Assembly (NCBI GenBank): GCA_964247055.1
Contig: OZ176051.1
Span: 12,896,001 to 12,960,000 of the forward strand
Length of the DNA stretch: 64,000 nt
Reading direction: 5' to 3'
DNA from: Paragordius varius
Taxonomy: Eukaryota; Animalia; Nematomorpha
Position numbers and translations under genes: made by a program
Shown: piece by piece, positions 1 through 64,000 of the stretch
Layout: every line of letters starts with the position of its first letter
Position numbering within the stretch: position 1 is the stretch's first letter
Notes under the pieces: model-generated
The model's input: the letters and a program-made list of their open reading frames with translations, nothing else
Database searches by the model: none
Told to the model about the DNA's origin: nothing

Positions 1-125
1 CTGATCACAATACTATAAGGAATCAGAATATATTTAGTAAATTGAGTCCAGAAAATTGACCCCATTATTTGTTGCACAGTGTTATCATTGTAGATATTTT
101 TAATATATAGATAAGCTAAAATCAT

Positions 126-845
126 ATAGTTAGGGTTTCTATAAAATCTCAACTCAAATGGCGTTTCTCTTTTAACACACTTAAAATACAAATTTTTTTT
201 ATAAAATTATAAAATAATTTTTTTAAATTATTTACTAGCTAAACTCACTATTAAAATCTTAACATTCATTTTTTATTCAGTAAAAAAACTTATTTATCAA
301 AATAAAATCAAAAATATTGCTTTTATTTTTCCATTTTTTGTCATCTGTTTTATGAGTGTATAAAACATTCATACTGTTTTATTTTGGAATCCTACATGAG
401 TGGGAATTATAAAGTATGTGATTTATGCAAAATAGGATAAAAAGTATTGGAATATCACCAACAATCCGTACAGATCCCAATAAAAATATTAATTTGTCTT
501 GAAACAGATTTGTTACAAGGATTTTAAGAATTTTTGGTTGATATTCCACTACTTTTAAATCCTATTTTGCATAAATTATATGGTTTATAATTCCCACTCA
601 TGTAAGATTCCAAAATAAAACAATATAAATTTTTTATACACTCATAAACCAGATGACAAAAAAATAAAAAGCAATATTTTTGGTTTTTATTTTAATCTAA
701 AATGTTAAGATTTTAATAGTGAGTTTAGCTAATAAATAATTAAAAAAAATATTTTTGTATAATTTCATAAAAAAAATTTTTTTTTAAGTGTGTTAAAACA
801 AAAACGCCATCACTTGAGCTGAGATTTTATAGAAACCCTCACTAT
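126..845. mobile_element. Foldback/MITE-like element with ~330-bp imperfect terminal inverted arms
   Basis: 126-~460 (atagttagggtttctataaaatctc...) is the reverse complement of ~535-845 (...gagattttatagaaaccctcactat) with scattered mismatches. The spacer is ~75 bp and there is no ORF. Confidence 0.75.
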
Positions 846-2355
846 TTTATTTTAGGCTATTTTGAAATTATCTCCTAAAATGATAATAACCCTTATATCT
901 CATATTTTATCATTATTTTTTATCCTTAATTATCCTTAATTTTAACTTTTTTCCGATTTTGATTTTCTCCTATTTCAAGAATTAGGTCGTCAACAAATAA
1001 AAAATCTTGAGGCAAATGAATTCCTGGTCATAAGCTATATCACAAAAAAAATTTGTTAAAAAATTAACTCACTTTTTTGCACACAGTGTTATGACTCGTT
1101 ATTTTGATAAACGCACCTTAATATGATAATTACTTTGCCAATAGTATTTTAAATCGATCAAAATTTTTACCTTATGATGAATAGTTTTTCGGATTGAACT
1201 TAGACATTAACACCTAAAAAATAATTTAAAAAGGAAAATATATTGCATTTAGCATTTTTGCTAAGATTTTTGATATAAAGTATTTTACCAAATAAAATTG
1301 ATTTTATTTTCTATTTTTTTCTCAGGCTGAAAAGTCACGGAGGGCGGCATGTTGTACACCCCTGCTATATGCCATAAAAGAGTAGTTATTCCTGAAAATT
1401 GCAATTCTCTACATACAAATTAACACTTCATTTTTTATTTTTTATACTTGATTACCTTTTGGAGTAGTTTTCTTCCCTTAAAACAGTAAACAAACAAGTA
1501 TTCTGAAAGTTTTTTGGTAATTGGTTTATTAAACCGTTTTTTTCTGTATTAGATAATAAAACTTATAATACAATTTATAACTTCTAAATTCCGTAATTCA
1601 GATTCACACAATTAAAACCAACAGCTGATACTAAAATCTATAAATATTAAATGGGCTGGTGGAATTTAAGCTTTCCATTATTTATTGATAATTTACAACC
1701 ATAAATACATGTATTTTGTCTGTTGTATTCACGATATCAAAAATTAACGAAACTGGCGGCGAAAAGTTTGAGATGAGGATTTTTTACACTTTTACTTTAA
1801 AAAAATTATATATGCGCCTTAAAAGCTAAAGAAAGCACATTTTTATATTTGGCCTAATGTATCTTTTAAATTTTAATTCGCCCTGGAATAAACTACCCCA
1901 AAAGGTCATGAAATGTTGTATCAAATATTGATTCATAAAACGGAAAGTTTTTTTGTATTTCAATTTGTTTGAAATGAAGACCATTTTTATGTTAGGTTGA
2001 TAGCAATAATACCATTTAAAAAGAGTTCGCTTTGGACCTTGTAGATTCGCACACAGTGCCTAACTTAAAAATATTGACTTAACCGAATTTATCATGATAA
2101 AAATCGAACATTTGCAATACTAGTTTTCTACGTTTTACGTCTTTTATGAAACAAATAAAAAATATTGACATTGAAAATCCAAATGTCACTAACATTTTTG
2201 ACCGTAAAAATCAAATTATGTCAAATTTATTATTAAATTTGAATTTGGGTAATTTTTGGAACAGAACCAAAATTGAGAGAACATTTTCAGCCTTGTAAAA
2301 ACTAAAACCCTTAAATAAACAAAAATATTTTGAACAAATTTAGCAAGTTAATGAT

Positions 2356-2366
2356 TTCTATATAAG
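2356..2366 (+). promoter_or_regulatory. Putative TATA box of the secreted-protein gene
   Basis: ctatataagg lies ~55 nt upstream of the ATG at 2415. TATA-like words are common in AT-rich DNA, so this rests on position only. Confidence 0.35.
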
Positions 2367-2414
2367 GAGGCACATTTTTTAATGACTTATTTACTTTTTT
2401 TCTGATAAAATATC

Positions 2415-5232
2415 ATGAACTACATACTTATTCTTGCTTCTCTGCTCATTGCTAATGTGCACTTTGTCAATTGTATGATAACAAAAAACATAGAGATTCA
2501 GGTTGGTAGATCTGTATATGAAAGAGTTGTCGGTAAATTTAATGGGATGTCCAATGTCACCCTTCGATTTTCTGGTAAAACTTTCGAATACACCAATATC
2601 ACTTATGCAAGCCTGTTGGAAAAAAGTTTTACCGCTAAATATGCTTTGGTGAATGGAATGTATACAGTCCTAAGAAATGGAATAACAAAAACTACCGGGA
2701 TTATTAGTTTGATTCGTAAGTTTTCATAAAATAAATTTATTTTATATGAGATAAGTGTTACAATTTCCGCGATATTTGTAGAAGGAAATATCGCAGCTAA
2801 TCACTCATCTCCCAAATCTTGTTTTATAAAAGATAAAAATGTATATACAATTTATATTCAAATTTTTTATTTATTCATATCCTTTTATTGCCAAAATACA
2901 TATTAAATAAATTGGCATTTAATATTTCAAACAAATCGAATTGGCTTAAAATGGATTGAGGTAAAAATTTGAGCTTGTTTAAAATTAATTGTGCGCTATC
3001 TGACTAAAAACACAACTACTTGACTAAAAATTATATAAATTTTAACAATTTTTAATTTTTTTCTCATTTTAGCTGTAACTGAAAGATACTCTATGTCGCC
3101 AGGTGGTAACGTTGATATCTCATTCAAGCCTTTTGAATATTATTACTCTGTTAATGCAAAGTATATGGCTAAAGTTATCAACAAAGGTAATAATAATAAA
3201 ACCAAAACATACGAGCTAACAGCATATGGTTGGGTAATCCCAAGACTATACGGCTTTGATAATTTGGGAACATATGAAGTTTACATCAATGATTCTCTTA
3301 TAAAAAATATCATTTTCTCTTTGAATCCCGTTTCAGCATCCACTTATAATTCATACAATAAACGCTTCGTGTATAATGACAACTGCAGAGCTCATTTCGA
3401 GGACCAATTATTAAAAAAATCATGTCGATTAGACTTAATCAACGAATTAAATCAAACTGTGCAAACGGGTATCGGAGAAATAAAAATCAATCATACACTC
3501 GCTAAGAGTGAGAAATACCGACTATACGCTAACAATATGTTAATCCGTGAATGGAATATCAATCAAAGAGGTAAGGAAATATAACTTAATATATGGTTTA
3601 GTTAAATTTAATATATATCTGCAAAATATTTCAATAACTTATATTTTCTCCTGCTAATATTTCCAGAAGTCATAAAATCAACTTTTTTACATATATCCTT
3701 TTACCTAAATTTATAATAAAATTTCATTTTTATTAACAATATCGCTTAGATTTAGTTATAACAACCAACCCAAAGGATATGGCCCGAAGCAATGCCAAAA
3801 CTCAATTTGTAAGATTAAGTAAAGCTTTTTCTAATATAATATATATATAGCCCGTTTAATTAAAATTTGAGCATCATACAAAATAAGTTTAATTTATTCA
3901 TATTAATATTTTTCATATAACTTTTAGCCAAAAGTACCATTAAATACTATCAATGTGATATACCTACAAGCTTTTATACCCTCGGTTGGCAAAAGGACAA
4001 AACCGAAATCTTTAATTCCCTTTATGAATATTCTAACGATATAAGTTCCTTTATGGAAGAAAAAAGATTGGTATTACGCGTCTTCTGGCCTCTTTCGCAC
4101 AGAATATTATATTTATTAAAAGGAAATTCCCTGCATGAAATCAAATTGAAACCACAAACTTGCCCAAACAAAACGCAAGGTAATTCCGAAAAAATAAAAA
4201 ATATTAAATAAAAAAATTATAAGGCGAATCTGTTTATACCGAATTCCTAACCTTGTTAGACACCACGGTCGACTTTAATAACGGATGAACTAATGTTAAA
4301 CTATTCAATACCGACATTTTTTGCATACGCCGTAACTCTTAGAGGGAGCTGTGTTATAATGTAATAAAAATAAAAAGTTAAAAAGATAGACAATTTTGTT
4401 CGAAAACGGGTTCTTGTCAACTTACAAAGCCAAATGTATATGTGTTTTTTAAGAAAGTGTCAAAGTAGTTTATTCCGTATAATGAACATGAAGTTGTTGG
4501 CTTTATACATTTACGTGTAGGCCCATTTAAAAATAGAATGGATGTTTTTGCTTTTAGTTCGGTGAAAATTATCGAGCCATCATAAAATTAGCTCTTGTGT
4601 TCAGCGCTAAAATTTAGCGTTTTTCTAAAAAAAAACTAACCTATAAATATTTTCTGGAATCGATTTTCAGAAAAATATATCTTATGGAACCAGATGATCT
4701 ATTTATATTGGAATTAGTTGCATAAATGTTTATGCGATAAGAAGAGAGTGCTTTTAAAAAAGTGAATTATGGGTACAGATCCACCTTATGTATGAACGCT
4801 TCCAAATATCGTGTTAAGGAATAATTTTCGGAAAACGTCTATCCCCTTTTAATTCAATAAAAACCATCAATTTTTATAAATGCGTTGTTAAAACTATTTA
4901 AAAAAATCCTTCTTTTGATCATAAAAATTTTCTTACCCTACATTAAATTTTTAAACTGCATGTCTAGAATATATGGTTCATTTTACAGTAAATATTAAAA
5001 AAATATTTTTCAAGATATCACCTGGGACAATAAGAAAGGCATTTGGGAACAAATCAGAGGATATCTTCTACCAACTCAGCAAATGACACGAGTTACATTA
5101 ATTCAACCATCTTTTAGCAGAGGGTTTTATTGCACACCTCATCATTGTATAGGAGATTACTTGAAAGTTGGCGATAAGATACACATCATAAGCGACTCAT
5201 TGAAATTCAATATAATTAAAACCATAAATTAG
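2415..5232 (+). CDS. Multi-exon orphan secreted protein (~420-445 aa): signal peptide, three internal beta-sandwich-like repeats, Cys-containing C-terminal region
   Basis: Exons 2415-2715 (donor gtaagt), 3073-3570 (tttag acceptor, gtaagg donor), 3928-4179 (tttag/gtaatt) and 5015-5232 (caag acceptor, TAG stop). All introns are phase 1 and the joined frame is open. An optional in-phase mini-exon lies at 3750-3818. N-terminus MNYILILASLLIANVHFVNC is hydrophobic. The first two exons are well supported, the 3' exons less so. Confidence 0.65.
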
Positions 5233-5289
5233 TTCATTATTTTACAGTAACAAATAAATTACAATATATTTATTAATAGATAAATACTT

Positions 5290-5610
5290 GTGTATCATAG
5301 ATGTGAAATTATACGGAAAAAACCTAAAAATATAAAGACAAATATTTTTTTCTAACGGACAAGATTTTAACATAAATAAATACCTACTTTTTTAAACCTT
5401 AATTTTTCCAACATTAACTATTTGATTACATTTTCAAATGATATAATTGAGTCTATTAACAATTTACATAACAAATTCTTATCCTGTAACCCAAAACAAT
5501 AAGTAATATCTGAGCAAATTGAATTTGAATAAATATGATGGTTCTTTAGAAAAAAATATTTGTCTTTATATCTTCACACTTTGTCCGTATAATTTTAATT
5601 TTGCATCATA
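5290..5610. mobile_element. MITE family A copy (inverted ends aaattatacgga...aaaatataaagacaaatattttt)
   Basis: Inverted pair at ~5290-5350 and ~5550-5610. The same motif recurs at ~29596-29660, ~33070-33130 and ~51250-51720. Confidence 0.6.
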
Positions 5611-6430
5611 GGTGTGAAATTGGGCGGTATCTATTCGATTTTCGGTCATATAATTTTGAAGATCGAGTCGATGGTGAGCTTTTAGAAAGATGCATTAGGC
5701 TTACTCGATATATACATGCAAAATAAAGGGATAAATCAAACAGTTTACTATAAATTTTTTTACACTTAATTCTCATAATTCAAAACGGCTAAATAGCATA
5801 CAATTAGAGTAAAAAATGGAAGGCACATTTACATGCAATCTATTTGAATATTTTCAATACTTTTTATTTTTAGTAAAAACGTTTTTTAGAGTTTGGTATA
5901 TATCAAAAACTAAGTTTTTAACAAATTTTTATATGTAATATTTTTTATATTAGTCTTATTTCTGAATAAACCGGTAGGCCGCATTCAAAAACTATGCGGG
6001 CATATATAAATATTTTATATTACATAAGATTGTAAAAAAATATGGGGACTATATAACTACCACAAATTAGTTGCCGAAATTCGGTAAGAATTCAGATAAA
6101 TTTTGTCGTAATGTTCATTTACTGGAAATTTTAAACTTTAGATTTTAATTGATGATATTCAGGTTTTTCACGACCATACATATATCGCGGACCGCCGGCT
6201 GCGCTTTGGACATCTCTGTTCTAAATGTTTAACATGTTTCAAAGCAAGCCGAAAAACCCTTTGTTTAAAAAAGTTAAATTTTTGAAGGATCGTTGGCTAT
6301 TTTCTTTCTTATTACATAAAATATATATACATGTATATAACCGTAAAAATTATTGGCTATTACAAAACATTATTTTTAAAAAATGGTAAAAGCAGGTTTA
6401 TTTCAGCCCAATATTATTGGTTTATTAAAG

Positions 6431-6677
6431 CAGGGGTGGCCAACACGCGAATCGCGACGCATGGCCCTCCACTTTATATGCGCCCCGCGAAAATTTTATT
6501 CATAAATTATAAAAATATGCTTACAAAATCTTAATTAAATTGATATTTCCAAACCAATTTTTCTAAATATGTCTATCCAATTGGCAAGAACTAAAAAAAT
6601 GCTATTTTTTTAAGTTTATGAATACCCATATACATTTTGAATGCGGCCCGCGAAGCCATTTGTGTTGGACACCCCTT
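6431..6677. mobile_element. Non-autonomous hAT MITE
   Basis: TIRs caggggtggccaac / gttggacaccccct-like, with internal gcggcccgcg subterminal motifs typical of Charlie/hAT MITEs. No clean TSD. Confidence 0.7.
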
Positions 6678-6990
6678 AAAAGACTTAATAATTTTTAATT
6701 TGGTAAACAAAAGATAAGGAAGTTATAAAAAAATAAATTCTATTAATTATATAGAGCTTTGTAAATTGGGCAAATGTATATAAATTAATATATTTTTTAG
6801 TATAGGAAAATTAGCGGCCCCAAATTATGGTGAAAACTTATTTTAATTATGTTTTGTTCTAAAACTAACTGTTTTGATGTTATAATTTAAAAAAATTATC
6901 GCGCAATATCCCATATTTTGTGTTAATCCTGAGAAAATTAGCTTACTCCGGATATCACAAACCTGTGACTTATGATTATGCTTATAATCA

Positions 6991-8450
6991 TCATTTGTAT
7001 GGGAGTTCGCCATCAAATGACGGTACACCCGTTTTTTCCAATCTTTTCTTGATATTTAAATTAAGCAATTCAAGGTCTATTGTGTTGAGCCATGTGGTAT
7101 ATGGTCGACCGGATTTTGCTGATAGTTCAACCGAGTAATTTTTCATAGTTTTAAGAATATGGTTATTTGCCGTTTTCAACATGTCCAGCCCATTGTAACC
7201 GGAGATTCCTGATGACGTTGTTGATGGGGTCGAGATTGAGTATATGGTACGGGTTTATGGATTCGGTATAATTGAATTTAGATATAATTTAAATTCAGCG
7301 TTTATGAGTTTAGATTCCTTTGTTTTTGACATCGGCCAGGATTCGGACGTATGTAAGGACTGGACGAATGGCTGTGTTGTAACACTTAGTTTGTATTTTG
7401 ACGAATTTATTATTTATTAATATTTTTAACGAATGGTATTTTTTACACATTTGTGATATGCGATGTTTAATTGCATTTTCTATTCCACCACCGGCTAATA
7501 TTATATCGAAGTAGCAGAAAGTGCTTACTGTTTTTATATTGAAAGGGCTGGAAATTATGTTGATTGTTAAATTATTCATATTATTATTATTATTATTTAA
7601 TTCCGAGCATTTGTATTTTTTATCGTAATCATTTAGAGATAGACTGCTACATTTTTTGTGTACCCAAAAAAACAAGAATTACAGCGTACGGAGTTTAATT
7701 TAACTTCTTTTTTACATATGCTGCACGGGTTTTTAGAGATTATCGGACATTAATTTAGTTTTGGAGAAATTGACTTTAAGTCCGTAACTTTGTAGGGTGC
7801 CATTCCACAAACGAATTTTCGCTATGAGATCGCTTTCGGTTGTCGATGTTATTAAGAGATCACCGGCATAAAGTGTTTGGTGAGGCATGCCGGTTGCGAT
7901 GTCTTTATTTATTTCTTCCATAATGACATTGAAGAGGGTCGGGCTTAATTTGAATCCTTGGTGGAGTCCATTTTTTATCAAAAATTTTTAATTAGTCCAA
8001 GTGGAGTTTTAATTTTGGCTCTGGTATTTCCGTATAAGAGCATTATTGAGGTTATCGGCCATTCGTCAATGCATTGACGCCTAAGAGCCCATGGTATAAG
8101 GTCTCTTAAAATGGCATCAAAGGCTTGTTCCATGTCAAGAAAAGCGTAGTAAAAGGAGCTTTTTTAATGTATGCGCTTTGAGGTTGCTCAACGTGAATGT
8201 GGCATCTATTCTACTTCTGCTTGCCCGGAACCCGCATTTCTTTTCCTTAAATGCAATTGGGCACTTTGGAGAGAATTACTTTTTCATACACTTTCATAGT
8301 GTGATCTAGTAACTTTATTGGCCGGTAGGATTTGGGCAGGAGTGGGTCTCGTTTTTTATATATGAGAATGATATGGCTGTTTTCCCAGTCAGCTGGGATT
8401 TTTTCTTCTTTTATTATATTGTAGAATATAATTCATTTTCGACACGTAAA
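6991..8450 (-). mobile_element. Decayed RTE-like non-LTR retrotransposon fragment (RT and C-terminal region)
   Basis: GLHQGFKLSPTLFNVIME and LYAGDLLI (RT motifs, 7733-7981), YNTAIRPVLTY (7310-7675), GRPYTTWLNTI (6991-7182). Frameshifted. Confidence 0.85.
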
Positions 8451-8510
8451 TAGTATAAAATATATCGATTTCATTTAAAAACGTGTCATATAAAAAATAA
8501 ATAAAAATTG

Positions 8511-8553
8511 CGTACGGTTTCGGACACTATAAAGGATGTCCGTCCTCAGCGTT
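8511..8553 (-). ncRNA. Minimal hammerhead-ribozyme-like motif (degenerate type I, Penelope-associated style)
   Basis: Minus strand reads aacg CUGAGGA c GGACA uccuuuauag UGUCC GAAAC c GUA cg: core boxes, 5-bp stem II and a GUA triplet. Stems I and III are weak. Confidence 0.45.
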
Positions 8554-8843
8554 AAAAAATATAAATGGATGTAGAGATAATGGTTGTTCTTTATATACAA
8601 TTTAAAATAATTTATTGTTGTATTTCTAACATAATAAGTTAAATTTTGTCACTGAGAGTGGTTGAAATCATGTCAAACAAACAAACTAATTACGAGACAT
8701 AAGTTACTTAAATAATGAAAAAAACACAAAAATAATAAGGAACAACAACATCGAGTCATAAAACAAAAGAGTCCATGATCAATCATCAAGAATGACTTTC
8801 CATATATATATTTTGTCCTTCTCGGTTAAAACTGTTTCCCTTT

Positions 8844-10480
8844 TGTAACTTATGCATTTTTTATATATATGTTACAAATTGTAGTGATGATAATATTTGC
8901 ATAGTCAATCTATATTTTTGTGTTATGATGTGAATAACATATCCATTCGTATATCTTTGTACGTATCATGCAAATACCGTAATCGATGATTCTTAATTTT
9001 ATTTGTTTTATTTATGATGCAAATTACTTTCCCAAAAATTGTATGAACATTCTAAAATTATTAAATATACCAGTATTAAAACTCTCTTAATATTTTCATT
9101 TTCGTTTTGGTGGCCAATCAAATTCCGAATTAATCTAACGTAACATTGGATACACTACCGAGACCCAAACTCGGATGGTTGGATCTAGAGTCCAGAGCGC
9201 AACAAACATGACAATGCCAATTGTTAATATCGCCAACATAGGCATCGAAAAATATAATGATAATACCTATTATAACAATGGTATTAATTGTAATCGATTA
9301 CAACAATCATAACCTCGGACACATTCATGCAAGGGTTATGGGAGTATTCATGGACCAAACAAATGTGCCTGGAACTGCAATCGAATGCGAAAACCCAACC
9401 ACTTCGCTAAAATATGTGGAACGATAAACGCTGCCAGGAGTTTGTTCAACTGCCAAAATGTCACGATGGACAGTAAAAATGATGATAAGCAATACAAAAC
9501 GACAATTTATCTACGATGCAGATGCCGATATCAGTGCCGTCAACTTGGAAGCATGGAAGCAAGTTGTTAATTAAACTTGATAAAATTGTTAATTTTCCTA
9601 ATCTATTAAAACAAGAATTAGGCTGTTACAGTGAGCCGGTAAAAGTTTACAAAGCCTCCCTCAAGGTTTGGCCTTCTTAACGAGTGCCGTTTCACCTAAA
9701 AGAAAAAGAGGAGAAAGAACTCCTACGCAGAAGTAGACATTCTGTGAACCAGCAAATCCCAATATCACACCGCTTATATGGGCCACGCCAACCGTCAACG
9801 TAATGAAAGCAAAGGGAGATCTGAGAATCTGTAGCGACTTAGAATCATAATCAACGAATGGTTGCGGAAGACTCCCACATTATTTAACGTTTGATGATTG
9901 GGTAAGTAAGATTGGCGCGGACAAGCTTTCAATATTGATCTGTAAGACGCCTACCTTCCCAGGCCGATAGCTAAAGAGTCAAAACTTTTAACAATTTGAG
10001 GATGGTTTCCGTTACGAAAGGTTACCTTTCTGATTCTCAACAGCACCTATAATATTTGAGTGAGATGGAGCAATTTAACAAGTAATGGTCCCAGATGGCG
10101 TGAGAAAGCATAGATCAATGAAACGCGTTGACACACCCAACACATGATGTTTGTTACCTTTCAAACTAGTTTTATGTTTTTACCAAAGGCTGCAGTGATG
10201 TTAATCATGTATTTTTTGTAAATATGTTACAAATTGTAGTGATGATAATATTTGCATAGTCATTTTATATTTTTGTATTATGATGTGAATAATATATCCA
10301 TTCGTATATCTTTATATGTATCATGCAAATACCGTAATGCGATTCTTAATATTATTTGTTTTATTTGATATCCTGCAAATTACTTTTACAATAATTGTAT
10401 AAATACACCGTAGAATTATTAAATAAATCAGTCTCAAAACTCTCTTAATATTTTCATTTTCGTTTTAACTACGTTGCTGG
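8844..10480 (+). mobile_element. Internally deleted Ty3/gypsy derivative: LTR - gag remnant - LTR
   Basis: Two diverged LTR copies (~8844-9105 and ~10199-10480) share tgttacaaattgtagtgatgataatatttgcatagtc..., each followed by (t)ggccaatcaaattccgaattaatc. The internal part keeps a zinc-knuckle remnant (KPNHFAKIC) and is homologous to 45185-45890. Confidence 0.7.
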
Positions 10481-12290
10481 CCAATCAAATTCCGAATTAA
10501 TCCATTTAGAATGGGTCAATATCGCAGCTGAAGAGGCCAAATTCAATGAATCGATTGAGAAACTTATTCGGGATGCTTTCGTCATTGGTTTACGGCAACC
10601 TCAATTGGAAATCGATATACATTCAAAGTACCCCGAAGCCGAGATCAACGGGCAACCCGTGCCTCGAGAAACGATAAGGGATCTCGCACTAGCACACGAG
10701 GCTGCTAGGGCAGGTCTTCATAACAATAATGATAATACCAATTATAACAATGGTAATAATTTAAATCGATTACAACACACCAATAATAATAAGGCCATGC
10801 GTTTACGACAGTCAGCAGCAAAACCCCTATCACATTCGTGCAGCCGTTGTAGGAGTCGCCATGAACCAAATAAATGTCCTGCCTGAAACCGCAATTGCAA
10901 TAAATGCGGAAAATCCAACCACTTCGCTAAAATGTGTAGATCAAAAAACGCTGCCAAGAGTATATTCAACCGCCAGATCCATAGAAAAGCAATGCCAACG
11001 TCACCATGGACCGTAAGAATAATGATAAATAATACAGAAAAGAATTTTTCTACGACACAGGAGCCGATATCAGTGTTATCAACTTTGAGACATGGAAGCA
11101 AGTTGGTAAGCCAAATATTAGATCCTTACCGCCAGTAAAAGCCCACAACAATAGTATAGTGCCCCTGCTGGGCGCAATAACAGTTACAGTGCAAATTAAT
11201 GGGCAAAACTTGGGGAAAAGCAGAATGTTGTGTACTGAAAAAAAATGTCAAAGGCACCTCTTAACAATTGCAACGCACAAGGGATTTTTCCGCTACAAAA
11301 GGATGCCTTTCGGACTGTCAACAGCACCAATAATTTTTCAACGAGTGGACCAGGTTATAAAAGACTGTCCAGGCACTTCCGCATATTTAGATGATGTTTT
11401 AGTAACTGGCAAATCTGAACAGGAGTATTTAATAAATCTTAAAAATGTTTTAAATCGGTTAGAATTGGCAGGTTCTAAATTAAGAGAAGATAAAATAAAA
11501 ATTGGTGAACCTTCAGTTAGTTATCTGGGATTTGAAATAAATAAAGGTATAAGTCCTTGCAAGAATAAAGAAAAAGCAATCAATGATATTAAAAAACTTG
11601 TGGATAAAAAGTTTTTTAGTTTTTTAGGATTTTTAACGTTCCATGAAAGATTTATACCCAAGCTTCAATTGATTGTAAGTGTACATAGTTTAACAAATAA
11701 GAACGTTATATGGAACTGGTGGGAAAAACAGGAGAAAAGTTGGAAAGCAGCGAAGGTATTATTAAGTGAACAAGTATTTTTAACACCATACAATCCGGAT
11801 AAATTATGAAACCGATGCCTCAAACATAGGGTTTGGATGTATTTTAAGTCATGTGGTAAATGGTGGGAAACCTATTGCCTATGGTTCAAGAAAACGTAGC
11901 ACTGCAGAACTGACCTACTCAATAGAAAGGGAATTAAAGGCTATTGTTTTTGCATTAGAAAAGTTTCATACTTCGTCTATGGTAGAAAGTTTGAAATTTT
12001 GACAGTCCACTTACCACTGGTTAGGTTAATAGAGGGATAGAAATTTGAAAGAAATTCAGAATGTCAAAATTTTAAGATGGGTTAACCGACTGAATGATTA
12101 AATTTTGAATTAGGTTATCAGGCGGGTCCGAAAAATAGAGCTGATTACTTGTCTAGATGCATCGGGGAAGCTAATGTTGACACATTTGATATGGAATATG
12201 TGGTAACGAAACATCTTAGGTTCCTAAATTGACATAACTTTCATTTAAGTCGAGATTAGATCCGGAGAGAGACAGTTAAGGATCCGGCGC
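10481..12290 (+). mobile_element. Ty3/gypsy gag-pol remnant (CCHC gag, RT, RNase H), truncated
   Basis: CSRCRSRHEPNKCPA..C..CGKSNHFAKMC knuckles; HKGFFRYKRMPFGLSTAPIIFQ and AYLDDVLVTG (RT); TDASNIGFGCILSH..PIAYGSR (RNase H). Confidence 0.9.
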
Positions 12291-15200
12291 AGCCTGGATT
12301 AGTTCATTTTAATCATTACTGGGTCATTAATCGCGAACTGACGTCGGGGGGCCGGTGCATTTAACAATCTCGCTCTACTATTTAACCAGATTAAGGGGGT
12401 ATGGGGTGTTCGCTTGAACATTAAGTGGGCCGGGGTTTCTTTAGTTGTCATAGAGTTTCTATACGCCCATAGATTAGTGTTTAACGCTTCGTGGGTGGAT
12501 ATCGCATTATTTTTTATTCTTTTGTATTTATTTTTTATCGTAACTACTAACCTTTCTACCATCCCATTCCTCTTGGGATGGTAGGGGGTAACCTTAATAT
12601 GTTTCACCCCTAACGTACTTAAGGATGACGTGAAGTACTCATTGCTAAAATACGAAGCGTTATCGCTAACGATCTCTCTGGCAAAACCAACTTGCAAACG
12701 TTTCTTCTACTTTATGGAATATATTCGCTGCGCTTACCTTTTTCAAAATAAACCCTTCTGCCCATTTCGAGGCACTATCAATTATCAAAAACAATAATAA
12801 CCGTCTACGGGTCCGGCTATATCAATATGAAAACGCTCCCACACAGCAACATTATGATCCCACTGATAAGTAGAATTTTGAGTAACATTCGGCCTATTAC
12901 GCTGGCACGATTCGCACTGACTACTGGCTTTTACCAGGTCATTTTCTAATTATGGCCAATAACACGTAAATCTGGCCATAGCTTTCATGGTCTCTACGTT
13001 GTTATGACCGCTGTGTAGGTATCTTACCACCTCTTTTTGGAGGGGCTTCGGAATTATAATCCGATCATTTAAACTTAAAAAGCCATATTGATATGGCAAC
13101 TCGTATTTACGGTTTACAAACTTTTCTAATTCTGGAGAACTTCAGTCAGGGTTGTTTAACGCTTTAATTACTTTTTTAATACCGGATCGAATGCGTTTTT
13201 TTTTTCGAATTTCATCTATTCTTAACCCGTTATACAGTTCAAAAATCTCAGGTATCTGGTAACCGCATAATCTTCATCATAGGCATCGATCTCGTCAATC
13301 GGCGATAAATAATCAGCTATATTTTGAGTCCCCTTTTAATGACCTATTTCAAAATCGTATTCATTTATTATGTTAATCCATCTTAGTACTTTAGTATTAT
13401 GTATTTCTTTTAAATTTCGATCTCTATTTAACTTTACTAAGGGTAAATAGTCATTTAAAATTACAAATTTTTTACCATATACGAAATGAAACTTTAACGC
13501 AAACAATATTGCTTTTAATTCCTTCTCGATAGTGGATTAATTCCGTTCGGCGTTGCTACATTTTTGTGAGGCATACGCGATCGGTATCCTTTCACTATTA
13601 ACCTCATGACTTAAAATGCACCCAAATCCTAAATCTGCCGCATCAGTTTCTATTATCAATTTCCTATTCGGATTATATGGTGTTAAAAACACTTCGCTTA
13701 AAGTCTTAGCTGCTAACCAGCTTTTCTCATGTTTCTCGGTCCAAGAACATCTCGTATTTTTACTAGTTAATTCATGTAAGGGACCGACTATTATTTGTAA
13801 TTTTGGTATAAAACGTTCATGAAACGTCTAATAACCTAAAAAAGTACGTAATGATTTTTATCATGTAAGGGACCGACTATCATTTGTAATTTTGATATAA
13901 AACGTTCATGAAACGTGAAAAAACCTAAAATACTACGTAATGATTTTTATCTACAGGCCTTTTTAGTTCCTTAATTGCCTTGATTTTGCTTTATGGGCTT
14001 ATACCCTTTTTCGATATTTCAAACCTTAAATCGTTTACTGATTCTGCACCTATCATTATTTTATTTGTCTTAATTTGAATCCGGCCGTTTCGAGACGACT
14101 TAATACGTTATTTAAATTGTTAATGTCCTACCAGTCACTAGAACGTCATCTAAATATACGCAAATTCCCGGACTTTCAGCCAGCACCTGTTCCATCACCC
14201 ATTGAAAGATGATGGGTGGCGTGGCCAGTCCAAACTGTATGCGTTTGTATCTCGAAAAACCTTTAATTGTTGATAGTAAACAATTCTTGACACTCTTCTG
14301 CCACTGGCATCTGGATGTAAGCATCTTTTAAATTTTTTCTGAATGTGAGACCTTCGCCTACTTTCGACACCAACTCATCAAACCAAGGATTATAAGAGAG
14401 TCTTCTTGCTACCACTTATTAATCGTTACCCGAAAATCACTGCATATTCTTAATTAGCTATTGGGTTTAGTACAACCGTAGGCGCGGCCCATGTCACAGG
14501 CGTAATGTTAGGATCAACCGGTTCTAAGATGCCTAACTTTTGTAGCCTCGTCAGCTCTTTCTCTACCTTTTCTCTTAATGGAAAAGGCCTGGGACATGGC
14601 TATACTTTCGGGATTGCATTCGTTGCAATGCGTTTTACTGGGTCATTATAATTCTAACTTCTTTTCGAATAAGAAATTTTAGCAAATCTCATTTAATTTA
14701 AGATAATTAATTTTAACCTGTGGCATCTCAATCTGGAACTTAGCCATCCAGTCCAGTCCACAGATAAGTGGTGCCATCCCCATAGTTTTGCTCATGATAC
14801 ATATGTTCCTCATCATTTGTTTGCCCTTTATCTCAACGTTAACGCTTGCCATCCCCATCATCGGAACCGTGGTGTTGTTGTATGATTTTATCGGCGGCGT
14901 CTGTCGTAGTTTAGGTTTACCTATTTGTTCCCAAATTGTAAAATTTATTACACTGATATCTGACCCGGTATCATAGATGAAATATTTTCTCAGACCGTTT
15001 ATTATTAATGTAAGTAAAGGTGTTTGAGCATTTCGACATACCTTGACCTTCAATAGTTGTCTATTGAAGTTAGGTTTTTGTCTCTTGGCTACGCACATCC
15101 TAGCAAAATGGTTCAATTTACCGCATTTGTTGCTTGCTCGTCTCCAGGCTGGACACTTGTTGGGTGGGTGTGTGGTGCCGCAACGTTTGCATGCAGTAGA

Positions 15201-15390
15201 TGATTTTATTATTGTTTGTCGGTAGGGTTTATGTTGTAACCGATTGATATTATTATTGCTGTTACTATATCGTCGTTTGCTATTATTGTTTTATGGATAA
15301 ATTGGCAATGCTAGCGTTAGGACTGCTATATTCATTGGTTCATTTGTCATTGCGTCTTGGCTACCAATTTTAGATGGGACCACAAGTAAC
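12291..15390 (-). mobile_element. Second Ty3/gypsy remnant in opposite orientation (gag knuckle, protease, RT, RNase H, integrase)
   Basis: FIYDTGSDISVI (protease), VYLDDVLVTG (RT), IVSDNASYF..TPYHPKRNGMVER (integrase). A ~90-bp internal tandem duplication lies at ~13771-13950. Confidence 0.9.
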
Positions 15391-15445
15391 GTGAGATGCG
15401 GTAAAAAAAAGATTAATTTATTGTATATGTGTTGTTGTTATATAA

Positions 15446-15446
<1 letters not shown>

Positions 15447-15482
<36 letters not shown>
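15447..15482. repeat. (TA)n microsatellite
   Basis: Uninterrupted atatat run of ~35 nt. Confidence 0.9.
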
Positions 15483-15488
<6 letters not shown>

Positions 15489-15719
15489 TCGGGTATGAAT
15501 GTATTCACAATGCTTGACTTTCTACAGTTTATTCAAAAGTATAATAATAAAAATAATAGTAAAACGTGGTGGTGAGGTTAATCTAATAATATAATAATAC
15601 TACAAACATAAGTTACGAGGTTAATCTAATAGTACATTACGAATGTTGTTTGTGCGGTTCATAATAGTATAATATAAGGTTTATTCAAACTAGCCTGTCA
15701 GTTACCACTATAACAGGAC

Positions 15720-16830
15720 CCTAAATGGCAAATATAAAAAATCAAAATTTAATTACACCGCAGGAAACTTTTAATACAACCTTATGGTCTTACCGTAACT
15801 CAATTCACGCTACCACGAAAGAAACTCCCTTCCAACTGCTTTTTAAACGAGTCTCCCAAACACCATTGACCTGGATCAATACGAAAACAACAGCCTTAGA
15901 TGCACCCTGTCCGCGTCGTGAGTTCTCCATAGACCAAGGGATAATGATGAAAAACGAGGGTCCTGGATGGCGAGCAGGCGAGATCGTCGATAAAACCGGT
16001 CTTCTTTCTTACAGCGTGTTGTATCATGAGAACAATAAGATGGTCAGAAAGCACGCGGATCGGAAAACACGTAGACCCACCCGCCAACTCAACTACACCG
16101 ATTACTCAACACAATAGTGACAATAATAGTGATAAAATAAATGATAATAATATTGAAATTAGTAATGATAATATTAATAGTAATAATGACATAATTAATG
16201 AAATATCCGAGCGTCGTTACCCTAAGAGAATTCGCCGACCACCGGTCCGGTTCTCCTAAGGGTGTAGTGATGTTACATATGCAAATTTTAATTATATATT
16301 TTGTATGTATGATATAAATTTTAGTTATATTTGCATAAATATTTTTGTATTATGTAAATAACATATCCATTAGTTACTCGATATTTTATTTGTTTTATTT
16401 GATATCATGCAAATTATGTTCACACAAAAATATTATATAAAGACTATGAAAACCGAATAAATAACTTTCAAGTCTATTTTTACTTTTGTTACTTTCTACA
16501 CTAATTATCCCTACAACGATATTAGTGGCCAATCGAAATTCCGAACTAAGCAAGTTGAGGTCCCACCGAGATCCGAACGAACATGACAAGGTTTATTGCC
16601 AATCTCGCTAACCTATACATCGAGAAATATAATGATAATATAAAGTTTGAGGAATACGTTTATAGACAAATGTTATGGAGGCGAAAGATATCCCTGTAAC
16701 AGAACAAGCCCTCAAAACAACTTTGCTCGCCGTGGTGGTCTATTGATTGTACGCAAAATATATCAACGACTGTATCCCAAAAAAATAAGATGCATCATGG
16801 ATCGAGATAATGACAACAGGCCTAAAAGTA
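15720..16830 (+). mobile_element. Ty3/gypsy integrase C-terminus, PPT, LTR (~16271-16520), then a PBS-like site and gag remnant
   Basis: YRNSIHATTKETPFQLLFKR ... RRYPKRIRRPPVRFS*; aagggtgtagtga|tgttaca boundary; gtggccaatcgaaattccgaac follows the LTR. Confidence 0.8.
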
Positions 16831-16894
16831 TTTAATCCCACAAAATCAAAATTTCATAGCAGATTTAAATTTTAGTTCTAATGATTCTCGTGTA

Positions 16895-18050
16895 AGTCTT
16901 TGATTATTATTGAAAATCGTAATGCAACTAACATTGTCAAAGGAAACGTTATGGTTTTCCTTTTAATATTCTGTAATACAACTTTTAAAATCTCCATTTT
17001 TTAAGTTATACTTGTGTTCATTCAGGCGTGTTTTGACTTTCCTTGCTATTAGGCCGATATAAACTCGACCACACTCGCATGGAACTTTATACACCCCTGA
17101 TAATTTAATTTGGATTTATTAATATTTGACAATAAAGTAATTAATTTAAGACCTGGTAACCCCACCCCAATGTCAAATCGCTTTAAAATGTGAGCGATGC
17201 GATCCGTGTTATTTTGTAAATACGGTAGAAAAATAAAAAACTTATATTTGGTGTTTTCTCTCGTCTTATTTAATAATAAAATTGCTTGATTGATATCGTT
17301 TGCAGAATATCCATTTTTTAAAAAGGTTCCAACAAAACGATCTGTTAAAATATTTTTATTTGCATTATCTGTTAATTTAAACCTGTGAAAAATTTGATTT
17401 TTTAAAACAATTTTTTTTGTAGAGAGTTATGGTAAGAAAATTTTTATGTAAATATGTATTGAAACTAGTTTTGATAAAAACTGTATGACAATGTTGTATC
17501 GGTTAAACATCTGAAAATGGTAACGATCGGTTAGCCTCAAATTCGACGGACAGCCAAATGATAAACATACCGTCCATATACCTGGTATAAAATTGTGGTT
17601 TTAAAAAATAATTTATAAATTGATTTTCAAATGTTTCCATAAAAAGATTAGCTAGAATAGGGAAAATCGGGAAACCCATCGGTAACCCCTCCTTCTGCAA
17701 ATAAAAATTATCATTGAAATTAAAAAAATTATTATTAATACAAAATTCAATCAAAGAAATATATTTCGCGTCCACCTCTAAATCTTTAAGAGGATGGGTT
17801 ACCTCTTTAAGTGGTACAATGGTAAAGATCCTTTCCACATCAAAACTTAATATTAACTAGGTTTCGGCTACATGATCCCTTATTATATCTATAAATTCAA
17901 ACAAGTTTTTTAATTTGTTCTTTAAGCGTTGTAAATATTTGGATAAATGTTGTGCAAAACCATATAAAGACAAATTTTTGGTGGAAACAATTAGACGCAG
18001 TGGAACATCTGTTTTATGCGTCTTTGGGATCCATACATACTGGGATTTAT
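16895..18050 (-). mobile_element. Penelope-like element, minus-strand arm (RT + GIY-YIG remnant)
   Basis: FYLQKEGLPMGFPIFPILANLFME..YTRYMDGMFIIW. Reverse complement of 18433-19605 at roughly 85-90% identity by eye. Confidence 0.85.
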
Positions 18051-18432
18051 AGGACATTGGGGAATTAATGAATTGTGTAAATGTGACGGGATGGGAGATT
18101 ATTTTATCATTGTTTAAACATTTATGTGTAATGTGTTAAAAGGGCATCGTGTGATCGTTTTGCATTTATACGTATCTTCTAATATATTTTGCATCTTTTT
18201 ATATAAAACATGTTCCTTATAACTACTTGATTTCCTTTGTCTAAGTTTAAAATAATAATGTCATTATTATTTTTCAAATCTTTTAGTGCTAGATTTCACG
18301 TGATATGTTAAATCGCCTTCTTTCATCTTTGTTATTCTTTTGGATAGATAGGACTTGCGTTTTAATGATGTCAACTATTTTTGGATATAAACAAAATAGA
18401 CCTGCTTATACGTTTGAGATAATTTGTTCTAC

Positions 18433-19605
18433 GGGCACAAAAACAGATGTTCCACTGCGTCAAATTGTTTCCACAAAAATTCGTCTCTATATGGTTTAGC
18501 ACATTTATCATAATATTTACAACTCTTCTTAAAGAACAAATTAAAAACTTGTTTGTATTTATAGATAAAATAAGGGATATACATGTAGCCGAAGCCGATA
18601 TATTTATAAGTTTTGATGTGGAAAGCCTCTTTACCAGTGCACCACTTAAAGAGGTAACCCATTTTTTTAAAGATTTAGAAGTGGAAGCGAAATATATTTC
18701 TTTGATTGAATTTTGTATTGATAATAATTTTTTTGAATTCAATAATAATTTTTATTTGCAGAAGGAGGGGTTACCGATGAATTCCCCGATTTCCCCTATT
18801 CTAGCTAATCTTTTTATGGAAACATTTGAAAATCAATTCATAAATTATTTTTTAAAACCACAATTTTATACCAGGTATATGGACGGTATGTTTATCATTT
18901 GGCCATATGCAACAACTGATCTCTCCTTGTTTTTAGGTTATATTTAGCATATGGTTAACCGTCGAATTTGAGGCTAACCGATCGTTACCATTTTTAGATG
19001 TTTAACCGGAATGACACAACATTGTCATACAGTTTTTATCAAAACTCATTCCAATACATATTTACATAAAAATTCTTACCATAACTATCTATAAAAAAAA
19101 TTGTTTTAAAAAATCAAATTTTTCGCAGGTTTAAATTAACAAATGCAAATAAAAATATTATAACAGATCGTTTTGTTGGAACCTTTTTAAAAAATGAATA
19201 TTCTGCAAACTATATCAATCGATCAATTTTATCATTAAATAACACCAGAAAAAACAACAAAAATTATAAGTTTCTTATTTCACCACCATACAGAGAATAT
19301 CACGGATCGCATCGCTCATATTTTAAAGCGATTTGACATTGGTGGAATTTAAACCAGGTCTAAAATTAAAAACTTTTTTATCAATTATTAATAAATCCGA
19401 ATTACATTAATCAGGAATGTATAAAGTTCCATGCGAGTGTGGTAAGGTTTATATCGGCCAAACCGCAAGGAAAGTCAAAACACGCCTGAATGAACACAAT
19501 TATAACTTAAATGAGGATTTAAAAGTATTGCAGAACGTTGTTGGAAGAAAACCATAACGTTTCCTTTGACAATGTTAGTTGAATAACGTTTTTCAATAAT
19601 AACAC
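18433..19605 (+). mobile_element. Penelope-like element, plus-strand arm (RT + GIY-YIG endonuclease)
   Basis: FISFDVESLFTS..GLPMNSPISPILANLFME..RYMDG (PLE RT); GMYKVPCECGKVYIGQTARKVKTRLNEH at ~19415-19495 (GIY-YIG). Confidence 0.9.
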
Positions 19606-20166
19606 TAGTCGACAAATTTGGACATTTTTGAGCACCACCACTCAAACTTTTAAATTATGACTAATTTCAGTGTTTTAAAACCGAAGGTGAAAAAATTTTT
19701 GATCCCGCCAATCAGAATTTTGAAATATTATAGGTTTTTCAATTATTCAAAAACAAGAGAAAATCGAGAGAAAATTAAATATAACTTTATAATAAAATGT
19801 AAATATATTATAAACTTAATATCATTTAATAAAGCGTTTTAAACTCTATCTTTTGAATATAAATATGTCATTTAAATATCAGAGAGAAAAAAATAGTACC
19901 GACTTAAACGTCAAAATTTAGACTTTTTCTTTCAAGTGAATTTTGAATACGTATAAAAAAATTTTAAAAAAATACTAAAAAAGGCATTCTATGGTTTAAA
20001 CCTTTGGCATTTAGATAGGCTATATTTTTTTTGTTAGTTTTCGTTCTTTCGAGTACTTATTAGGCTTTTTTTCTTGAGTTTTTTCTTACAAAAAATCCTT
20101 GATTTATACCTAATAGATATACTATATTTTTTAAAATTATTGGTTGTTTTGTATTTTTAATTTCAG

Positions 20167-20754
20167 ATGGATGTTGTGTTGCCACTTTTAGTAGAATTTA
20201 CTATTATGGGATTGGACCATTTGTATTTACCTAATCTTTTTATTCAATTTAATTGTAGAATTTATCTAACTTTATTCTGTGAATTGGTTAATTTGACATG
20301 TCAATTAGCCTGGATTTTGCTTGCAAGTCTCTCTTATCGGGCTTTACGATTACTTATTCTTATCTTTGCCATATCTGGCATAATTATAGGATCGCTTGGG
20401 GGATATGCAGAGCTTGTGCAGCCGCCCGGATCTATCACACTATGCATAAGCCCCTTTTAGATTTTTAATACTTTGGCTCTTAGCTTGTTTAGTATCTTAT
20501 TTAATGCCTAGAATTTTGTTATTCATGCATGGAATATTATTGTATCGACTTGCTCGTTTGAATATTTAAACATATGTACACGAGGAACGATTGTTATTTT
20601 TAAATTAAATACAAATTTAAAAATTAAATTTTGGAAAAATCCTATTGGTGGCCTCAATTTTCTTTTTTGTTTTGGCCTTTCCATGCCATTAGGTATCAGA
20701 AAATGCAAAAATAATGGAGTGGTGCAAAACCTTGTTGAGCAGTGTAATCAATGA
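20167..20754 (+). pseudogene. Decayed multi-pass membrane protein exon, rhodopsin-like GPCR/chemoreceptor resemblance
   Basis: Starts after a tttcag acceptor. One frame runs ~196 codons with two in-frame TAG stops. Hydrophobic segments CRIYLTLFCELVNLTCQLAWILLASLSYR (TM3-like), LLILIFAISGIII, LCISPF, FNTLALSLFSILF and FLFCFGLSMP (TM6-like). Confidence 0.4.
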
Positions 20755-20879
20755 CTTACACGAGAATCATTAATTTCTTATGTGAATTTGGTTTCGGGCT
20801 TTACCGATCATTCAGTAAAAATGAATTTACTAGTAACTGCTCCATCTGGAAAAAATGAATGTAATCAATTAACCACTTA

Positions 20880-22490
20880 CCTCAATTTCTCTTATTTGTA
20901 AATCACCTTAAATATCCCATTCTAAGCCTCTTTGCCCTCATTCAAAAGGGTTATTCCGCAAGAAAGGATACTCTCGAATGTAAAGGAGCAAATATCACAA
21001 CTTTCTAACACTAATTATGACAAATTTAACTCATCCAAGTTTAAATTCGGGTGCTTTAATATTAACTTTAAATGGGAAAACATATGAGATCATCTTAGCT
21101 TTACAAAAGCGCAAAATTCTAATATGTGCTTTGGGAATGCCACTAGAAAAACGGCACTACATCGATTGTCTATTATTAACTTAATTGGTCCGGCAACAAT
21201 ATTAATAAGACATGTTTTCCTTATACATAATAATTACAATGATAATATTACTTCTATAAACTGTATAAATGACCGAATGCTCCACATTAAAATTTTACTT
21301 CATGATAAAATATTTCTTTTCTCCATTTCTGCTCCACAAAATGGATTATCTAACCAACATTAAAATATTTACGATCTCTTGTACGAAAAACTCTCTTCAA
21401 TACCTGATAATGAATTTTTAATTTTAATGAGTGACCTTAATGCCCATTTTGGAAAGCAATACATTGCTGATATCTACGGAGGTTATGGAACTGATATATA
21501 AATGACAACGGATCATGTTTGATTGGTTTTTTACAAAATAGTGATTTAACAATAATAAACAATTTTTTTTTAAAAAAATCGGAATAATTATTATTAATCT
21601 AGATGAGTCTGTAAACCACAAATCTACGACTGATTTGTTTCTGACCAAGAAATAATAAAGAAAACATTTCACCAACGTTAAAGCAATATACGAACTGCAG
21701 TTAAACCACAAACTGATAGTCTTAGAAACAACCTTATCATGTCTTAAACTAAAATCTCCAGAAGACAGAATCATCAGAAGATCTCACATATAATGTTTAA
21801 ACTATAAAAAACTGACAGATGACGCGCAGAAAACGGCCAAATTTAAATCTTCCATAAAAAATTGAAAAAAAACTTTAATCTCAGAGCCAACTTGGGAAAA
21901 TTTAAAAAATACTTATATCCATATAGTATGTCTGGTGGAGAGGAAAAAAACCAAATAAAGGTCATCCAAAAAAATATCAATTTTGGTGGAATAAAAAAGT
22001 AAAAGAGCATATAAAACAGAAAAATTTGGCACATAAAATTTGGTTTAAGGAAAAGACACCATTAAATAGAAAATTGTATCGAGAATCCAAAAGTTTATGT
22101 CGAAAATTATCAGGGAAGCAAAAAATGAAGAAGCCCTAAAGTATGCGAAAGAAATCGATATAAAAACTAAAAACAAAACTGTATATAAATGGGAAAAGCG
22201 ATAATAATAACACATCCGCACCAAAATCAGTGAGAGTAAACAATGCAATAATAAATGATCCAGCTGTAGTTAAAAGCAGCTATTTTAACTACTTTTCAGA
22301 AATATTAAACTTAAACAATCCCATAACTATGCCGATCACGTCGACGCCTATTCAAAGCTGCTTTGAAAACTTAACGGATTCGGATATCAATACCGCTTTA
22401 CTCAAAATAAAAAATAAAAAACTCCCTGGTCTTTCTGAGCTCACGGTCGACATGCTTAAACTGATTAGAACCATTTAACACTGAGATTGG
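20880..22490 (+). mobile_element. Non-LTR retrotransposon fragment (APE endonuclease to RT N-terminus), left-arm copy
   Basis: Frameshifted ILMSDLNAHFG-type endonuclease motif near 21420; EITDSDINTALLKIKNKKLPGLSELTVDMLK-type pre-RT motif at 22230-22478. Confidence 0.75.
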
Positions 22491-22521
22491 TTGAAACCAA
22501 ACAAACAAATTATTAATTTTA

Positions 22522-24864
22522 CTACACAGTGTGCAAAATTGGGGGTATTTTTTTCTCATGATATCATATTAAGCTTAATATGACCGTTGTGACATAGACC
22601 TTCTAAAAATAAAAGGATAAAAAAAATTGTCAATGTAGAAATTTTTTTTCACTTTTTACATATATGGATATATTCGGAAAAAATCAATTTATTTGCATAA
22701 TACTTGATCAAAAATTTTAAAACTTATATATAATATAAATAATATCAAATAAATATTATTTGCAAATTTTGGCTCAATATGAATGGATAGATTTAAAATA
22801 AACGTCAATTTAATAAATCAAACTAATATCAGCCTTTATATTAGTAACATAAAAAATACTTGATGAAAATCAATATAATATGCGCCAAAATTTAAGTTTA
22901 ACTTTATATGTTAATATAATACTTATATATAATAAAAATTACATTTTAACAAAGTTATAAATTTTTAAAATTTTTTATTTTACTAAAATAAAATTAAATT
23001 TTTTTAATATAAACTGTAATATAATCATGTCTAGTGATTATAAATATAACCATATGTTTTACCTGGATTTTGATTTGTGGATGATATTGACTGTTGTTTT
23101 ACCCTGATACTGATGGTATATTTTATAATAATTATAGATAAATATTAAACATTGAAAAACCAATGTAATCCATTGTGAAAATCATATTTTAAAGACAAAC
23201 TTGCTAATCACAAGCAAACATCCACTAGAAAATTATATTTTGATACATTATGTTAATTTTGTAATAAATCTAATACATATAAATTTTCTCAATCTTATAT
23301 TATTTGCTTGTTTTTAGATGAATGTGGACTAGGTCGCCAAAAATAAAACTCCTCCATAGATTTCTATTTTTAGTTTTAATGTTGAGTTCTGCCAAAGATC
23401 TATTGGTTTCTCTTAGATTATCCATTCTAATGTAAATAAAACTCCTCCATAGATTGCTATTTTTTGTTATGTTGAGTTATGCCAGTATTCAGGCACACAA
23501 TTATTTTAGGTTCATTCTTCAAATTAGAAATGTAAAATAAAAAAATCTTCAGAATACGGCCAGTTTTTTCTTGAATTTTTTTAAAAAACAGTTTATGGCA
23601 AAAGAAAGTGTTAACGAAGTGTACAATAGTTTTGCCAACATTAAATATTTTATGTTATACTTATTTTTAATATAAATGTCTGCAAGTTTTTATAGTTATA
23701 ATATGTTGCACGGTTCATGAGACAAGATTTTGCAGCCCTTTCAATTTTTTGTTGAGTACCATTTCTTTAAATTCTTATATTTGAATCTATTAAAAGGTAT
23801 TGATAATCATTTTATAAATTATTTTAATCGGGTATTTTATGTTATTAATATTTTGGCAAAAAAGACTATCTCAATATCAAGAACTTTTCCAATGAGTTGA
23901 ATTTCATGTATCCTAAGTAGGATAGGTTGTTTGCGATGGCTTAAGAAGCGCATGATCTAATAGAAACTAATAAATATTTGGCAGAACTCAACATTAAAAC
24001 TAAAAATAGAAATTTTTGGAGGGTTTTATTTTTGGCGACCTCATCCACATTCATCGAAAAACAAATAAATTTTAGATTGAGAAAATTAAATATATTATAC
24101 GTATTAGATTTATTACACAATGAACATAATGTATCAAAATATAATTTTCTAGTGGATGTTTGCTTGTGATTAGCAAGTTTGTCTTTAAAATATGATTTTC
24201 ACAATGGATTACATTAGTTTTTTAATGTTTAATATTCATCATTAATTATTATAAAATATACCATCAGTATCAGGGTAAAACAACAGTCAATATCATCCAC
24301 AAATCAAAAATCCAGGTAAAACATATGGTTATATTTATAATCACTAGACATGATTATATTTCAGTTTATATTAAAAAAATTTAATTTTATTTTAGTAAAA
24401 TAAAAAATTTTAAAAATTTATAACTTTGTTAAAATGTAATATTTATTATATATAAGTAATATTTATATTAACATATAAAGTTAAACTTAAATTTGGCGCA
24501 TATTATATTGATTTTCATCAAGTATTTTTTATGTTACTAATATAAAGGGCTGAATTTAGTTTGATTTACTAAATTGACGTTTATTTTAAATCTATCCATT
24601 CATATTGAGCCAAAATTTGCAAATAATATTTATTTGATATTATTTATATTATATATAAGTTTTAAGATTTTTGATCAAGTATTATGCAAATAAATTGATT
24701 TTTTCCGAATATATCCATATATGGAAAAAGTGAAAAAAAAATTTCTACATTGACAATTTTTTTTATCCTTATATTTTTAGAAGGTCTATGTCACAACGGT
24801 CATATTAAGCTTAATATGATATCATGAGAAAAAAAATACTCCCAATTTTGCACACTGTGTAGTA
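22522..24864. mobile_element. Long-TIR (foldback-type) non-autonomous DNA transposon at the centre of the palindrome
   Basis: Ends tacacagtgtgcaaaattggggg / ctcccaattttgcacactgtgta. The ~900-bp arms lose identity toward the centre. No transposase. Confidence 0.55.
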
Positions 24865-24894
24865 AAATTAATAATTTGTTTGTTTGGTTTCAAC

Positions 24895-26495
24895 CAATCT
24901 CAGTGTTAAATGGTTCTAATCAGTTTAAGCATGTCGACCGTGAGCTCAGAAAGACCAGGGAGTTTTTTAATTTTTATTTTGAGTAAAGCGGTATTGATAT
25001 CCGAATCCGTTAAGTTTTCAAAGCAGCTTTGAATAGGCGTCGACGTGATCGGCATAGTTATGGGATTGTTTAAGTTTAATATTTCTGAAAAGTAGTTAAA
25101 ATAGCTGCTTTTAACTACAGCTGGATCATTTATTATTGCATTGTTTACTCTCACTGATTTTGGTGCGGATGTGTTATTATTATCGCTTTTCCCATTTATA
25201 TACAGTTTTGTTTTTAGTTTTTATATCGATTTCTTTCGCATACTTTAGGGCTTCTTCATTTTTTGCTTCCCTGATAATTTTTCGACATAAACTTTTGGAT
25301 TCTCGATACAATTTTCTATTTAATGGTGTCTTTTCCTTAAACCAAATTTTATGTGCCAAATTTTTCTGTTTTATATGCTCTTTTACTTTTTTATTCCACC
25401 AAAATTGATATTTTTTTGGATGACCTTTATTTGGTTTTTTTCCTCTCCACCAGACATACTATATGGATATAAGTATTTTTTAATAGCTCTGAGATTAAAG
25501 TTTTTTTTCAATTTTTTATGGAAGATTTAAATTTGGCCGTTTTCTGCGCGTCATCTGTCAGTTTTTTATAGTTTAAACATTATATGTGAGATCTTCTGAT
25601 GATTCTGTCTTCTGGAGATTTTAGTTTAAGACATGATAAGGTTGTTTCTAAGACTATCAGTTTGTGGTTTAACTGCAGTTCGTATATTGCTTTAACGTTG
25701 GTGAAATGTTTTCTTTATTATTTCTTGGTCAGAAACAAATCAGTCGTAGATTTGTGGTTTACAGACTCATCTAGATTAATAATAATTATTCCGATTTTTT
25801 TTAAAAAAAGTTGTTTATTATTGTTTAATCACTATTTTGTAAAAAACCAATCAAACATGATCCGTTGTCATTTATATATCAGTTCCATAACCTCCGTAGA
25901 TATCAGCAATGTATTGCTTTCCAAAATGGGCATTAAGGTCACTCATTAAAATTAAAAATTCATTATCAGGTATTGAAGAGAGTTTTTCGTACAAGAGATC
26001 GTAAATATTTTAATGTTGGTTAGATAATCCATTTTGTGGAGCAGAAATGGAGAAAGGGTTAAATATTTTATCATGAAGTAAAATTTTAATGTGGAGCATT
26101 CGGTCATTTATACAGTTTATAGAAGTAATATTATCATTGTAATTATTATGTATAAGGAAAACATGTCTTATTAATATTGTTGCCGGACCAATTAAGTTAA
26201 TAATAGACAATCGATGTAGTGCCGTTTTTCTAGTGGCATTCCCAAAGCACATATTAGAATTTTGCGCTTTTGTAAAGCTAAGATGATCTCATATGTTTTC
26301 CCATTTAAAGTTAATATTAAAGCACCCGAATTTAAACTTGGATGAGTTAAATTTGTCATAATTAGTGTTAGAAAGTTGTGATATTTGCTCCTTTACATTC
26401 GAGAGTATCCTTTCTTGCGGAATAACCCTTTTGAATGAGGGCAAAGAGGCTTAGAATGGGATATTTAAGGTGATTTACAAATAAGAGAAATTGAG
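24895..26495 (-). mobile_element. Non-LTR retrotransposon fragment, right-arm mirror copy
   Basis: Near-identical reverse complement of 20880-22490. Confidence 0.75.
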
Positions 26496-26676
26496 GTAAG
26501 TGGTTAATTGATTACATTCATTTTTTCCAGATGGAGCAGTTACTAGTAAATTCATTTTTACTGAATGATCGGTAAAGCCCGAAACCAAAATCACATAAGA
26601 AACCTGATACACATTTTCTATTAAAATACATATAATATTTCATCATGATTTTTTTGTTTGCACTGTACGTGATTTC

Positions 26677-27858
26677 CAGGGGTGTCCAACACAAACTGCC
26701 GGGCGGCATTTTTGATGTAAAAAAAATAAATTTAAAGCTTTTCAAATAAAATTTTTAATAAATAGTCAGCATCACAAAAGTATTATTTGTTCCTATTTCT
26801 AACATTTGTCAAAGTTTAATGGTAAACGTACAAATTTAAGTTTTAGATAATGCGATTATTGAGTTCACATAAAAAATAAATAGTAATATAATTTCAATTT
26901 GCGATTTTTCATTATGATTACATAAATCACTTCTCTTAATCTCATTCTATAGATATTATAGATTAGTAAATTACCAAATAGTGCTTGGAAAGAACTTGCT
27001 TTATCAAAAAGTTTTTGATAAGTCGAGAATATCTGCAGATTTGTGGTAGAATTCTAAGCTACGCTATGAACCTTTAATTTAAATTTTGAGATGATTTATG
27101 GATTGCTGTTTTCCACATGTTTCAAAATACCATAAGGTTCACTTCTTTTACCAAAATATATATTTAAAACAAATGAATCTTTTATTAATATTCCTGTTAA
27201 TGCCAAAATCTAGCATATATTAAAAACCGTGTTTCGGCATTTTGCGTAAATTTTAAGAAAATTAGTCCATTTTAGGCGTGTGCGAAACATTGCGACTTTT
27301 GAAGCCAAGATTTTAATTTTATATTTAAATATATTTTTATGCATTATCCATATTATTTTAATGATTTTTTTGGAATTGGGCAATAGCTATCACCCAAAAT
27401 TTAATTTAGCATAATGTGCACTTATTTTAAATTTTTACCAGATGGGGTCACTAAAATCAATTTTGCTAAATGACCCGTAAAGCCCTAAACCAAAATCATC
27501 ATAAGATACCTGATCGACATTATCTCTTAAAATACATATAATTATTTCAGCATAAATTTTTTGTTTGCATTGTAACCTTTGATGCATTCTAAGGGTGTCC
27601 AAGACAAATGGCATAGCGGGAGGCATACTTAATAAAATTACTAGGCCGTTTTCGCAATAGGTAGGCATTTTTAATAATATATAAGGTTTCAAACGTAAAA
27701 CTGTAAAGTTAAACACAATATAAAAAATTTTACTAGTTTTTGCCAAATAAAAAATATCAATACTTTACAAAGATTTTGTGAAAATATTTTTGCATATTAT
27801 ATATTTCCAAATTTTTCGACCACACATAAACACTCAGAGGACGTGTTAGACACCCCTG
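26677..27858. mobile_element. Non-autonomous hAT element
   Basis: TIRs caggggtgtccaacac / gtgttagacacccctg; flanks gtgatttc / gtttaatc are only a partial 8-bp TSD. The left-end region is duplicated internally at ~27470-27700. Confidence 0.55.
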
Positions 27859-28338
27859 GTTTAATCCTTTAATATCAAAATTTAAGGAGAAAATAATAAA
27901 TTGTTAGGATAAATAATTATTTATTAAAGTTATGATATGATATATAATAGAGGACGGAGGTTTTATTTAAAAATCTTGCAACAAAAAGTATAAATACATA
28001 TATTGCTCAAATGTTTTATGTGACTATAACTGTAAATTGCGTGACCTAATCTATTAAAAATATATAAAATTTAAGAGAAAAAAAATTGTTGTACCTATCA
28101 TTAAGAAAAGATATAAAGATTGCAATAATTGGGTGAAAAAAGAAAATGCCATAATAAATTATTCATCCAAAATTATTAATTTTTAAATACTATATATATA
28201 TCTATAAACTTACAACAATATACATATATAATATAAATATATAATATGCATTGCATAGTTAAATGACCATCTTAAATAATAATTTGTTTATAAACCAATC
28301 GAAAATATTCCATCATTCGTTTTAGAGTATTGAATCAA

Positions 28339-31300
28339 TTACATCAATAAATCAATGTTAATATCAGCTCTGGGATCCCAGCTTAAACGATCCGGTTTCT
28401 CATCTGAATTGGCTGTACTACTAGTTGATGTATATGACGAACTCTCTCCCTCTATTATCAATGATGTTGCAGCATTCGTTGTACAATTTTGGGTAGTTTT
28501 ATTCGCTACTGTACCATTGTTGGTCTCTACAAATCGCCTCATGTCTTTGCCATGTTTTTTGATTCTTAGGGGGGATTGCCCACAATACAGCCCTTCGACA
28601 TGTTGTAAGAGCACCTCGATTTCTGGACTCAAATCGTGTATTTCATTGATATTGTGGTCATAATTAATCCATTGTTTAGGGTCAGTATCTGTATGGTGGG
28701 AGGAAGATGTTTGATTCAAAAAAGTAGTACCAGAAAATCCCATATTTTTATCTTTTAGGAGGAAGCTATTGTCAACAACCTTAACATGTTGAAATGACGT
28801 TTTAACAGGAATATTATTTGGAGAAAGTTCTGATAAATTTTGTACATTTTCGAGCGAAAGCGAACGTTGTTGATGAAATTGCTTTTTTGTTGCATGTTGT
28901 GAACTACGAGTATTAATGATTTGTTTGAACTGATTAAAGGTAGGACCGTATGGTGATGGTGGTACAATACAAGTTTTTTGCCGTCGAAATTCAAGATTTG
29001 CTTTATGATTTACATTGGCATTGTTGGTCTTAATATTTGTATCGCAGCACAAATTTTTGTCCAAAAATTGTCGATAATCAATCCAATTATCAATGGGATC
29101 TTCCAAGGCCAACTCTTTCATGACATAATTTTCAAGTGTTATGTTTCTATGGTCATGATCAATTTTTCTTTCATCAACATTATGATTATCAAGAATAATG
29201 GCATCTAGGAATTCATATGCCGGACTATTAAATATAGTAGAAGCACTTTGATTAGTATGTTGTTTGTGGCTATGATCGATGCTGCTTTTTTTGCAATTTT
29301 CACTTTTTGTTGATGTGGAAATCTATCAAAATAGTTTAGAGAACGGTTAAATAATTAGAGTATATGGATGGACATTGATGTTGATCAATTTACATTAATG
29401 TTTGACATCAGGAAATAAAATAGCGTATGTATGGGTAAAAAACAGCAATTGGTTGAAATTACAATCATTTTCCTATCCTACACAACATTAAATGGGTTTA
29501 CTTAATTATTATTATGGACAGATTTTGTGTTTTATATCATACGATACTGTTTTATTACCAATTGTCCAACACTTATAATGTAAATTGAACATTGTTACAG
29601 TAAAAATTGAAATTATACGGACGAAGAATAAAAATATAAAGACAAATATCTTTTTTAAAAAGACAGCTTTTAATTTTTTTATAATTATTGTATAAAATTG
29701 TAAAGCATGAAATTAAATTAATTACATATTTTACAATTGTAACTTGATGGTTTTTTGACTTCATGTATGAAGGTAACCATACAGTCTTATTCCAAAGATC
29801 CTTATCTAGACATTTGGTAATGTCGAGGTTTAGTATTTTTATATCATTTTGTATATTGTCGTTCCTGGAATGTGTTAGGCGCCCTTTGCGGTTGTTACTA
29901 AAGGGTTGTATGTGCCTAATGGTTTGGAGTGGATGGTCGGTTTGTCTTTTTTCAATGTGACCCAAGTATTTAAGCCTGCTTCTTTGTATAAACCTTTCTA
30001 CTGTGTCATTTTTATAAGAGGAATATTGTAGTCAGACAGGAAGCTTTAAATTTTGTTTTCCGTATTTATTGTCAAGATTTGTTTTGTTTAGAGGCCATGT
30101 TACGGTGGAGTAAGTAAGAGCTGGCATGACTTCTGCTTTGTATAGTAGCCATTTATTAATGTTAAATACATTTTTATTTTTAAGGACAAATTTTAGAGTT
30201 AACTTTACCCCACGCTTGTTGAATTTGTTTCCTTATTGCTCCAGTTATATGGCCTTTAGAGTCTATGACGTCTCCTAGATAGGTAAACTGATCCACTTTT
30301 TCTATTGAATTATCGCCGATTGTCACATATGTCGAGCGTTGAGTTGGATTGTTGTTTTTACAGTGGTTACATTTAAAGTTTATTTGTTCGTTTAGTTTGC
30401 CATTAATTTTGGAGCATTGTTTGTAAACCCAGAATTTGAATTTGTTGCATTTTATGGAATTTGTTTTGACTTCCTTGTCGCAGATAGCGCATGGATATTT
30501 TGGGCGCTGTATACGATCTCCTGATATCATTGTTTTATTAATATTTATTTTCAGCTCATGGTTGTTTAGGCATTTTCATGTTCTAAATTTATTTGACATA
30601 TTTTCAAGTGAAATATCTGTAGAACAATGTCATCCGCGAAGATTAACTCCCAAGGCGGTTGGGAAGATATGTTTTTTGTGATACAGTCCAATGTTATAAT
30701 GAATAGTAAACCTTGGTGTAGGCAGTGTTTGTTTTAAAAAGTTCAGTGTCTCCTATTGTGCATTGTGATTGTATTTTCATAAAGAAGTAGTATTATTTCT
30801 ATTAGATATTTTTAAACATATTTTTGTCTTAGGGCCCATATGATTGTTGCTCTAGGGATATTATCAAAAGCTTTCTCCAGGTCTAGAAAGTTGTGGAAAA
30901 GTTTTTGATTTTTTGGAATATATTTTTCTTGTAATTGCCTGATGATGAATATGGCATCTGTAGTGCTGTGTTCTTTACGAAATGCAAACTGATTATTCGT
31001 TATTGAAATGGTTTGTCTAAGTCGGTTGTCAATGATGCTTTCAAATATTTTGAAAGTGTGTTCAAGAAGTTTTAAGGGGCGGTATGAGGAGCAGACAAGA
31101 CGATCCCCCTTTTTTTATATATAGGGATTGTTATACTTTTATTCCAGTCATGGAGAATTTTACGTTTGGTAATAATTTCAAAAAAAAGTTGTAAGGTAGT
31201 TGTTAAGCATGGTTTCGGTTTTAGAAGATCAACTGATAGTTCGCTTGCACCTGACGACTTGTTTGGTTTCATTTTTTGCATTGCTTTTACTAATTCGTTT

Positions 31301-34300
31301 TCTGTGATTTCGTGGATGGGTCCGCTGGGTGGTTTTAATGTTAGAGGGACTTTTAAATTGTTGGTTTGGTTCATGGATTCTTCCAAGCTTTCTTTCCATA
31401 TCTTAATTACACTTTCTGGTTTAGAGTTTATCTTATTCATATAGTTTTCGATACATTTAGTTTTAATGATATCTTGTCTGTTTGAATTTATGTTCTTTAT
31501 GTATTTAAAGATTTTTTTATTTTTAACTTGGTCCTCAAGTTTAGTCGCCAGTTTAAGGTTTTTTCGTTTATAGTTTTTCTATTTCTGCGCTTTGTGTTTT
31601 GCAATAAGGTATGTTTGTCTGTTTTTATCATTGCTATCCCTTTTCCATGCTTTGAAGGCGCCATTTTTTTCTTTAGTAACCTCTTGCAATTTTTTTACAA
31701 CCAATTTTTCGTTTTTTAATGTATGGCTATCTGCTGTTTTAACTATTGTTTTTAAGTTATCCCATCTTGAACCAATGGTTTCAGTATTTGCTGGAGCTTT
31801 TCGGAGGATGCTTGGTTGATGTATTTGTTCCTGATTGTTTGATTTTGTAGTTTGCTGTGGTTAATTTTGGCTGGTCTTTGAAAGGACTGCTATCAGAATT
31901 TTGTGTTGTGTGAAGCTTGTTTGGTGAGTTTTAATGTTAACTAATTGTGGCCGTTTTATTTTAGGCAAAAGGATGTAATCTATCATGGTAGAAGTGTTTG
32001 CTGTTTGAAAAGTGGTAAGTTGATTGTGGTTTTTTGTGAAGTATGTGTTGGTTATGATTAGTTGGTTTGCTTGGCAATATTCTAACATATGTTCTCCCAT
32101 CTTGTCAGTACTGCCATAGTTTCCGCCATGAACTTCCCTAAAATCGTGTTCATTATTACTAATGTGACTGTTAAAGTCACCTCCTAAGAAGATGGATTGG
32201 CCTGGTATTGTATAGACATTGGAGATCTGTCAAATATTGTTGTTTAATTTCGTCTTTTAAACCTGGTTGGGGCACATATATCGATATTATATTTAGGATA
32301 GTCATCGTGCACAACCTCAAGCTGTATAATTCTTTCACTGTGTCTGTTACTTGGATAACATTCTCGCAAAGACGGTTTATAATCGCTATCACTACACCAG
32401 CCTGACCATTTTCTTGTCCTTGATAGTAGATTGTGTAATTATTCGTGGTAACTAAGTTATCTCTTTTTAATCTGGTTTCCTGTAAGCAGCCGATGTCAAC
32501 ATTCTTAGATTCGAGAAAATTAATTATCATGTGTAGTTTTACATTTAAAGTACCGATGTTACAGATGCAAATTTAAATGTGTTGAGATTATTCATAATTC
32601 AGGTGTCATGTTATTATAGTTGTTATATCGGTTTATTATTATAATTATTCGGTATTGTAATCGTTATGATGAAATAAGAAGTAATAAATTAATTGGTAGG
32701 AGTTTGTAATTATTGGTATATAATGATAATATAAAGAAAAAGAAGTAAGATATAAAATATGTTATTGTTATGATAGTAGGTAGAAGTTTTTAAAAATGTA
32801 ATATTAATTTTTATTATCGTTTCGTTAGAAAGTTAGCAGTTTCTGAACAAGATGTGTTCATGGTGTATAGGTTGAGGCGAGGTTTTTACCTTTCCCATGC
32901 CCTTGTGAAAAAACTCCTTACGGAGTAGATGTTTTTTGCAGAACATCCAAAACTGGCCTCTGCTGTTCGTTCACCAAAGGTGATCCGACCAACACCGCGG
33001 GGAGGTAGCAGTAGGACTTTGTTGGCCACTAATGTAACTATATAATATATATAAGGTTTAAAAGTATGGATAAAAAAATATTTGTCTTTATATTTTAACG
33101 TTTTGTCCCGATATCAGTTTTTATTGTAACATACTATAATGATCGTCAACCCCCCCCCCCCCCAAAAAAAAAAATTAATCCATAAAAATTTTTTACCGTA
33201 AGGGTTGACAAATTTGCTTGTCGCAATAATCGATTGTGAGCGAAATTGTTGGAAGAAGGCATTGATTTAATTGCAGTTGATGATGGTATAAAAACTAATT
33301 AATTGTGTAGGGTTAAAAAATCGTAAATAATGAATATTAGCTGATATTTAAAAGAATGTCTTAGCGGGCCGTATTTTTAACATTAATGAAATATCAACCT
33401 GGGCTTTTATAAATATTTGATATTAAATTTTAACAATAAATCATTATTTATTAAAACATTGTTTGCTAATTTCATTGCCGAAATTCGGAAAGAGAATTTT
33501 AGTCAGAATTTAGTAATATTAAATCTACTTTGATTATTATTGTAAATTGCCTTTTTTTATATTTAATAAAATAGTATATTTTATAATTTTTAAATAAATT
33601 TCTCACAGGTTACATAATAAGGGGTCGTGTGTTAAACACCCCGGCTCTAAAAAAATATTATCGAAAAAAACATGACAAAAATATACCATTTGTAGTTTTT
33701 TCTATCCCGTTCTCCTCTGATAGATGAGGTGTTTTTTTTAAATTCCTTTTACGTCGATTTTTATTTGTGGGATATATTTTGCTTTTACTTCGTAACGATT
33801 GTTCATGGTTGCATTTGCCATTTTGTGTTAATGATGAGATATGGTCCGTATTTTCTTGCAAAATTATAGGATTATTTTCATTTTTATGTAATAAATGCCC
33901 ATTTTTTGAAAACTTCCCACGGCCATCCCTATGATCATTATCGAATCGAATTGGATCGTATAAAAAGTTTTGTGGTGATTCCATAGCAAAATTTGTATTA
34001 GCTTGTCCAATTGTTTGTTGGGATGCCATATTATTCTGATGTTTTACATATAACACAATTTTATCGAGATAGAAACTCAAAATCACAGTATAATAATAAG
34101 TTGGTTTTTTTAAAAAAATTACGCATAAAATTCATTGAGTTAGTGGTCAAACGATTGAAAAGTATGCCATGTGTAGTCATAAATCTCTGTACCGATTTGT
34201 AAGTAAAAAAATATGTAATTTTAAAAAGACATATATCGTTTCAAAATAATATTATAGGGTCTATGGTTTAATAAATGTGTCGTGTAATTAGCAAGATAAC

Positions 34301-36230
34301 TATTATATTATATTGTGGTATGTTGCCGTTTTGCCATTTATTAAAACTAAATCAACGGCAATTAGCATTATATGATAAAATTAAAATTAGTATTTTATAA
34401 CTAATATGAAATTTTTGGATAAGGTTTTAATAATATAACAATGCTGAAATGACATTATTTTAGGATCCGCACATTTAGCTTAAATTATATCCAGAAATAA
34501 GCATATCAATTTTCTAGCTTTGAAACATTCAATAATACAAATTTAATTTTTATCTAAATTGGATATAGAAAGATGTGTTAAAAAATTATAATCTATTCAA
34601 TCCATATAGAAAAAAGGGCTTATTAATATGTAAAATATACAGTAAGTTAAAATTAAAATTATACAGACAAAATGTATAAACCTAAAGAGAAAAGTTTCCT
34701 TAAAGAAAAGTGAGCTATAATTTGTTAAGTCTTAATTATGCCTATATAAACTATTTAGTTCACTTAAGTTAAATATCTTTTCTTCTTTGAAATAAAACAA
34801 TACGTTATATCTAGCCAAGTTTAAAAAGTATAGTGGTCTATTAAAAAATTGTCATTATGCTTTTACATTTTTTCTGTATAATAATCTCAATTTTTACTGT
34901 AAAAAATCTTAGATAGGGAGAACAGAAATGAATATGGAGCTCAAAAAACTGATTGATATACCTTCATAGGTATTGATTGTTTTGATTGTATGGAAAAATT
35001 AGTTTTTTCTTGATTACGAGGTAGTTTATTATTTTTATTATTATGTGGATTGTTCATTTTGGTTTTATTAGAGCTTTTTTGATTGTTTGCGTAAAACGAA
35101 TCCCTTTTAACTCGATTAAAATGACTAGGAAAATTAATTTTATTGTTGTTGTATGGTAACGTGGTTTCTGACGCATCCTTTATGAAATCTTGGAGAGCTT
35201 CCCCTTTAGGCCATCGTTCTAAATACATAAAAATATATTCACCATTTACAATTCAAATTCACCCTTGAACAATTCAAATTCACCCTTGAACAATTCAAAT
35301 TCACCCTCGACCTTTTCAAATTCATCCTAAAAATAAATTATGTATTTTCGAACTAATATATATTATCATTAAAAAAATATTCTTATGGTATAGTTTATTT
35401 TTTCAGTATTATATTAATTTTAAACGTAATTTCATTTTTTTAAATATAAAAAAATATAGGTAATTTTTAATTTTAAAAATATATAATTTATTTTAGGGTG
35501 AATATGAATTGTTCAAGGGTGAATTCGTGAATTTAAATTGTTTAAGAGTGAATTAGAACTATAAATGATATATAAATATATAAACAGATATACTACCAGC
35601 AAAAAGTCAAAAATAGTAATTCTAGATGACAAAAGCAAAATCTATACAAGTTTTGCACTTAAAAAATAGAAAATTATTTTTTATTTTTTTATATTGGCCC
35701 ATATTAGATTATATGGGAAATATCATACATCTGAAAATGGGTTAATTTTAGATTTTTATCTTTTATTTTTATGATTTTAATTAAACTTAAATTACCAAAC
35801 GATTTATAAAAAATGCTAAAATCATTTTTAAAAACTTTAATTATATTATTGTTTTCATAAAAAAATAAAAAAAAATAAAACTACTTTCATGGTATATTTT
35901 ATTAATAAACCTTTATTATTCACTTCAATCTGTTTCACATTAGTATATTGTGTTCTCCTGCTATTTTTTATCGAGTGAGATAAATCTTGAAAATTTGCTT
36001 TTTCTTTCATTGCATTTGATTCATCCTGATTAACCACCTAGGTATAAAAAATAAAAAATGTAAAATTATAGGTCTCACGCTGTGATTGATAATAACACAT
36101 TTTTGGAATTTATAAAAAAATCATAGGTGTTGTTAAAATAGGTATAAAAAATTACAATGGTCCTTCGTTCAATTTCACGGTTTAATTTGGCCATCAAAAG
36201 AAATTTTTGATCCAAACTTTTATCATTCAT
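28339..36230 (-). CDS. Six-exon orphan protein (~629 aa), N/S/T/H/Q-rich and probably largely disordered
   Basis: Exons 36230-36156 (ATG, MNDKSLDQKFLLMAKLNREIERRTI), 36037-35911, 35218-34962, 34035-33687, 33294-33197 and 29322-28339 (stop). All GT-AG; phases 0,1,0,1,0 join into one open 1890-nt frame. Ends ...DRLSWDPRADINIDLLM. No family recognised. Confidence 0.75.
29745..33027 (-). mobile_element. Full-length (decayed) RTE-like LINE, 3283 bp, with 5' HDV-like ribozyme, inserted into a MITE family A copy
   Basis: APE (IGCLQETRL, IYVPQ, TMIDYIL), RT, PHD-like finger and C-terminal GRP motif, in order. Imperfect 12-bp TSD acaattgtaact (29733-44) / actaatgtaact (33028-39). MITE A ends flank it at ~29596 and ~33130. 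Confidence 0.9.
32960..33027 (-). ncRNA. HDV-like self-cleaving ribozyme
   Basis: GGCCAAC(P1) AAAGUCCUA CUGCU(P2) ACC(P3) UCCCCGC(L3) GGU GUUGGUC(P1') GG AUCACC-UUU-GGUGAA(P4) CGAAC AGCAG(P2'). Complete nested double pseudoknot; G1 sits exactly at the LINE 5' end next to the TSD. Confidence 0.92.
35236..35572. mobile_element. MITE family B (TIRs built from 21-bp aattcaaattcacccttgaac subrepeats)
   Basis: Left ataccatttac.. and right ..gtaaatggtatat type ends. Further copies at 47481-47677 and 49381-49650, and split halves at ~44070-44130 and ~46500-46625. Confidence 0.75.
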
Positions 36231-36400
36231 CGTATTTTATATGAATCAAATACACATATAGTTAAATCTTGCACATTGCTAATAATAAAATATAAACCAA
36301 AATTTACCTCTCTCAGAATAAATTGGTGAAAAACTGCATGTGTTTAAAGGAGAAAATGCGTTTTTAAGTTTCACATCACATGGTATAAAACAATACTGAT
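36231..36400. promoter_or_regulatory. Compact bidirectional promoter / overlapping 5' UTR region between the orphan gene and CYP51
   Basis: Only 170 nt separate the two divergent start codons (36230 minus, 36401 plus). Confidence 0.55.
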
Positions 36401-39400
36401 ATGAGCGTTATTTTTGCGTTTTACGAAAATTTTAATCTTCTATCTTTTGCCATACTTATCTTATCACTTATAATTTTGTATGCCTTTAAATGGTCTGATT
36501 CCTCTAAATTTGTAAGTGGTTTTTATCTATAATATTGAAAAACCCAAGCCTACAATATTGTTAATAATAATTTAATATTTTTTGTTTAAAATAGAATGCG
36601 AAGGAACCACCTATTATCCCGTCCTACCTGCCATTTTTTGGCCATATGTTTGCATTTGGAAAAGATCCGCTCAATTTTTTGCTCAATGCATACACAAAAG
36701 TAAATTTTAAGACCTTGTTTGACTTCAAATGGTACTTTGTCCTATATTTCACAAGGATAAATAAATAATAATAATTAAAGTTAAAATATAATTTTGAACC
36801 GTATTCAAAACTATTTAACTAACTGACATGGATACAAAAATCCCATTTTTAACTAGACATGAAATAAGTATCATTCCGGTTGTTTCCCTCTCTTATCCCC
36901 ATATAGTTGGTCTAATTATCCGCATCATATTTTTAAAAAATATGCCAAATTAAATATAAATTTTACGCATTTTTGAAAAAAATATCAATATAAAAGGTTT
37001 AAATTGGACGTATGATAAAGGTTTATAATATGTCTTACCTAATAAACTTCTATATCGGTAAAAACTTCAAATTTTCTACACCTTAAAAATAGAACCTTAT
37101 ATAAAAATCTATAAATATTATAATTAGCATGATATAATTAGTTTGTAGGCCGTGTATATTTACAAATTAATCTATTTAACAAAAAAAGTCTTTTTCTTTT
37201 TATTTCATATATTTAGTATGGGCCAGTCTTTACGTTTACCATGTTGGGAAAACGGTTTACGTATTTGTGTGACAGTGATGCCATTTCCCATTTCTTCAAT
37301 GCCAAGAATGAAGAGTTAAATGCCGAACAAGTGTATAGCAGTTTAGTTACGCCCGTTTTTGGTTCTGGTGTAGTTTATGATGTCCCTCATAATGTAAAAA
37401 TTTTGAAAATTACTTTGATTGCTTTTTAAATTATCATATACACAGTCTAGTTTTATCATTTTTAAATGGTTTCGTGGTCAAGCATTTACAAAATATATAT
37501 ATATATATGACAATTAACAAATATTTGAAAATATTATTTAGTTACGCCCGTTTTTGGTTCTGGTGTAGTTTATGATGTGCCTCATAATGTAATTACATTA
37601 CTTAACTTTTTAAATTATCACACACAGTTTAAACTAATCTTATCATTTTTACATATTATAGGGTAGAGGTGAAATGGCTTCGCGGGCGAGCATTTACAAT
37701 ATATATATATGACAATTAACAAATATTTGATGATATTAGATTTTTAAGATAAATAAAAGACTTTAAAAAACTACAATTTATTTAAACACTTTTTTTGCTA
37801 GTTTATTGCCAAATTTGGGGAAAATATATTCAGAAATTGTTGTTTTGTTTAACATAATCAATTTTACTTTGATTTCGTTTAAAATATCATATTTAATCGC
37901 GGTCGTGTTACTTGGGAGAATTTTCTACATTATCGATTTACGACAAATTTTACCCAATAATATATATGTCAGTCTTTCTTTTTACACATTTGCATTGTGA
38001 ATTAGCAAAAATTAATTTATTACTTCTTGGGTGTTTCTATCAACATTTTTACTAGTTGAACTAATATAAATTTCATATCAAATATATTTTCTGTAATTTC
38101 AGTTGGTTTTTTTCACCTATCATCCACAATTTACAGAAAACTGAAATTAATCAATCAATCAATTTTTGCAGATTTTCATGGAACAAAAAAAGATGATAAA
38201 GAATGGCTTGATTCAAGCACGATATCGCGTTCATGTACCCATCATTGAACGAGAAACGTTGGCTTTCATTTCACAACACATTTTACCACCTTGTGAGGGA
38301 TCGCGATCGTCGTTAAAGACTAAAATTGAAATTAATATACTGGAACGGATGGCTGAATTGATTATTTTCACATCTTCGGCTTGTTTAATGGGTATTATAC
38401 TAATTAAAAATAAGTTACAGTATTTTTGGAATTTTGTTAACTGGGGTACCCACATTCCATGTGGCAAATTTCAGAACTGTTTTATTATTATTACTAACGG
38501 TATTATTTATTTTCATAGTTATTTTGGTATTTTTTATTATTCAAAGTAAATATCAAAAAAATATAGTGTATAAAAGTGTAAATAGGAAATATTATCAAAG
38601 TTGAATTATTATTGTTATTTGAGATGTTGATAAGGTTTTAGTGTTCTATATTATTATACTTCATGGTTTATTGAGGCAATTTTTTACGTATCACATGCCC
38701 TTGTGTTTAACTAATGATTTTACAGATCATTAGAAAACTGGCCTTTGCCGTTAGCGCATTTTCATGCCCCAGCCAACACCACGGGGAGGTGGCAATAGGA
38801 CTTTATTGGCCGGGAGGTGGCAATAGGACTTTGGTAACAAACACTCTTAGCCATAACAATATAGATATATGTTGCATCCAAGAGGCCAGAATGAAAGGAG
38901 ATGGATTGAAAAACTTAGACGATTATACACTATTCTATAAAGGAAATGACAAGGCCAAGGTGGTGTTGCGATTTTCATTAAAAACATCGATCGTGATAAC
39001 ATAATTGATGTAATAAGACATAATCCAAGAATGATTCAAATAAAAATATTGATGAATGATAATGTAATAAATATAGTTTCAACTTACGCACCACAATCTG
39101 GTCTAAGCGAAGCATCAAAAAACGAATATTGGGAAGCCCTCTATGATTTGATGAACAAAACTTCTTCTGAACAAACTTTTGTTGGTGGTTTGCCATATTA
39201 ACAATGATAGTAATGAATTACATGGCGTGCATGGTGGAAATGGCGTTGGAGCCCTCAATAAGATGGGCGAGAGTTTGCTGGACTTTTGCATTGAAAATCA
39301 ACTCATAGTCGCAAATACCCATTTTAAGAAAAAAAACCAACCAGCATATAACTTTTAATTCCGGTGACCACTCATCTATGATAGACTTCATATTAATTCC

Positions 39401-42400
39401 AAAAAAAACTAGGAAACATCTAACAAACATCAAAACTTACTATCAATCCTCTTACCAACACAAGCTAATAACAGCATTTCTAATCATTGAGAAAAGCCGT
39501 AAGACCGCATTCCAACATCAAAAAATATATATAGCAAAGTTAAAGGATTCAAAATTATTAACCGATTATACCAAAAACACAGAGTTACATATACCCGAAC
39601 GAAACAATGTTGAAACTCTATGAAAATTTTAAAAGCACAATTCTAACAGCTGCCAAAAAACATTGTGGCTTTACAAAACCAATGAGGCAACGGAAAAGCT
39701 GGAGGTGGAAAAATGAAATAAAACCATTGTTGCGTGAAAAAGGCGAAGCATATAAAAAATGGAAAAGTTCCAAAAATAATGATGATAAAAGAGTTTATGA
39801 TGATAAAAAGCGAGAGGTCCAAAAGGCCATTCGACACGCTATGAATGAAAAATCCGTTAAAATCGCTGAAAGTTTAGAAAAAGACTTTAAAAACCAAACG
39901 ATTTTTAAAAGACTTAAAAACCTTAACAATAGTAATAAAGATGTTAAAACCATAAAATGTATTAAAGATGAGAATGATTATATAATAACGAATCCCTCGA
40001 AAGTCAAAGAAATTTGGAAAACGAACTTAGAAAAACAATTCAACCAAGTAAACCCGACCAAACAATTTAGCATGGTTTCACCAGTAGCTGGTCTCATACA
40101 AGAAATCACGATAGATGAAGTCACAACTGCAATTAATAAATTAAAAAGTAACAAAGCTCCAGGCCCAAGTTCGACCTCATTCGACCCATCAAAAACACTG
40201 CAGAGTATCTGACAAAACTCTTACCAAATAATAGTTACAAACCAAACTTCCAGCGATTGGAAGAACAGCATAATAATCCCCATTTAATAAAGGCGATCGA
40301 CTAAAAACATCGTCCTACCGACCTTTAAAACTTCTGGAACACACACTGAAATTATTCGAAAATATATTAGAAAACAGGCTGAGAAAACATATCAACATAG
40401 ATTCGAATCAGTTATTCCGTCCAAACAGTAGCACAATAGATCCCTTGTTTATCCTAAGACGCTTACAAGAAAAATATCTGGAAAAGAAACAAAAGCTATA
40501 CCATGTCTTTGTAGATCTGGAACGTGCGTTTGACCAGATACCACGCTCCACAATTCAATGGGCACTACGTAAAAAGGGAATAGAAGAACACACTATACAA
40601 ATCTTATTACTACTCTATAAAAATACAACAACCAACGTTAGAACCAATATCGGCAATACAAGCAATTTCCCAACCAATGCTGGACTACATCAGGATTCAG
40701 TCCTAAGTCCACTCCTTTTTATAACTATAATGGATGCGGCAACGCAAGACATAAGAACTGAATGCCCTTGGGAAATGTTATTCGCCGACGACCTCGTGAT
40801 AACGACACGATCATGGGATCAAATGGTAAATACATATACCAAGTGGAAGAAATGCCTTGAACAATATGGAATGATTATAAACGCCACAAAAACAAAAATA
40901 ATGATAACGGGTGAAAGTGAAACACCCAGATACCCCTGTTCCATTTGCAGTAAGGAAGTACGTTCGAATTCCATTAAATGCATATCATGTCAAATGTGGG
41001 TAAAAAAGTGCTCTAATATAAAAGACAAGTTAACAATAATAAATTTTAAATGTTTAAATTGCTTAGACCCAAGCAATAATAATTTTAATCGACCAAAGCT
41101 ACTTATTATTGATGGACATGACATCGAATTGGTTGACTCTTTCGTATACCTAGGAGATGTCATATCGTCTCAGGGAAGCCCACAAAAGGCTATCAAAAGA
41201 AGAATACAACAAGGTTGGATAAAATATAATCAGTTAAAATATGTTTTCCAAAACAAAAATGTTAACAATCGTAATAAATGGTATCTTTACAAGGTAGGAA
41301 TAAGACCTGCTCTTACCTATGGTTCTGAAACCTGGGCATTAAACAAAACAAATCAAACAAACCTCCTAACCAGTGAGAACCGAATACTCAAAAGCTGCTT
41401 TCGCACACCAGAATTACCAATTTTCATTTAAAAAACCGATAAAATCGATTATATAATTCAAACTAACAGATTGCGTCTATACGGTCATACTCAAAGAAGA
41501 GACGCCACATATCCGTTAAAAACTGTTGAAAACATTAATGTTGATGGCAATAGAAGAAAGGGACGACCACTCTTTTCTTATAATGATAATATAAAAATGG
41601 ACTTGAATCAACGTATCCTTTCCACAGAACAATGTAAAGATCGTAATTTATAGAGGAAACTACTTCGTGAATACAAAACTCCGAATATGGAGTCCTAAAA
41701 TTATCCATTTATTTTGGAAATTTTCTGGCATTTTTAAATACTAAAATTTTACAATAATTTTTTTCTACAGTTAAACAATGCAAATTGTGACTTTAAACTT
41801 GATATTTAGTTTTTCTGTTTAATTTTGCTAACAATTTCATAAAATGTAGTTTAGATTATAACCAATAGTTGTTTTTTATCCATTTATTCAAAAAAATTAA
41901 ATGTGTCACGTATGTTTTAATATAACTTGAACCACACATCTGGAAAAAATAAGATAAAGATAATGAATATTTTGGCATTAATTTTTAAAATGGTAAAATA
42001 TTTTCTCAAAATAAGATACAACGAAATAGAACTATTAAAATTATATATTACATTCATTATACGAATTTTTAAATATTCTATATAAATATGTGTAAAACCA
42101 CCATCTATTTTATTTTCGTTTTTAATTAAAAATTATTATTTTAGCAAAAAAAATTGTTGAAAAGATTATTCGTTTGTGGTATTAAAAATATGATTCACAT
42201 ATATTTTTGCACACTCTGACAACTAGTGATTTTCTTTATCCAATACTAGATATTAAAATTTTAAAACACCATATAAATTTATAAAATGTAAAAATTTAAC
42301 ATAAGAATGATTTTTAATAACGTAAAACCATATTTTTTAACCGGCTTGTTTTTTTGTTGAACTATTGGTTAGGATGGTAAAACAGAAATGTAAATTTGTT

Positions 42401-45400
42401 ACTAAATTATATATATCACAGTAATTGATAAAAGTATATAGCATAAAAAATCAAACTTAAAGATTAGTTTTTTTGACATTTTTTATATAAAAAATTCGAA
42501 AAATTTGCTTATACTTTAAAAGGTAAGGAGGCTAGACAAGCTCTAACGAAAGAAGTTGCTCAATGGTATGCCGATTTAGATGGCGGATTTTGTATTGAGG
42601 CCTGGTTATTTCCTGAGTGGATGCCTTTCCCTGCATTTAAGTAAGGTTTTTTTTTTCAAAACTCAAATAACTTAAAATTATCAAATTTGCAAAATATTAA
42701 AGGTAAATAGATTTTTAGCTTTATGTTTCACAAAGCCTATTTGAATTTCCTTTGCATTTAAGTTGGCTTTTTTATGAAATTAGGTGTAAATTTTTAAAAA
42801 ATGAAAAAACTTTTTAAATGTATTGGTTTTAACCTGAAATATTTTTTTACCGTATAAATTATTTGTAGTTAAGAGTTCAGAAATATGGGTGTTTAAATCA
42901 TATTTTATGGTAAAAATGGTAAAATAATTATATGTTGTTTCTTTCTAAGCCTATTTTAGCATTTAACACCTTAAATTTCCAATATTTACTATATCCACCA
43001 TTAAATAACATGCTTTTCTATATATATGGCTGCTGCGATCACGTTAAATACAGTATGAGTAAGTATATAGAAGTTTATAATTATTGCCAAATAGTAAATA
43101 CAACAAAGGGCAGTATTATTGGCTAATATTAATAAAAAGTGAAAAAATAACTATAAACCAATATAATACTGCCCCCTTTGTTGTAATTCCTATTAGACAC
43201 AATAATTAATAATTTTCCAACAATGTGTACTTACTCCTATAATGTAATTTATTAATAACAAGTCTTAATTAAGCTTTAACAATTTCATTTTTTGTATTAT
43301 ATTTATTAGGAAGCGTGATATAGCCCATTTGAAGATTAAACATTTATTCCTACACATTATTGCTAAACGGAGGAAAGAAAAGAATTTATACCATTTACTT
43401 AAGCAAAACAATTCCACCATCCAAAATGGAGAACAAACGAATGATAAAGACTTAATTTTAGAAGATTTTTATAATAACCCCGTGTCTGATAATGATGAGA
43501 ATGCATTAGATGAAAGTACAACAATTATTATTCTTGTTTATTACATTTTCAAAAGTTATATTTGGAAAAAAAATTGCTTCTTTAAATAAACCATATTTTT
43601 TAATTTTACAATAACTATCGTTTTGGAAGTAACGAAATTCCAACATCATAGTCCTTAAATATTTGTCCATTTTATGTTTTGTCCGTATTATATCAATTTC
43701 AGTATACAAAACAAGAATCCAATAAGCAATGTGGTTTTATTTATGTAATGAAAGCTTAGCAATGTGGTTTTACTCTCATACTGTATTTATTTATTTTGAT
43801 TTTTTTATAAGGTATAAAAACCTTAAATTGATAATAGCCAATATGATTGATACTTTCATGTTATTGTGAAAGAAATTTCTCATTTTTTTAGAAAACTTTT
43901 TGAACATAGATTATAATTGATAATAGCCGATATATGAGAAAACTGTTACATTAGACCTATTAACTATAAAAAGAATATTTCTTTTATGTTGTACCTAATC
44001 CTCTCTAAAAGCTGACAATAATTTTAATATTTATAGATATATATTTATATATATCATCATCATCATCATCAAAATTTCAAATTCACCCTCGAACAATTCA
44101 CATACATCCTAAAATAAATTACGTGTTTTTTAAGAGTAAAAATTATCTATATTTTTTATATTTTTAAAAACATCAAATTTTATTTATCAGCTAAAATACT
44201 GTGGTAAATCGAGAAACCGTAAAACAATAATATTTATTGAGATAAAATACAAAAACTAAACTATATAAAGTTTGCCATGTTTATATACTTTTTGTGAATA
44301 TAATATTTACATGTTAAACCAAGGTAAAATAACATGTGCAGGTCAAATACAAAATTGATACAATAGTTTAACTCAAATATAAAAGGTCATCAAAAATGTA
44401 TTCAAATCTAATATATAAATTTGTCTAGTCAGGTTAGCTAACTTGATGTATTCAAATCTATCAAAAAGAAAAGCACATATCCCTCAAAACAAAAGGCTTA
44501 TACAAAATGTGTATAAGACCAGTTTTGACATATGCCGCAGAAACCATGGCATTAACACAAACTCAAGAGAAACTTTTCATCAGTGCGGAAAATCACATAC
44601 TACGCCTGATGTCAACGCAACTAAATCCCCAAGATATCCGCAATCACATACAAATGGAGCCCATAGACAAATGCATTCAATTCAAACGAATGAGGTACTA
44701 CGGTCACTTTGACCGTATAAATCCCGACAATCCGATCAGGAACTCATTGGACATCATTCCACACCCGGTAACAATAAGCCCGGTCGTCTACGTTTAACCT
44801 GGACTAAAAAGATTGATCTGGATTTCCAACAATTCAAACTGCTAAAAACAGATTGTATTGATAAAGAATTATTTCATACAAAGCTGGATAGCTGTTATGC
44901 AAATCGGAAAGATATACTTTATTTTTATATCATATTTTTCTGTGTTATATGCAAATGTGAAATACATACCTTGCTTAGATATCATAACTTTCACCGTATT
45001 TGAATTGTATTATTTTTTATATTTTTTGTGTTATATGTAAATACATAACCTTTGTTACTTGAAATTTTATTGATATAATGCAAATCATGGACAATCAAAA
45101 TTGCTATATATACACCCTAAAAAACCTAATAAATTCAGTTCATTTCACATTTCTTTTATTTATCTCTTATCTTAAAAGATAACATTGGTGGCAATTCGAG
45201 TATCGAACTAATCTAACAACTAATCTAACACAACAGTGGAACCTCCGGGTTCCAAATTCGGATGGAGAGTCCAAAGTTCCACAAGCATGACAATGTCAAT
45301 TGCCAATATCACCAGCATGTCCAGTAAAAAATTTAATGATAATACCAATTAGAACAATGGTAATAATTTTTCGATCACAACAATCAACCTCTGACACATT

Positions 45401-48400
45401 CGCGCAAGGGTTATGGGAGTGTTCATGGGCCAAACAAATGTCCCGCCTGGAACCGCAATTGCAAATGCGGAAAACCCAACCACTTCGCTAATGTAGATCA
45501 AACTGCCAAAAAATGTTCAACCGCCATTGCACTGAAAGCGAACGGGCTAATAATCTCTAGCAACATTGAAATCATTATCAACAAATGGCTGGGGAGGACT
45601 CCCACATCATTCAACATTTGATGGATGGGTAAGTAAGATTGGCGCGGACAAACTTGTTATAAGATTGATCGGTAAGACGCCTACCTCCCCAGGCCGAGTT
45701 AAAGCTACACCTCGACGATTTCAACAATAAGAGTATGTGTCAGTTACAAAAGGACACTGTTTAGATTCGTTACAGCGCCCATAGTATATCAGTGCGCCTG
45801 GACCAGTTTCAAAGGAATGGTCTAGGGTGGCAGGCAGAGATCAAATGAAACACATCGACACACATAACATAGAATGTTATCTTTCAAACTAAGATTCGTC
45901 GACACACCCACGACACCGGTCACTCAAACAATAGTAATGATAATGATCACGACAATAACACTAATATTAATGGTAACATTATTGATAATAATAACATAAT
46001 AGCAATAATGACAATATCAATGAAAATCCGCACGAGCGTCGTTACCCCGAGAGAATTCGGCGGAAGCCGGTCCGGTTCTCTTAAGGGGGAAGTGATGTTA
46101 TGCAAATCGGAAAGATATACTTTATTTTTATATCATATTTTTCTGTGTTATATGCAAATGTGAAATACATACCTTGCTTAGATATCATAACTTTCACCGT
46201 ATTTGAATTGTATTATTTTTTATATTTTTTGTGTTATATGTAAATACATAACCTTTGTTACTTGAAATTTTATTGATATAATGCAAATCATGGACAATCA
46301 AAATTGCTATATATACACCCTAAAAAACCTAATAAATTCAGTTCATTTCACATTTCTTTTATTTATCTCTTATCTTAAAAGATAACAATAGCTTATGATG
46401 GTGCACCATCAAAGCTTACTGTTAAACAACAACAACATTTATATAATACTGAAAAAATAATAAATTATGCCATAAGAATATATTTTATATATGATGAGTT
46501 ATATTCACCCTAAAATGGTGAATTTGAATTGTTTAAGGGTATATTAGAATTGTTCGAAGGTGAATTTGAATTGTTCGAAGGTAAATTTGAATTTTCAAGG
46601 GAGAATTTGAATTGTAATGGTATATATCTACATTGATTAATTTTCTATAATTAATTAAATCGATATGATTGATACTTTTATTATATTGTTAATAACAATT
46701 CATTTTTCAGAAAACTTTTTAAATATATCTCAAATGTATTTGAAATGATTAATTTTCTATATTGTTTGATATAATAGCTGATATGATTGATACATTTATG
46801 TTGAGTCGTTACAAGAGTGGACGCTATACTACGGATGAGGAAATTGCTAAACTTATGATATCCCTCCTTATGGCTGGTCAACATACCTCATCAACGACGA
46901 GCTCTTGGTTACTCATGTTTTTGGCAAAACATCAAAATATTCAAGTTTTTTTTCCTTTTTAAATTTTTAACCAGACTTTTTTTCATCAAAAAAAATATAT
47001 ATGGGAAAATTTATTTTTTGATTAACGCAAATGTGTGAAATCTTTGTTCGTTTGCAGAATGTAATAGTAAAGCAAAAAAAATTGATAAAATAGATGGCTC
47101 ATTAACAATTTTGAAATAAATAACTACTGTTAGGACGGCAGCATATGACAGATTTTTTTAAAAGTAATCTTTCCCCCAAAAAACTTTCCAATCTTATGTT
47201 ATTAATATTTAATATATTTGGAAACAATATTAAAAACCATTTTTTGAATGGCTGATTTTTAGGTTTAGTTTAATTACAAATATACTTCGCCTAAAAATCA
47301 CGGGGTTATAGGCAACTGCATATATATAAGCGGCATAGACTTGTGCTATTAGTTAAATCTTTTAATCTGCTAACAAATATAATTTTTCTCCATTTATTTT
47401 GTTTTTGATGTTGAATATTTTACTATTCTTTAAAATACAACATTTGTATTGTAATAATTTTACTTTTTATTTGTTATAATATATACCATTTACAGTTTAA
47501 ATCCACCCTCAAATTCAAATTCACCCTAAAATAAATGTTTTTTTTTAAATGATGAGTTATATTAGTCTGAAATATAATTTAATTTTAGGGTGAATTTGAA
47601 TTGTTCAAGGGTGATTTGGATTGTTCGAGGTTGAATTCGAATTGTTCAAGGGTGAATTCGAATTATAAATGGTATATAATAAGCATTTATAACCAAATTA
47701 TAGTTTTTTATATGGTTTATCTATATTTGAATCGAAATTCCCTCCCCCCACAAATAAATTTTTTTATATTGTAGGAAAAATTGTATGAAGAAATTATGGA
47801 GCATTGTGACGTTAAAGACGTTGATAGTTCAGACCCAACCAGTAAAATTTAAATATTTTTATAGATATATTTTTTTCCGGATAGCAAAATCGTTTTAAAT
47901 ATATAATTTTCTTAAATTTAAATATATATATATTGCTATTTTAACCGAGATCAATTTCATTAGTTTTTTATATGGTATGTTTTGGTTTTTTGAATAAATT
48001 TATATTTGTATGCGACTATTATTAGCATTGCATTTAGATATTTATTATTATTATAACCAATTTTTATATAAAATACTCATCTTAGCTATTTGTAGATTAA
48101 AAATAACCACACTGTATTATCATTTTTTTATATCTGAAGATATGAAAAATCTGTTTTTAGCAATTTGTTTCTTATGTTATAATTCAGTTAACGAAAGATT
48201 TAAAAACTTTATGATCGAACTTGCTGTCACCTATTTTTTCGATATTAATGAAAACTGGTCTTTTTTTCTCCAAAAATATCAAATTTAAGATTACACTTTC
48301 TAGGACCATATATAATATAAATTGACTCTATAACTTTTTATAATTTTACATGTTTATAGCTGATGTCAAATATCGTCTTAAGGGCCTAGATTTATCGCTT

Positions 48401-50881
48401 GATAAACTACGGAATTTGGATTTGTTGGATCGTTGTTTGAAAGAAACTTTGAGATTAAGGCCACCCCTGTTAACCCTAATGCGATTGTGTAAAAAGGATA
48501 TTGACGTTTCCATTTATAATGGTAAATATATTTTCTGATTTTATTATTAACTTGGATTGCTAATAAATGAAAATTATTGTTAAAAGTTTTTCCAATGTTC
48601 ATTTTTTATTTGTTCTTCAGACCTTTTGGGATAGTTTTATGGCAAAGGGCTATATAAAATTTAGATATATTTAAAAAAAAATATTTTTTCCATTGGACCA
48701 AATTTATAAATATGCTTTCATTAGCCCTTTATAGGCGCATGATGCTAAAAAATTTTATAAATATTATAAAATTGTAAAAAAATCCGTATACCAAATTTTT
48801 TTTCCCCCATTTTTTTCTTTAATTTTTATGATATCATGAATACAACAGGCAAAAATATATATTATGGTTGTAAAATATAAATAATTAAGGAAAGCTTTTA
48901 GATTGCAATCTAACCAGCAATTTTTTGACAGTTATCGATTTTAATATCAGCTGTTCGTTTCAATCGTATTCTGAAACGAACTGAGTTTGGGAATTTCGAA
49001 GTCAAAAAAATTGTAAAAATTTTAAGAGTTTCTATCAAAGACAGGAGTAGAGGGTTTAATAATTGAATTTTAACCGCAATAACTTTTCAAAACAGTAGTG
49101 TGCTGAATACTTTAAATTTTGGGCTAGAGAACTACCCCAAAATGTTATCACCTACTAAAAAAGGAAAAGGTCATAAAGTATTAATTCAGTTTAATATATA
49201 TATATATATATATTGAGTCTAATTTTTCGCAGACCTGTTAATATGTGTATAGGTTAAAAAAATAATTGTTTAAAGGTGGTAATAATTCGTGATTTTTGTA
49301 AGAGAAAGATATATATAAATTATTTATTAACTAAATATACATCCTTAAAATATACACTAAAGCCCCATTATTGGAAGATTATATATACCATTTACAGTTC
49401 AGAAGATACCCTCGAACAATTCATAATTATCCTAAAAATTATATGTTTTCGAACTAATATATTATTAATATGATACACATCTTTATAGCATAGTTTAATA
49501 TTTTTTCAGCATAAATTTAATTTTAAACAAAATTACATTTTTTTAATAATATATTAAAATACAGGTAATTTTTAATTTTAAAAACACATAATTTATTTGA
49601 GGGTGAATTTGAATTGTTCAAGGGTGAATTTGAATCGTAAATGGTATATATCTATATATTAATCACGATTCTTTAACCAAAATTTGCAGGGAAAAAATCG
49701 TATACTATCCCACAAGGTTATCAAGTGTGCGTATCACCAACTTTTACACAACAGTTGCAAACTTATTGGGGACAAGGTCTCAATGCCCATTTTAATCCAG
49801 ATAGGTATTTAGAATTTAAATTTTTTTAGTTAGAATTGTTAAAATTTAATCAATCTATTTTTATGTTAAAAGCATTGTAATTTGGCATTCAGTTCTTTGA
49901 AATTCGATTGTAGTTTTGTAATTTTATTAACATCAAAAAATGTAAATGGAAAATTTGTATTGTAAGAAAAAGTAATGTAATTGTATATAAGATGTTTCAT
50001 GCTGATATCAATAATATTTAGTTTAATTTTTAACCTGTTGAGTATCTATTGTAAGACATTTGTTTTGGTAAATGATAATTGTGGAGTCATTAATAGCACA
50101 TTCTTTTATACCATGTACACAATATAGTCGTGGATTTCCGTTTGCTCTTTAAGTGTTTGGTTTGGCTTCTTTACACTCCTATGTTTTAAAAATTACTATA
50201 AAATTTTCAATTTCAATTCTTAAATTTGCCACAAAAATAAATATGTACCTTTTAATTATTTTATTTTTTCACCATAGATTTCTCCGTAAATCTATTCAAG
50301 ATAACGTTGATTCAATAGTTTCACCGACCAATTGTGATGGAAAAACACAAAATATTACTTGTGATAAGAATGAAGTTGGCAATGGCCATAAAATACAGGA
50401 CGAGCCTTCAAAATGTCCGTTTGCTGCTTTGAGGCGGACAACAGCCTCGAGTTTTGGCAAATTATTTGAAAAAAGTTTACTTCTAGGTCTGAACTCTACT
50501 TCAGAAATGTTAGTCAGTAAAGAAAATTCTAACAAGTTTCAACAAGACCACCCTAAAACTATAGAAATGGATGAAATGAAGTTGTCATCATCACAAAATC
50601 TGGAAAATGATGCGGGCGGAAGTACGAAATATGCTTATTTCCCTTTTGGGGGTGGTAGGCATAGATGTGTGGGTGAGGCCTTTGCCTACGTTCAAATTAA
50701 AACGCTGGTTGCTCTGTTAATCACAAATTTTAAATTTACGCTAAATATGGGTAATAACAATCCCTCCTCCGCCGTGCTATTAGATAATCAAGATCCTTCA
50801 CTGCATATCAATTATAAAACGCTTATAAGTACCCCACTTAAACCGATGATTGCGTTAGAGCTGAGACGCCGCAATCTATAA
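36401..50881 (+). CDS. CYP51: Sterol (lanosterol) 14-alpha-demethylase, cytochrome P450 family 51, 11 exons, ~683 aa
   Basis: Exons 36401-36511 (TM anchor), 36595-36699, 37217-37393, 38172-38391, 42523-42640, 43310-43515, 46778-46944, 47775-47841, 48360-48521, 49690-49804 and 50278-50881. All GT-AG and phase-compatible (2052 nt). Motifs: [16 protein letters not shown] (SRS1), AGQHTSSTT (helix I), ETLRLRPP (ExxR), [16 protein letters not shown] (heme Cys). Confidence 0.95.
37342..37730 (+). repeat. ~190-bp tandem duplication of the 3' end of CYP51 exon 3 plus its donor site
   Basis: 37342-37528 is repeated at 37537-37730 (tttagttacgcccgtttttggttctggtgtagtttatgatgt.cctcataatgtaa...). Confidence 0.9.
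38560..41690 (+). mobile_element. RTE-like LINE in CYP51 intron 4; body on + (38833-41690) with an inverted 5' segment (~38560-38811)
   Basis: [66 protein letters not shown]. The 5'UTR blocks shared with the 29745-33027 copy lie on the opposite strand to the ORF. Confidence 0.9.
38745..38811 (-). ncRNA. HDV-like self-cleaving ribozyme (second, covarying copy)
   Basis: GGCCAAU(P1) AAAGUCCUA UUGCC(P2) ACC UCCCCGU GGU GUUGGCU(P1', G1.U wobble) GG GGCAU-GAAA-AUGCG(P4) CUAAC GGCAA(P2'). Compensatory changes in P2 and P4 relative to the 33027 copy. Confidence 0.92.
43079..43207. repeat. ~130-bp imperfect hairpin (small foldback element) in CYP51 intron 5
   Basis: aattattg..tacaacaaagggcagtatta-ttgg pairs with ccaatataatactgccccctttgttgta..caataatt. 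Confidence 0.6.
44440..46430 (+). mobile_element. 3' fragment of an RTE-like LINE, interrupted by the LTR element
   Basis: [22 protein letters not shown] at 44507-44797. It resumes after 46392 and ends in a (caa)n tail at ~46425-46435. Confidence 0.75.
44893..46387 (+). mobile_element. Recent non-autonomous LTR retroelement (TRIM-like, 1495 bp)
   Basis: Two 292-bp LTRs (44893-45184, 46096-46387; TG...CA) with no difference found by eye. 5-bp TSD atagc, PBS-like tggtggca, PPT aagggggaag. The 911-bp interior holds only gag-knuckle and integrase-tail remnants. Confidence 0.95.
47481..47677. mobile_element. MITE family B copy
   Basis: atataccatttac...gtaaatggtatat-type TIRs with gggtgaatttgaattgttcaa subrepeats. 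Confidence 0.7.
49381..49650. mobile_element. MITE family B copy
   Basis: atatataccatttacag ... cgtaaatggtatata ends. Confidence 0.7.
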
Positions 50882-52649
50882 TTTTAAACCTTCACAGTTT
50901 TTGTAGATTATTTATTTTATGTTTATCGCACACCAAATATTGCTGCTTATTTGCTCATTTTGATGTATGTATATGTAGATTTTTTGAGTCAACTATATAT
51001 AATGTGATATCACCTACCACTATATACAACATCTTTAACATACATTGTTTAATAACATTTTTTAGCTTTTTTATTCACAAGCATATGCGCCCAATAATTT
51101 GTGATAATTAGCATTAAATTTTTTCAATGGTGCATCATCTATTTTTATAACAATTTATTTTTATTATTTCGGTACTATTAAATATTTTCACAAGGTCGCT
51201 TTTTGTACAGTTTAAATTGAATTTATACAGACAAATATAATAGCTTGAGGATTTTTACAGTAAAAATTGAAATTATATGGACAAAACGTAAAAAAAGAAT
51301 TTTTTAAAAGATTACCATACTTTTTTAAACCTTTTATCCTATAAAAATCATTCAAATACATTAATAAATGTGCTACCAATTTACATTTCCATTTAATACT
51401 TTTCACTTTAATGAGTTATAGTAAAAATATAAAAAAATATGTGCTCTTTTGGGAAAAAATATTGTCGTTATATTTTTACGTTTTGTCCGTATAATTTCGA
51501 TTTTTACTGTGTAAAAATTCAACCATATAATTAATTCTAGATTTTTAACTAAAAACTTATTGTTTTATGTTGCAAAATGAGAAATAGATACTTCAATTAG
51601 TAACAAATTAAAATATTTATATAATTGTAACGAAATAGTCTATGTAAAAAATATAAGGTTTAAAAAAGTATGATTGCCTGTTCTTAAACACATTATTTAC
51701 ATTTTGTCTGTATAATTTCATTTTTTAACCGTTATTTATACTTAATTGATACAGCTTAATACAAAAATATTTAGTAATGAATTATTTATAGTTTTGAAAT
51801 TGTTAATTTATTACATTTTTTCACATATAAAATTTTTTATATAATTCATTTTTACCACATCCACATAGTCAAACTATGATCTTTAAATATTGAGCTTAAT
51901 ATGTTCCATTTTTTTCATAATTGCATTTTTAAAACTGTAGTTTTAATAAAATTGTGCTTCTTTTTTATGAAATTTAGTCATTAATAAATTTGAAATATAT
52001 ATTTTCATCGATAAAACCAAATATTAAGTTGATATCACAAATCTCTTTTTAACAATAAGGTTGGTATTCATTGTTGTATTTTACATAGTAAAATAATATT
52101 AATAAATTAAGGAATATATTACATTTAAATGATAAAACCATAGTAAAATCTACATATAGGTCAATTTATATATGTATGACTTTCATAAACATATCATAAT
52201 TATTAAATAAAATAATATTAAAAAAATAAATTACTATCATTCAAAAAAGTATTGATATCTATCAGATTTAGAATAATTGATCTCCTGATATAAAGATAAT
52301 TTAAAAGATATAAGGTGCAAAATTACCGAAATTAATATTATCTGTGGTAATTACAACTTTGACATTTTCTGTTTAATTTAAGGTTTCGAATGATAAAAAT
52401 TATGTTTTATAGCCTAATACATGAAATTTAAACATTATTATCTAAATTAATTAATCTCCTAATTTTTAATTTTGGCAGTAGAAAAAAACGGAATTTAAAG
52501 CAATAAAATGTTTGGGCATTTTTTTAAATCCCTAATAAAACATTTTATTTAAAAAAAACATTATATTTGATTTGTGTGGTTTATAGGGCCAGGTATATTA
52601 GTCCAAAGAATTAATTAATTATATAATATAAGCTATGCCTTATTATATC

Positions 52650-53500
52650 TTAGTTTATTTTACAATTATTTTGGTTTATGGTTGATCCTCGTAAAATAGC
52701 AGAAATAAAATGTCGCGACCTAATAACGAATGAGAATATCTGGCATACAATAATTACGATTTTAAAAAATAAATGACCGACATAAATTTTCAAGTCACCA
52801 ATCGCCGAAACTGGATTCCAGTCTTTAACCAAAAACATTTAAAAAATATCGTTTTGAAAAGTAAGTCATTGCTTAAAACATATTAATAATCTGGATAATT
52901 TGGGAACAATTGTCAAGTTAAAAATATGTTCAGTTTTTCGTTTAATGTCGCAGGTTGCCTATTTTTTTGATTCGGTAGTGATATGCTAAAATCTTTTAAT
53001 CTAAAATTCGCTACTCATTCCATACATATATAGTAGGTTTGGCACAAAAAACATAAAATGGTTGCAATTATACACCCTTGTTTTTAGAAATGTAAATTAA
53101 TGCGTAACAACCAACTAAATAACTACATTACACTCTAACTAATGTGATTAAATAAAAAGTGTCCACTTTCTCGTGAATATGAATATTGCATAAGACAAAA
53201 TATTTTATATTATTAAAATGGTTATTATGCGGATAATTAGCACTGAATATTAGAGAATTGGGAATATTTCTTGGAAAAACAGTTCATGTGGTTAAATTTT
53301 TAATGCGAAAATATTCGTAGTTTAAAAAATGTTTTAGAAAGGTGTGTGTTTGATAAGTACTAACATTTTGGATAAATCATTTTTCTCAAGATATTTTAGT
53401 TAATCATTAAGTTTATATTAATCCTTAAATATGCAAAAACAGGTTAAACGGTTCTGAATTTTGCTTGGTCTATATATTAAGCACCAATTTAATTTCATTC
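52650..53500 (+). mobile_element. Possible highly decayed hAT transposase remnant
   Basis: Short translations KCRDLITNENIWHTIITILK and ...NRLNGSE..LVYIK resemble hAT C-terminal segments. Heavily disrupted. Confidence 0.3.
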
Positions 53501-53966
53501 TAACTGAGCACCACCCGGTTTTAGTTCCATTTAATTTCAAATCCTAATTAACTATTTTAAAACAACAAATAATATGGCTGACTTTATTATAATTAGATTA
53601 CATATAGATACATAATAAAGGCCCACATTTAAAATCTTAAAACCGAATTTCATTTTTTAAATTAATATCAAAGGCATGGCGCATAGATTATGCCAAAGAT
53701 GTAATTTCGATTCTAAAAATTTATCAAACTTGATATTGCTTTTTAGAGAATAATTTAGTCAGGGTTTTGTCTCAGGGAGTCCTTTAGATAAAAAATGTAC
53801 TAAAATTCATTTGCGAATAGTAAAGAAAAAATTTGACGAGAGCTAAATATTTATTGCCAACGGCCGAGCACCATATAATACCAACAAATACATTCCTAAT
53901 CGACACATAAGATATTTTATACAGACAATCTTAAAACATCGTTTTGTCAGGCATTTTCTATATATC

Positions 53967-56307
53967 TAAGGTGACCAGACGTCCCGCTTTTTCACACTTT
54001 GTCCCGCGTCCCGCTGCGTTTTTGAAATGTCCCGCTTTTTCACGATTATATAAAAAAAATTTAAAATACATTTAAATTTTTTATAAAAAATTATTTTTTT
54101 TATCCGTTTAAATTTTTTACCATTAGTTATCTTTAAAATCTATATCAATTTTAAATTAAAGTTTTTTATTTTTAAATTAAAAATATTTATTTTTTTCAAA
54201 TTTATATCATATGATTATACATTTTGCTTCCTAATCCTACTGCCAACATTATCAAAAAGACAAATTAATATCACAAATCGGTAGCTTATACGTTTACTCC
54301 AGAAAATTAAGGTAATATAATATTTTTTTATATTAATATTAGTTTAAAATATGAGCACAAAAAGAGGTTGTAAATTTAACGATGATTTAATGAAAGAATT
54401 TCCTTTTATCAAAAAAAGAATGAATCATTTGTTAAATGTCTTATATGCGAGGGGGAATTCACCCTAGCACATAACGGCAAGCGTGATATTACAAAGTATA
54501 TGGAAACACAGAAACATAAAAAATATTTAGATATGGGGGCATCATCTTACAAAATGAGCGATTTTTTTCGAAAAACCGCTTTTGGAGAGGAAGAAAAAAA
54601 TTTGGCACTAGCTGAGGGCGTGTTATCTTTTCACGCCGTTAATCACAATCATTCCTTTAGATCTATGGACTGTACCTCACAGGTTATTCGCACCTTATTC
54701 AATAAAAAATTTACATGTACCCGTACAAGGGCTAAGCCATTGAATGCAATGTCCTTTCGCCACATGCATTTTCTGAAAAACAAAAAGATTTACTGAAAAT
54801 TAATTTCATATCGCTATACTTTGATGCATCTCACAAGGAAACAAAATTATTTCCCACTTTAATAAGATATTTTGATCCAGAAACTGGAGTAATTATAATT
54901 TTAGATTTTATTTCGCTACCCGGTGTAAATTCCGACATAAGTTTTACTTCAATAATGAATATTTTAGAAAATAATAATTTAAAAGGCAAAAATATTGCCC
55001 TGATACCATTACGAACTTCGGTGGAAAAGCAAGGAGGGGAACAAAAAACATTTTTTATAAATTACAGATAATATTAATCAAAACATTATTGACGTTGGGT
55101 GTGTAACGCATATAACACACAGCGCTATTCAAACAGCTGCTGATTAGTTACCCCTAGATGTGGAAAATGTAGTTGTTAAGGTATATTCCTATTTTTATAT
55201 ACACGGTACGTGTTGAAACGCTTAAAGAATTCTGTGCAAATGCAGAAGTTCAATATTAAAAAATGCTTGGATATTGTAAAACTCGTTGGCTTGCTCTTCT
55301 GCCAGCTATCGAAGGAATTTTAAAAAATAATCCTTTAAAATCCTATTTTTTATCACAGGACAAATGTCCTACAACTTTGGAAAAGTTTTTTGAAAGTGAG
55401 TCTTCAATATAGTTAGAGTTCCTACATAATCAAGCTTCTCTCTTTCAAAATGTTATTAAATTGATAGAAAGTGACAAAACTTCGGCAATCGAAGTAGCCA
55501 ATGAAATTAGTAACCTAAAATACCAATGTCAAAAAAGGTTATAAAATAATTTTATACCAGTAACCATCCGCAATATTATAAATAATTTAGAAAAACATGG
55601 CTTAATAAATCGCCAAGATATCCTGTACCATTAAAAATGTTTTATACAAACTGTAAAGATTATTGGAAGACTGGACGGTGCAATTCAATCAAATTGATCA
55701 TTTTTTCTATGGATTACATTAAAACCAGAATTTAATTGGTGTGATGTTCAAAAATCATTTCTGCATCTCCCAAAAATTGCAAAAAAGTAGCCTTTTAAAA
55801 TATATTAATAATGAAAAACTTAAATTATGGACAACAGAAAAAAATACAGTAGAAAAGAAATGGTTAGAAATATTTCATCATTTTGGAACAAACTATGTTC
55901 CATACAATATTTCAAAAATTGTAGAAATTGCATTATCTTTACGTGGAACCAACGCTGCTACTGAGCGCGTTTTATCCACAGTAAATCAGATGTGGACATC
56001 GGAAAAATCAAATTTAAATGTTGAAACTTTACCATTTTATCTGTCAAATATAATTTGACAAATTCTTGTGAAGACTTCTACAATATTTTATAAAATGATG
56101 ACAATCTGCTAAAACGCATTCACTCAAATAAATATTATACCAAGGAATTAAATATTTTTTTATATTTATAATGTATTTGTGTTAAAAATAAATAAATACT
56201 ACAATAAATTTTTTGTATAAAAATTTTTGGTTGTACACCCCACCTCATAACCCCCCCCCTTTCTCAGATTTGTCCCGTTTTTTCCTTCAAAAAATCTGGT
56301 CACCTTA
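53967..56307 (+). mobile_element. hAT DNA transposon (Blackjack-like TIR), 2341 bp, transposase pseudogenised
   Basis: TIR taaggtgaccaga / tctggtcacctta; perfect 8-bp TSD tatatatc. BED-finger remnant CLICEGEFTLAHNGKRDITKYMETQKH; hATC SLRGTNAATERVLSTVNQMWTSEKSNL. Multiple stops and frameshifts. Confidence 0.92.
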
Positions 56308-57310
56308 TATATATCTGTTAATATACTGCGAAGTTAAGAGGAAAGCATAAATTTAATTATATTTATTAACATATGCTAATAAATATATCTTTTTAAATTG
56401 AGATTAATTCTGGAATCGAATAAGTTATGAACGAAACCGAATTGCACAAGTTGTCTTTCTATAAGATATTGTAATTCTGTTGCTAATTCTGTGGGTAACG
56501 ACGAATGTTTGTTTAAGATCTCAATGTTGTGAATTAAATTAAAAATAAATTTTATAAAAACTCGAATTTCGGCGCAAAGGCATCATTAGTTGTGTAAAAA
56601 ATAAACTTAAAATAATGTAAACCTTGCTATCTAAGAAAAAAAAGATAATTTAAATAACTTATCTAAATTACAGTAAAATAAATATAACTAAAAATTTAGG
56701 GCCCCATGCGGCTCGGGGGCGGTTTGATAGTGTTTTATGGTTTCGTAATTACAAATTATAATAGCTTACGAATCCATATGAAAGAAGCATCTTACTAGGA
56801 ATTGATAAAAATAAGTTGGCAAATTATATTAATTTTATTATTAATTTATTTTTAATCGATATAATTTTATTGAGGATTTTAAATCTTATTTTACAATATT
56901 ATTTTATTATGCATTTAAAAGGTCAAAAGCCTATAATTAAATGTGGGGTCCTGACTACATAACGATAGATATTAAACAAATTTTGGATATAATAATTATA
57001 TAAAAAAATTTTGTAGAGGCTTAATATATCCATTTTTACATAAACCAGAAATCTTCTTTAACTATCAATCAAATAAGATATATCTTTTAAATTGGTTTCG
57101 TTTACAAGACAGTAGCACATGGTATAAAAAAACAACTTTGTCCATAGTTAAAATAAATTCAATGTAAAATATAGGAATAAAATTGTTTTATTTCAACCAC
57201 TTTTTATTTGTTATCATACGTTACTGTAAATTATAATGCTAAGTTTTTTTATACATTGTTGCGTTGTTGTAAAAACATCATAAAAAACCAAAAAAATAAA
57301 ATTATTTTTA

Positions 57311-57403
57311 CCATATAAGGAAATGTGAAATGATTAAGGAAAGAAAGTAAACAAACAAAAATGTTTCCACGTTTTCATGTATGACTCACATTACCATATA
57401 AGG
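57311..57403 (+). promoter_or_regulatory. Actin promoter: two CArG boxes and an AP-1 site
   Basis: CCATATAAGG at 57311-57320 and 57394-57403 (CC(A/T)6GG, SRF site); TGACTCA at 57382-57388; TATA-like ttataaa at ~57421. Confidence 0.75.
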
Positions 57404-57772
57404 AAATTTTAAGGCACGCCTTATAAACACAACATATTATTATATTATATATAAGTACATATAAACAAGTGTGTGTAAATACCTATTTCTAGAATTGCAT
57501 AAACAATTTTTCAAATTATTTTTATTTTTATATTGTAATTCCCCTGATTTATATTATACACATTTTTTTCTAACGACTTTATAATTATATTGATTCCCTA
57601 CTCCAAATTTGGTAAGATTATATATATATTTTTGCACTTGGTTGCTAAAATTACACGGAAATTTTTGCTATATAATATTAACCTCTATTTTGTGCCCGTT
57701 AATTTAATTATAACAACTTTCCTTTATAATTACCTTTAGAAAACCTTTAAATTTTTTGGCAAAAACTTTTAA

Positions 57773-59389
<1,617 letters not shown>

Positions 59390-59778
59390 ACCCAATCATT
59401 CATTCACATTCCCCGTTATTATATTTTATCTATTGCCAAATTTGCGTGTGACCTTATATTTTTTGTATACATCTAAACCTACTTATAAACATTTTTAAAA
59501 GAATCTTGTGGTTTAACGCACACTAAAAACACATCATATCATGTACATATATTTAAAACCCCTGAAGTAGCTACACTTTGTGATAATAGCTTTAATATAT
59601 ATTTTAGTTAATTATCTCTCATATAGTAGGACTTTGCTAAGATAACTTTCATTTTCTGCCTAACATGTTTTTTATTAATTTATACGTAACATTCTTAAAC
59701 TTTTCATAACCATTACATTATTTCATATTGTATACACACCAACTAATAAATTGGATAATTTGTTAAAATTTTTGCACT

Positions 59779-60848
59779 TTAAACATCAGGTTGTGAATAA
59801 TTTAATTCTTCTCTAACTATTTGACTTATTTCGGACGGTTCTAACCGACCTACTGTTCTTTGTTCATTTTTCGTAGGAAGGCCCGATGTGGCTTTTCTAA
59901 TATCGTCCATGGTTGGGCTTCGTTCAAAGTTTGTAAAACTGGTACTCCTTCCCAATCGTTTGGGCCCATCCCTATTCCAAATGTCTGGATCTGACGCTTT
60001 TTTTACCAATAGAAGTTCAGACATTTCATGTACCCCTAAATTGAATCATTGACATAAAATGTATAAGTTTCTAAATTTCCCTACTCGCGTAAAAAATCAA
60101 TATATGTCTAGACATACAATTCCTAATTTAATTTATATTAAGGAAGCGTTCACTAAAAACAGTGTAAGCCCTATCTAGAATATATTGATTAAAATGAAAT
60201 GTTATTAGCGACGCATTGTTTATTTAAAAACTATGCATGAAACATTTTAATCCGAATATTATCCTGCATTTCGATTTATGGGATTGTTAAAAAGTTTTGA
60301 AAATATATTTATTTATACATTTTATCAACATGTAATTTTTATCTAATTGGTCGATAATTACGCATTTGAAAAGTCCTAATTTTAGGATATTACATTTAAG
60401 CTGTGTAAACTTAAAACGAACTAATCCAATCAGACGATTGTTAAAGCCTTCATGTGTTTCAAAGATTTGCGCTTATTTGAATGAAAAAGTGTGGGCACAA
60501 ATACATAAATACTATTGACGTAGTTATTAAAGAGTTGAGCATACCCTGTTTTGCTAATGTCAATTCATTCACCAAATTCAAATAGTGATTGGATGGTTTA
60601 CTGTACCGTTTAACATTTTTCTCAAAACATTTATTATGCTGCGGCACCGATTCTGGGATCCTCAAAAGATTGTATTTTGCTACAATATTATGTTTTTGAC
60701 ATTCATCCTCTTCAAAATATTCGTCTGAAAATATGCCTAGACCTATAAGAGCTTCCATTTTGACTTCATCTAATGTGCTGTTAGATGCGATCGAAATAAC
60801 TTTGTATAAACTCAAATTGTTATAGATTTTGAGTTTCATTATATGTTT
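59779..60848 (-). CDS. Last two exons of a gene with a probable C-terminal Ras-association (ubiquitin-like) domain; upstream exons not identified
   Basis: Exons 60848-60545 (cag acceptor, gtatgc donor, phase 1) and 60035-59779 (ttag acceptor, TAA) join in frame. IMKLKIY..LYKVISIASNSTLDEVKMEALIGLGI..YNLLRI..LLLVKK follows the RA-fold pattern. Confidence 0.6.
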
Positions 60849-61559
60849 CTGTCAACCAAGCAACATACTTTAAGAAAAACTCAATTAATAGCTTTTTAAT
60901 GAGATTTGATTTTTCTCACATCATTGAACAACAATAATATGTAAATTATTTGAAATAATGTAGTGAAAGATACAATAACATTATCAACAATGCTATTTTA
61001 TTATTAAATAAAACAATGTTAACAATTAAATATAATTAACAGAGTTATAATTTTAATTAATATTGTCATTCTAAAAGTGTTAAATTTATTTTGTCATTAA
61101 ACATGCATAAATTAACTATTTAAATTGGTTTCGATTTGGTCTTCGAAAAAACAAAATATAATACATGATATATGTATATATAATAATAATTTCGATTCTC
61201 GTAAAATTTATTGAACTATATCAAAATTTTCGATAGATGGTTGTATATTTTTCAATGGATAAACCACAACAGAAATCTATATATTTATAAAAATGATAAG
61301 TGGTGGCTTTGTGATTTGTTTCCGGAAAATCGGTAGACCCATTCAAATCCAAATGTCGAATAAATATAATCATTAATGAATCCCCCGACAATAGCTTCTC
61401 CCTTTTTTTGAATAAGGCCCCCAGTTCGGGTCCACCCCGTGTAAAAAACGGTTTTTTTGAAAACATAAGTCAACAAAAATCTGTCTTGGAGACAATTTTA
61501 CGGAAAACGTGTTGGACCATTCGTCAAATATGACTTTTTTTTACTTTTTGTTGATTCCG

Positions 61560-63010
61560 CCGAATAAGGTCGGCTAGCATTTTTAATTTAGGTCCTCTTT
61601 TTACCCGCTACCCCCGTAAAATGCCATTTTTTTCAAAAAAAAAAAACCAAGTCCACAAAAATAATTTTTCTGAATCTATTTTTCGCTTAAGGTATGAGAC
61701 CGTAAAAATTAAATGATGATTCCATGTATTCCCTGTTAAAAGGCAAATATTTTAGTCGTGCGTTTTTTTATATTGGCTGCTGGGTAAGGAGATAACCGCT
61801 AAAAACTGCCCTGTCATATCGAAATAGCGAGCCTTTGGGACTAAAATTCAGAAAACCTATCAGGCCATATGAGTTCAATTGCTTCTTTATTACCCGTAAT
61901 AAGGCAAAATTTTAGGTCGTGCGGTTTTTTTAAATAAGCGGTTAATTAGGCTCTTCACGCCCTGAAAAATGCGCCGCCATAGAATGATTTTTCAGTTTTC
62001 AGGTAATATTTCCAAAAAGTAATGAGAGCATATGGAATCAATCATGATTCCAGGTTTTTCCGTAAAAGGCAAAAATTTTAATCAAGCGCTTTCTTTGTAT
62101 CAGCCTCTGGGTAAGGAGCTACCCGCCTAAAAATGCGCCACCATATCGAAATTGCCTTGTTTAGGAGTTAAAAAAAACCTATCAGGCCATATGAGTTCAA
62201 TAAGGGCTTGAAATATTACCCGTAAAAAGGCAAAAATTTAAGTAGTGCGGCTTTATTAAATTAGCCGTTAAATAAGTCCTTTACGCCCTAAAAAATCCGC
62301 TCTCATTGAACTATTATTTAGTTTTGAAGCCATTCTTCCAAAAACTATTTGGAAGATTAGGAATGAATGATGATGCCAGGTATTCCCCTATAAAGACAAA
62401 TTTTTTTATCGAACAACTTTTTTATATTAACCTCTGGGTAGGGGGCTACCCACCAACAACTGCACCACCATATCGATACAGCTTGACTTTGGAGACAAAT
62501 AAAAAACCTATGAGACTAACAGGAACATATGAATTCCAATAATTCCAGATATTTCCCATGTAAAGGCAAAAATTTTGCCCAACGCTTTTTTTATATTTGC
62601 CGAGCTACCGGCCAAAAACTCCATCACTATATATAAATTTGTTTTTGAGCTAATTTACAAAAAGTTCATGAAGCCATATGAGCTCATTAAAAGCTTGAAA
62701 TATCACCCGCAACTAGGTAAAAATTAAGGTCAAGCGTTTTTTATTAGCCGTTAATTTAGGGCCTTTATGCCCTAAAAATACGCCATCATATAACGATTAT
62801 ATAGTGTTGAGGTATTTTTTTGAATAACCCATGAGATGATGGTATCAAAGATGATTCCAAATATTTGCCCTATAAAGGCAAAGAATTTACAGCGCTTTTT
62901 CCATATAGGTCTATGGGTAGGGGTCTACCGGTTTAGAACTGAGATGTCATACAAAAATAGCGTCATTTTAACTAATATTCAAAAAACTTAAGAAGCCATA
63001 CGAATTCAGT
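61560..63010. repeat. Degenerate tandem repeat, ~160-170-bp monomer with alternating A/B dimer
   Basis: Anchor aaaggcaaaa recurs at ~61740, 61901, 62067, 62228, 62393, 62562, 62716 and 62874. A units carry ctgggtaaggag; B units carry ttagccgttaa/ttacgccctaaaa. Confidence 0.8.
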
Positions 63011-63345
63011 TAAACACATTTCTGGGGAATTTGTATAATATCATTTCCTTTAAAAAGGGACCACAAAGGATTTACTTTTTATATCTCTTGACAGCTGTGT
63101 GAACACAGTTCAAAATAAAACTTTTAACCATGATTTCGTAGAACGAAAATTAAAATAATTCAAATATGATAGTTGAATATTACCTTTAAGTTTAAATATG
63201 GTCGATTTCGAGTAAACAATATTTGAGCCTATGCAAATACCCGTAAAAGAATAATTAAAGACATTGTTTTTATTAAATATGTTTTTTATTATTTATCTCC
63301 ATTACCTCTATGTATTGCAAATTATTAGGAATAATTATCGGTGAA

Positions 63346-63373
63346 CACAGCGAAGCGTGACAGGGCCGGCTAG
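63346..63373 (+). mobile_element. Helitron-type 3' terminus
   Basis: cacagcgaagcgtgacagggccggCTAG followed by T: GC-rich subterminal motif plus CTAG end. The 5' end was not located. Confidence 0.5.
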
Positions 63374-64000
63374 TTTTCAATATAACATGAAGAGAGCCAG
63401 TCTTAAGCAAATTTGGGACCTCATACAAAGTAAGCTATCCTGTAACTTCCTTTTATTATAGTTTTCCTTTGATTATCAATTTTATATTTTTAATGTCAAA
63501 AATAATAGTGTAGCAGCATTTTGGTAAAAAGGATCAAAATTTTCACTATAATATATTTAGATGTGAAAACATAAATAATTATACAAGTTATAAACATCGG
63601 ATCTTTCTCTGGTTTATTTATATGGGGTTATAGAACTGATTTTTCAGAAACGGACCGGTTTTAAAAAGATTTTCAAAAGTTATGAAAATCATCTAGACCT
63701 TTTATGTAATAAATAAAAATCGCTAAAGGTTTTTTTAACATCTAGAGCAAGAGTGTTATGTGCTTTTTTGGATCGAAAAATCCAACTCCGCATTCGCAAA
63801 ATATATGGGCAATAACAAATATATTATTTGATTATAAACATAAGATGTATAATATTTATTTTAACAATTTTAGCTAGTTCATTGCCAAAGGAAACTCTCA
63901 ATCGAAAAATTTGTTCAAGAAAATCATTTCTATTTAGATTGCTTAACACTTCGATTCAAATTGGGGTATCTAAATACCCAAAACTAAATTTGAGTTAGGA

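Follow-up and report, generated by a model that had tools for sequence, protein, structure and literature searches.

The window, by which is meant the whole 64,000-nucleotide stretch of Paragordius varius DNA analysed here, carries a gordiid horsehair worm's gene for CYP51 (sterol 14-alpha-demethylase). In the encoded enzyme, the loop running from the PERF-like FNPDR motif to the Cys pocket is enlarged to about 120 residues, the extra sequence being coding. We read this insert as a low-complexity, fast-evolving, disordered tether, mostly modelled at low confidence, which carries one constrained short motif, SKCPF. By its sequence pattern and its conservation, the motif is a candidate heme regulatory motif (HRM).

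Judged by its sequence, the gene is a CYP51 with a predicted demethylase activity. A splice-aware model built against the Gordionus protein P0269 comprises 11 exons and 683 aa with no internal stops, and it is 73% identical at core columns to the Gordionus CYP51, its nearest relative; this orthologue is itself 45-53% identical to animal CYP51s. The last exon alone matches PF00067 (E 1e-11), and the top PDB matches are lanosterol 14-alpha demethylases. CYP51s are recognized by a B' helix signature Y..(L/F)(T/V)PVFG.GV.YD, an I helix signature (A/G)GQHTS and a K helix ETLRL. All three are found in the exon model, the last as KETLRLRPP, together with the heme-binding signature FxxGxRxCxG at 50639-50674. 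The open reading frames of the window themselves have no entry in the protein collection searched. The gene model can also be set against X3, an RNA-like run of a sister lineage that comes without a record of its run type and whose contigs drop minor isoforms: only exons are covered, and introns outside repeats have a depth at or close to zero, as in the intron bins flanking exon 7, where it is zero. The parts of the gene are as follows.

36401 to 36511, + strand: exon 1, with the start codon and the N-terminal membrane helix (hydrophobic stretch visible); GT-AG intron.
36595 to 36699, + strand: exon 2, 80% identical by tblastn to Gordionus P0269; splice-aware model.
37217 to 37393, + strand: exon 3, carrying the B' helix signature; tblastn and splice-aware model.
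38172 to 38391, + strand: exon 4, carrying lineage-specific expansion 1; tblastn and model.
42523 to 42640, + strand: exon 5, preceded by a 4.1-kb intron; tblastn and model.
43310 to 43515, + strand: exon 6, with expansion 2, which adds about 40 residues; of all boundaries in the model, the one at its 3' end is the least secure; tblastn and model.
46778 to 46944, + strand: exon 7, with the I-helix signature; 91% identity to P0001, and depth in X3.
47775 to 47841, + strand: exon 8, part of expansion 3; X3 depth of 181 in bin 47727-47887.
48360 to 48521, + strand: exon 9, with K-helix ETLRLRPP; X3 contig record 17 lies on 48377-48522.
49690 to 49804, + strand: exon 10, ending in FNPD plus the AG of an Arg codon; phase-2 donor AG/GTATTT.
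50278 to 50881, + strand: last exon, with the insert, the heme-binding loop, the C-terminus and a TAA stop; X3 contigs tile 50274-50866.
50627 to 50674, + strand: heme-binding loop, with the axial Cys codon TGT at 50666-50668.

A LINE-type reverse-transcriptase element sits inside the 4.1-kb intron 5' of exon 5.

Within the last exon, the argument turns on three nested features.

50279 to 50626, + strand: stretch of 116 codons separating PDR from KYAYFPFG, which exceeds that of other animals by about 106 residues.
50363 to 50461, + strand: constrained island, codons 29-61; the sister-lineage differences listed there are all synonymous.
50408 to 50422, + strand: SKCPF, the Cys-Pro short linear motif that Gordionus has in identical form.

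The original prediction had described the stretch as 116 open codons in one exon, and both frame and codons bear this out: no stop interrupts the frame between 50153 and the TAA at 50879-50881, the codons of the insert beginning at 50279. It had also counted three Cys, which lie at codons 19, 28 and 46, and had placed EPSKCPFAA at 50402-50428, which is exact. The end of the upstream exon needs correcting, to 49804 from 49805: the Arg codon of FNPDR is split AG/A by the intron, with the donor at 49804/49805 and the acceptor CATAG/A at 50277/50278. The open frame is hardly accidental, shuffled insert DNA staying open in 1e-4 of trials in each of two species (window and Gordionus); the two alternative frames of the insert hold 7 and 14 stops, and its GC content is 0.365 vs. 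0.227 in the upstream intron. In P450s, the meander loop that joins the PERF-like motif to the Cys pocket belongs to the proximal face. Its size, counted between R[FWY] and the F of FGxGRHxC, amounts to 121 in the window and 114 in Gordionus; about 150 animal CYP51s have 15-16, fungal-type sequences have 28-41, and no other sequence exceeds 50. Both the excess of about 106 residues over other animals and the few tens of residues ascribed to fungal enzymes are thus upheld. The idea that the insert is unique to this genome has to be given up, as the Gordionus CYP51 has an insert at the same place; its RefSeq model, of which the 651-aa isoform was used for the locus, keeps it within one last exon. 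The Gordionus CYP51 is annotated with isoforms of 599 aa and 651 aa.

Could the insert have arisen through a shifted acceptor? This origin was rejected: the ancestral R-F/Y-L is still there after the intron, and the phase-2 intron before the last exon occupies a position shared with Gordionus and with ORF fragments from other animals, so that the extra residues lie inside the exon. The insert is nonetheless not an isolated event in this enzyme, which has six lineage-specific loop expansions, the 116-codon region being the largest; several of these surface-loop expansions are N/K/S/D-rich, and the GC content of this AT-rich genome is 0.23-0.37. Six such expansions in one enzyme, together with fungal-type CYP51s that hold 28-41 residues at the same loop, favor a neutral reading, by which low-complexity sequence expanded at a surface loop that accepts insertions and was simply tolerated there without a function of its own, SKCPF being residual homology or chance. 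The loop of fungal CYP51 (Erg11) is indeed an insertion at the same place of the same enzyme, likewise on the proximal side, but the loop of the window is 3-4 times longer, of animal-lineage origin and without sequence similarity to it, and no Cys-Pro was found among the fungal-type CYP51 loops sampled. Low-complexity insertions of the Plasmodium and Dictyostelium type offer a second likeness, in the AT-rich genome and in the rapid turnover of the inserted sequence; unlike what would be expected of a purely neutral expansion, however, the insert of the window holds a clearly constrained short island.

That the insert is real and expressed we consider highly probable. X3 contigs pass from exon 10 into 50278-50500 and then tile collinearly to 50866, the exon 10-exon 11 joint itself being absent among the X3 matches listed. 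Contig record 18, of 370 nt, places 230 nt on 50274-50500 and has the same contig depth in exon 10; it shows one difference and a 3-letter insertion of unassigned position. Against this stands the reading that the insert, or most of it, is spliced from the functional mRNA by an unrecognized intron or an alternative acceptor, leaving a mature loop that is short and normal. A cryptic intron had been foreseen by the original prediction as a way in which the claim could fail, and none is seen: among the X3 matches listed over the last exon there is no skip, no deletion exceeding 3 letters and no joint within the insert, and Gordionus RefSeq keeps its insert in a single exon. Two small in-frame introns picked out by eye, one of 33 nt (GTAAAT...ATAG, about 50286-50318) and one of 24 nt (GTTGGC...ACAG, about 50376-50399), were dropped, X3 being without such deletions. 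In theory, any in-frame AGN codon of the insert might be used as an alternative phase-2 acceptor, and minor isoforms would be invisible in X3 contigs; yet the candidate acceptor GGA AGT (50614-50619) has no pyrimidine tract, a frame open in two genera has a chance of 1e-4 in each, and there is constraint at the protein level within the insert. Taken with the collinear tiling by the exon-only X3, this makes splicing-out very improbable. In RNA runs X5-X9, which are labelled as the same species, none of the sampled words was found.

How much of the insert matters to the protein is best judged by comparison with Gordionus and with the sister lineage. SKCPF is identical in Gordionus, the only orthologue available, although three of its five codons differ (TGT/TGC, CCG/CCT and TTT/TTC), all synonymously and none by replacement; a loss of the CP motif in relatives, named by the original prediction as a further way in which the claim could fail, is not seen there. 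Among the differences listed for the sister lineage, none falls within the motif. Just 5' of the island, codons 10-28 of the insert have 8 replacement codons and 1 synonymous codon, Cys28 becoming Ser, whereas the variation around the motif is purely synonymous, as are all 5 of 5 differences in the P450 core. Of the three Cys of the insert, only Cys46, that of the CP pair, is conserved. The island, SKCPF with roughly 30 neighboring codons, is thus in all likelihood under purifying selection at the protein level, while the bulk of the insert, as judged from the same comparisons, evolves almost freely. Global and local BLOSUM62 scores between the two inserts are no better than those of shuffles, and the notion of a conserved "module", as the original prediction had called it, was dropped for this reason. 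Nor is it a folded one: outside SKCPF the inserts are unalignable between genera, and what lies there is low-complexity and mostly a low-confidence tether.

For the neutral reading, this failure to align the two inserts above shuffles is a further point in favor, as is the frequency of a shared 5-mer of any kind, found in 1.7% of shuffles; a CP dipeptide alone arises by chance in 10% of shuffles of the window insert and 7% of those of the Gordionus insert. KCPF itself, however, appears in only 2.7e-4 of Gordionus-insert shuffles, and the motif had been flagged before the orthologue was seen. With the codon differences in SKCPF silent throughout, and with sister-lineage replacements crowding just upstream of the island and stopping there, a wholly neutral insert, SKCPF included, seems unlikely.

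The comparison spans few lineages. An exhaustive phmmer search of the last exon against 1.84 billion representatives returned Gordionus as the sole near relative, and residues 1-85 of the insert aligned with no protein among them; word searches with the Gordionus CYP51 and with the window's last exon found no further nematomorph sequence. With one orthologue from another genus, conservation is founded on two genera and one sister lineage. P0261, a CYP51 of an unknown animal that has GACPAKF in the same loop, was considered as a deep nematomorph relative, but it falls on a long branch within an unresolved polytomy and was therefore excluded as evidence.

What, then, might the motif bind? The HRM consensus, a Cys-Pro followed by a hydrophobic or aromatic residue and often preceded by a basic one (PMC10377097 and established knowledge), is matched by K-C-P-F at 50411-50422 and by K-C-P-F-H in Gordionus, residue +3 being His in the latter (CPFH) and Ala in the window. 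The setting reported for heme-binding CP motifs is a loop between helices (PMC10377097). In the AlphaFold2 model of the Gordionus protein, where the insert has a pLDDT of 42-66, SKCPF (518-522) is placed in a loop between the low-confidence helices 490-506 and 521-534, with a pLDDT of only about 64. Heme as the in vivo ligand of the motif is plausible, somewhat short of probable. The constraint speaks equally well for a short linear motif with a non-heme ligand, however, and is silent on which ligand it is. Such a motif might dock CPR, cytochrome b5 or a PGRMC1/Dap1-type protein, act as a degron in regulated ER-associated turnover or as a redox-switch Cys, or be an S-acylation site pinning the loop to the membrane. 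A flexible loop predicted with low confidence is typical for linear motifs, and PGRMC1 is reported to interact with P450s in a paper that also mentions CYP51 (PMC4802085). On the other side, the motif matches no known docking or degron consensus, its five conserved residues are all consistent with the heme regulatory pattern, and it is the CP Cys alone that was kept among those of the insert. A non-heme ligand is one possibility, to be entertained with reserve.

If the heme reading is followed, the SKCPF island would be a short linear motif whose flexible tether is able to reach the proximal face. Its likeliest role would be to hold labile ferric heme transiently through its thiolate, on the cytosolic face of the ER, and the bound heme might then be handed over to the apo-enzyme; alternatively, CPR docking or enzyme stability could be altered at high heme levels, a behavior reported for the HO-2 motifs. 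A built-in heme sensor or heme-capture arm of this kind, in which a CP motif beside the Cys pocket, on a 45-75-residue tether, binds labile heme and then either loads the apo-P450 or holds back CPR docking or lowers stability, is a tentative and rather doubtful proposal. Autoinhibition by the loop, and a coupling of sterol synthesis to heme status, are pure inference.

A close functional parallel is HO-2, an ER-anchored, CPR-dependent enzyme whose HRM is situated close to the FMN domain of CPR; the heme-bound motif reduces activity in vitro (PMC11900463). HO-2 is, as the window CYP51 would be, an ER-anchored, cytosol-facing, CPR-dependent heme enzyme with CP on a flexible segment outside the core. 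It differs in having two CP motifs, capable of forming a disulfide, in a C-terminal tail, whereas the window protein has one conserved CP in an internal P450 loop. Alike in wording are the third heme regulatory motif of ALAS1, which we take to be SKCPFLAA and which would have the pentapeptide SKCPF in common with the window insert, and the CPFH of IRP2, presumably the same tetrapeptide as in the Gordionus insert. ALAS1 is mitochondrial, and the motifs of ALAS1 and IRP2 serve heme-dependent degradation. These are unrelated proteins in other compartments, and a likeness over five residues is a lead rather than evidence of homology.

How P450s, the classic thiolate-heme enzymes, come by their heme is poorly understood, and so is the question whether their activity senses the labile heme pool. 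A full-text literature search found no paper linking a heme regulatory motif to CYP51 itself. Were the heme reading true, this would be the first P450 known with a heme regulatory motif, one in which sterol synthesis is tied to heme supply; it would extend to P450s the logic of HO-2, a CPR-dependent ER enzyme tuned by CP motifs, and would provide a ready-made model for P450 heme acquisition and for sensing of the labile heme pool. In any case, the insert clearly illustrates how a constrained short motif can arise within a fast-evolving loop expansion. To our knowledge arthropods and nematodes have no sterol synthesis; horsehair worms, in contrast, retain an apparently intact CYP51.

The CYP51 gene lies on the + strand of a window that is AT-rich (GC 0.23-0.37) and strewn throughout with many retroelement ORFs. 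Modeled with the Gordionus protein as a guide, it has 11 exons, every intron being GT-AG, and its 683-aa product is free of internal stops and carries CYP51 signatures, KETLRLRPP among them. The last exon by itself yields a Pfam p450 match, its best solved relatives being lanosterol 14-alpha-demethylases; judged on all features testable here, the predicted product is a CYP51. With exon 10 ending in AG at 49804 and the first base of the last exon at 50278, the intron divides the Arg codon of FNPDR as AG|A, and full codons begin at 50279.

49804, + strand, end of exon 10 (...TTT AAT CCA GAT AG), followed by GTATTT
50153-50881, + strand, frame holding the insert, open from 50153 to the TAA at 50879-50881
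50278, + strand, start of the last exon, preceded by CACCATAG
50279-50626, + strand, insert of 116 codons
50363-50461, + strand, island around the motif (insert codons 29-61)
50402-50428, + strand, EPSKCPFAA, with SKCPF at 50408-50422
50666-50668, + strand, axial Cys codon

When the last exon was searched exhaustively with phmmer against 1.84 billion representatives, only one near relative emerged, P0001, a protein of the horsehair worm Gordionus sp. m RMFG-2023, whose full-length form (P0269, XP_065324567.1, 651 aa) is publicly annotated as “lanosterol 14-alpha demethylase-like.” The window model and Gordionus CYP51 are 73% identical (352/479, in columns shared with vertebrate CYP51), and the latter shares about 50% identity with its next-best relatives; tardigrade CYP51s were also among the matches. 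These identities mark the window as DNA of a gordiid nematomorph other than Gordionus. The gene is thus already known from the public Gordionus annotation. What stands out is a constrained motif inside the insert, and an insert with a conserved motif of this kind has apparently gone undescribed. Arthropods and nematodes are sterol auxotrophs; here a nematomorph has an apparently intact CYP51 gene (36401-50881).

The original prediction had placed EPSKCPFAA at 50402-50428, in a loop far longer than those of human or fungal enzymes, and both position and size were borne out, the former in the frame of the last exon.

CYP51 loop length in the sequences fetched, counted from R[FWY] (PERF-like motif) to F (FGxGRHxC)
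About 150 animal CYP51s: 15-16
Fungal-type CYP51 sequences: 28-41
All other sequences: no more than 50
Gordionus CYP51: 114
CYP51 of the window: 121

The long loop is common to two genera, that of the window species and Gordionus, where the insert following the Arg comprises 116 and 109 residues, respectively. An alignment with vertebrate and brachiopod CYP51 reveals six surface-loop expansions in both nematomorph enzymes, the insert being by far the largest. The fungal CYP51 loop occupies the same position, but it is shorter, unrelated in sequence and devoid of CP in the sequences sampled. In Gordionus (locus L001), too, a single last exon contains the insert, and the phase-2 intron before it splits the Arg codon as in the window. 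ORF fragments of other animals start at the same R-F/Y-L, which makes the intron ancient and puts the extra residues within the exon itself; an origin by a shifted acceptor was rejected. Shuffled insert DNA stays open in just 1e-4 of trials for the window and 1.5e-4 for Gordionus. In the window insert the two remaining frames contain 7 and 14 stops, and its GC content of 0.365 resembles that of the other exon sequence (0.396), the intron being far lower (0.227).

Could the insert be removed by splicing? None of the nine sequencing runs under the same species label is recorded as RNA: X1-X4 have no kind on record, and for X5-X9 RNA is no more than a guess. Reads of X1-X4 were compared over 46600-51400, where coverage by X1, X2, and X4 extends over introns as well as exons. 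X3, which shares its sample with X4, has zero or nearly zero depth in most intron bins, high-copy repeats excepted (0 at 48049-48370; 0.07 and 0 at 49820-50141), and depth in the hundreds on every exon, including the small one near 47800; by behavior only, it is RNA-like. Just part of the contig of its record 17 falls on exon 9. Record 18 (370 nt) is interpreted as spliced, joining exon 10 to the insert, because only 230 nt of it fall on 50274-50500 and differences with its contig depth (387.9) also occur in exon 10; the 49804|50278 joint itself is not among the 15 rows listed. Records 19-22 overlap in series as far as 50866, and inside the last exon the X3 rows listed include no joint and no deletion of more than three letters. 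The insert is real, and it is kept in these RNA-like contigs, with no sign there of the cryptic intron that the original prediction had listed among its hazards. Contigs of this kind hide minor isoforms; removal by splicing is judged very improbable.

The two inserts cannot be aligned, global and local scores being no better than those of shuffles, and residues 1-85 of the window insert found no aligning protein among the 1.84 billion representatives (phmmer). The sole exception is SKCPF, present in both, with codons TCA AAA TGT CCG TTT in the window and TCA AAA TGC CCT TTC in Gordionus; three of the five codons differ, all of them synonymously, and no residue is replaced. The motif had been named, and its conservation proposed as a check, before this comparison was made. 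Any shared 5-mer is found in 1.7% of shuffles, and in shuffles of the Gordionus insert KCPF appears in 2.7e-4 and CP by itself in 7%. The X3/X4 sample, which is a few percent divergent from the assembly, served as a sister lineage, its listed differences being translated by codon.

Codon differences between the sister lineage and the window (best-supported differences only; one difference and the 3-letter insertion of record 18 unplaced)
Codons 10-28, insert upstream of the island: at least 8 replacement codons and at least 1 synonymous, including Cys28 to Ser
Codons 29-61, island around the motif: synonymous only among the differences listed (Asp41; Leu51 in another contig)
Codons 62 and 94, insert downstream: replacement, among the differences listed
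Codons 117-200, P450 core: 5/5 synonymous among the differences listed

Taken together, the insert emerges from these data as a rapidly evolving tether, in which one island behaves like the enzyme core; among its three cysteines, only that of the CP pair is conserved. The codon comparisons show protein-level constraint on the motif, on a base of two genera and one sister lineage, which is the main limitation. A neutral expansion, with SKCPF a residual or chance match, would sit easily with the unalignable remainder and poorly with the island, and is considered rather unlikely.

In the exons of 46600-51400, the X3/X4 sample departs from the window by about 4-6%, and it has indels that keep the frame (TCC after 50760, for one). 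The sample probably represents either a cryptic sister species or a haplotype of deep divergence. Species mislabelling is described in a preprint for Chordodes, another nematomorph genus, with no link to this sample shown.

What might the constrained motif do? Its sequence fits the pattern of heme regulatory motifs, a basic residue followed by Cys-Pro and an aromatic residue (CPFH in Gordionus), and by pattern and conservation it is a putative member of that class. Among the closest known likenesses are the heme regulatory motifs of heme oxygenase-2 (HO-2), along with those of ALAS1 and IRP2. HO-2 offers a precedent, being an ER heme enzyme with such a motif that depends on cytochrome P450 reductase (CPR); its motif is located close to the CPR FMN domain and, when heme-bound, decreases activity in vitro (PMC11900463). 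A full-text literature search found no paper on a heme regulatory motif in CYP51 itself. In an AlphaFold2 model of Gordionus CYP51 (50-sequence alignment), the core is confident (mean pLDDT 82.8, pTM 0.81) and the insert much less so (42-44 at 461-490, 59-66 at 491-530, 46-51 at 531-560), with SKCPF (518-522) in a loop between low-confidence helices 490-506 and 521-534. In a survey of mammalian heme-binding motifs (PMC10377097), CP motifs were mostly found in loops linking two secondary-structure elements, a match that is suggestive at best because of the low model confidence in the insert.

From the constrained motif to heme binding, and from there to regulation, we infer every step. CYP51 would bear a disordered proximal-face tether whose Cys-Pro short linear motif, on the cytosolic side like the rest of the catalytic domain, would transiently bind labile ferric heme; this could alter heme loading of the apo-enzyme, CPR docking, or stability. 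That the motif binds heme is the favored, though tentative, reading. Somewhat more doubtful is that the same constraint reflects another ligand or role, such as a partner protein, a degron, a redox switch, or S-acylation.

The only other CP in this CYP51 loop among the sequences fetched belongs to P0261 (L002 6001-7503, ENA assembly ERZ25072730). This CYP51 gene of a compact animal genome has no introns, falls in a polytomy of the tree on a long branch, and encodes a 29-residue loop containing GACPAKF at the place of the insert.

Gordionus L001 3001-3724 holds the same exons as window 36401-38391, with a 43-nt intron and probably more very small ones within 3149-3724; their window counterparts measure 83, 517, and 778 bp, and later introns reach 4.1 kb. 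A tandem copy (37342-37520 and 37537-37722, 147/179 bases identical) comprises the last ~55 nt of exon 3, the donor, and the intron start, leaving inside the intron a second copy of the exon end (...|GTAA), an exon echo with its own donor. The 4.1-kb intron 4 holds a LINE-type element in sense orientation (38700-41650), whose ORFs for endonuclease and reverse transcriptase reach 328 aa. In intron 6, two 292-bp direct repeats (44893-45184 and 46096-46387), 100% identical and 1.2 kb apart, resemble the paired LTRs of a small element of very recent origin; upstream of them lies a decayed copy of the exon 7 start (43831-43862, 28/32 bases). A short repeat family whose units translate as GEFELFKG occupies CYP51 introns and the sequence just past the 3′ end of the last exon (47405-47726, 49498-49658, 51108-51400); its summed contig depth is 1e5-6e6, vs. 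hundreds elsewhere, and it was the source of many false joints in the read comparison. Downstream of CYP51, the ORF at 59009-59389 encodes the C-terminal 126 residues of an actin (PF00022, E 1e-52) and presumably forms the terminal exon of an actin gene.
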